This document shows positions 1-64,000 of a stretch of 64,000 nucleotides of DNA, piece by piece (position 1 is the stretch's first letter; every line of letters starts with the position of its first letter). The notes under the pieces were generated by a model that did not search any database, was not told the DNA's origin, and worked only from the letters and a program-made list of their open reading frames with translations. The translations under genes were made by a program, and so were the position numbers. The stretch comes from Malacoraja senta (lineage: Eukaryota). The stretch lies in contig CM075989.1 in assembly GCA_038087875.1 (NCBI GenBank), positions 7,750,001 through 7,814,000 on the forward strand, written 5' to 3'.

Positions 1-152
1 CTGTAAAAAGTGTTTGAGCTGCATTGTCATAGTCATGGAAACAGGCCCTTTGGCCCAACTCCTTGATGCTGATCAAGATGCCCCATCCATGCCGTTCCCA
101 TTTCTCCTCGTTTGGTCCATGTTTCTCTAAACCTTTCCTGTCCCGTTCCTGT

Positions 153-270
153 TCAAACAAACAAACAAACAAATCTATCTATCTATCTATCTATCTACCT
201 ACCTACCTACCTACCTACTATTCTATCTTCTATTCTTTCTTCTATCTATATCTTCTTCTATCTATCTATA
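153..270 (+). repeat. Compound microsatellite (CAAA)n(TCTA)n(CCTA)n plus a degenerate TCTA tract
   Basis: Read directly. Confidence 0.95.
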
Positions 271-755
271 CTATTACTAAAACTCTCATCTTGTCCTCTT
301 CCGGTTTGCATTGTTTTTAAATTTGCTCAAAAATGGTACCCTATATCGCTAGGATTTTCCGCCACCTTACTCGCCGTTCTCCTCTGCTCCAAGCGCACCA
401 AGTTTTGTTCCGATCGGTCAAATCTTACAAATGTTATTGGTCTGTCCGGCACCCGCTGTCAATCACCGGTGCCGAGATAAAAGCTCAATGAACGGAGTGT
501 GGGCTGTGTTCGCGGGCGGGGGCTGTGAGCGCAGCAGGGGCTGAGGATGGGAGCCGCTGAGTGAGTCCGGAGCCGGTGAGCCCACCCCCCCCTCCCCTAC
601 AACCCCTCCCTCACACCACCCCCTCCCCCCACAAACCCCCTCCCCCCACACGGCTGCGTTGGGGAAACAGGTGAGTGGTGGGATATTGCATTGGAGAATG
701 GGTTGGGGACTGGGGAATTGGGGGACCAGGCCTCCCGTGTGAGGCCTCAGTCTAG
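265..755 (+). mobile_element. Helitron-like non-autonomous element
   Basis: 5' TCTATACTATTAC; 3' hairpin AGGCCTC-CCGTGT-GAGGCCT (728-747) then CTAG|T; no TSD; splits a CR1 3' fragment. Confidence 0.65.
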
Positions 756-1309
756 TATTTTTTAAATGTCGCTATTGTACCTGCCTCAACTACTTCCTCT
801 GACAGCTCGTACCATATACCCACTAACCTCTATGTGAAATGTTGCCTCTGGTTCCCATCAAATCTTTCCACTCTCACCTTAAACCTATACTCCATAGTTC
901 TCGATTCCCCTAAAGGGGGTAAAATAAAGAGAATGTGCAATGGCTGGAGATTGCTCAGGTGACACAAGGCTTTTAATTCTGTCTCAAAGCATGCCCAGGT
1001 AGAGATAAGGTGTTGTTCTTCAATCTAATGTTGGGTTTCATTGAGCCATTGTAGGGCAGAGGCCGAAGGGGCAGAGGGTTAAAGAATTAACGTGATGGCA
1101 AGTTTCCTCTCCACCCTCCTCTGCAAACACACATGTTAAAGTACAGTTCTGGTGGAAGGCTGTTCAACTAAAATGTTAGCACTGTCCCTCTCACCACAGT
1201 TGTTGAACAGCCCCAGAAGTTTCTCTTTGTCTATTGGAAAGTATTATTTCCTTCTAATAGCACATTTCCTTAAAAAACACAAAATATTTAGTTGAGGCTG
1301 CACTCTGTC

Positions 1310-1660
1310 TTGATCAGTGTCAGCCCCTGGTTAGTCTATTAGTTCTGAGGTAGAAGGGTTTGGTTCAAATCTTCCAGAGATCCGTTGGAAAAACTCTCTG
1401 GTGAATAGGGGGTGAGTGCCGCACGGCGAGTCACCAGTGTGCAGGGAGTGAGTGGCGCACAGTCAGTATCCAGTAAGGAGGGAGTACCGCTCTGTCTGAG
1501 TCTCCAGTGTGCAGGGAGTGCTGCACAGAGTCTCCAAGTGAAGATGGAGGGAGTGTTGAACTGCCAGAGCTGCCTGTCGCGAGAGACATTAAGTCCAAAA
1601 CATGTGAATTTCTAAGATCCATAGCTTCTTTGAAAAGATAGGGCAAGGGCCAAAGCTGGA
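1310..1660 (+). mobile_element. Degenerate Deu-domain SINE-like element with internal tandem amplification
   Basis: GGTTCAAATC B-box-like motif ~1362; repeated CCAGTG..GGGAGTG units; AAGATCCATAGC..GAAAAGA tail resembles the recalled DeuSINE core. Confidence 0.45.
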
Positions 1661-2532
1661 GATCCTGGTACACATGTGCTTTATATTCATATATATATAT
1701 ATATCATATTCATATCATTATGTTATGTTCCTTTGGGAACTAAAAAAAAAAATCGACCTTTGAACAGAGCACAAACAGCAATCGAGTTTTCCTCTACCCG
1801 TAGCATGCATTTTGCTTTTTGGTTGCGAGCTGTAGGCAGGTCACTTCTCTATGCATGAATCTATCCATTGAGGTGATGGCTGCAATGGGCCTTTATGGCC
1901 AGCTTGGACTGCGTAAAATGGTGCCAAAATCTGGCGACTATTGCAATATGGACTCAGTGAGCTGTTTTAACGCATGAGGTACTTAATCGGGTATTGTCTA
2001 TGTATGGCAATAATCGCACTGATGTCTACATGTAATATATATATTTCACTGTACCATTGGTACACATGAGAATAAAGTGATAATTGCCTTGATTGCTAGA
2101 GACAGGCCAAGGGATCTGATTGAGCGTATTTATATTGCAGACAGATCTTAGCCATTCCTTCAAACCAGTGCTTTTGCACTAGCCCATACTAATTATGCAA
2201 CTTTAATTTTAAATCTTTAAACAGGCAAAGAATTTTGCAACACTCTCAGTTGATCTGGCACTCGCAACCCTTGGGAAGGTTTGTCGTTGACCGGATGGCA
2301 AATATTTCACCACTCAGGGTCAGTACAATGTGCACTGATGGCTTGTTGCTTGTAATACTTTATTGCAAAAACATTAGGAATGGTGCTATGGACCACAAAA
2401 CTAAACAGTTTACCCGCAGCTTAGAATCCAAGTCGATCGCTACATTCAGCTGATGTTGACATTAAAGGAGCACGGAAAGTGCATGGATTCCCACCTGCAG
2501 AACTAGAAATCTATAATTCTTTCTCAGCACAT

Positions 2533-2820
2533 GGCAGCAGGGTACACAGTGGTAGAGTCGCTGCCTTACAGCGCCAGAGACCCGGGTTCAATCCTGACTG
2601 CATGGAGTTTGTACATTCTCCCCATGACCTCCGTGAGTTTTCTCCGGCTGCTCTGGTTTCCTCCCATACTCCAAAGACGTACAGGTTTGTAAGCTAATTA
2701 GATTTAGTAAAATTGCAAATTGTTTCTAGTGTGTGTAGGATATTGTTAAGGTGTAGGGATCACTGGTCAGTGCGGACTCGATGGGCCGAAGGGCTTGTTT
2801 CCGTACTGTATCTCTAAACT
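2533..2820 (+). mobile_element. tRNA-derived V-SINE (HE1-like)
   Basis: A/B boxes (AGTGGTAGAG, GGTTCAATCC), V-domain GTTTCCTCCCATACTCCAAAGAC, CR1-like tail GGGCCGAAGGGC. Confidence 0.8.
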
Positions 2821-5800
2821 TCTTGCTAATTTGATCAAATATTCTTTCCTGTCAGTAGGTAACAAATATCTCTGCTGAAGGCAGCGCTGAGTGGAGACCA
2901 AATGACACTCCCTTGTTTTGATAAACAGATAACAGCAGCAGAGCTGAGACATTCTCCAGGGCTCCTGCAGTCCCATTACAGTTCAACACACCCCGGCTAA
3001 GTGTCCTTGGTGTGGCACTTAATGAGCTCCAGGCTCGTTTTCATTTCATTCTTCAAAGAGGTCTCAAATTGGCTGGAAACTTCACAAATGTTTGTGGTGA
3101 TCCATTTGATAAGTTTTACCATCAGTTGGAATTTGTTTGGCTAATTTTTAGCACATCTTTTCCAAAAGGATATTGTAATTGCACACAAAAAAAATTGAGG
3201 TGGAACATTTTCTACCTTGCTCACTCTATCACATCATCCATCAGATATGTAACACTTGTCACTATTTCAAGGGTTAGAGTCATACAACATTTAAATACAC
3301 CAGTCTAACTCATCATTACCGACTGAGGTACCACACCTAAGCTGGTCCTATTTTCCCATGTTCAGCCCACATTCCTCCCAAACTGTCCTGTCTCCTTACC
3401 TGGCCAAGTGCCATGAGGACCGGTGACCGATTCCACTCTAAGCCCACACTGCCCCCAAAAGTGGGAATGAGCCATCTTTCTCCTCACACTCTTACACGGT
3501 TGGCCTGCTCTCTATTTCACCAGCTTCTTTTTGCCCCTCCCAACCCTTCCTGCACACCTGTTAACTCCCCAAAGGCCAATGGCAGTAGTTTTCACACATG
3601 TGGAGAGTAAAGATGGGGCTGGGTGGAAGAAAATCTGAAACCAATGATCATGAATGCAAGAGGCTCCAATTAGCCCCAAAATGAATTCAATAGCAATATA
3701 GAAACTTGGTTACCCAGAATTACTAAGATAGGAAACTCACTGCCACAACAGTTGGTAAGAAAAATAACATAGATGTATCTTAAAGGGGAGAAAAAGACAA
3801 GGACTGAAGTATTGTATTTGGTGACGACTCATTGTTCACACCACGAGCAAGCTCAAATCTTGACCTATTTACCCCCCCCCCCCCCCACAGAATTGGTACA
3901 TTATGAAGTATACTCATTGCAACAACCGACTCAAAAAAATAGCTAAAACTAGTAACAATTTGGTAGGGAATTAAATACTGATACAACCCAATGATTTTGA
4001 AATCCTTGGAAACTGAACAAACAACATCCTTATTTGAAACAAAGGTACGGATATGGAAATTTCATGTTTCAAATGGCTTCTTATGCAGAGGCTCCTCGTC
4101 AATGCAAAGCTCCAAAACTGACAAGTGGAATCTCAGTTTAATAGGGTTTCCTGCCTGTCATACTTTCGTGATTTCACAGACCACCTATATAAAAATAAAA
4201 ATGATTTCTGAAAATGCTGAGGCGGCAATCACTTGCTCACTGACAACTTCACACAAAAGCAAAATTTGGAGTATTACATTAGCAGGCCCCTATTATATTT
4301 CATTAGGCAACCAATGAAGTGCTGTGGAACTATTCCTTCCAGTAACATTGTAGTTGCAAGTTTTTTTAGACCATTGATTATTGATCAATTGATACATGAA
4401 AATCATTCTATCTTCCATTGAATGCATCAGTTGATGTGAACCATGAGTTACAAATATTTCTGAACAAAACCTTTTATCCAGATCCAAGAAAATTAATTTT
4501 TAAAAGTATAAAAATGTCCCATCAATTCAATTGAATGGCTAACTGGGCATTGATTTTGTGAGGACTGAAATTAGGTTCCCAAATGGGAATGTAGGAGAAA
4601 CCCCACTGATTGGACTCTAGTTTGTTGCTGATAGAGGTTTCTCCTATCAGTTCTAGGTTAGCTAACTATCTAGATTCATCTTTCTGCCATCATAAGGTGA
4701 GAAGCAAAGATGCCCAATTCCATCCACAACTTCTCAGAACATGAAACTGCCCCTTGCCTACAACCAGCAAGATGCAGGCCAGAAGACAGCATGCACGGAT
4801 ATGTTGGAGCCAACAATCAAACCTGGTAAGTGCCACACAATGACAAGATGAATCTGAACAATCCTTGGTCCCCCACGTCTCACAAGGTGAATGGCAATGT
4901 TGGCATTGACCAGAAAATTAATTGGATCAACCAGATTGTGATTACAAGAGCAAGTCTGAGGTTGGATGTCCACTGGCATCTCTCATTTCATGACTAGCCA
5001 AATCCTTTCCATTATCTACATAGCACAATGCAAGGAATATTGTCCATTTTCTTCCATGAATGTAGGACACAGCAGCCCACTTGACTGGCACTCTATCTCT
5101 CCTCCACCAGGACAGTGCCACTGCACACAACTACAATGGATTTATAAAAACATCAAGGCAACTTCAATAGTACCTTCCAACCCACCACCTTCACAAGAAA
5201 AACAGGTGCAGGGGATCACCATCACCAGTATATATCCCTCCAAATCACACCCCGACATAGAAATATAACAGTTTCATCAGTGCTGGATCTAATTCCTGCA
5301 ATACACTATCCAACTGCACTGCGGGAACATCTTCACCTTCGACTGCAGAAGAACAAGGTGACGCTCATCAGTTTCTTGCGGAGAAATGAAAGACAGTAAA
5401 TGCTCAGCCCCCCCAAATCAATCTGAATGAAGGGTCCCGACCTGAAACGTCCTGTCCATTCCCACCACTGATGCTGTCTGACCCGCCAAGTTCCTCCAGC
5501 ACTTTGCCTTCTGTGCAATAAATGTTGATCCTGTCAGTGATGAGCTCATTCCATAAATACAACCTTAATTTTTAAACAAAATGACAGATTGCACACATAT
5601 CATTCGATTCATCCCTATTCCTAGATCTAGTAAATTAATTGTATGGAAAGATGTTTTAGGATATATCAAAAGTGTTTTGGGTCAGATCTTCAGCTTACCC
5701 CATGATCATTCTGCAAAAGATCATGGGTCAACTGCTCACAAGATTACCTTTCTTGTGGTGCACTGACTTTAAAATTAACCTGGTAATTCAGTAATTTAGA

Positions 5801-5939
5801 TCTATTGCAGAGAAATTACCACGGGTAGAGTGCCATACATCAACTGGCAACAGCTGCCCCAAGAGCAGTGAAAATAAAATTACAGCATAAACAAGCAGTT
5901 GAGAAAAATGACAGCAGGTTGTCTGACACTGGTAACGAG

Positions 5940-7834
5940 GTTAGTATCCGATTTGTTTTATTAATCCAATTTTTGTGGCTAGAAATCATACATTACATTC
6001 ATAGCATGCAACATACAAGGTACAGTGTACATGATATTGTGCACTAGTGAGAAAGCTTTGCAAAGGTGAATGAAGTCAACACTGGAGACAAATCTTCTGG
6101 AGTTAGTGTTTATGCTGCGATTGCTAAGTATCTAGTTCGTTTTAGTTATTCAGTCAATTACGCTACTAAGTGGTCAGATACATCATGCCCTCCCATGCGG
6201 TACTGAAACTATGCATGAAGCATTGCAGATGCTCCATCTCATAACTGGAAGCAGGGTAGGAATGGGCATTAGTTATTATAAATGTCTTTAAATTTAGTTT
6301 TTGGAAATTTCTAATAAGACAATTCTAAGGAAATACATTAAAGGAACCAGCCAAGACATCACTCGTGTCAAACTGCTTTATTACATCTTAAATAACAGTA
6401 CATTTTAATATAGTATCTATCTTGCATCCAGCTTTCTTGTAGTACACCGACTTTAAAATTAAATACAAAAGGCAAAAGGAAAGTATGAGGAAAGACCTAC
6501 AGAATTAATGGAGAGTTGCCTATTTAGGCCTACGCACAATTACAGCACATCTGTACAATTTTGCAGGGATAGAATGGAAAAGCTACTAAATGCTAGTAAA
6601 GAGCACTTCTGTTTACAGTAAAGTATGGCTGCAGAAACTTCTGCCATCAATTATTCAGAAAGCCAGAAACCTGTCCCGTACAAAATGATTCTAACATTAA
6701 GCTTTCTACAAATTTTTATTTTTATTGGATAAACAGGATGGTTTGTGTGAGAATCATTTGTGAAGATCGTTTAAACGGGTCAAGTTTGTTGTGACGGCGC
6801 TACTCGAAAAAGTGCATAGCCTTTTATTCTTCATTATGCACAGAGTAGCCATGGTTACAATGGTTACAATTTAACAGGTGTGTCATAAAAGAATATCTAT
6901 TGACTTAATCCCACTGTTTGCAATTCTACAGCATGCTTCTATAAGAGTAAACCCATGGTAAAAGGAAAAACAAAAAAACTCCCCCAAAAAATTAACTTAG
7001 AAATTTCAAGATTATTTTCAACATTGAACTTACATCATTTGATACACACATTGACCAAATTCAAGCACAGGACATCTGCAGCTGCTAAAAGCAGGAATCT
7101 CTTGTAAGCACAGAGATTCTGTGGGCCCTGAGCAACTTTACCAAGAAACCAGTCAGCTTAAAATTTATTGGGGAGTTTTCATTTTTCTATGTTACCCACT
7201 AAAAGTGTAGAGGGGTGAAAAAAATTACATTTTAAAAACAAGCATTCATTACTATGACTGTGTGTCTTAGTTAGTTTAGTTTCAACATATTTCATTCGCA
7301 ATATTTGTGCAACGAAAGGTCCATGACAGGACATGACCAAAAAAGAGCCTGATACTAATTTACAGTCATTGACAAACCAGAATGATGCTGCTCAAGGACT
7401 CCCTTGTTTTCCAGAAAATGTCATACTTAAATTCCTTAGCTAAAAACAACTTAAAAATTGAGATGCGTGTTAAAACATAGTTTTTAAACCTTTAACTGCA
7501 GCAAACCCGCATGGTGCTAAAACTTTAAACTACTGAGAAAATTAGCGATTTATTCATGATTACCAAGTTTTCTTTTAAAGTTGTATTTTGCAGGATAATA
7601 GTGTTTTCAAGACAAAACAAAATAATGGTCCCAAAATGAATGCGCAATCTCATATTTATACCACAGAATCTTCCATTTAAAGTTGTCTAACTTTGTGCTC
7701 TTCATTATAGCAAAGGTTAAAAGTACATTTTGCCCTTTGAAGTTGGGGGTGTCCAAGTCAGTATCAGTGGATCGGATATGCAACGTAATTGAATGTGGAA
7801 TGATCTTCCAGTCACCTCGGAGTTCGTCTGCAAT
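5940..7834 (-). other. GNB1: GNB1 terminal non-coding exon (3'UTR, ~1.9 kb); 3' end approximate
   Basis: Acceptor TTTTCTTTCTAG at 7835; GACTGGAAGATCATTCCA near the exon start resembles the recalled mammalian GNB1 3'UTR start; repeat-free AT-rich block; AATAAA at 5962-5957. Confidence 0.75.
5957..5962 (-). terminator. Probable distal polyadenylation signal AATAAA of GNB1
   Basis: Minus-strand AATAAA; other AATAAA hexamers near 6380 and 6720 may be proximal sites. Confidence 0.55.
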
Positions 7835-8894
7835 CTAGAAAGAAAACAATTCATAATGACTCCTGTACTGTACCTCCTCGCTTATGGTGACATTTGGAAA
7901 CATACATACAATTTAACTTTCTATGCCATGGCACTTGGTATTGTTATCTATGATGCTTTATTAAATGATTACATCACCAAAATCCCATATGAAGCCTGAA
8001 GGGTAATGTTTTGGAAGTATATGGCAATTATGCCTAATTTTCAACTAACGCTAATGCACCAGATAACACAATCGGGCAAGTTCTTCACCTGAATGAATCT
8101 TGCTTGCGGCTTGCACGGGAGGAATGTTGATAATGCTTCACAACAGAAGTTAAGTTAATTTATCAATATTGCTAATTAACTTGCAAACAACTGAAAAAGT
8201 TGCATTTGAAAACATCTTTGTCGTGGAACCTTGTACAGATCTAGTTTGCAGAGACATTGTGGGACAAGGTCCTTATTTTACGAAAACAATGGCAGCTGGT
8301 GATTCCCAAAATATCTAGTTGAACAAGGGGGTTAATAAAGCTAGAATGGAGGATGTATTACTCTTGATGTTGTACACTAACTCAGGATCTGGTTGCCAAG
8401 TGGAAAATGCTAACTTTCAATTTACATTGATTTAAATTGTATTAGAAATGTGCACTTTTAAAAAGAAACTTTTCTACAGGGCATTTGATTTATTCAACAT
8501 GGCAGCTTCCACCCTCGAAAAGAGATTTTTACCTTGCTGACACTGCAATTAAGCTCACTTGCGTACAAATATCCCTTACCCCAAGCCAAGTGCCAATAAA
8601 ACAAGCACCCAGTTCATCCCTAAGGTTGTAAATATCTTTTTTCAGTAACTTGATCAGCTTGCTTTATGAGCATCGGATTTGGAGTATATCTAGCCACTCA
8701 ATCTGGCCCAGCCTAACACTGAACTAAACATTTGAAATGTCAGGCATTTATCCCTGAAACTGCAGGAAAGCGTTCATGTTAATTTGTTCCTTTCTCTCCA
8801 CATTCCCAGAGTCACCCTGCAAAATGCAGATTTTCAGAGACCTGCAGTAATACTGGAAGATTATTTATTATTCCACATTTTAAACATACATATA

Positions 8895-9262
8895 AAAAAC
8901 ATATAACATTCTTAAGAGATTGGACAGGGATGCAGGAAAAAAAATCCCGATGTTGCGGGAGTCCAGAACCAGGGGTTACAGTGTAAGAATAAGGGGTAGG
9001 CCATTTAGGACTGAGATGAGGAAAAACTTTTTCACCCAGAGAGTTGTGAATCTGTAGAATTCTCTGCACAGATGGTAGTGGAGGCCAATTCACTGGATGT
9101 TTTCAAGAGTGTTAGATATAGCTCTTAGGGCAAACGGAATCAAGGGATATGGGGAGAAAGCAGGAACAGGGTATTGATTTTGGATGATCAGCCATGATCA
9201 TATTGAACGGCTCGAAGGGCCAAATGGCCTACTCCTGCACCTATTTTCTATGTTTCTATGTC
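8895..9262 (+). mobile_element. CR1/HER1-like LINE 3' fragment
   Basis: Highly similar to the reverse complement of 11968-12330; TTTCTATG tail repeats. Confidence 0.85.
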
Positions 9263-9744
9263 TATTTGTGCCACCTGGCTTCAACAAGTTTTTCTTCTTG
9301 CAGAACTATTATCACAAAATAACCAAGGACATCCAGTACAATTTTTAAGATTGTTACAAAATAGAATTCCAAGAAATGGAGGCTAACATAAAAGATTTCA
9401 CCGACAAATGGGGATACTTTCCCTAGAACACCACAGATGACCAACTGAGCGACCAGTTACTTGTAAAAGAAATGCCGTCAACATATAAATTGTTTAAACG
9501 GTGTGTGGACTAGACTTATATTCAACATAACTCTGAACCCAGTGCAGGATAAAACCAAATTTTCAATGTGAGATGCAAAGACACTCATTTGATTTTCATG
9601 CATTAAAGTCACAAGCTGGATTGAAAGCAATGATTTGCTTTTATACTAGATTTTCACCAAAGCAAGCACAGCAAAAGAAACAAGTCTGAAAAATAATGAC
9701 AGAAATGCTAGTTAAAAGTACAACAGGCCAACAAACCTACAGGT

Positions 9745-9882
<138 letters not shown>

Positions 9883-10058
9883 CTACAGCTTGTACATGAT
9901 GAACGAGAGGGAACCAACAGTAAATGGAATACGAAAAATTATTCTCTTCATTTATCAAATGATCAAGGTTAATATGAATAAAGTATTATTTAGTTTAAAT
10001 TTATCTTTGATACTTAATAAATCCATGTGGTTGCAATCATGTTGAATACTTATTGCTA

Positions 10059-10418
<360 letters not shown>

Positions 10419-11141
10419 TTAGGAAGAGACTTGCATTTATATCACACCACTTACAAGCTTATCCTACATATTTTAAATCAATAAAGTCTTTCTGAACTGT
10501 AGTCATGAATGAAATGTAAATTTATAGCAACCTTCTCAAAGCAGTCTGATAACTGAATGATACTGACAATAATAAATCCTTTGCTTCATAGGTTTGTGTA
10601 TATCCTGCGGTTTAACATTCAAAAGACTGACATTAAACTGGCAAATGGCCAGACATTGAAAAGCTACTCAGTTTTCCATTAGTATCTATCTGATTCTCTT
10701 GCGTTTTTAGGTTCTTATCCTTTCCAACTGCTCCATTGATGATGCTATTTAGAGGAAGGACCTTATGACTGCCTTAGAAAAATCAAACTACTTAAATGGA
10801 GCAAATTTGGGGATTTAACCAATGACTGGCCCACAAACTGCTGAATTAAGAAACTTCTCAAGGAATGTGACTGAAGATAGGTCAAATTTTGAATGTTGGG
10901 GCGAAGATTGAGGGGAAAATGTATTCTGCTTTTCAGGCACCATGTGCAATTAAATCTGAAAGCTATATTTAAGCAACCTGAAAGAGCATGAATCTTCTGG
11001 TAATCGCGACACAATTTTAAACTTTGATGGCAAAGCAGCACAAGAAAAAACTTCCAAGATCTGTCCCAATTCAGTCTGAACCACACATTTTTTTGCAGAG
11101 GCAGATTTCTATGCAAAACAAACAGTTCATTGCAATTACTG

Positions 11142-11350
11142 TGTTAAAGAAGGAACTGCAGATGCTGGAAAATCGAAGGTACACAAAAATGTTGGAGAAA
11201 CTCAGCGGGTGCAGCAGCATCTATGGAGCGAAGGAAAATAGGCAACGTTTCGGGCCGAAACCCTTCTTCAGACCCCGAAACGTTGCCTATTTTCCTTCGC
11301 TCCATAGATGCTGCTGCACCCGCTGAGTTTCTCCAGCATTTTTGTGTACC
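11142..11350. mobile_element. Penelope-like terminal repeat in inverted (fold-back) arrangement
   Basis: Near-perfect ~75-bp inverted arms; flanking direct repeat TTCATTGCAATTACTG (11126-11141, 11351-11366). Confidence 0.8.
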
Positions 11351-11471
11351 TTCATTGCAATTACTGCCTATTTCAGTGAGAAATTTTGCAATCATACCAC
11401 ATCAAAAAATGTGTTTATTTTAACTAAGAAAACCGGGGACAGTCTTGTGGCAACTATTTTTAAAAATCTTA

Positions 11472-11876
<405 letters not shown>

Positions 11877-11967
11877 TCATAAATATACACACACACCGAT
11901 ATATATATGCAAATTAAAATAATATTTCAATAACGACACTTTCCTATATATTTAATTTGAGAAATCA

Positions 11968-14818
11968 GAACATAGAAAATAGGTGCAGGAGTAGGCCATT
12001 CGGCCCTTCGAGCCTGCATCGCCATTCGATATGATCATGGCTGATCATCCAACTCAGTATCCCAACCCTGCCTTCTCTCCATACCCCCTGATCCCTTTAG
12101 CCACATCTAACTCCCTCTTAAATATAGCCAATGAACTGGCCTCAACTACCTTCTGTGGCAGAGAATTCCACAGATTCACCACTCTCTGTGTAAAAAATGA
12201 TTTTCTCATCTCGGTCCTAAAAGGCTTCCCTCTTATCCTTAAACTGTGACCCCTAGTTCTGGACTTCCCCAACATCGGGAATAATCTTCCTGCATCTAGC
12301 CTGTCCAACCGCTTAAGAATTTTGTACGTTTCTAAAAGACCCCCCCTCAATCTTCTAAATTCTAGCGTGTACAAGCCGAGTCTATCCAGTCTTTCTTCAT
12401 ATGAAAGTCCTGCCATCCTAGGAATCAGTCTGGTGAACCTTCTCTGTACTCACTCTATGGCAAGAATGTCTTTCCTCAGATTAGGAGACCAAAACTGTAC
12501 GCAATACTCCAGGTGTGGTCTCACCAAGACCCTGTACAACTGCAGTAGAACCTCCCTGCTCCTATACTCAAATCCTTTTGCTATGAATGCTAACATACCA
12601 TTTGCTTTCTTCACTGCCTGCTGCACCTGCATGCCTACTTTCAATGGCTGATATCCAAAATCAATACCCTTTTCCTAATAGGCCACCATTCAGATAATAG
12701 TCTACTTTCCTGTTTTTGCCACCAAAGTGGATAACCTCACATTTATCCACATTATACTGCATCTGCCATGCATTTGCCCACTCACCCAACCTATCCAAGT
12801 CACCTTGTAGCCTCCTAGCATCCTCCTCACAGCTAACACTGCCCCCCAGCTTCGTGTCATCTGCAAACTTGCAGATGTTGCATTCAATTCCCTCATCCAG
12901 ATCATTAATATATATTGTAAATAGCTGGGGTCCCAGCACTGAGCCTTGCAGTACCCCACTCGTCACTGCCTGCCATTCTGAAAAGGACCCGTTTACTCCT
13001 ACTCTTTGCTTCCTGTCTGCCAGCCAGTTCTCTATCCACATCAATACTGAACCCCCAATACCGTGTGCTTTAAGTTTGCATACTAATCTCTTATGTGGGA
13101 CCTTGTCGAAAGCCTTCTGAAAGTCCAGATATAACACATCCACTGGTTCTCCCTTATCCACTCTACTAGTTACATCCTTGAAAAATTATATAAGATTTGT
13201 CAGACATGATTTACCTTTCATAAATCCATGCTGACTTTGTCCAATGAATTCACCACTTTCCAAATGTGCTGCTATCCCATCTTTAATAACTGACTCCAGA
13301 ATTTTCCCCACCACCGATGTTAGACTAACTGGTCTGTAATTCCCCGTTTTCTCTCTCCCTCCCTTTTTAAAAAGTGGGGTTACATTAGCTACCCTCCAGT
13401 CCTCAGGAGCTACTCCAGAATCTAAAGAGTTTTGAAAAATTATCACTAATGCACCCACTATTTCTGCGGCTACTTCCTTAAGTACTCTGGGATGCAACTT
13501 ATCTGGCCCTCGGGATTTATCGGCCTTTAATCCATTCAATTTATCTAACACCACTTCCCGGCTAACCTGGATTTCACTCAGTTCCTCCATCTCATTTAAC
13601 CCCCGGTCCCTTGCTATTTCCGGCAGATTATTTATGTCTTCCTTAGTGAAGACAGAACCAAAGTAGTTATTCAATTGGTCTGCCATGTCCTTGTTCCCCA
13701 TGATCAATTCGCCTGTCCTCCTCTGCTGGACTGAATTTCTCCCAGTCCTCTGGTAGGCTGCTTTTTCTGGCTAATTTGTACACTTCATCTTTTGTTTTGA
13801 TACTGTCCCTGATTTCCCTTGTTATCCACGGATGCACTACCTTCCCTGATTTATTCTTTTGCCAAACTGGGATGAACAATTGTTGTAGTTCATCCATGCA
13901 GTTTTTAAATGCCTTCCATTGCATAACCACCGTCAACCCTTTAAGAATCATTTGCCAGTCTATCTTGGCCAATTCATGTCTCATACCCTCAAAGTCACCT
14001 TTCTTTAAGTTCAGGACCCTTGTTTCTGAATTAACATTGTCACTCTCCATCCTAGTGAAGAACTCAACCATATTATGGTCACTCTTGCCCAAGGGGCCAC
14101 GCACAACAAGACTGCTAACTAACCCTTCCTCATTACTCAATACCCAGTCTAGAATAGCCTGCTCTCTCGTTGGTTCCTCTACATGTTGGTTTAGAAAACT
14201 ATCCCACATACATTCCAAGAAATCCTCTTCCTCAGCACCCCTGCCAATTTGATTCACCCAATCTATATGTAGATTGAAGTCACCCATTATAACTGTTTTA
14301 CCTTTGTTGCACGCATTTCTAATTTCCTGTTTGATGCCATCCTCAACGCCACTACTACTGTTAGGTGGCCTGTACACAACTCCCACTAGCGTTTTCTGCC
14401 CCTTAGTGTTTCGCAGCTCTACCCATATCGATTCCACATCCTCCAAGCTAATGTCCTTCCTTTCTATTGCGTTAATCTCCTCTCTAACCAGCAACGCTAC
14501 CCCGCCTCGTTTTCCTTTCTGTCTATCCCTCCTATTGAATATCCCTGGATGTTCAGCTCCCAGCCTTGGTCACCCTGGAGCCATGTCTCCATGATCCCAA
14601 CTATATCATATTCATTAATAACTATCTGCACATTCAACTCATCCACCTTATTACGAATGCTCCTTGCATTAAGATACAAAGCCTTCAGGCTTGTTTTTAC
14701 AGCACTCTTACCCCTTATACAATTACGTTGAAAAGTGGCCCTTTTTGATTTTTGCCCTGGATTTGTCTGCCTGCCACTTTTACTTTTCACCTTGCTACCT
14801 ATTGCTTCTACCCTCATT
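11968..14818 (-). mobile_element. CR1/HER1-like LINE covering most of ORF2 (APE endonuclease and RT), frameshifted
   Basis: ORF pieces LYLNARSIRNK, ETWL, GDFN, SDH, NYRPVSLTS, LDFQKAFDKV, QGSVLGP, KFADDTKL; CR1 tail. Confidence 0.95.
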
Positions 14819-14989
14819 TACATCAAGGCGTGCTTAAATCTGCACAGATTTGAGATTCCAGTATTGCTTTCAGATAATGATTATGAAGGCTGTCACACTC
14901 AAATTTGAATTAGGCAACATGATTAAAAGAACAGTGAATTGGAGTGGAGAAGGTCACGCAGGTTAAGGAAATAAAGGAGATGATAATGA

Positions 14990-15660
14990 TGTCTTGGAAC
15001 ATATCGACATTAGAAAAGGAAGATCTGGTAGTATTAAGGCATATTAAGGTTGACAAATCCCTTGGGTCTGACCCAGTGTACTCTATGACATTGTGAGAAG
15101 AAGAAAATTGCAGAGGTTATGGCAGAGACATTTGACTAATTTGTTGTTGATGAGACCACATTGTGCGCTGTTCTGGTTGCCCAGCTATAGGAAGGATGTC
15201 GTTAATCTGGAAAGGGTGCAGAAGAGATTCAGGAGGATGTCATGACTGAAGGGCTTGAGTTACAAGGAGAGATTGAATAGTCTTGGATTAATCCCAGGAG
15301 TGTAGAATTTTGAGGGGTGTCCTTGGAGGCATATAAAATCATGAGCCAGTGAATAAGTTAGCTGGTCTCAGTCTTTATCAGAACAGGGGAGTCTAAAACT
15401 AGAGGGTTCAGATTTAAAGCCAGAGGGAAAGATTTAAATGGGACCCAAGGCACATATTTTTCACAGGGGGTGGTAGACATATGGAACAAGCAGCCTAAGA
15501 AAGTGGTGGAGGCAGATACAATTACAACATTTAAAAATCAGTTGCACAGAACGGAGAGAAAAGGTTGCGAGGTTTGAGCCAATCTCAGGCAAATGGCACT
15601 AGCTCAGGAAGACAACTTGATTGAAAACCTGTTTATGTGCAGTGTAGCTATGACTATTTA
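14990..15660 (+). mobile_element. Old degenerate CR1-like LINE fragments
   Basis: Decayed RT C-terminal motifs (CTGGAAAGGGTGCAGAAGAGATTC, AAAACTAGAGGG). Confidence 0.65.
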
Positions 15661-15906
15661 ATGGGCCATTTAGTCCCTTGAGCTAAAGAGTCACTAAAAT
15701 TGCAGTGGAACTGTTCAGGAATTGTTTTCTCTCATCTTTTTTGCTTTTTAAGAACACTTTTCAGTTACCTTTCAAAGCAGACAAAATATATATAGCATTG
15801 GATATGCTTAAACTTTCAAATGTTGCTGCACAACTCTGAATAGGAAAGTAAGGTATCCATTTGACAAGGTAAACATAAAAGATGGATCTGTTCAGCAGGA
15901 TTATCA

Positions 15907-16008
<102 letters not shown>

Positions 16009-16767
16009 TTAAAGTGGTAATCAATAAAATAAAAAGGATATACAAAAATGCAAAAGTTTGCATATATCTTTAATAATCTTGCTCCTGTAGACTTTAACTC
16101 AAGTTTACAGTAATTTGGCAATATGCACATACATATTCAATGATCCTCTCAAGCTATCAACTTTTCCAGCTGTATGGTATCCGTCATTTGAAGTGGATGG
16201 AGAGAGAAATATTTCAAGAGAATGGGGACAAAACCAGCCTTCAAATTTGCTTAAAACCAGCCTTTAAATTTCCTTGCACTCTTTATTACCACCCTTTCTT
16301 TCAGTCTTCCTGTAGAATCCTGGTTCCACACTATATTTGTGTTCGCTTTACAATTTAAGTCGACTAATTCAGCCGCTCTAGTAAGATATTTTACTTTCCC
16401 TTGTAAAGTTGCCGATCACTATTGCAACACACGATTATTCTATAGAACAGTAAATTGTAAATGACAACAGCAAATAGACAAAGAAAACACGAGGCACATA
16501 GACCATGGAAAGATAAGACTTGTGTGTAGTCTGGAGCACATCAAATAGGACCATCTTTTTTTGATTCTGATGGATTTGCCTTTCATAGATTTGCTGAATA
16601 TTGAAGTAACACGATGATGGCATAAAAACCCATTCCAAAAGGAATAAGGTGCTTTGTTTTGGAATAGCTTCAGAACTTTAATTACAGGAAATAGCAGAAT
16701 TACAAACAGAACATTGCCATGCTGGTCCCAACCTGACGTAAGAAACAAACAAAGGCAAAGTAGTTTA

Positions 16768-16944
<177 letters not shown>

Positions 16945-19656
16945 CTATTTCACAAACAGAAGAGTCAGCTTGAACTAAGGCACACTATTAAAGAGACATT
17001 GCTTTTTAAAGGCCCAGTCTTAGTGGGGTTGCATTAAAGAGAAAGCAAAAAGAGATTTGAGCTTCCAGAACAGTAACTGCTACCCTACTCCAACAGAAAA
17101 TATGAATGTATTTTTCAGGATTTGTTTTGCACTACATAAGGAAACTGAGATACAAAATAGACCAGAAAAGTTAACAAAAGGCAAAGATGCTGAAAATTTC
17201 AAGTTATAAATGAAAAATGTAGACAGAAATTGTAGGTCAAGCAGCACCTGCAGCGGGAGAAACACAACATTTTAAATTAATGACCTCTCTCATCCAGTTT
17301 CTATCGCCACAAGTGCAACCTGATCTTGTTTTATTTTAGGTCCGATAAGTTAGTTTTGATTAAAAGCTGGGAAGACCAATAACATAACTCAAACATAGGA
17401 CTAGTTATATATTAAACTTTAACAAGTTTTTTCCAGAATTTTATAGGTTAAATGGCAACATTTCCATGAGGACCAAGGACTTATATCAACAACTATTGAA
17501 ATCAATTGAAGTGCCTCATTGAAGGCATTGTGTGAACACCAAACTTGAGAAGCATGCCTAGTGTACCCATTTCGATTAATGGATTGTTTCTCATTTGGGA
17601 CAAATACTTAAAAAGAAACAGCAGTTAACTAACAAGCCATCTACATAACACCTTTAAGGAAAACACCCTGGTTTATATTGATACATTTATGGATTAAAAC
17701 TATTTATGGAATCGTGACCAAAAATTTTGAGGAAAATTTGAGAAAAATAGGGAGAAAAGTTGGAATTGTGTAGGGAACAAATCCTACAATGTGGGACTAC
17801 AGGCATGATTGTGTAGACTTCAGTAAGCAAAAGAAAAAGGCATTAAACAGGATGGGATGGAACTCTCTTGAAGGACTGGGGTGACGTGTGGGAGGAGAGT
17901 GAGGGCGGGTTGGAGAATATGACAGATGTTGTTAAAGTGGAATTTAGAAAGTTAGAACCAAGTCCACAAGGAAATGTAACCAAGGACAAAAAAGTTGAAT
18001 TACAATGCTGGGGAACTCATGAAAGTACATGCCAATATACACCAGCAATGGATCAATGCATGGCTCAACGCAGGCCAAGAATCAGGATGAGTTTACTTTT
18101 AAATAACGCAAAGGACAGAAAAAATAATCAGGTGAGCTCTACAGCAGGCAAATTCAGGGTGACAACAGCATAGCGGTAAACGGGAAAGTGACAGAGGACG
18201 GAGAAGAGGCCACATTATTAAAGGCGCAGAATGTGGGCACTTTAATGAATAGGTGATCAGCTTGGATGAATGATAAAAGCACCAAGGCCATAATCAATAT
18301 GAATTAATTGAACTCATAGAGATGTATTCGTGTGCAGTTATATTCAGTTGAGAGAAAAGAGTGCCTTCAGACTTCCACTTTTTTGTTAGTTGGAAGCCCT
18401 GATTGGATATGGCAAGGTGGAACAAGGAAGATGGATTCCACTCAGTTAACAACCCTGGGGCACTGAAAAGGAATGGGCAATTGTGTCAAAGTCCATACAG
18501 AGGATGAGGAATGGAAAAAAAAATACTAGAAGAGTTGCAAGAATGATGAGTACAGATTTGGAAAGTGACAATACTCTTAGACTGGACGAGAAAAGGTAGA
18601 TCAGAGTTTGAAGTGTTATACAGGCATGATATTCACCTCCAGAAAAAAAGTAGGATGTATTGGCTGGTGGTCCAGGATGCCAGTTAGCCAGTGGGGGTTC
18701 AGGGGGGGTCCTGGATTTTCAATAAATTGAAAGTGATTCCCAAGCTATCTGCTGGTAGTTTACATAATAGAAGCGTAGAATTTTTCGAACACATAACCAG
18801 TAAAATAACCCCCAAAAGATAAATATTTCATGAAATAAATGACTTCATACAGCAAAAAAAATCTTTACAAAACATGTTACCTGAAATGTCTCTTTGCCTA
18901 GCACAGAAAAACTGATTTTGGCTACAGCCATCTTCTGCTTCAGTAAGAGATGCTGGTGATTGGCCGCCGAGTGACTGGCGCATTATGTGATTGGACACAA
19001 CGCCCTTGGAGACAGCGGCTGATTGGACGGGAGACCAATTTGTTGATTTACGGGAATTTTAAGGGAAGCTGGTCGGTGATTGGATGCACCCCCCTTAGAG
19101 ACAGCGGTTGATTGGCCGCCAAATAATCGGGCACAAAAAACTGACAAATAGGAAAAAAAAACACACACACAAACGGAATTCAGATTTAAATCGTAAGAAT
19201 ATCATGCCTGGCTATAGGTAATTACAGCTTTAAAAAAAAAAGGGGGGGGGGTGGACTATATAAAAAATGAACAAAACTTCTCATTATAGAATAAGAGGCA
19301 ATACAGGGAAGCAAGAAGTGATAACCTAGCCTGATCTCATTAATCATAATCGTAATTAATTTATTAGCCAAGTATGTTTTGCTACATACAAAGAATCTGA
19401 TTTTGCCATAGACATACCAAAAAAAGCAACAAGACATACAACTACATAAAAATGTAGTGTCAATTTGTTTGCTGATAAGGATCAAATCTAATGGTCTGTT
19501 TTTATGACTTACTTATACCAGGGCGATTCTTTTTCCATCTGAGTCACCAGAGATCACTTTAAATTGTTTAATAATTCAAAGACATTTTGAAAGCTTATAT
19601 ATAAAATGAAAAGTGTAGCCTTGGAAACTTTAAAGCAAATTCAATTTGAAATATCA

Positions 19657-19785
<129 letters not shown>

Positions 19786-20782
19786 TTAATCATGATTTAA
19801 AATCCCATTTTTTTTACACTTCATGTATATCCTATCATTCAATTAATAAGGCAAATCACATGAATCATATCTGGTGTTACTTTATTTAGGTTAGAACGTT
19901 ACAACACAATTTGACCCAAATGATTTTTCTTCACCACCAACGGCAAAAAAATGCTCAAAATGGAATCTGTTGAATAATTCAATTAAAAAAAAATTCCTTT
20001 AGCATTGCAAATTTATCTTTGGAATTGCAGATTCAGTGAACGAGGATCCATGCGATTCAACACTAAAGGATTTCAATACCACACTCTTGGAATTACATTT
20101 TAAAAGACTTGTTTAAAAAAAATCTTATTAAATAATAGGTTAATGCTTTGAACATAAACACTAAATATTGCTGGAAACGTATGTTTAATAACGATATACT
20201 AGGTGCAATTAGGCAGCTTGAATTTGGTGCATTATTGCACATGGCACTCGGGCAGCAGTACAATTTACTAATGTCGCTGAATAACACTAATCACATTCTT
20301 ATTCAAATGTTATCACAATAGAGAAAATTAAGAACTTTCTTAGCAGTAAATAATTCCCACATGTGCAGTTGTTCACCAGAGATCTTCTCTTGTGCGTCAT
20401 TAATTATCAAGAGTTTAAAAATTTGTTGTAAAAGCAAAGGACTGTAACGCATAACCAAAACTAATTTCATTCTTTGCAGGCTTTAAAAAAAACCTCATTG
20501 CTCATTTGCATTTTGTATAGGAAAAACTTGTCCAGTTCAGGAAACTTTAAAGGTTATTTGAAATCAATTTCAAATACATATGACAGATTAACAATCATAT
20601 GTAATTTGGAATCCTGCATTTCACTACTATTATGACATGACAAAATTTAAGCTTTAACTGTAATGTGTCAGAGTTGTTTAAAATCATTTCAATTATATAA
20701 ATTTTGTGTTCATTTAACAATACATTGCATGAGCGTGCATTTCTGTAAGAGATTAAACTGTCAAACACTGTGCCTCAATACA

Positions 20783-22556
20783 TAGTGCCCTCCATGATGC
20801 TAGGTACAAAGACCCATCATTTATTAATTTGAATTAATTAGTCTGAAGAAGGGTTTCAGCCCGAAACGTTGCCTATTTCCTTCGCTCCATAGATGCTGCC
20901 GCACCCGCTGAGTTTCTCCAGCACTTTTGTCTACCTTCGATTTTCCAGCATCTGCAGTTCCTTCTTAAACATTTATTAATTTGCCTCTGTACTCGCCAAT
21001 TTGAGATTTGTAATAGAAAAAAACCACATGGTTAAAGTGCACATTGTTGGATTTTAATAAAGGCCATTAAAAAAAATACATTTTGGTTTCACCATGCAGA
21101 AATTACAACTGTGTTTACAGATAGGCCCCCCATTTCAGGGCACCATAATGTTTGGGACACAGCAGTGTCATGTCAATGAAAGTAGTCATGTTTAGTATTA
21201 TGTTGCATATTCTTTGCATGCAATGACTGCTTGAAGTCTGCGATTCATGGACATCACCCATTGCTGGGTGTCTTCTCTGGTGATGCTCTGCCAGGCCTGT
21301 AATACCCCGCCATCTTTAACTTATGCTTGCTTTGGGAGCTAGTATCCTTCAGTTTTCTCTTCAGCATATAAAAGGCACGCTCAATTGGATTCAGATCGGG
21401 TCACTCAAGAATTGACCCTTTTTTAGCTTTGAAAAACTCCTTTGTTGTTTTAGCAGTATGTTTGGGATCATTGTCTTCCTGTAGAATGAACCGCTGGCCA
21501 ATGAGTTTTGAGGCATTTGTTTGAACTTGAGCAGATAGGATGTGTCTATGCACTTCAGAATTCATTCTGCTACCATCAGCAGTTGTATCATCAATGAAGA
21601 TAAGTGAGCCAGTACCTTCAGTAACCATACATGCCCAGGCCATAACACCCCCACCACTGTTTCGCAGGTGAGGTGGTATGCTTTGGATCTTGGGCAGTTC
21701 CTTCTCTCCTCTATACTTTGCTCTTGCCATCACTCTGATACAAGTTAATCTTCGTCTCATCTGCCCACAAGACCCTTTTCCAGAACTGTGGTTGCTTTTT
21801 AAAGTACTTCTGGGTCATCCTATTTTTCCCCACTAACCAGTGGTTTGCATCTTGCAGTGTAGCCTCTGTATTTCAGTTCATCAAGTCTTCTGCGGACTGG
21901 TCATTGACAAATCCACACCTGACCCCTGAAGAGTGTTTCTGATCTATCGGACAGGTGTTTGGGGATTTTTCTTTATTATAGAGAGAATTCTTCTGTCATC
22001 AGCTATGGAGGTCTTCCTTGGCCTGCCAGTCCCTCTGTGATCAATAAGCTCACCAGTGCTCTCTTTCTTCTCAATGACGTTCCAAACAACTGACTTTGGT
22101 AAGCCTAAGATTTGGCTGATATCTCTAACAGTTTTATTCTTGGTTCTCAGTCTCATAATGGTTTCTTTGACTTTCATTGGCACAACTTTGGTCCTCGTGT
22201 TGATAAACAGCAATAAAAGTTTCCAAAGGCGATGGAAAGACTGGAGGAAAGACTAGGTGCTGAGAGCTCTCTTATACCTGCATTAAGAAGGCAATTAAAC
22301 ACACCTGAGCAATTACAAACACCTGTGAGGCCACGTGTCCCAACATTCTGGTGCCCTGAAATGGAGGGACTATGTATAAACACAGCTGTAATTTCCACAT
22401 GGTGAAACCAAAATGTATAAAAATGGCCTTTAATAAAATTTGACAATGTGCACTTTAACCACGTGTGATTTTGTCCATTACAAATCTCAAATTGTGGAGT
22501 ACAGAGGCAAATAAATAAATAATGGGTCTTTGTCCCAAACATTATGGAGGGCACTG
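20783..22556 (-). mobile_element. Tc1-family transposon with long inverted repeats and a decayed transposase
   Basis: Ends (C/T)AGTGCCCTCCAT...ATGGAGGGCACTG; ORFs with an HTH and GRPRK (21944..22213) and GGGVMAW...[10 protein letters not shown] (21401..21760). Confidence 0.92.
20832..20969 (+). mobile_element. Solo Penelope-like terminal repeat nested in the Tc1 inverted repeat
   Basis: Flanked by direct repeat CATTTATTAATTTG (20818-20831, 20970-20983); same family as 11142-11350. Confidence 0.8.
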
Positions 22557-24526
22557 TGCATACAAAACACGATTTACAAAAAGCACTGTGTGTGTCATGT
22601 GTTATTTTCACGATGCAAAGCCATAAACAACTTGAATTGGTAAACAGCAAATCACCCTAGTGCAAGAGGCCTCTGCTGAGCAAGTAAGCAATGGAATGTT
22701 TATAAAAATGTATTCGAAAGGAACTGATTTTTTTTTTTAAACATCCCTTTTTCTGCAACTTAAAATTTGCAGCCATTGATAGATCTCAGCTAAATTACAT
22801 CTATTCTGCACAATAAGGGCAAGGCTTATTACTTTGTTTGCTATTTTTAATTTTGCAGAAATGCTGGGTCATAATGGTTATTTACAGATGAATAATCCCA
22901 TTCCCTGTTGAGTTCTCAGGTGCATGTGCATCTTATCACATGGCAGTTAAATTTCCCCAATGGACCAATCTACACCTGCCTCAGTTTAATTAGCTGCCAA
23001 TTTAGTTTGTGCATTTACACATTTGCAATTTAAATCTGGATGTCTTAACCGTTCTTTATGTGAAAAATAAACTTTCAGTTCTGTAGCATCTTTCATGATA
23101 TCAGGTCATTGAGATATTTATAGCCAGCGATTCACTACTGAAGCGTGGTTACTGTTGTAACGTATGAAACAGTGCTTCCATCAGCATGGCTGGCCACAGA
23201 ACCTGAATGCAAGGTTTGTACATTCCAAAGACCCTATTTCAAAGCAATGTAAAGCAAGGAAAGCTTGCTTTACATTGATATTCATAAAAAAGAGATAGAA
23301 AAACCATGCTCAAAGCTAGCCTGGGTGGTAGAGGTATTGAGTTAAAAGACTGGTATTGATAAAAAGACATAAGGAGTTGCTGCAACTCCAGAGCACAATC
23401 TGTAAGTCTGTGAATCATGATTCAACCAAGTTACAATCATCAAAAAAGCTCTGCCATCTCTCAATCGAGTTTTCCCTGAAGAGAAGGCAGCTTGATTGGC
23501 AACCATATAAATGCAAGATTACGAGATGCACAGATAGGGTGGATGGTCAAAAATCTTTTCCGGCCATGGTAGGCATAGCAAAAACAAGGTTTATGATGGG
23601 AGGGAGTTTTGGGCAATTCTCTTTTGTACAGAGTAATTGATATCTGAAAAGCCACCAGAGATAAGATATAATCACCACATTTAAGAGTCCACATTTGAAG
23701 ACACTTCCATAAGGAATGAAAGGATATGGTCCAATGCACCCAAATGGGATTAGTGAAGATGGACAATGTTTAGCATGGAAGTGGTGGACTAAAAGGCTAA
23801 TTTATGTGCTGTACGACTACAACGCAATGTGATGAAGAGATTTTATGTATGACCGCGTATATGACTGCATTAAGCAATATGTTAAGAATAAAATCCTTCC
23901 AATGTCATAATACGACAAACCAAATTAAATTCTAACATGTTATCATGTAGCATTAGAAGTAAACTTGTTATTTAAGCTTTGGCTTCTTTTACCATCTCCC
24001 ATTTCAGCAAATCCGGTTTGACGGTATGGATTACTACAATAGGTAAAAATATGAATGCAACCAAACAAGTTTCGCACGAAAAACAATAATTGCATTGATC
24101 TTATCAACTAGATTTTCCCCATCATTGCTATGCTTGCAATGTATACAGAAAATTTGTGGCTTAATCATTTTGAAGTAGTTGTTTCATTCTTGAACAAAGG
24201 GACTTAAATGGGTTATACAAAACCATATTTTGTCTCTTCTAAATCAATAATTTTAAACCTTGGTGGCGTTGCATTATGAATTATACGATTAACAATTCAT
24301 GTGTTTTGCAACAAAAAAAACACGTAATTGTTGATGTTCTGCACTGGATTCCCTTCAGTCATTAGGTAATGAAGAGAGACCTTTTGGGAATATATTACCT
24401 GCAACAAAATTCCATTTAAAACATTGCTGTGCCAATGACTAGACTACTTGCAGACTCCTCCTTTATTGACTTATTTTATGCAACATTGCTGTTCTACATG
24501 GTCAATATTCATTTAAATCAATCTTA

Positions 24527-24664
<138 letters not shown>

Positions 24665-26088
24665 CTACAAATGAACAACAATAACAATTACCTTTGATCA
24701 GCCAATCCAATACCCACCAATCCATAAACATCCAGTTTATGAAAGAGTCTTAGCAGCCAAAAAAGTGTGTATTTTCTTTTCTTTTTTTAAAATACAAAAT
24801 TGACTAATTGAAAGAAGGTTTGCGAATAAAATGCCATATTGGTCCACACATAGGTTCTTATTGGAAGAATAACGTAAATTTGCTGAGATGGACTTTGATC
24901 TGATCTTTTTAACCAACATAACTCTTCGTATTCAAGCTTTTAAGACTGTACTGCATATCAAACCCAAAATATTTTCCCCTAATCCAATTCTCAAATCTGA
25001 AAGTTTAAAAAAATGACATGAAAGTTACTTGACCTAGTGTACTGAACTTTACACCATTAAGCACCCAAGGATGACAACAAAGCCAAACCAAAATGATTGA
25101 AACCCATCAAGCTGGAAAAAATTGTGAAACAAGTGGCTGATTGATGCTGAGATTAGCAGTTCAATATTTCTAAATCATTGCTCTTTTCTACAAGTTAATT
25201 TCAGTGGCTAAGTGGACTAGACAGGCTACGTTGGCTGAACATTTCCTGTCTTTATTTGGCATTTAAAATCATTCCATAAAAACTTATCCTATATTACTCT
25301 CATAACTTCAGAAATAGATGAGTTGTAACATTATGCACCCTGAAACTTTTAATGGAAAAAAGACCCATCACATTACTAAGTGAAAATTCATTCAATTGAA
25401 ACTAAATATATTTCTCCACATATTCCTGCTACGATTCAAAGCACACAAGATTAAATTTAAAAGTGGGATGGTAAGAAAATAGCTCATTGACTTAATACAG
25501 AAACAAGTGACTATCTTGAGAGCATGAACACAATAAAAAAAATCTGTTGCTGATATTGTGCGTTTTCCCAGAAAACCAGGCTTTAAAAGAAAAACAAACA
25601 AATATTTCACCAACCTCTAAATATCTGGGTAATTCAGCAGTATGACCTATATAACTCCCGTTTATAGGACAAGCTGCAAACTATGTTATATTTTCGTTTG
25701 GAAATAAAACTGCACCATTTCCCTCTTCATAAACTAATAATTCAATTATTTCAAATTCTAGTCTGCCTTAACTGCCACTTTTCAGATATTTGTTTTAGCA
25801 AAATATTTGCAAATATCCCCAAGAAAAAATCTGATTAATGTCCCATATGACATAGCATTTCTTAATAGCAACTGTCAGAGCCTTAGCTTTCATTATATTC
25901 AATTTTTAAATATCTTCTTTATTTCATGAAAATAACTTAATCTTCATTCCGTTACACTTTGTCATCCCTAATTGGTGTCCAGAATTAACAATAGACAAAA
26001 ATTTGGACAAGGGCTGGAAAGGCATCGATATAAGTGTGAAATTAAAAAAAAAGTGGAACAAAATTCTGAGCATCTCTAATCTCATTAC

Positions 26089-26127
26089 CTGGGCCAAAGT
26101 AGCATCCGCGCATGCTTTTCTGGCATC
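26089..26127 (-). CDS. GNB1: GNB1 coding exon 2 (DARKACADATLAQ)
   Basis: 39 nt; CCTTTTCAG acceptor and GTAATG donor; in frame. Confidence 0.97.
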
Positions 26128-26309
26128 CTGAAAAGGAATGACAAGACAGTAAATAAAAATACAACATATTCCAATAAAAGTCCAAACAAAAGCTTTTCAC
26201 TGTACCTTGGTACACGTGATAATAATACATTAAACAGAAACATCAATATCGCATAGCATTAATCCAACATGATTTAACATAGTTAACATCTGGGATAATC
26301 TGTCCTGGG

Positions 26310-26450
26310 TAGACACAAAATGCTGGAGTAACTCAGCGGGTCAGGCAGCATCTCTGGAGAGAAGGAATGGGTGACGTTTCGGGTCGAGACCCTTCTTCAG
26401 ACTGATGTCAGGGAGGGTGCGGGACAAAGATAGAATGTAGTCGGAGACAG
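26310..26450 (-). mobile_element. Penelope-like terminal repeat with an intact hammerhead-like core
   Basis: Minus strand CTGAAGA-A-GGGTCTCGACCC-GAAACGTC at 26400-26373. Confidence 0.7.
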
Positions 26451-26479
26451 TATTCTCCGATTCCATTCTTTGTATTTTA

Positions 26480-26725
26480 GGTACTGTATGGAGTTTGCAT
26501 GTTCTCCCCCCTGTGACCGTGTGCGTTTCTTCCGTTGCTCCAGTTTCCTCCCACATCCCAAAGACGCATTGGTTTATAGGTTAATTGGTCTCTAAATTGC
26601 CTCAGGTATATAGGGAGTGGATGCGAAAATGGGATAACAGAAGTAGAGTGTGAACAGGTGATCGATGGTCGGCGTGGACTTGGTGGGCCGACGGGCCAGT
26701 TTCCACACTATTTCTCTCAACTACA
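26480..26725 (+). mobile_element. V-SINE (HE1-like), 5' truncated
   Basis: V-domain and tail homologous to 2533-2820. Confidence 0.75.
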
Positions 26726-26800
26726 ATCACTTTCCCACTGATTTAATTTGTAAAATTTGGAACTTAACGTGACCGCTGACATGCCAGAGATAATACTCAC

Positions 26801-26857
26801 TCGGATCTGATTCTTCAGTTGCTCAGCCTCCTGACGTAACTGCTCCAGCTCACTCAT
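26801..26857 (-). CDS. GNB1: G protein beta-1, first coding exon (MSELEQLRQEAEQLKNQIR); exon acceptor probably at 26899
   Basis: Manual translation; ATG at 26857-26855; donor GTGAGT; 57 coding nt; upstream TTTATTTTTAAG acceptor. Confidence 0.97.
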
Positions 26858-29800
26858 TTTCCTGCACTAAGCTTGCCTCCACTGCAACACTCCCAATATC
26901 TTAAAAATAAACAGAAGCAAGTTACTATCTGAAGATAATCAATGATTAGAAAAAACATTTAAATAATTCATATAATCTTGTCCATTCACTCCACGTTTAC
27001 ATTTTCATTTAACAAAAGTAAAACAGGGGAATCAGGTTAAAAACACGAAACTATAAAATGTTTGTAGGAAATAACATTTAATTTTAGTCATCAATAATGC
27101 AAACAGAATCCAAGGGTAAAATTACAATCAAAATTTTAAGCTTTGCTGAGAGCAAATTTTATTCCATATTTTCCAGGCAGTTAAAATGTATTACCAATTT
27201 TGCAGATAGCACGATGAACCACATAACCATTCCAGAATCATACAATACTCTCCTTTAAATGCACAGCAGTCAAGGGCAGAAGAGTGCAATCCAGTGCCAG
27301 CACTATATGAATCAGGGTCCCCTCTACCTCACCAGAGTAAACTTAGTTACATACTTACTATTCTTTTTATGAGTTCTAAATAGCAGTTCACCCCAATGGT
27401 TCAACAATTTTGTATAGTCTAGAGCATTCACTAAGTGTGAATGGCAGAGTCTTCTCAACAATAATTCACTCAAGGTTAAGGGCTGTCACTTTCACTGTTA
27501 AGCCAAATCGGTTTAAACAAAAACCTGCTGATTATACGAACATGGCAATCCATGACCCAAATCCAGTTATTGCCTTAAATTTATATTTACGGTATCTTTA
27601 TGGCAAAACAAATGAAAGTTGGCATTCAGGTGGAACAATGAGAAGGTTCCTAAATATAACTATTACTGAATATCATTTTTGGACAAACTAACCAAACTTC
27701 GGAAAATAATCTAATCAATTTAGAAACATATGCCATTTTGTTAAACACCGAGAAACCAACAACTCTGCTAGAGTCTCTTTATCTAAATATACATACCATA
27801 AAGGACATGTGCAATTCCAAATGGACCAATACCACACCCTTTTTCATTACACGGTACCTATTTTTCAAAGTTTTCTCGAATAATTAAACTTCAAAGGTAA
27901 ACTTAACCATCTTTAAACTGAAGATAAAACTAAATTTTAGATAAAACAATTTCAGATCTCAAAAATAGGCAAATGTGTTTAAAACAAATGAGATTTACAA
28001 TATGATGGTTGACCAAGCTATCACCGTCCTACTCACCTAGATGCCAGCGTTATTTGAAGCGAACTGAGTAGCACTTCACTGAAATTAAGCCTTTGTTACA
28101 AACTAGCTTCCATCCTGAACAACTCATTGGCTCATTCTAAACCAAGCTTGTGTTTAGGACAATGACATCAAATCCTTTAATCTTTTTATAAAACATCATG
28201 CCTGGGTTAAAGCTATCAGACCAAAATCTAATCCATAGGGTTGTCAGTACCATTTACTCCACATTGTAGTAAATGACCTCCATCTCATTTTAATCGCACC
28301 GATTTGCTCAGTTGCAATGGTGCTTTTACTTCCTCAATGATACATCTACACTGCTCTTGCATAGATTGATGAACAAATTTGGGCCCTGTCTCGTTACTAA
28401 TGCTATCAACTCCCATTAACCGGACCAATTATACGGTACATTTTGAATCAGATGTTAGGCATGTTTTCCCAATGGTTTAAGACCTGCTTTAAATATTTTG
28501 AGCACAAGTATATTTATTTTCAGAATGAGAATCTCAGGAACAGGGTAAAAAATAACAATCCTTTCATAATTTGCACGACAAGCTGCCAAAACATGTTATT
28601 AGGAGAATTTATTATCAATATCAAAATGTCTTGTGAAGCCAGTTTAAAACCAACCCGAATGGACATCAATTTTAGCAAAGACTTACTCATCGGCAAAATG
28701 TACAGAAACCAGCTGGTATCCAAATGCTTGCCACTTGCCTATATATTGCTTCCAATGTGTCTATTTATCCACACAGTAAAATAAAAAAGGAGTGCGAGGG
28801 CATTTATTGCAAATGGATATAAAGAAAGAATCGCACTAACTATTCGTATTTCCTAGTTTTTCTGCATACAATAGTGAGGCTCTGTGGACATGTATTTTAA
28901 TTTCCATTTCCTCATATCCATTGTCAATAAATGCTGTCACGCCATTTTAATTATTCAAAAATATATTAATCATTGTACAATAACAATTGTACTTTAACAC
29001 GCTCAACTCACTGGATATAGTTTGAGTTATTCTTATTTAAATAATAATGATAGTGTATTGCAGTTGCAATGAACAAATGTGCACAAATGAATTGCCAGTT
29101 AAAAATGGCTGCTCTTAAATATTCATGTTAAGTCTCCAAATTTATGTCAGACTATGTTTCCTGATATTACTTACGTTAAGTTTAACAGAAATAAAGGAAA
29201 TAGTGATCGCATGAAATAGTATGAATGGGTGATCAATGGTCAGCATGGACTCATTTCCATGCTGCACCTCTAAACTAAACTAACTGAATAAAGTAATGGA
29301 ACTAAAAATAGCAGACGAATCTGGAACCTCGAAAAATCGCTGGATGCAATAAGGCCACACTGGAGTAAAATGGCTTTTGGTAACTCCAATTGGATGCAAA
29401 GCATTTAGAGCCAATGAATGCCTCAAAATACAGACACTTTAATAAAGAAATTATGCCAAACTACACAAAAGGCTCCCACGAGGTGCAATGTAATACGCAA
29501 TTTTTTTTTAAATGGCTAATTGATTAAACTCACCACCAGACTTTCGCATCTCGAAAATGAGTCATTCTGGGCCACTAACATTGCATTTCTCCAATCAAAT
29601 TAGTAAACTTGTATTGTACACAATAGCTCATTTAGTAATAGATACGATGACATATGCTGAGAAATGGAGAACTGGAATTAGAAACACCTAAACAATTTAA
29701 GGTTCTCTGTTCTTAGGATTACGGATTTATAAACCAAGTAGTTTTTGGTTTCATTTCTAGGATAGACAAATGATACATATAAAGCTAACAATTTATATTA

Positions 29801-32345
29801 TTCTTTGGAATGCTATTTCACTATCTAATCTGCATGTAATTCAATCCACTGATGGTATCACTCAAAAGCAAATGCTTATGAATACCACAAAACATCTCAG
29901 TACTTAAAATGCCACCATGGATATGAATATATCTTCGTGAAACATTTTTAATCCATCAATCTTTAAGTTTGCTTTTTCCGAGAATTAACCTTTGTTTGTT
30001 TATTTTATTACTATGATCCTAGGAGAGTCGTGAAAATCATTGCTATTTACACTGATAATGGCAGGGCTCTTGTGCTACCTATCATTAAAGCACTGTGTGC
30101 AACAAACAACAATCCCAATACAAATTTGGACAAAATCACATTGGTCATTGCAAGTGCAATCCAGATGTACATTAGAAACTGCTGCAATCTGATTTCTTCG
30201 GCTCTTCAACTTACACCATTACTTGCTCATCAACTCTACTTTGATTTTTCTGCTACTTATTTACAGCAAGGATTTTATTTTAAGCGGTAGGCCATTAACC
30301 CATCAGCACATTTAAGGAGTGTGGGTGAAATCAGAGCACCCAGTGGAAACCGGCATGATCATTGGGAAAACTATAGATAACCTTCTAGTTCAGGAGTGAA
30401 CCTAGATCATTTAATCTCAATAGCTGCTGCATCACCAATCTACAAGAAATCTTAAGCAATTGAACTATCTCAATTTTCCACTATTAACAATTTTGATCTG
30501 TTCAAATTAATGCTGCTCAAAATATTTTTTTGGAACCTAGCAACACTTATCAGAAACTGACAATGTAATACCTGTTCCTTTTGTCCAATGCTGCTATATT
30601 AATGATCAGATGACTCTCTCTCTCTCTCTTGATAGCTGTGGCTAACTTGGTAATTTTTTTTGTAAGTAGTCCAACTTGCAAGTGTTGCTAATGATGTGAG
30701 AAGGACGAGGGAAAATTCTGGAAATAGCGATAATAGATTCTTAGCACAGAAACAGACCCTCTAGTCCATATCTGTGCAGCTTATCACATACTAATTACAT
30801 TTACCAGTCCTGTCTTCCTCAGTGCATTGGTGATTCAAGTGTTTGTTCAGATGCTACTTATATTGTTGAGTATCTGCCTCCAACATTAGTATTCCAGAAA
30901 GGAACTCTGGGTGATAACAATTCCGCCGACATCCTCTAAATCTCTTTATCCTCACCATAACCCCATGCCATCTTGTCTTAACACGGAGGTTTCTTTCCAT
31001 ATCCGGAGCCTCTTTTCTTACCTACCCTATCATTGCCAATTAATTTTGTATAACCCTGTCTCTCTCTGAAGATGCCATGCCACCAGCTAAGATTTGCACC
31101 GTCATCCTTTTTAATGTTTGTGCTATATAAACACGTTTAAATCCAGAAGATTGTACACGTTCACATCCCACCACGACTTGCAAATCAGTTAAATAACAAG
31201 ACTTGGAAAACCCAGTGTTTTGTATTGCAGACCTATAGTTATGATTAAACTCCCAAGTGATCACTGAAGGGATCTTATAATTCACTCAATACAAAGGAAA
31301 ATCAACAATAGGAATTTCCAGGGATGCCCGACTCATCAGACAAATATATATAAAACCGTGCAATCAAGTCTAATATGTGCCTTGTATTTGCATAGAATCT
31401 TTTGTGTCAACACTTCACATGAGGTTAGCTAATTAAAATTCTTCAAATGATGTGCTTGGCAGCTAATCTATATAAAGCAAACAATTTGAATCATATTGGC
31501 GAAGGTACCCTATTCCTCAAACGGCACCCACGGAGATGTTATGTGCTCCTGAGTAACAGACTGATTATTTCAAATCTCGTGGAATTTGAAAATTGATGTA
31601 AATAAAGGTCTTCAATTTACTTAGCGTCCTGACGTCAATGAACTACCAATAATATTGTACAAGCCAGGAACTAACAATGCTTCAAGTTATTTACAAGTAG
31701 CATCACCTTTCAATGTTCGCTTTAAACTTCAGAACCCTAGTACGCTAGAATACCCAAAAGTTCTCGTTATTCAATTCACACACAGAAGATACAACTGTGG
31801 TACATCAGAGAAATTTTAGTTAAAGTGAAATTAAATGTGACGTTTTACTCTTGGCTAATAGCAGGAATGCCACAAACTGAGAATATTCCAAATTTTAACA
31901 CCCTTTTCTCTATACAATATTTTTATTTTAAAAAGACGGCTCAGGCATTTTATAACCCTAGCATAGATGTTGACACAAATGTCAAATAAATTTAGTTTAC
32001 AAACTGCATCAAATTTATACAACTTAACATGAAATTTACCTATGAAATAAGCATAAGAACACGTGAGACAGCATAGATCAGGAATTAACTTTATCATCCA
32101 TATGAAAAGGTGTGTATACAGCCAGAATATTCAAATATAATGACTGTTAAACTTTAAAAATAGGCACAATAAATCATAAGTAGTAGATAAACGGACATGT
32201 CGAGCGATGACTAGTACAACGGAGAAGATTGAGGAAAAATTCTTCTGCTCACGACTTGCAGCCGTGTAGTTTATTCTTTCTAATTTGATAGCTCATTTTT
32301 TAGATGCAGCACAATGGAAATTTCAAGTAATATTTTTGGAATATT

Positions 32346-32402
32346 AGTGAGGTACATGCATATCAGGACCAGGGAGCAGTCCTGATATGCATGTACCTCA
32401 CT
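32346..32402. repeat. Perfect 24-bp inverted repeat with a 9-nt loop
   Basis: AGTGAGGTACATGCATATCAGGAC-CAGGGAGCA-GTCCTGATATGCATGTACCTCACT. Confidence 0.95.
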
Positions 32403-34488
32403 GAGACCTTCAAATTATCTTTAATCGGACTTTGCTGGACTTTAACTTGCATTAAACATTCTACCCTTTATCCTGCATTTGTACAGTGGACAGCTTGAAT
32501 GTAATCATATATAGCCTTTTCACTGAATGGATAGCATGCAACAAAAAAAAGCTTTCCACTATACATCGGTACATGTGACAATAATAATAAACTAAATATT
32601 GGCCATAACATCCCAGTCCCACATACCTATCCATGCCCCAAGTTCAACCGCCTTACCCATCAGATCTCTTGCATTGAAATAAATAATTTAATCCAACACT
32701 CTTTCCTTGTTCCATGCTGTGCACCTGTCTGTCTTATCTGCTGAAGCTACCCTTAACTTCTCTATCAATTTTCAGCCTGATCTGCCTCACTACTGCTTTG
32801 GATCCCACTCCCCTGCCAATCTAGAGTAAACCCTCCCCAGGAGAAAAACTGTTTACCAAGATATACACTTAAATGTTTAAACATTTTACTTCTTATAAAG
32901 GAGCAGATTAGAAAAAATTGGAAGAGCTAACATGATCCAAGTGAACAAATTGTGCTATTTGCTCGAAAAGTTGTACCCAGAGATAGTATAAATTTTGGAA
33001 AACTAGGGGCATCTAGATTTACCCATTACTCTATCGGGTATTTCAACTCAACAAATAGTTCAGCTCGCATTCCAGTCACATTCACATGGCTACCTCAGTT
33101 TTGACTTGAAACAAATTTCAAAATACTGTTTCATTAGGTGAAAAGAAAATGGAAACCAAACAGTGACTGTATGTGCTTTGAAATATCAAATATAGTGCCT
33201 TAAATATACTGTCCCCACAATAGGTGAAACAATTGCATTTGTCTCCCATATAAAGCATTAATGCAATTTTTTCATGAATTAAAGGAAGATGGCTCTATTC
33301 TATCAACTACAGCTGAAGCTATTATCCAACACAATTGCAGGATCCCCTCAGGTAATTAGAAAATAATAAGCAGCATGTTGCCAATTACCTTCCTCCACAC
33401 ACGCTGTATTCCACCCTCCCCAGCAGCATTCAATTACTTCTGTCAGCAAGCACCAGCTGGCACTGCAGAGTTGATTAATCCCAGTCTCAAACATTCAGCC
33501 AGGGTTTGTAACAACTCTAATCTGTTACTGCTACCCAGGATTGCTTCTGGTGAAATCACACGAGCCTGAGAACCAATATCTTTGCTGGTAGATTTTTGGT
33601 TGCTGTAATAAGCAAATAACATTTACTGAGCTTAGTTACACAACAGATCTACCATCTAAAGCTGTTCAACTGCAGAGAAAGTTGCGAATCATTTGATAGC
33701 TCATGTGTAACACAGATTTTTATGGCAGGAGTAAAAGCGCAGCATACACCGATTCCCAGAAATCCCTGCAAAATGTACAATTATGTGCAAATTTAATAAT
33801 GGGTACATTTTGCACATGGCTATTGTCTGAATAAATATTAATTTTATTTTTTCTTAAATATTTCAGAGACATTCTGAACATTGCAAGAACAATCTTGAAT
33901 ATCAAGATGTCATTGGCCAGGGTAACTGAAAAATACATCTAACCATACAAGTCTACCATTCAACAAAAACAGAACTGAAGAGTCTTCAAGAATAACGTTT
34001 CCCATAATGTTACTGTATTGAACTTGAGGCTCAAATAAGCTTATGTAACTTAGACAAATATCACCAATTGAATCCAGCATACGATTCTACAATTTTCAGC
34101 AGATATACTGCAAGCAGCCGTGCATCATACAAGATTAGGCACAACTTGATCGCTATACTCAAAATTATGAATGATTTTGATAGGGCTAAATAAACTTCCA
34201 ATGGGGGATGTGACTGGAAAAAAGATTCCATACGAGCTGAACCACTGGCAGCATGTTTTTTATTCCATAGAAAATTGTGGGGATCTGGAATGCCCTACTT
34301 GAAAGATTCAAACAATTCAGCAGAACATTGGATAACAGGCAAGAATATTTCAGGGAAATATGACGACTGGTGCTTATTCTACAACAGTCCAAGCAGAAGC
34401 TGAATAGCTTCCCTTGTAATTATGATTCTATGATCATAATCTTATGATTCTATGATCAATCATTGATCTATTTTGAATTGAACATTTG

Positions 34489-36579
34489 CAGAGCTGCCAA
34501 GTTTTGTCAGAGCATTTCAGTATTCTGGTACCTGAAAATCAGTATTTTGCTGAGGAAATCAGTATTTTTACCCAGTACCATTTTGCTGGATTTTTTTTTT
34601 TTTTTTAATGTGCGGTCATACCCATGTTAGAGTACAAGAATGCATAACTTTGCTACTAACTGACAGGCCTTCTATGCACCTTACTTGACAATGCATTCAT
34701 TGCCATCTCTTTGTATACTGTTTGAACGGCTGCTTCCTGCTTTTAGCACCAGATGATGTAGAAGCCATTTTACATTTTTAATCCCTATTCTTTCTAATCT
34801 TGTTGCGCCTCATCCCTCGACTCGCAACAGCTTTGCATCCACCACGCCACGTGGTACGTAATGCGCGCGAGCGCCCGTGAAGCCCCGACCAAAGATCAAA
34901 GCGTAGTACACCATGGGTCATTTTTTGCGCCATGTTAATGTGCTCGCGATTACCTTCATGGCGTCCACATCTACAGCTCACTGACTGAATGATAGACGCC
35001 CTGACTGAACATCACACCATTACGATCAATTATTTTAGGATAAGCCTTTCCAGAGAACATGCTACTTTTTGCTTCGCCCATTTTCAAAATGTTTATTCAT
35101 GGGCGGAAATTGCTTTTAAAACATGGGGGGGCCCCCCCCCACAAATTTCCTGGCGGCCCGGTTACAAGTGTGCATGACAACGAACAATTTTTATCTCCTC
35201 TCACCCTCCTCCCTTTTTCTCCCTCCCTCTGCACCCCCCCTTCTCTCCCCCTTGAGCCCATCCCACCGTTCTGTAAAATCAACACCAATCCCAATGTAAC
35301 TGCAATCCCACTGGTAACCGTTCACCACTAGGCGTAGCCAGAATTCTGCCACTGCCTGAAAAATAATCAGGCTCAACTTCCACTGAGAAAGAGAATTCCA
35401 AAAACTCATTGTTATACGAGAATTTTCCCAGTCAGTGACCCATAGCGCTATGTGTAAAGCCCATAGCGCTCCATTTAGAACCCATAGCGATGCAGCCGAC
35501 AGCTCTTCGTTTAAATTCCCACGTGTTAAACTGACAGCGTTCGGTTTAAACCTGGAGCGGGACAGGCAGTGACTCTGGAGAGAAGGAATGGGTGATGTTT
35601 CTGGTTGAGACCCTTCTTCAGACTGAACTGAACTCTCGTTGGTGAGAGTACTTGTGATCATCTGAAGAAGGGGAGGGAGGGAGTGAAAGGGAGGGAGAGA
35701 GCAGAGACACATGAGAGCAGGTTGAACAAATAAAGATAACGAAGGCTGTTGGAGGCAACGAAAGCTGCCTTGCATAACACTGTACAAATGTCACCCATTC
35801 CTTCTCTCCAGTCGCTGCTTGTCCCGCTGAATTACTCCAGCTTTTTGTGTCTATCTTTAATTCCATAGATAAATAAAAAACAGAGTGCTGGAGGAACTCA
35901 ACCGGTTGGGCGGCATCTGCGGAGGGAATGGATTAGGAGTTGTTTTGGGCCAGGTACTTCTTCTATAGGAAGGAACTGCTGATTCAGTTGTCTTTGCAAA
36001 ATGCCAAATGATTCCGGGAATGCCGAGGTGAGAGAGTGAGAGAGCGAGAGAGAGAAAGAGATGAGAGAGATGGGGAGTGGGAGGGAGAGAGCGAAAGACA
36101 GAGAGATACAGCGAGAGAGGGAGGAGAGGGAGAGAGAGAGGGGAGAGAGCGAGAAAGAATGAGAGATAGAGAGATTCCAGCCTCTTAACCCCAAGCGCCG
36201 TGGTAGATCAACGCTTACAAAAATAATCATCCAGATCTTGAAATTTAAAATACTAATACATTTAATCTGCTATAATATTTAGAGGTACAGTATGACTTTT
36301 TATATCCTTGCATTTTTTAAGCAGCAAGATCTTGTCAATTTCATCGGGTTATTACTTTTCCATTGGCGAGTCGTATGTTAATAAAACAGGAAGTTGGGCC
36401 GATCTCGGTTGTTCCCACCTCCCCGTTGCACCTTGGCTGGTACAACGGTGACTCGTTGTTACGATTATCTATGGTCGGATTTTAAAAAAATCCGTATTTT
36501 ACAATGCAAAATCGTACATCAGTATTCTTAGCGCATTTTCGTACAAAATACGGAAAATCTGTACTACTTGGCAGCTCTG
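34489..36579. mobile_element. Non-autonomous TIR transposon (hAT-like) with a 6-bp TSD
   Basis: 14-bp perfect TIR CAGAGCTGCCAAGT; CATTTG direct repeat at 34483-34488 and 36580-36585; subterminal AAATC(A/C)GTATTTT repeats at both ends. Confidence 0.8.
36028..36175 (+). repeat. Degenerate (GA)n polypurine tract
   Basis: Read directly. Confidence 0.9.
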
Positions 36580-36869
36580 CATTTGGGAATGTTGTATTTC
36601 TGGGGGGAAAATATTTGGATGGAAGTGTTTTTCACTACGGTCACTTCTAGTGCCCATAGAACAATAGCATCACATTGCTCAAGCTTCACTACAAAGATCT
36701 AAGCATAAAACAGGCTCATATTAAGTACAGCCTGAGATACCATTGCAACAGTTTGACTGGTATCAAATGTTAAAATAGCTCTCTCAGTACTAAGAAACAG
36801 ATCCAATTTTACACAACCCCATAAGGACACACAATATGATTGTAACAGTATAGGAAGAGACCAGGAACC

Positions 36870-37595
36870 TTGTCTAATGGTGTCAGAACAACCACCTAGC
36901 CCTAATAGCAGCAAGTCAAAAGAGTTAGTTGTTGACCTAAGGAAATGGGGGAAAACATAATAAATCTAACCTGGTGCCTTTGCACTGATGAAGAGATCAA
37001 GAAAGTGCAGTGTAGTTAGTTTCTTAGGTGGCTGAGAAAATCTGAGACACTCACAAGGAACCTCGAGCTTCTACAGCTGCACTTTAGAAAGTATTCTGAC
37101 CAGATGCACCTCAGTCTGGTATGGCAACTGCTGTGCCCTCGACTGCCTGAACCTAGAGTGGTGAACACAGCCCAGTCCATCACAGGGTTAACACTACCTT
37201 CCATCCAGTCCATCTTCACATTGAGTCAGGAAGGCTGGAAGTATTTTAAAGGAAGTCTGCCACCATTCTGAGAGAATTTACGGGAGCTTGAAAGACCGGA
37301 CATCCAGACTTAAGAGTAGCTTCTTTCCCACTGCCATCAGACTCCTGAACATCTTTTATAGCACCTCATTGATGGTCCTGCCACATACTCTTAACTCTAC
37401 CTCATTCAGTTATTCCATTATTGCAGTTATCTGTCTTGCACTACTTCAGATTGCACCATAATCTGAATTGAATTTATATTCTGCCGTTTTGCATCTGTTG
37501 TTGTATCAGTCATTATCATGTATTATTAATGCTCTGAATTTCATGCGACAAGGCATTTCATTGCATTCTGATGAACACAACAATAATCAGAATCT
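36870..37595 (+). mobile_element. Degenerate Rex1/L2-like LINE 3' portion
   Basis: Decayed NHLxLNxSKxKELVVD motif at ~36890; TTTCATTGCA...AATAATC tail. Confidence 0.55.
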
Positions 37596-40500
37596 TCACA
37601 CCTTTTCAAGCAACTAAATGTTGCCTCTAAACAACCCCAAAACAATCTACAGTGCACAAATTCCCATATCACACTGCTGCACCCCATCGACCTGATCTTT
37701 TGGTCTATAAAATATCTAACAACGTATTGGATGAGTGAAATTCCCTGGCAAAAACTAGGAAAAGTCAAATGCATCTTCAGAATCTGTAACAAATCTCTCT
37801 TTACACGACTTAATTCCCTCTCTGGCAACTATCTGAAATTGAACAAGTATGCTAGCAACTATGGTGCCTTAATGTCAAAATCTTCAGCTTTGTGCCATCA
37901 CTAACTCATCCCATTTCCACTTTCATAAAGTTAGTACACTCAATTCCACATCCTTCACTCTGCCTTCACATTACAACTATTCAGAATTCCAATGCTCATG
38001 ATCTAACTTCAAACAGATTCAGATTTGCCTGTAATTATTATGCTTGCTGAACTATAATGGTTCCTGGTTAAACAACACCTCAATTTTAAATCCACTTAAA
38101 TGCAGTGTAATTCTTTCTAACATCCATTTTTACTTTGATGATGTTCTTGTGATTCTTGTGAAACATCTTGGAAAGATCTGCTGCAGTAAAGATATTACAA
38201 AATACAAGTATTGGTTAATAACTAAATTTCACATTACAAATGCACGGGATTCCCCACAAAATCTAAACTTCAGTATTTCTCAAAATTTACTAAAAGCTAA
38301 CTTCTACCACTACAATTTCCTTTAGGTTCAACACAATCTTGGGGTAAGTGATAAATGACACCTGCCAGTACTGCTACATTCCAGCATCAAATAAAATAAA
38401 AAAATAATCAAATAATTGAATAAAATAATTTTAGTTATATTTAACAGACAGGCTGTCCATGGTAATGCTTCATGCACATGCATGTAGATTATGGAGAATG
38501 ACAGGTAATAAACGCCCAAATACAATTAAAAAAAATTAAGAAATGTTATCAGGGGTTAGACAACTCAAATATTCCTGTACCATCCGCAGGGAAATGAAGT
38601 TACAAATCACAGTTTACTGATTATAGTAATCCCTCATTATAATGGACCGGGGGGGGGGGGTGGGGGGAATAGTGTTTGTTTCATCTGATTGTCTGCTATA
38701 GTTACGTAGGCAAATAAGACCAGTTTATATGGGCATCTTGTGCAGCATGGGCATGGATGAGATGGTCTGAGTGACCTCTTTCTATCGACTCTCTGACCCA
38801 GCAAACACGCAGAATTAATTTTGCTTATAGAATGTTGTATGTGACTTTCAAAATGTGCATATTACTGAACAATCACATCCATGCAGGAAGTGATGGTAGG
38901 AACATTTGGAGTAAAGTAGCATGGCAGAAACAGATTTTTAAAATGTTTGAAAGAAACTGCTAATTTTGCCAAAGTTATTAATTCAGAGATTTCCCTCCAG
39001 ATGCTGTGACAGACATTTTGTGACCGACAAGATCATTGTGCTTAACGCATTTATTTGGAGGATTGCAAAGCATACTAGCTTTATCTCCCATGCAATCTTG
39101 AAAGAAAAACAAGTGTGATCATTGCAAGCAGCAGGATTAAGGTTAGTGCTTTTTACTGTCTTGAACAAGATGTTGGGATGAAGTTCCATTGTCTAGGATA
39201 TATAGTATTAGCCATTACAATCTCAGAAGATGACCATTCAAGATAGAAGGTCATCTGAGAAGCTGGTCATCTGAGTAGATGACCATTCAGGATAGAAGAG
39301 AAGAAATTTATTCGCTCAGAAAATTATGAATCTTTGGAATTCTCTACCCGAGTGGATTGCAAAGGTGCAAATTCTATATTCAAGAATGACGCCAATGGAT
39401 CTTAAGGTATTAAGATAATCAAGGGATATGGGATTAGTTCAAGCAAAGCAGCTACGATCTTACTGAATGGCACAGCAGGCAAGGGATCGGGCTACTCCTG
39501 CATCTATTAAATTGCCTAGCGAGCAAAGCTTTTCTCTCTCCAGACAAATTCACCCTTTGGCTCCAAATTCAGAACAGATATGACTGTTAGAAAGAGTGCA
39601 AAGATGACAAACAATAATTAAAAATCCTTGAAGAATTTAAAACGGGGAAAAATTATTATTTGGGTAAATTTGACATTTATTTTCTCGCTTTCAGCAGTCA
39701 TTAAACTATTTCAAAATCACATTATTCAAAAATACAAGTGTATGGTTGTCCATTAGAGCTCTTGCAGTAATCTCAAAACAGATTACATTTCTTTAATCGT
39801 CAGAGATATTAACCACAATGTCATGCCATCCTTCGCTAAAAATAAAGCCATTGTCATTCGGAAAGTGCTATTTGGAAACTATCAAATTATACCTCAAAAC
39901 TGGGAGATCAATCAGAAAAGACAAATATATTTGGTAAAAAAACATCTTGTAAGGGTTACCGAATCAAAAATTCACAGGCAAGTGTTAAGTGTAATACAAT
40001 TAAAAGGGCATTAATAACTGCAATAGGAAATAAGGTCTGAAGAAGGGCCTCAACCCAAAACATCACCTATTCCTCCTCTCCAGAGATGCCGCCTGCGAGT
40101 TACTCCAGTTTTTTGTGTCAATCAACAGAAAATAGGAACTGCATAAAGTAAATCTCAACATTTACAAACATGGAATTAGTGGAAACAGTTGCATGTTTGC
40201 CAAAAAAAAAAATCAAATTTTGTAGACTAAAATATGCAATGCATTATAAAACTTCAGCGATGAGTGCAAATTACTCCTCAAAGAGAACTTCCCTGCCCCG
40301 AACTATAATAAGGATTTCTGCTTTAATATACCGCCTTAATACCTCGAGATATCCTTGGGTACTTTGTAATGCAGGAGCTACTTTGGACAAATTGGATACA
40401 TAAACCCCCCCAGAAATTTTGAATAAGAACAGGAATTAGAAATAATGAACTAACATCAAACAGGAACAGTTAGTTTTATTTTGGTAACACAGGCCAATGG

Positions 40501-40854
40501 AGAAATGCTTGCCTGAATAATGAAAATTATTTTCGGCATTACTATTAATATCCCTACTTATATTTATATACCTTTAAAATAATAACCCAAAGTGACACCC
40601 ATCAAATGAAAACATGGACCCCCTATCAAAGAATTAAACAAAAAGCACCTTCACGTATCTATGATTCTAAAAGTTGCAATTAGTTTAAAAAAGGTCAGTG
40701 GCTGTAGGAACTTCTAAACCAGTAAGATGAATGGAATGGAGTAGATACAGAGAATAAAAGCAATGGGGTGCCAATAGCAGGTAGGTTTAGCATCAGAGAT
40801 TGTAAAACATAGCAAGGGATCTTGTCAATGGTAATCAGGAAAACAAGTGTTCAT

Positions 40855-41370
40855 CATACCAAAAAAGCAGCAAGCCACACAACATAAAAATTAACATAAA
40901 CATCCACCACAGCGCACTGTGATGGAAGGCAATAAAGTCTTATCTTCTTCCCTCCTTTTCTCCCGCGGACGGGGCAGTCGAACCATCCGCAGTCGGGGCG
41001 ATCGAAGCTCCCGCATCGGGGCGGTCGAAGCTCCTGCGGCTTGTAGCTCCCGAAGTCGGTCCCTAACCAAGGGACCGCGAGATCCACGATGTTAAGTCCG
41101 CAGGCTCCCGCGGTTGGAGCTCCCGAAGTCGATCCCCAGCAAGAGGCCGCCAGCTCCACGATGTTAGGCCGCAGTGCGAACAGAGATACGATACGGGAAA
41201 AGCCACATCTCCGTCGAGGAAAGAGATAAAAAAAAGTTTCCCCCACCACCCCACATAATACAAGACTAAAGATAACCTAAAACATACATTTAACAACAAA
41301 CTAAAAACAACAAATGAAAAGGACGAGACAGACTGTTAACGATGCTGCCATCGTGCGGCACCACCTGGTT
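40855..41370 (-). repeat. GC-rich interspersed repeat, unclassified; probably a non-autonomous retroelement
   Basis: CpG-rich block in AT-rich intron; its end matches 19410-19450. Confidence 0.5.
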
Positions 41371-41642
41371 AAAGATAATATGTTAGCATATAAGATTAGT
41401 TAACTAAATAGTAGAGATAAATTGGCAATTTGAGGCATGAACCTGCAATTCATGAGATCTCAGATATTGGTGTTTAAAAATAAAGTATCCTTACTTCAGT
41501 TAATGGCGAGTGGAAGATGGCAGCTCAGTACCTGAGCAGCAAAACCGCAGCCTGATGATGAACAAAGATTTCTGATCCAATAGGCTGAGATAGATGTTAT
41601 TACTGAGGATAGTATGATTAAAAGTTAAAGATAGTAAACTCT

Positions 41643-42228
41643 GAAACCGAATGCAGCTGATTATATTTGAAACAATAGAAGCAAGTTTGGAGCTGACTGC
41701 GTTTCAAAGGAGTTTTCTTAGTTATGGCTTAATAACGGCCAAAAAACTGATACTGAAATTTTGGAAAAATGCTCCTACGCCAACAATAAAAATGTGGACT
41801 TCTAATATGTCGGAATTGTTACATCTAGAAGATATGAGATTCCTCCTCGCAGGTAAACAAGACCAATTCCAAAAGATTTGGTCTCCATGTATCGACTTAT
41901 TACAAACATAGGGTGCAACAAAATGATGATAATAAATGGTTTTAGGACCTGGCGAGGGGTGAGTAAAGATAAGAAGTAGGTACATCCCTTTCATATTGTC
42001 CTATCATTTTCTTTTTTCTCTTTTTTTCTTTTCTTTTTTAACTACTTCTTGTGGTTTAGGTTCACATGTGTGTTCCTGGACCACTTTTTCATTCACTCAC
42101 TGACTGTCTTTGCTAGCTCTTTCTATCCTTTTTTCTATTTAAGTTGAAAAACAGAAGTGGTACAAGAACTGTATAAATTTACGTTATTGCAGATTACTGT
42201 AATGTAAAATACTTCTAATAAAAAAATA
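41643..42228 (+). mobile_element. L1-clade LINE 3' fragment
   Basis: ORF2 C-terminus KKLILKFWK..PTIKMW..LHLE..KIWSP; AATAAA and A-rich tail; 16-bp TSD AAAGATAGTAAACTCT (41627-41642, 42229-42244) at a TT|AAAG site. Confidence 0.85.
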
Positions 42229-43049
42229 AAAGATAGTAAACTCTTCAGTGTTGATTAGGATGCTCCAATAATAGCAGTGTGATTCAATCTATGACATAGG
42301 AAATGAATGGAGTTAATGACAAGAGTTTGAGAGGCTAAATGATAATCTTCCAGTTACCGTAGAAATTTTAGCTTATACAACACAAAATACAGACTGATAG
42401 GGCAGGAGCACTGCAAAGGTCCACAGAGATAAAAACGTTAAGCTGAGCATCAGAATGCACATGAAGATGAATTGGACCTTTATACAAGGAGGATATGGAT
42501 GAAGGAGGATGCAGTGGGCCGAAGAGACATTTGAGGGAAGCCAGGAGATACAAAGCACAAGCAGCTAAACTATCAGCAGAAAAAGCTTCAGAAGACAGTA
42601 CAATAAAGTGTATAGACAAAACATGAAAAAGGAAAAGTCGGCCACTCGGCCCCTCGTGCTTGCACCATTTTAAATTGTGGATCCGAATGTGGTCTGTATT
42701 CCTATATACTCGTATTAATCTTTAGAGGTGCTTTAAATGTCAGAAAATTCTTGATAGCCAGCTATTTTGAGCTTTGCAAGCTATGCCTTCCACACAACTT
42801 TATTCGTCCATTAAACTAAAAAAAATTCTATACATTTAAAAATTCCTGCACTGTAATTAAATAAACAGATGAAATAATGAGTGTATTTGACTAATACAAA
42901 GTTTACCATGAATACAAACACCATGCTCCTTTTCAGCTGCAATGTTCTATAAGTGATTCTGCGGTTCCAAAGGTATGCTTCAGCAAAAACCCTTCCCATT
43001 TCCCCCTAAAAAACGAAGCCATTTGCTTCATCAGTCAGCACGAAAAGAC

Positions 43050-45400
43050 TATTTTCCCGTGCAACTGTAGAAGGTGCATCATTTGCCCCAACACCACCAT
43101 CATCTAGGGACCTAAACAGTCCTTATAAAGTGCATTCAGACCGTCACTTTTTCCACATTTTGTTACGTTACAGCCTTATACTAAAATTGATTAAAAACTT
43201 TTTTTATCATCAATCTACACACAATACCCCATAATAAAAAAGTGAAAACAGGTGTTTAGAAATTTTTGCAATAAAAAAGAAATAACTGAAATATCATATT
43301 TACATAAGTATTCAGGCCCTTTACTCAGTACTTCGTTGAGGCACCTCTGGCAGCGATTACAGCCTCAAGTCTTCTTGGGTATGACGCCACAAGCTTGGCA
43401 CACCTGTATTTGGGTAATTTCTCCCATTCTTCTCTGCAGATCCTCTCAAGCTGTCAGGTTGGATGGGGAGCATCGATGCACTGCTATTTTCAGGTTCCTC
43501 CAGAGATGTTCTGTCAGTTTCAAGTCTCAAGGACATTCACAGACTCGTCACAAAGCCACTCCTGCATTATCCTGGCTGTGTGCTTAGGGTCGTTGTCCTG
43601 TTGGAAGGTGTACCTCTGCCCCAGTCTGAGGTCCAGAACGCTCTTGAGCAGGTTTTCATCAAGGATCTCTCTGTACATCTTTCCCTCGATCCTGACTAGT
43701 CTCCCAGTTTCTGCCGCTGAAAAACATCCCCACAGCATGACGCTGCCACCACCATGCTGCACCATAGGTATGGTATTGGCCAGGTGATGAGCGGTACCTG
43801 TTTTCCTCCTGACGTGATGCTTGGCATTCAGGCCAAAGTGTTCAATCGGTTTCATCAGACCAGAGAATCTTGTTTCTCATGGTCTGAGAGTCGTTTAGGT
43901 GCCTTTTGGCAAACTCCAAGTGGGCTGACATGTGCCTTTTACTGAGGAATGGCTTCCGTCCGCCACTCTACCATAAAGGCCTGATTGGTGGAGTGCTGCA
44001 GATATAGTTGTCCTTCTGGAAGGTTCTCCCATCTCCACAGAGTAACTCTGGAGCTCTGTCAGAGTGACCATCGGGTTCTTGGTCACCTCCCTGACCAAGG
44101 CCTTTCTCCCTCGATTGCTCAGTTTGGCAGATTGCTCTATGAAGAGTCCTGGTGGTTCGAAAGTTCTTCCATTTAAGAATTATGGAGGCCACTGTTCTAT
44201 TCGAAATTGTTTTATACCCTTCCCCAGATCTGTGTCTCGACACAATCCTGTGTCGGAGTTCTACGGACAATTCCTTCGTCTTCATGGCTTGATTTTTGCT
44301 CTGACATGCACTGTCAACTGTGCGACCTTATATAGACAGGTGTGTGTCTTTCCAAATCATGTCCAATCAATTTAATTTACCACTGGTGGACTCCAATAAA
44401 GCTGTAGAAACATCTGAAGGATAATCAATGGAAACAGGATGAACCTAAGCTAAATTTTGAGTGTCATAGCAAAGGGTCTGAATACCTATGTAAATGTGCT
44501 ATCTCAGTTATTTCTTATTAATTACTTTGCAAACATTTCTGAACACTGTTTTCACTTTTTCATTCTGGGGTATAGTGTGTAGATTGATGGGGAAAAAAAG
44601 AATTTAATCAATTTTAAAATAAGGCTGTAACGTAACAAAATATGGAAAAAGTGAAGGGGTCTGAATGATTTCTGAATGCACTGTAGCTGAAGCAGTGATT
44701 CATATGCCTCCAACCTCGTCTCCTGTATTCAGTACCTTCAAATTGGATCCCCTCTACATTGGCAAAATCAAAGCCCAGACTAGGAGTCTGTTTTGCAGAG
44801 CACTGGCGTCAGTCTGCAGTGACCATCTTGTTGTATATCATTTCAACTCACCATCGCATATTAGCTTGCCTTCAGCCTTCTTCACTACCACAGAAAGGCT
44901 AAATGCAAACTAGAACAGCACATCAATGGTACTAACATAACATTTTCCAGGTTTAGGTACACACATCTAGTGTTCCTTTCCCATTCCTATCAGTCCATTG
45001 CCCATTACCTAGCTTTGTTACCTTTCTCCAAGCTGGTTCCATTTGGTCATCACTCGCATACCCGTCCATATCTGTTCCTACTCCTACCCTCCCCATCTGT
45101 CCATCATTCCTCACTTAACTGGTTCCAAATCACCTTCCTGCCCCCACCTGCAAAAAACTATTCCATCTGCCCATTTTTACCTCTTGCCTGTTTCCACCTG
45201 TCAGTCAGTCTCCATATGACCCCCCCCCCCCCCTAATTGACATCTGTCATTATTCCCTACCTTACCTGGTTACACCCATTATCTACCAGCTCACCCTCTT
45301 AACACTGTCTCACCCCACCCTCTTAATACTGATTGTACTCAAATTCCTGCAGCAATTTATTGTTTTGCTGCAGATTCCAGCATCTGCAGTTTCTGGTTTT
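43050..45400 (+). mobile_element. Decayed Penelope-like element (GIY-YIG region and 3' end) interrupted by the Tc1
   Basis: LYIG and HFNSPSH motifs in ORF 44665..44913; pyrimidine-rich 3' region; TTCCAGCATCTGCAGTT end shared with the terminal repeats. Confidence 0.65.
43128..44683 (-). mobile_element. Second Tc1-family transposon, TA-flanked, decayed transposase
   Basis: Long inverted repeats (AGTGCATTCAGA...TCTGAATGCACTG|TA); ORFs MKTKELSVELRHRIV..., [12 protein letters not shown]...[11 protein letters not shown]. Confidence 0.93.
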
Positions 45401-48400
45401 CCAATGAGACTGTGCGTATTTTTAAAGCTAGAATCAATGTAACAAGTAAATTGTGTAAAATTCTGTTTTTATTATCACTGGAAAAAATTTCAAACTCAAG
45501 GATTTGAGGCAAGATTTAATTTCAACCATCCATAACATTAAATTGAGATCTTGAATGCCTTCAGGTGGATGCAAAAAGAGCAAATTTGTCATTTATGAAC
45601 TGATCAATATTTACCCACTAACTCGACTAGAACAGATAATTAGGCAAGATGTTATCGTGCTACCATACGAATGTGTGATCTACATTAACTAACCGCTACA
45701 ACATTGAACCATATTCCAAAAGCCATTTCCTGCTTCCACTTCCTCCTCTCTACAATCAGTGAAGGGTCCCAACGCAAAACATCACCTATCTATTTTCTCC
45801 AGAGATGACCCGCTGAGCTACTCCAGCATTGTCTGTCTTTCGAAATGTACAAGCTGCAGTGTGCTTTGTGATTTCCTGAAGGGGGAGTAAACGATACTGG
45901 ATAAATATGTCTCTCTTTCGATCTGCAGGTTCCTCTGTATCCTTTATTTCTAAACTTGGCAATTTAGTCTTTGAAATAAGAAAATTATTGTAATTTTTGC
46001 ATCAAAATTCAGTTAGGAGCAAACAATGGCTGAATAATTGCAATTTATTTTGTAGCTTGAACTGACATTTCAGTGTGCATGAATTCATGGTGTCATCTCA
46101 TAGAAACAAAGGTCCTTTACAACAGCAACAATGAGGGTGTATACTGTTGTTTACTCAACATCTGTATGGAGTTGCCACCTGCAAAAATCTGCATTTAAAA
46201 CATTAACAGATTATTTTCCAACTAATTGTTTAAGATTTTAACATATCTGATTGAAAATATTTTTTTTGAAAAGGGATTACTGTGCTGTCAAATGAACCAT
46301 TTTCAGATGAGATATGAAAGCAAGGTCCTGTATACTCTATCAAGAGAAATAAATGGGAACAGGCCACTCAGTGCAAAGAAATCATGGTTGATCTTCCATG
46401 CTATCCCTAAATGCATTGATTCACCTAGTATCCAGAAATCAATCTCCATTTGGAGTGTAACCAACAATAGCTTACCGCAACTTATAGTGATCAACTTATA
46501 GCTTAACAAATGGAATGATTCGCCAACTTCTGAAGAATTTCTCAACATTTCAGTCTTCATTCTTCCAAAACCAGAGCGACCATATCTGTACAGTGCTCCA
46601 AATGTGGCCATACCAGTCACCTGTACAGCCAGACACAATATCCCTATGTCTGTACTCAATACCCTAGCCAAAGGCAATCATGTTTAACCCTATCACCACT
46701 TTCAAACTACGTAACTGCACCACTAGATCTCTTTTCTATATAACTGCTAGAGCTCTACCATTTACAGTGCAAGTCCTACCCTAGATTGACTTCCCAAAAT
46801 GAAACACCTCGGATTTGTCTGAATTAAACTCCATCTGCCATTCCTCAGCCCACTGGCCAAGTTGTAATGGTCTTTATGGAATGCATAATAGAGGGGAAAA
46901 TAAGTTACGTCCAGTAAGGGAACATTGTTGAAATGGTGAAAATTAGAGATAATCCATTTAACATGGAGGATGGTGTGTTAAAAGCTAATCACAAGGGAAT
47001 TCCTGACCTTTACTTTAACACGGACTGCACTTAAAAGCATTTTCACTGGATGCAAAGATACTATAGAAAAATAAGATACATTCTCAACTGACCTAGATTA
47101 TGGGGACGTGACAAATGTTTCAGTACCATTTAAAAAAAATTGCATGGCGGCCACAGCTAACATTTATAGTACATCACCAATAGCCCCTGTAGAGGATTAC
47201 TTGCTAAGTAATGTCAGGTGGCATTTAGGAATCAACCACATTGCTGCAGTTCTATATAGGCTAGAACAGAAAGATAGATTTCATCTCCTTCACACTATCG
47301 GTGAAGCAGATGGGGCTTTACAACCATCCAGTAATTTGGTCGTTGTTACCGAGGGCTGGTTATGTTCTAAAAGTTCCAGGTTAACTGAATTTAAATTTCA
47401 CATGTTACGGTAGAATCTGAATTTATTTCCATGGATTACTTTTAATTTAACTACTGTGACTTTTAAATTAAACAATTAGACAGCTGCATGGAATTGAACA
47501 GGAAGTCAAAAAAAAATTCCAACTTCGAAGAGGCTCAAATTATATTTTTGGACATTGATTTTACAATGCCACATTTAAATGGGATGCTTAAGTTCAGTTC
47601 GAGTTTATTAGTATGGGCATTTGGACAAGAAAATATAGTTGGAATGAAGTAGATAAGTAGTTGAGAATGAAAGAGCCATGTTTTATATCAACCAATCGGC
47701 ATGTTAGATAGATCCATTGGGGTATGGTAATTGCAGGTCAAAAGAGATAAGCACGTGTACACCTTGATTCTAATCTTATAAACATTATTGTCCAAGAAAG
47801 ATGCGCTACTGACAAAGATGTAACAGCAGGATACTTTATGGTTAATTATGAGATTACTTGATGTTTGGTATTATATATAAAACAGCAATGGTAGTATTAA
47901 AGTAACAGATCTTTGTTTTTTTGCTCCAGATTCCTTCATCTGCAGTCTCTTGTCTCTTCAGATCTCAAGAACGGCTTACTTTGAAAAGGGGAAGACAAGG
48001 ATGGATAAAAGCCACAAGATGCCAAACTAAAAATGCCAGTGGAAACTAATCAATAAAAGTTCATCATGTCCATTTACCCTTGAAACAGTTCCATGGACAG
48101 AGATGGGATAAAACTTGCATTCCCATGCTACATGAAATGTCAAATGACTCAAGAACCAGATTAATTAAATTTGAGCCACTACCCAATATGCAGTGTGGAT
48201 ACATGACTCTTTCATCCTCAAATACATAGCCACTTATCGCCAAATACATTTCTTGCCCATTCTAATAAACTCTGGAAACTGAACTTAAGCAACATATTTA
48301 AATGAGCCTCTTCATACAGTGAGCTATTAGTCACCCAACCCGATAAATAATTTCTAAAGCCTTAATGATAACGGCCATCAAGACCAAAGAGAATTATTTC

Positions 48401-49056
48401 AATTTATTAGGAAACACGTCCAGAATGTAGAAGATCCAGACTTATTGGCCACTAGCTGTCAAGAATTTATTAGTAAACACAAAAAGCTGGAGTAACTCAA
48501 CAGGACAGGTAGCATATCTGGAGAGAAGAAATGGGTGATGTTTATGGTCGAGACCCGTCTTCAGACGTTGGATTCCATGCAAGATTAGGATGGCCTCAGG
48601 ATTCTTGATTCTGCTGATTTAAATGAGCATTATAGGATTGTGAAGCAAAGGAGAATTTGATAAACTCATTGTTTAATTGTTTTGGCTTTGCTTAAAATAA
48701 GTTTGAACTGATTTTTAATCTTTCAGACATTCAAAGGCATTTAAAATGTATTTTGCCTTTTACAGCCTATAATACAATGTGCAGTGTTTCCTCAGTGTGC
48801 CATTGGAGAGACGGATTTGATACTCAAATTCTCTATGGATGGACTGTGCAATACAGCACCAAGTGAAATATCAATAGTTTAATTGAAACACAAGCACAAA
48901 GAAAGGAATGTTCAGCCCCCTGTCCCTCAAGCCTGATGGTATTCAATATCATGGTTGATCTGCCTCTTGCCGTTTCCCATAATGTCCCCAAATGATCTAC
49001 TTCTGGAATACAATATCCTAGAGATTTGCCACCTTTTGCAAAAAAGTTCCCACGTA

Positions 49057-49387
49057 CAAGTCCACCGCCGAGTAGCTGGCACCTCCTTTAAGCCGGTCGT
49101 ATTTATACCCTGCAGCCAGGGTTCTGGAACTCCGGCCTGGTCGGAGCCAGCAGAACCTTCCCATAGCTGATTGGCGGGTCAAATTCCCCCTGCCACTGGG
49201 GCTCTGGAACTCCGGCCCAGCCGATCATTTCCCATAACTGACTTCCGAGGCTGACTTTGCGAGCAGTAATCTTGGTGGCTTTGGTGGACCATCGGACTCC
49301 GAGGCCTTGACCTCTGCCGATTCGGCAAAACAGATAATCCAGAAAGGCTCTGGTACCAAGGGTGCCAGAAAATCATTGGTGGACCTG
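49057..49387. mobile_element. TA-flanked Tc1/mariner-pogo type MITE
   Basis: TA|CAAGTCCACC...CTGGCACC and GGTGCCAG...GGTGGACCTG|TA imperfect TIRs; internal direct repeat CTGGAACTCCGGCC. Confidence 0.7.
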
Positions 49388-50014
49388 TACCTCAGTTGTA
49401 AATATTCACACCCTTATCTTGTAACTACGTACCCTAGTTCGATATTCTCCCCACCAGTTGAAATTGAGTCATAAAGTTATAGGGCACGGAAACATGTCTT
49501 TGCCAACATCTCAACTAACCCTCAGGATTTTCCATCCCATTCGTCTAAACTCAAAAGAGCTAGCTTCTTGAGCCACATAATAGGACCATCTCCGGTGCTA
49601 GTATAATCCTCTCTTAAATAAGAACAAACTGTATATAATACACAAAGATGGGAGCTCAAACCTATTATCGTAACAAAATTTCCTCATTGCTAAACTCCAG
49701 CCTCCTTGCCATTAAGCCAATTGATACATTTTGGGAGCACCAATTAGTGAAGGACAATGGATGGTAGGGTGCTAGGGAGCAAAGATCTTATAGCGAGCAA
49801 GATGGTCCACTCCTGCGAAAGACAATGGACTGACGTGTAGTACGCACTGAGCGTAACTTCCGTCATTTCAGTAACCCCGACCTGACTTCAGTTATGCCTC
49901 TCGCAGCGTTGCGGGGGAACAGTTTATGTGTTTTTAAATGTTTTTTTATAATTTACTTTTTAAACGGCACATACCTTGTACAGACACCAAAGGCTGCAGT
50001 AAATCAGCGGATCA

Positions 50015-50362
<348 letters not shown>

Positions 50363-50448
50363 CTATGATCGTTGTTTTCGTCCGTCTGCCGCGCGCTCTT
50401 GGTGCCGGCGCTTCTCCCCATAGACTCCGCCAAACACACATACACACC

Positions 50449-50571
50449 ATGTCTGGCAGATCGGAGCGGGCCGAGACTAGGAGCAGCAAAGATCGCTATA
50501 AGATCTTTGAGGAGCAGGGCGAAGGATGACATCAAACGGGTCATGGCAGCTATCGGAAAAGTATGGGATTG
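50449..50571 (+). pseudogene. BCL7A: Captured BCL7A-like coding exon 1 with its GTAAG donor, disrupted by a 31-bp insertion
   Basis: Reads MSGRSERAETRS[insert][19 protein letters not shown]; 92 nt without the insert; KRVMAA fits BCL7A better than BCL7B/C. Confidence 0.85.
50487..50509. mobile_element. 23-bp TIR-only remnant (footprint) of the same transposon family
   Basis: CAAAGATC+GCTATAAGATCTTTG flanked by 8-bp direct repeat AGGAGCAG (50479-50486, 50510-50517). Confidence 0.85.
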
Positions 50572-53500
50572 GTAAGGGGGAAATTAAAAAAATCCCAGAA
50601 GGAAATAGATGTTTAACAAAAAGGGAGGGGGGGGGGCGGCGCCGGCGATCACTCCATGTCCGTGTCGGAGGGAGGAGGATGGTTTGAGTTCCTCTTTCCT
50701 CCGACTCAGTCTGAAGACAGGTCTCGACATGAAATGTCACCTATTCCTTTTGTCCAGAAATGCCGCCCGACCCGCTGCATTTTGTGTCTCTGTTCGCCTT
50801 TAATCGCTCAGCCTGATATAGCAGAATCTCCCTGAACTAGCTTGACGCCATGACAGAAGCCGGTTGCGGAAATGGCGCTGAAGATTACCCATGACCCTAT
50901 TACGTTTTTTTAGCGGAGTGGACCATCTTGCTCACTATAAGATCTTTGCTAGGGAGTATTGAGAAACAAAGGGAACTTGGCATACGTCCAAACATCCTTG
51001 AAGGTGGCTGTACAGGTACATAACGTGATAAAGGGTACATATGGGATGGTGGTCAGGGCAATGAACACAATAGCAGGGACCTTTGCTTGTGAAACATTGA
51101 TGAGAGGAAATTCATCAGGATGTTGCATTTCAGTTGAGGGGAAACTGGAGTTTTAGTTATGAGAACTGGGTCTGTTTACCATGGAGCAGAGGAAGCTTTG
51201 ATTGGGGTATGTAAAATGAGTTTCCTCAGACCTGGAGAAAGGATTGAAAAATTGAGAGGATTTCAGGGAGACTTTCTTCCCTTGCTTCCATCATTCCATC
51301 AGACAGTCATAGCATTTTAAAAAGTGGCCAGATACGTAGTTGAATCAACCAAACAGGAAACACGATATCATTTGTTTTTCCAACTACTTCCAACTTGTGA
51401 TTCATGCACAATATCTAGATCCCTCCAACCGATTTGTAATCTCACAACATTTCAACAAACTGATGTTTAAGAACTGTAGGTTAGTATGCAGATAGCCTCT
51501 CGTTATAACAGATCATTGGGGGTGGGAGAAGAATGGTGTCCCCTATAATCGAGTAAGTGGAGTAAATATATAGACAGCCAATAATCATACACTAAACAAG
51601 ACAGGCGAACAGAGACCGAGCCAAAATTCACTCCAACCACCCAGCGGTCACTCGTGAAACGGCAAACATTGTCCATGTTCCCAATAAAAAAGATTTAATT
51701 TGCTACAATAGAGATCTGTTATAAAGAGGTATGTAATAACTTGGGTAGTCTGTATCTATTTTACGTTGAAGCTCATTAAGTCAATTTATGAGGCAAAGTT
51801 AAAACTCTCAATTGGTTATTTAAAATAGTGATATCTGTTTAATACATCAAATCCAAGTAAACACGAGACTGAATTTTCCATAATTCTGGGATTTTAGTAC
51901 AATTAAAATAATTCTAATTTCAAATTTACTAATAAATCAATACTGCAAAAGATTATTTATTCGTCAGATTTTTATTATTGTACTAGGGCAAAATCAGTCA
52001 CTATCAATTTTGGAAAATGGATTACTTCTGCTTTCTAACATTGTTACACCACCGAGTATTTCCATTTTCTTTGTCTCAAAGCACAACAGCAATTCAGCTG
52101 CACCAGTGAGAATGCCAGCCTCACATTGAAACATTACTTTTTTTAATTGGTGTATTATATGGAGGGTACATTTTATGAGTAGGAGCTGCTCACAGTGACC
52201 CATGCCCTTTAGCACTAATTTCAGACTGCCGAGCTTAATTTACTTAAATATAGGCAAATCCCATGTTATAGCCATTAAGGTTCTGGAAAATCTCCACGCC
52301 AGAATTCTCAAATCACTAATTAAAAATCTGAGATATGGAATAAAGTTCTCATGTAATTTGTGAATAGGTCAATGCAAGTTATATTTTTCAACTCCCTTTA
52401 TGCATATGGAGATGCGGATTTGCGTTATGGAAAAATCACAAAACGGACAGCTTTCTAGGAATGCAACCATCTCCACCAACACTAACATGGGGTCAACTGT
52501 ACTCTGGCTTTCTGCATTGAACTTTGTGAAAACACTTGTTCAATGAGCAGTTTGATGTAAAGTTTAACACGTTTATTTTGAGCAAGAATTTTCTGGCTTA
52601 AGAATAGAAACGGTACAAAATGGATTGACACTCGTTAATACTAAAATGTAACATACAATGTTATTTTTTTTCACCTCATTAAAATGCCTGTCCTTAACTC
52701 TAATAAGGAGGAAAGCAAAGAAACTAGATAACATTTCAACTTGAATACAAAACTACAAGTATAGTATTTGTTCAAAGACTAAATTAGGCATTGATAACCT
52801 CAATTATTCGTTACACATATGAAAGAATCCTTGAGCTGGGTAACCATGCGTAGCTCAGAGCCCATCTTAAAATAATTCACACTACATTTTTACGTCTGAA
52901 GATAAATATGGAAGACTAACATAGTATCATTAGAAATATACCCACTCTTTCTTTGTTGATACACACTTACAAAATGCTTTCAATCATCCGGTTATTTCTA
53001 GTCTGGCACAATCCTCAATTCCTTTTATGATGTTATTATCCGAATCCCTTTATATCACATTGGTCCTTCACGATCAGCTTATGCTTGTACTGCTCAATCT
53101 TATTAAGGAGTTGAAGGGGGTGTAGTTCAACCAACCCACTTCTCATTCTATTTCTGGATCTTGTGCCCTCAACATGAAACCAAGCATCAGAGCACAACTA
53201 TGCATTAATTCTTGAAAAATCCAATCCATAATAACATAGTGAGAACATCAAGCACAGTGGAAGCTACAAAGAGCAATAATATTTATCAAATAATCTTTAA
53301 GATTTACGCACCAGGTAAAGTACATTAAAAAGAGTACAATGTGTTGTTATTGCCCTGACATCCAGTGTAGAGATTAATAATTATAATGCTAATTCCAGTC
53401 AGGCTCTTTGACATGCCTATTCTTTCTTCCCCATCCAGAGACATGTAGACTTTTGATCAAGTCATTTTTCCGAAAAGGCTTGAGGCAATTTTCAAACTGT

Positions 53501-55109
53501 GCAGTTCAAAGATTTGTCCAGACTAAAAATGATGATTTAGCAGTTTGGTAATAAGCAGGATCAAAGTCTTAAAACATTTTATAAATGCAAATCTTCAGGA
53601 AGTCTTGACCGCATTTCACGATTAAATACTTTTCTAACATGTGTGAAACATGTGATAATGCTGCAAGCTGTCACTCGCACACAGGAAAAGTCAATGAAAA
53701 GTTGTTTTCTTAAATTGGACAATCATGAAAACAAATTGCTCTAATCTAAGGCAACAACATTCAAGACTTGTGCCCATCACAAAATTCTAAAATGTTAGCA
53801 TAAAAGAAATAAGAATAAATGTCTTCAGACACACCCATGCACTTAGATTAAATTCATTTTTTCAGGCCATGACCTAGATTTTGTTCAACATTGAGTTTCC
53901 CGTTATAAATATTCTCTTCACCCTTTGCCACCAAATTTTCTGCCCCGTATAATTGCTGATAATGCGTAAGTTGAAAATATGGCAACAGAGTTCTTGGTGA
54001 ATACAAAGATTTGCACTGAGATTTAAAAAAAGAGTCAGGTAAACTAGTTAAATTAAGTACCATTGAGCAGGTGAATTAAAAAGAAAAAGATGGATTGAAT
54101 TGAAATAAAGTTAAAGCGATAAAAATTAAAATCTCAATTACTACTTATAGAAATGGACCTGCAGCTTCAACTGTTCCCTTTTGCCCCAGAGGTTGAGTAC
54201 CACTGCAATAACAAACCTTATCAGCAAAGGTAATTATCTTGTAGCCAGAGCCATACTTTCTGCAGCAAGCTAATTGGCAATTAATGTGCAAATGCAGCAA
54301 TTTCAAACCACATTGGTGGCAGAGAATTAGCTGACAATAAGGTGATGCAAATTGTACAGCAAATTCTGGTGAATAGAAATTCATAGCGCAATTTCTTCTT
54401 TACCAGTTGATGGGCCTTTTGCATGTTAACGCCACTACTATTTTGGGAGCATTGAGAACATGAAAGTTTAAAGCTGTTTTTCAAAAATATGATACAGGAG
54501 ATAGATATTTGGCCAATAAATGCCCATGGTTATGATCATTAGATTAATTCCACTTTGGTCCATACTGCTATGTGCTACATCATAGAGAGCTCATTCAGAT
54601 ATCTTCAAAATGTGATGAAGAGTTTCTTCATTTTTTAAATTGCAAATTCAAGGTCCCCGCCACTCTTTAGAGGAGGAGGTTCATTGCTCAAGTCCTATGG
54701 TTAGTCCTCACCCATCTAGGTCTAATTGTACACATCTTCTCCGAACAAAGCAATCCCAGCTTACACAATATCTCAAACAATACATTCCAGTCTTGACAAT
54801 ATTTTTTGCAGATCTCCATCCCCAGTACTCAGTTTGAGACTGAAGTTGCAATAGCAACCCAGATATTCATCTGATGCATTCAACAATAGCAAATCTGAAA
54901 TTAACCCTGACTAGCACCCACAAAGAACTGTTAGTTAAAATATTGCTATAATCTCAAATACTTAATTTTACTCCTGAATAGAACTTCTACACTTTCAGGA
55001 TTTATATTTGTGGCAAAGTACAACAGTAAAATATATAGCACAAAAAAAAAGATTTAAAATGTCCAAATTAGTTACATTGCAGCTCATGACGTAATCAATG
55101 TAGCCAACA

Positions 55110-55390
55110 TTTTAGTTTTAGTTTTAGAAATGGTCCACGCCGACCAGTGATCCCCGCACATTAACACTATCCTACACAGACTAGGGACATTTACATTTAC
55201 CAAGCCAATTAACCTACAAACCGTACGTCTTTGGAGTGTGGGAGGAAACCGAAGTTCATGGAGCAAAACCCATGGAAGTCACGGGGAGAACGTACAAACT
55301 CTGGACAGACAAGCACCCGTAGTCGGGATCGAACCTAGGTCTCCAGCGCTGCATTCGCTATGGCAGAAACTCTACCACTGGGCCACCATG
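55110..55390 (-). mobile_element. V-SINE (HE1-like)
   Basis: Reverse-complement homolog of 2533-2820 with a (TTTAGT)n tail. Confidence 0.8.
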
Positions 55391-56380
55391 ACCTGGTAGA
55401 ATCAACCTCTTGCCGTCAAAATATTCTGAACTGGTTAAGTAGTTTATTCCATTTTTAATGTAAAATTCTGTTAATCCTTCAGTTAATAATTAAGAACTAC
55501 ATGAATATTTTCTGTTTTTAAATAGTAAGATCCCATAGTAAAAAATAAAATAATCCAAAAATGGCAAAAAAAAAATACAAGTTCAGCAACTAAAATGTAA
55601 CAGTAGTCTTGTTAAACATTACCAGAATTTCTCTTTCAGATTTCTGGTTTGTTACTCGAGCTAAATCAGATATCTTATCTGCAGTGGAAGAAAAATACAT
55701 TTCATTCTGAGGACAGTTTTTCCCCCTGCAGATTCAAGGAAGCCACACCCATTACATCTAAGCAGATGGTACACAATTCACACCAAGGACTTCAAAACAA
55801 CTTGCACAAAGCGTTTCTTTCAAATGATAGATTAGAAATCTTTTTGAATGGAGATAAATAATTTTGATCAGTACTTTCTGCATGAACCCAAATACTAATG
55901 TAATAGCTTTACACGCTGCAACATTTTTTAAGTCCATAGAGAGTTACTGACACACCGATACTTTAAGTTACAATTCCTCTGGAAATTAAATATAGAATAC
56001 CCACTCTTTTACATAAGCACTATAACAATCTCAAGATAAAATGCACACATTGCTCTGCATTCAACACAAATTCAAGGTTGCTAAAATGTCTGTTCAAACT
56101 TATTACATTTAGTTTGACCTTTACTCTAATCTATAGAAATTCAGAACAATCAAATGACAGATCATCTTTAAGGTTTCCAGTTGTCAAGGCTACACCTTAA
56201 CATCAGAACCAATATTTGCAGATATGCCCATTAACTTACATTTTCCTCATTGATTCAAAATGTAAAGCTAAAAACATATGTTTTAAACTATATTTCCCTC
56301 CATACAATGTCTTAGGTTGCCACATCCTTTGCAAAAATGGGTACTTGAAGCACAGCATGCATGATATGTAATTATCTCTG

Positions 56381-56553
56381 GCTGAAGAAGGATCTCGACT
56401 CGAATCTTGCATGGAATCCAACGTCTGAAGAATGGTCTCAACCAGAAACATCACCCATTCCTTCTCTCCAGAGATGCTGCCTGTCCTGCTGAGTTACTCC
56501 AGCCATTTGTGTCTATCTTCTGTTTAAACCAGCATCTACAGTTCCTTCTTACA
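56381..56553 (+). mobile_element. Penelope-like terminal repeat with a tandemly duplicated CTGAAGAA head
   Basis: Two CTGAAGAA..TCTC units; flanked by direct repeat TATCTCTGGCTGA (~56372-56384, ~56556-56568). Confidence 0.7.
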
Positions 56554-59500
56554 CATATCTCTGGCTGATATTCTAGTTACTATTGATTGAGCAAGACCAT
56601 TTCAACATGATCAGCTCTAACTTGAAACAAGATATTAAGAACTTAAAATTACTTGTCAAATATTCCAAATACAAGATGCTCACTTGATATATCTTAGCAC
56701 CAACATGGGCCCAAATCAACATAGCACCTGACAATAAGGAAAAGGCTCAGTAGTCATGGTTCACCATTTCATACCTTGAAATCTAATGTACAACTTTTGT
56801 GCATAATTAGATCTGATTCAATAGCAGTGAGAACACATGGCACTGACTTCCAATATACAAAAATGCACAGTGCTGCAGCAAACGATATTGTGACTTAACC
56901 GTGCAGTATGGTGCATTTTCGATAATGGACAGAGCAAACTACAAATTATAGCAGTGGACTTAGTGGAAGAGAGGAGCAGTATTATACATATCTCAGCAGC
57001 AAATATGATTCAGTAAATGCGATCATTTTGGAAGCAGGCAGTTTATTCACCAATTCGAGGAAAGATCATTCCCAACCATACCCTCTGGTCTGACCTATGC
57101 AGGACACCAGTCCCCATTGCATAGTTAACTCAATATTCTCGGGGGAACTAAAGATCTCAATAAATATTTTTCATCCTTGTGTGTACATTCCACAGATAAA
57201 AATACCACATGGCTAATACAGCGGACTTTAAAAAATTCAAAAAGGGCAAGAGATGCTGCTCCTAATTAATAACCTAATTCATTAATTTCATATTTACAGG
57301 CAAAAAAAAATCAAATTAGCCAAGTATCATTAAGAATTGGATACATGGTTATATAACCAATAGAATGCAAAAAATTTCCCAAAAGAACTGCACTTTGAAT
57401 GAATGTTCCGGAAATACAAATTAATTTGCGCTAAATCAAAATGGTTGCTTCTCCTTTCCTAATCTTCAATGTTATGTTTGCCAAAAAAGTGCTGTAACAC
57501 AAATGTTAGCACTTCCCAAAGAATGACTGACTAGATAGAGGAAGGACAAAAAAAATTACCTCAGAGGCTTAATGCTTAAACGTCAAAATGTATTTTTGTT
57601 CCTTTTATGCTTATTTTCTTTTATTTCTCATTAGCCACTTTGTTTGAAACGTTTTCATGACAAACCACAGTTAAAGTTATTATGAAAACAATTAAATATA
57701 TATCAAGGACAAACTAAATTCGAAGTGGCAAAGAACACAAAACAGACATTAATGCTCTTGGCTAACTGGCATTTAATGCGCAAGTCAGAAAAGGACAGGA
57801 AATCATAGGACCTTAAATGAAAGTACTTAATTCTGGTATATTTAAAACTTGAAGCAGCTTGAGGGTGTCCAACATCTGTATTTATTTCAGTCTCCATCAA
57901 CTTATGTTTATAATAAAATCCCATTAATGCATTAATGCCACAATAAATGGCCTCAAATAGCTTCAAATAATGGCACGCAGATAGAAAGCCTGGAACCGCC
58001 ATCCATTTCCTGCAGTGCTGACAATAGCTCATTTGCTCCCGGTGGAAACACTACACTAACAAGTGAGCTAACCACCTCCCTGATTCAGGCGGAAAAACAT
58101 CTCCCCTGGCACAGACGCCCATAGAAAAACAAGGACATCTGTAATATAACAAATTGTTCCATAATAATCAGCTTCTTAAAACTAATGCACTTTTAATGGA
58201 ACTGGAGACTGAAAGCATCACAGCATTGCAAGTAATGCCATTTTAGAAAACAGGATAAGCTTGAAATGATATACTACAAATTAATTGATATAATCAGGAT
58301 TAAAAGATATCCTGCCTAATCTAGAAGGTACTTTTTATTGAGCAGATTTAGATGGCAGCATATGTACATTCAGTACTAACAGCCTAGAAGGATAATAGAA
58401 GCCCTAATTTCTGTGTTATGGTCTGTAACTGAGATGCAACTGCTGTAAAAAAACAGCAGGCTTTTTTTTTAAGGTCATTTTACTTCCCACATACTGGAGA
58501 CAAATATAACACTCCTCCTGCCAACTCACATTGGAACATGTGGTTCACATGGGTTGAGATGGCCAAAGAAGAATCCCATTTTGTCACTGTGGAAAGTCAC
58601 ATGTTCACCTTACTAATGAAAGGAAAAAACCTTTACTGGTATTCTGACTTGATGTTTGGAGTTTTAACTATGAAGTTACCTTAAACATGCAAAAAATCTC
58701 AAACCTGCACATCCAAATCAATAACTCCAGCCTACATTTCACATTGCAAAAAAATGTAGAAGTGACTTTTAACACCCTCCCCACCCAAGAATCATGCACG
58801 TTCAGAATTCATATTGAGACTGTAAGATCAAGTGAATGGCAAGGCCAGCAATCATTAACCGTTGTTAGCTATATTCAGTTGATACAATGAAGTTAATTTC
58901 CACACTGGGGAGTTAGGAGAGAAGAGACCAGAGAAGGAAATAGGCCAGACCAGATTCCCTTCCATACAACAGTTTGTATTCATATATATTGCAACTAATA
59001 AAAGCACTACAGATACCACATTGAAGTATTATCTTTTAAAAGACCAAACTACACAAGTAGCTACTCGTCAGATGACAAATACTTAGGCAAATTCATGGTT
59101 TTGGAGCCTCTTGCAGGGGCGCGGTGGAAGAGGGAATTTGTGACAATTCTACACCCCAAGGCCACAGTAGCTGAATGTAAAGTGGACAACGGCGTTATAA
59201 TTAAAATCAATGATGTACAAATGTACAAGATTGCTGACTTGAAGAATGTTACTGAAATGGAGGAACTAATGAAGTAGTTTGAAAATATGGATGAGAAATT
59301 TAAGAAGGCAAACATATTTCAGGAAGCAGAGATGATAAAATTCTGTATATGTTAGATTATGGACAGAGGTTCAGATAGCCTTAAACCCAAGGAGAGAGGA
59401 AGAGGCGTGGCTGACCAAGTCTGTCGAAGCAGACTTATTTCAGGATAGTTTTATGTCTGCTTCTGTGTATTCTTAAAAATTCCAATCCCAATTCTCAATC

Positions 59501-62279
59501 ATTTCAACCCACTATATCAAGAACTGAACTTATATTCCATTGATTAGCAATCCATCATTAAGATATCAGTAGGAATGTGTAGGAAGGAACTGCAGACGCT
59601 AGTTTAAACCGAAGATAGACACAAATTGCTGGAGTAACTCAGCAGGACAGGCAGCATCTCTGGAGAGAGGGAATGGGTGACGTTAAGAAATTAGTGCCCA
59701 ATATACAGCACTGTTTAGTTTTGGGGTCCGGTACTCAAAAAGATTAGATACGAAGGGAGAAATGCATCGACTTACAATAAAGTCAAGGATTAAATGGTTA
59801 AAATCAAATCAGGAATAAACAGGAAACACCTTTTCACAATAGTGGAAATCTGGAATTTTCTCTCATAAAGCAGCAGCTCCCAAATTAGACAGAATAATAA
59901 AGTTATTCAATCCCTTCATAAAGAGATATGGATCAAAGATAGGAAGATAAAGCTAAAGGAAAAATTGGCTTCAATCAGCTGAATGGTGGAACAGATCAAT
60001 GGAACTAGATTGTCCATGCCGCTTCCAGGTTACACTATGATGCCTCAACATTTTGGGATAAATGTAACCTGGAACACCCTAGCTATGTAATTTAAAGAGG
60101 AAAACAGCCCACCACATTGGCATCCGAATATAAAAATGAAAATTTTATTTGCCAATAGCAAGAAGAGTGAATAAACTCAAAGCAGTAATATAAAAACAGA
60201 TTTGAGGTTTCAACATATTCCCAAGTTCAGAAACCAGCTGAACACTCCTGGGCATCACAGACGTTTCATGTTTTTGCCAAACTCCAAGTCATCTGTTATT
60301 TAATAAAAATAAGTAACCCTGTGATAAGAAAAAAATCAACTGAAATCAATGACCACACTGATTAAAGAACAAGCTGGATCAGAAGGAATTATCACTGGCG
60401 AGTGCGCAATACCACACTTGGTTCAATCATCATTTTCATTTCAATTTGATAAATGAGGATAAAAATGTATTAGTGGAATTAGTAGTTTAAGGAAGCCAAA
60501 TATTCGCAAACGGAGAGTAAAGCCCCAAAAGATGTTTTAAAAAATGCATTTACAACTATTCTGTTAAATCAAGACAAAACCCCTACTGAATACATTATAG
60601 TCACTAAAATCTAAATAAAATAAGACAAAGAATATCATTTTAGATATAGAACATATTATTAACACTATGAATGCAGAAGTGGATATTCTTCACTGATACC
60701 AAAACAAAGCAGTTAAAAGGAGTGATTAGAAAGGTCAATAGATCGGAAATGTTGAGGTTGTGGGTCAAATGAGACGATCTTAGATCGGTCTGGATGAGTT
60801 GGGCTGAAGGGTATTTCCATGCTGTATGACCCATGACCCACTTCCCTTCGGGAGATCAATAACAAGGGTGGCATAAAATTATGGCGATTGATAGAAAGAT
60901 AAATAAATTAGTTTCCTCCACCATAGAATGAGATTCAGGAAGCTACTGCCTGGAAAATATGGAACCTGAAACTCTCATCAACCTATAAAGATACAAACCA
61001 AGAGCTCAGAAGTGGAATTCTCCCCAAAAGATCCCTTTTTCGCTTGCAGACAGACTGCAATGCTGCCTTCCTATGTTATAATTTATTGAATAATTGCAAA
61101 TGGTTTTGAGCACTCTTTACCAATACTTTTGAAATCTGCAAATCTGCAAATAATACATAATTTAAATATGTCAAAACGTGTTGTGAACATCTACAAAGAA
61201 AATTTCCAGAAAACTATCAACGTACTACAGATTCTTGGCGAAGATGGAGGAAAAAATAGTTTCCATTCCATTTTTGGAAAATTAGACTCTGCATTAAAAA
61301 CTACTTGTGCTGTCCTGGTATATCAAAGTTTTGAGTATTTTAATTCCATGTACTACAAATTACAATTATCAGCTGTGTGCAACATTCCATGGCTTTGATT
61401 TATCCTACAATCTATATCCAAATGTTATAATTAATTTGGATTAGCATGATTTTTTGAGTGAGAAACATAATTGCAGATGACGATTTAATACTGAACACAT
61501 TTCGCAGCAAAAATATGTCAAGTTGATGGCTTGAAACCAAGTCTACAGGTCGGTCTTTTGTATCCCCTTCTGATACTGAAGATGATATAAAATATCTCAA
61601 CATTAACATAATTATCTGAAGTCTCATAAATGGTATAACCTGGACACAAATATATTTAATGAAGAGTTAACACCATAATTTCTCATATTCCCAGTCGCTG
61701 CACTCATAGGTAATGGGGAAAGGAAATAAGTCACTTGGAATATCCTCAGACCACCTAAAAAAATGCTTTACAAAAGCAGATCACATAGGTAGTAGTTAGG
61801 GGTGGATCATATAGGTAGTAGTTGGAGGTGGCAAGTGATACATCCAAGGGAATGAGGAAGGAAAATAAACAAGTCAATTGTGTTTCAAATGTTAGATTTA
61901 TTTTCTAAAATTATCCCTGTATATTTATAACCACCTTTTAGTGTATGCATCAGACAAAGATCAAGAACAATTATCCAGCAATATACCTTGTATTTGTTTT
62001 TTGGACTTTAATTATGTGAAGCATACGTGAAATTTCTAGTACATTGTAATGCAATTTCAGACACAGAAAGGACTGGTTTAAATGCAGCAGGACCCCACCT
62101 GTCTATTTCCTATTACCCAATTCAAGCCGTCAACTCGGCATTTCATGAAACGTCTTTGGTCGTCAGTGTATGTTACACGGATGTAAAAAAAAATCCTTTC
62201 CTAATCTTAGACCCCACCTAGTTTCAACAAGGCAAAAACAGGGCAAGGCACGACTCCTTCTTACATGAAGATGGAGATA

Positions 62280-63220
62280 TTCCCATACAACAGTCCCCGA
62301 GTCCCGATCGCGATGGCTCAGTCGGGAGACAGAGACTGGCCAAGCCCGTGGGCGACGCCACGGTCACAGCCCCCCGTTGTGATGGGGCTTCAACAGCGGC
62401 CACCCAGCCAGGCAGCGTCCGGCTCGACCAACCGCTGGCCGTCAGACCGGTCCCGGGGCCCCAAATCGGGAATAAAGGGAAGGAAGGAAGCTGGGCGGCG
62501 GCAAGCGCCATGTTTGCCGAGTGGGCCCAGGGCGGGGGATCCATTCATCAGGGAGGGAGGGCGGGCGGGCGGCATCCCATCCACACACAGCCGATTCCTA
62601 CCCCCACAACCCCAGTTGTACCCCACACCGAGACAGACCCCCAATGGCGGCGGCCTCCCCTCGCCACCCCCACACGCGGCCTGCCCCTGCCTCTCCGCCC
62701 GCACGAACTCACTCACTCACCCGGCGGGCTGCCGCTCACATTGACCGCTCTCGGCCCGGGGCTCGGCGCCAACCGTCGCGCTTCGGGGCCGACTGCGCTG
62801 TGGCTTTCGTTCCTCCTCGGCGTCGGCTGTGAGCACTGCGGTGCAGGTGGGGGTGAAGTGAAGGCTGCGCGGTGCGTGCGGCTGGGTCTGTCTGCCCGGC
62901 TCGATGTGGCGGCGGACTAGGCGCGGCGGGCGGCGGCCATTACACGGAGACAGTGGCTCCGGCGGGATGGGCGCGGTGCGGCACTCGCCCCTGCTCGCAG
63001 CTCGGGAAACCCCACGCTCTCCCGCCTCGAGCCCCCGCGCGCACGTACACTCGCGCGCACCGCGTTCGGCTCAGGACCCGTGCGTGCACGCGCGCGCGCG
63101 TCCGTCGGCCCTGACGCACTCGCACAGCGGAGGGTGGTGGCGGGTCACGTGTACCCGGGTGGCAACAACAGCGGCCCCTTGTGCTCTGGAGGTATTGGCT
63201 CAGAGCAAGCGCTCGTGCCC
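62280..63220. promoter_or_regulatory. CpG-island promoter of GNB1
   Basis: High GC and CpG content; GTCACGTG E-box (CACGTG 63146-63151); CGCG/GCGC runs 63035-63100; YY1-like CGCCATGTT 62506-62514 and ATGGCGGC ~62644. Confidence 0.85.
62721..62970 (-). other. GNB1: GNB1 non-coding first exon (TSS approximate)
   Basis: GC-rich segment in the CpG island ending at a strong donor CGG|GTGAGT (62720). Confidence 0.7.
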
Positions 63221-64000
63221 CACCTAGACTCCCACCCATTTCTCCCCCTGCTTTCAACCCCCCACATTCTTCCCTCCACATTCTTTGTTCCTACCATCAA
63301 CCACCCCCCTTTACCTGCCACACTTTGTCCTGCCTCTCTCCCTCCCAGATTTATCTCCCCCTTCCCCCATAATCAGTCTAATGAAGGGTTTCTACCTGAA
63401 ACATCACCTATCCATGTTCTCCAGAGATGCTGCATGTCACTTGTGCTGTCACTTTCATAGAGCTTTAGACACTTGGACCTCAAGATTGCTCTGTCTCATC
63501 ATTAACTATATACTTCCCCTGATATTTGACTTTCCAAAATGTAACACTGTACACTTGCTTGGATTAAACTCCAGGTCAGGGGACATTCCTAGCAGCAGCC
63601 TCTGCCGGCTGATCAACCTCGCAGCCTTTCTGGCATACCACTGGGCCCACTAACCTGCAGATCCCAGCCCTCCTGCTACACATACGAGCGGTGAATAACC
63701 ACAACATGGGTCCCTGAATTTCCCTTACCCTGCAGACACCCACCACTCTGGATGAAAACGTTTCCCCTAATCACATCTCCGTACCTCTAACAAATAGTTT
63801 AAAACTATGTTTACTAAGTTCTTTTGCCTCTCTCAAAAGGAAACAAGGTCTTCCTGTTTACCTAGGCCCTTCAATTTTGTAAAATTATAGTCATAGAGTT
63901 GTACAGCACGGAAACAGATCCTTTGACCCAACTTGTCCATGCTGACCAAAATACCCTATACACTAGTCCCACCTGCCTGCGTCTGGGCCATATCCATATA

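What the first reader, a model, noticed from the sequence alone, without database searches (positions are those of the whole stretch)
50479..50517. TIR-only 23-bp footprint of the same family inside its own cargo
Seen: AGGAGCAG-[CAAAGATC GCTATAAGATCTTTG]-AGGAGCAG, i.e. about 8 nt of one TIR joined to about 15 nt of the other with an intact 8-bp TSD. The inverted BCL7A copy lacks it and shows the empty site. Known: P transposase makes 17-nt staggered cuts, so end-joining leaves up to ~17 nt of each TIR, whereas hAT excision hairpins the flanks and leaves no TIR. Inference: a family member inserted here and excised by P-type chemistry, which is independent support for once-active P elements in this lineage.
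Basis: partly seen in the sequence, partly recalled or inferred. Interest (0 to 1): 0.8.

Follow-up and report, generated by a model that had tools for sequence, protein, structure and literature searches.

The report
Transposon excision scar in shark-like genome
A 23-base remnant of a DNA transposon's two ends, flanked by an intact 8-base target duplication, sits inside a copied BCL7 first exon in a cartilaginous-fish genome. It is most simply read as the scar of a P-element-type excision, although this family's transposase type could not be shown.

Summary
At 50479-50517 the sequence reads AGGAGCAG | CAAAGATCGCTATAAGATCTTTG | AGGAGCAG. The 23-mer consists of the first 8 nt and the last 17 nt of the 34-bp terminal inverted repeat (TIR) of the surrounding 1169-bp element (49780-50948, target-site duplication CTAGGGAG). 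The two parts overlap by 2 nt (TC). The inverted paralogous BCL7 exon-1 arm carries the 8-mer once and lacks the 31 bp, so it shows a clean empty site. Shuffled sequence gives no such structure.

Best reading (about 0.6): a family member inserted here, was excised with a long staggered cut, and the ends were joined. One side keeps 15-17 nt and the other 6-8 nt, never more than 17. That fits the 17-nt P-element stagger. It does not fit hAT, MULE or Transib (flank hairpins), Tc1/mariner (2-3 nt) or piggyBac (none).

Three weaknesses remain:
- There is only one footprint.
- The superfamily is not shown. No transposase lies in the window, and CAAAG with an 8-bp TSD also fits hAT.
- An extreme internal deletion cannot be excluded.

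The genome-wide test for a cap on retained length could not be run. Earlier notes of this scan report similar palindromic inserts and THAP-bearing P-like elements elsewhere in this genome. I did not check them. This is a known kind of scar in a new lineage, of moderate interest.

The parts
50479..50486 (+). left copy of the 8-bp target-site duplication, AGGAGCAG
50487..50509 (.). 23-bp TIR-only remnant CAAAGATCGCTATAAGATCTTTG: the first 6-8 nt of the family TIR joined to its last 15-17 nt through a 2-nt TC overlap. The orientation of the lost element cannot be told, because both TIRs are identical over their first 17 nt.
   Evidence: (I13, D9)
50510..50517 (+). right copy of the 8-bp target-site duplication, AGGAGCAG
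50100..50107 (-). empty site in the inverted paralogous BCL7 exon-1 arm: a single AGGAGCCG with no insert
50449..50570 (+). right-arm copy of BCL7 exon 1 (ATG at 50449). The 31 added bases come after nt 38 of the coding sequence and cause a frameshift.
   Evidence: the uninterrupted left arm (50054-50137, minus strand) matches Pfam BCL_N
49780..50948 (+). enclosing 1169-bp non-autonomous element of the same family. It has 34-bp TIRs at 49780-49813 and 50915-50948 (33 of 34 complementary) and the 8-bp TSD CTAGGGAG at 49772-49779 and 50949-50956.
   Evidence: (I7)

Best explanation
This is an excision footprint, a fossil with no function of its own. A member of the CAAAGATC-TIR family inserted into the BCL7 exon-1 copy carried by another member, and that insertion duplicated AGGAGCAG. 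The inserted element was later cut out by a transposase that cleaves the non-transferred strand well inside the TIR, as P-element transposase does at 17 nt. Each flank was thus left with a 3' overhang made of the outer 17 nt of the TIR. End joining kept one overhang whole. Its last two bases (GA-3') paired with TC at positions 7-8 of the other overhang, the 9-nt flap was trimmed and the gap was filled. The result is 6 + 17 nt, which can equally be read as 8 + 15 nt, between two intact TSD copies. Shown here: the anatomy, the family identity, the empty site and the retained lengths. Inferred: the staggered-cut chemistry, the repair route and P-superfamily membership.
For: The structure is exact and does not arise by chance. 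The prefix of 8 nt and suffix of 17 nt match the TIR with a 2-nt overlap, so neither side retains more than 17 nt and one side retains at least 15 nt. The paralogous arm shows a clean 31-bp gap and carries the 8-mer once. Both TSD copies share the A that distinguishes them from the paralog's AGGAGCCG, so they are a true duplication of the local sequence. The family is multi-copy in this and related species. Contigs of the same species break at both TIRs, and dozens of distinct contigs cover the element's ends. P transposase cuts the 5' strand 17 nt inside the TIR, and the donor break can be repaired by NHEJ. [quoted passage not shown] From my own knowledge, Beall & Rio 1997 and Staveley et al. 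1995 reported Drosophila P footprints that keep up to about 17-18 nt of each end. Unchecked notes of this scan report THAP-bearing P-like elements with 8-bp TSDs in this genome.
Against: There is only one footprint, so a cap at 17 nt cannot be demonstrated. The superfamily is unproven: no transposase lies in the window, the terminal CAAAG fits the hAT YARNG rule, and the host TSD CTAGGGAG fits the hAT nTnnnnAn pattern. The overhang contains the 8-nt palindrome AAGATCTT, so microhomology joining would be expected to favour the 12-bp product CAAAGATCTTTG rather than the one seen. No run could be shown to hold a full element or an empty site at this position. For zebrafish THAP9, the only vertebrate P transposase assayed, the reported excision products had larger flank deletions rather than TIR-retaining footprints.
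Confidence: 0.6

Rival explanations
1. Extreme internal deletion. A family member inserted here and stayed. Later almost all of it was lost, by replication slippage, microhomology-mediated deletion or abortive gap repair, between points 6-8 nt from one end and 15-17 nt from the other. This needs no particular cleavage chemistry and would also work for a hAT-type family.
For: The junction has a 2-nt microhomology (TC), as deletion junctions often do. The superfamily is not established, and the hAT-like features CAAAG and an 8-bp TSD are present. Internally deleted derivatives are common for cut-and-paste elements, as with the internally deleted Pdre copies in zebrafish.
Against: Both breakpoints would have to fall within 17 nt of their own end. 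For random breakpoints in an element of about 340-1200 bp, that is roughly 1% to 0.02% of deletions. Only one other family copy lies in this 64-kb window, so the chance of meeting such a rare derivative here is small.
Confidence: 0.25
2. A mobile TIR-only micro-element. The 23-bp palindrome-like unit was itself inserted by the family's transposase and made the 8-bp TSD directly.
For: The TSD is intact and the unit carries both terminal sequences. An unchecked note of this scan (s1-195540) proposes TIR-only micro-transposons elsewhere in the genome.
Against: The 23-mer occurs once in the window, even with 3 mismatches. One side of the unit keeps only 6-8 nt of TIR, far less than the 34-bp TIR plus subterminal repeats shared by the family's ends. 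From my own knowledge, known P and hAT transposases need internal binding sites.
Confidence: 0.05
3. Templated insertion during repair of an unrelated break. Polymerase-theta-type repair copied 17 nt from the nearby host TIR, 440-700 bp away, into a break in the BCL7 arm.
For: The 17-nt suffix is identical to the reverse complement of the host's left TIR at 49780-49796 (I13).
Against: This does not explain an exact 8-bp duplication of the target. Nor does it explain why both edges of the insert coincide with the very first base of the TIR.
Confidence: 0.03

Closest known systems
Drosophila P-element excision footprints (17-nt staggered donor cleavage followed by NHEJ)
   Same: The TSD is 8 bp and both copies are kept. 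Terminal TIR bases from both ends remain, no more than 17 nt per side. The junction uses a short microhomology. The site lies in the 5' end of a gene-like sequence and inside another copy of the family, which recalls P's liking for promoters and for local or nested insertion (my own knowledge).
   Different: The host is a cartilaginous fish. The TIR sequence is unrelated (34 bp, starting CAAAGATC). No THAP/P transposase has been linked to these TIRs, and only one footprint was seen.
Zebrafish Pdre elements and zfTHAP9 (vertebrate P-like transposons)
   Same: They are vertebrate elements with TIRs and 8-bp TSDs, and they have internally deleted non-autonomous copies.
   Different: Pdre2 has 13-bp TIRs (CATACCTGTCAAC) with no similarity to this family. 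The reported zfTHAP9 excision products showed larger flank deletions, and no TIR-retaining footprints were described.
hAT elements (Ac, hobo, Tol2) and their footprints
   Same: The TSD is 8 bp, the TIR starts with YARNG (CAAAG), and the host TSD fits nTnnnnAn.
   Different: hAT excision hairpins the flanking DNA, so footprints are small indels of the TSD without TIR bases. Here at least 15 nt of TIR remain.

Membership tests
Transposon excision footprint (generic) | Both copies of the target-site duplication are kept, with only terminal element bases between them | tested here: met
   The TSD is 8/8 identical, and the 23-nt insert consists entirely of TIR prefix (8) and suffix (17) with a 2-nt overlap.
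Transposon excision footprint (generic) | A related sequence shows the unoccupied site with a single copy of the target | tested here: met
   The inverted BCL7 arm has one AGGAGCCG and a clean 31-bp gap. This is a paralogous site, not an orthologous one.
P superfamily | 8-bp target-site duplication | tested here: met
   The host element has CTAGGGAG and the remnant has AGGAGCAG. The feature is not specific, since hAT has it too.
P superfamily | Donor cleavage staggered by 17 nt, so footprints keep up to 17 nt of each TIR | tested here: met
   The remnant retains 6-8 and 15-17 nt, never more than 17. This is one example only, so the cap itself is not demonstrated.
P superfamily | Autonomous copies with the same TIRs encode a THAP-domain P/THAP9-type transposase | not testable with these tools
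   The window holds no transposase ORF and no other family copy. The rest of the genome is not readable here. The TIR is absent from metagenome contigs. Scan notes about THAP elements are unchecked and not linked to this TIR.
hAT superfamily | 8-bp TSD and TIR beginning YARNG | tested here: met
   The TIR begins CAAAG and the TSDs are 8 bp.
hAT superfamily | Target consensus nTnnnnAn | tested here: inconclusive
   CTAGGGAG fits, while AGGAGCAG fits only at the A. Two sites are too few.
hAT superfamily | Excision through flank hairpins, leaving footprints without TIR bases | tested here: not met
   At least 15 nt of TIR are retained on one side and at least 6 nt on the other.
Mobile micro-element (TIR-only MITE) | Several near-identical copies at different sites, each with its own TSD | tested here: not met
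   Only one copy occurs in the 64-kb window, even allowing 3 mismatches. The genome-wide count is not testable here.

The most novel reading that the evidence does not exclude
Natural footprints in a cartilaginous fish record that the unusually long (about 17-nt) staggered donor cut, so far mapped biochemically only for the Drosophila P transposase, is conserved in vertebrate P/THAP9-type transposons. They would also show that such elements were germline-active and targeted promoter and first-exon sequence even when that sequence was a copy carried inside another element.
Probability: 0.45. Interest if true: 0.55.

Novelty: new member of a known kind. Interest (0 to 1): 0.4.

Why it matters
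If the reading holds, a plain genome sequence records the cleavage geometry of an extinct or silent vertebrate transposase. That would show that P-type chemistry operated in the germline of cartilaginous fishes. It would also make a simple genome-wide test possible: the retained TIR lengths should cap at 17 nt. This bears on how THAP9-type transposases, which are domesticated in humans, cut DNA. The locus itself has no evident function. The scar only adds a frameshift to an already non-functional BCL7 exon copy.

Tried and rejected
- **Cross-species state of the site.** Contigs of four runs were laid on 48400-52000. They showed that X16 is the same species (contigs with 0 differences), that the family is multi-copy, and that the host element is present at the orthologous site of a relative whose flanks are about 92% identical. 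No listed piece spans 50479-50517, so the state of the footprint in other species is unknown.
- **Runs holding the footprint junction.** A search with 50460-50536 had only 3 sampled words, and no holder was listed. This is uninformative.
- **Other family copies.** The TIR pattern gave 0 hits in metagenome contigs. A look-up by sequence in the scan's notes was blank.
- **Transposase in the window.** ORFs of at least 150 aa gave only LINE reverse transcriptase and endonuclease matches. Translating the element's two ends showed no THAP-like C2CH pattern.
- **More footprints in the window.** The strict scan gave one further hit, at 34426, which is a 22-bp tandem duplication. The relaxed scan (TSD 7/8) gave 4 hits against 0-2 in shuffles, so there is no real excess.
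- **P-transposase seed.** No P-transposase sequence could be obtained from the tools to find elasmobranch homologues and read their TIRs.
- **Literature.** No paper in the library describing P-type footprints or P elements in cartilaginous fishes turned up.
- **Chance, tandem duplication and templated insertion** were rejected, because the 8-bp TSD is exact and both insert edges coincide with the TIR tips.

Full report
**What is there**

The 39 bp lie inside a 1169-bp non-autonomous DNA transposon at 49780-50948:
- Its 34-bp terminal inverted repeats are CAAAGATCTTATAGCGAGCAAGATGGTCCACTCC at 49780-49813 and the reverse complement, with one mismatch, at 50915-50948.
- Its own 8-bp target-site duplication is CTAGGGAG, at 49772-49779 and 50949-50956 (I7, 8).

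The interior of this element is a large fold-back. It holds two inverted copies of a BCL7-family first exon with upstream sequence, at roughly 50055-50260 (minus strand) and 50350-50562 (plus strand), bordered by fragments of the window's abundant SINE. The uninterrupted left copy (50054-50137, minus strand) matches Pfam BCL_N at E 1e-10.

**Is it more than chance?**

- The 23-mer occurs once in the window, even allowing 3 mismatches, and 0 are expected from shuffles.
- The pattern CAAAGATC-N(0-30)-GATCTTTG also occurs once, with 0 expected.
- A family-blind scan looked for any exact 8-bp direct repeat around an 8-60-bp insert with inverted ends of at least 6 nt. It found two sites, against none in 20 shuffles. 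The second site, at 34426, is a 22-bp tandem duplication and not a transposon trace.
- Relaxing the criteria gave no real excess: 4 hits against 0-2 in shuffles.

This is therefore the only such structure in the window.

**Anatomy of the remnant**

The first 8 nt of the insert equal the first 8 nt of the TIR, and its last 17 nt equal the last 17 nt of the TIR. The two parts overlap by 2 nt (TC), so 8 + 17 - 2 = 23 (also I13 and D9). One side therefore certainly keeps 15 nt and possibly 17 nt. The other side keeps 6 to 8 nt. Neither exceeds 17 nt.

The suffix matches the left-TIR version over 17/17 nt, but it matches the host's right TIR only up to 14 nt. The donor thus carried the family's usual sequence at that position.

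Both TIRs are identical over their first 17 nt, so the orientation of the lost element cannot be told.

**Empty site**

Aligning the two BCL7 arms (A1) shows one clean 31-bp gap (23 + 8) in the inverted arm. That arm reads GAGACC-AGGAGCCG-GGCGAAGG, with the 8-mer present once (CGGCTCCT at 50100-50107 on the + strand).

The uninterrupted arm is the one that encodes the conserved BCL7 N-terminus. The 31 bp are therefore an insertion into the right arm, after nt 38 of its coding sequence, and they cause a frameshift. Both TSD copies share the A that differs from the paralog's C, as expected if the local sequence was duplicated at insertion.

The arms are about 90% identical outside indels, while the 39-bp structure carries no mismatch to the TIR or between the TSDs. 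The event is therefore probably younger than the inverted duplication. This dating is an inference.

**Context from public runs**

- Run X16 gives contigs with 0 differences on the flanks, so it is the same species.
- Those contigs stop at 49809 and start at 50940, inside the TIRs. Dozens of distinct contigs cover the element's ends; for example, 46-63 contigs carry C instead of T at 50900. The family is therefore multi-copy in this species and in three related ones.
- A relative whose flanks are about 92% identical has contigs that run from unique flank into both TIRs (records 2 and 7). The host element was therefore already in place before those species split.
- No listed piece spans the footprint. 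A word search restricted to the junction had only 3 sampled words and listed no holder. Whether relatives carry a full element, the scar or an empty site is unknown.

**How it most likely arose**

P-element transposase cuts the 3' strand at the element tip and the 5' strand 17 nt inside the TIR. The donor break is then repaired by homologous recombination or NHEJ. An NHEJ footprint consists of the overhang sequence between the two TSD copies. Other superfamilies behave differently:
- hAT, MULE and Transib hairpin the flanking DNA and leave small TSD indels without TIR bases.
- Tc1/mariner leaves 2-3 nt.
- piggyBac leaves none.

With this TIR, each donor flank would carry the 3' overhang CAAAGATCTTATAGCGA. 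The observed product follows in three steps: the terminal GA-3' of one intact overhang pairs with TC at positions 7-8 of the other, the 9-nt flap is trimmed, and the gap is filled. That gives 17 + 6 nt with a 2-nt microhomology. The steps from cleavage onward are inferred and not shown.

From my own knowledge, Beall & Rio 1997 and Staveley et al. 1995 reported Drosophila footprints that retain up to about 17-18 nt per end. P elements are also known to favour 5' gene regions and to insert near or into other P elements. That would suit a site in a captured first exon inside a sister element.

**What weakens this reading**

- There is only one example, so a cap at 17 nt is not demonstrated.
- The superfamily is not established. 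The window holds no DNA transposase; its only large ORFs with a Pfam match are LINE reverse transcriptase and endonuclease. The two ends of the element show no THAP-like coding remnant. The terminal CAAAG fits the hAT YARNG rule, and the host TSD fits nTnnnnAn.
- The overhang contains the 8-nt palindrome AAGATCTT. Microhomology joining should favour the 12-bp scar CAAAGATCTTTG, so the observed product would be a classical NHEJ outcome.
- For zebrafish THAP9, excision products with larger flank deletions were reported, not TIR-retaining scars.

Notes from this scan mention THAP-bearing P-like elements and other 12-46-bp palindromic inserts with 8-bp TSDs elsewhere in this genome. They raise the prior for P-type activity, but they are unchecked AI notes and are not linked to this TIR. 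An insert of 46 bp, if real and of one family, would exceed 2 x 17.

**Rivals**

- **Extreme internal deletion of an inserted copy (0.25).** It would give the same picture under any chemistry, but both breakpoints must fall within 17 nt of their ends.
- **Self-mobile 23-bp unit (0.05).** This is unlikely, since the unit occurs once here and keeps only 6-8 nt of one TIR.
- **Templated repair insertion from the nearby TIR (0.03).** It explains neither the exact TSD nor the fact that both edges coincide with the TIR tips.

**Comparison with what is known**

The structure works like a Drosophila P-element excision footprint. Membership of the family in the P superfamily is open:
- 8-bp TSD: met, but not specific.
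- Retention of no more than 17 nt: met, once.
- THAP/P transposase with these TIRs: not testable here.

hAT membership fails on the footprint type, but it fits on the TIR tip and the TSD length. The zebrafish Pdre2 TIR is unrelated in sequence.

**Verdict**

The feature is real and correctly described. It is best read as a P-type excision scar (0.6). It is a new example of a known kind of trace in a lineage where I found no published description. Interest is moderate (0.4). Its value lies mainly in the genome-wide test it suggests.

Noticed in passing
window 34420-34462: A 22-bp tandem duplication (ttatgattctatgatca...) mimics an 8-bp TSD around a 14-bp palindromic insert. It is a false positive for footprint scans.
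   Followed up: yes
window 49982-50055 and 50703-50777 (also 50262-50339): The inverted duplication inside the host element extends beyond the BCL7 exon copies to inverted fragments of the window's abundant SINE (copies at 26311-26413, 48477-48566, 56423-56514 and others). The left arm lacks about 140 bp that the right arm keeps (50563-50702).
   Followed up: partly
window 49772-50956: The host element is present at the orthologous site in a related species whose flanks are about 92% identical (records 2 and 7), so its insertion predates that split. The host copy differs from most family contigs at 50806, 50837 and 50900.
   Followed up: partly
window 49860-49900 and 50830-50870: Subterminal inverted repeats lie about 80-125 nt from both ends of the host element and carry promoter-like motifs (ACTTCCG, GCCATTTCC). 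They may be transposase-binding sites or a promoter remnant.
   Followed up: no
window 12661-14494, minus strand: A degraded LINE shows endonuclease and reverse-transcriptase ORFs (Pfam Exo_endo_phos_2, RVT_1) in a stretch of strongly negative GC skew.
   Followed up: partly
window 50100-50107 versus 50479-50486 and 50510-50517: The target 8-mer differs between the arms by C/A. This is a synonymous CGG/AGG arginine codon change in the BCL7 reading frame.
   Followed up: no
window 62001-64000: GC content jumps to 0.57, against about 0.38 elsewhere, which suggests a CpG island or promoter at the window's end.
   Followed up: no
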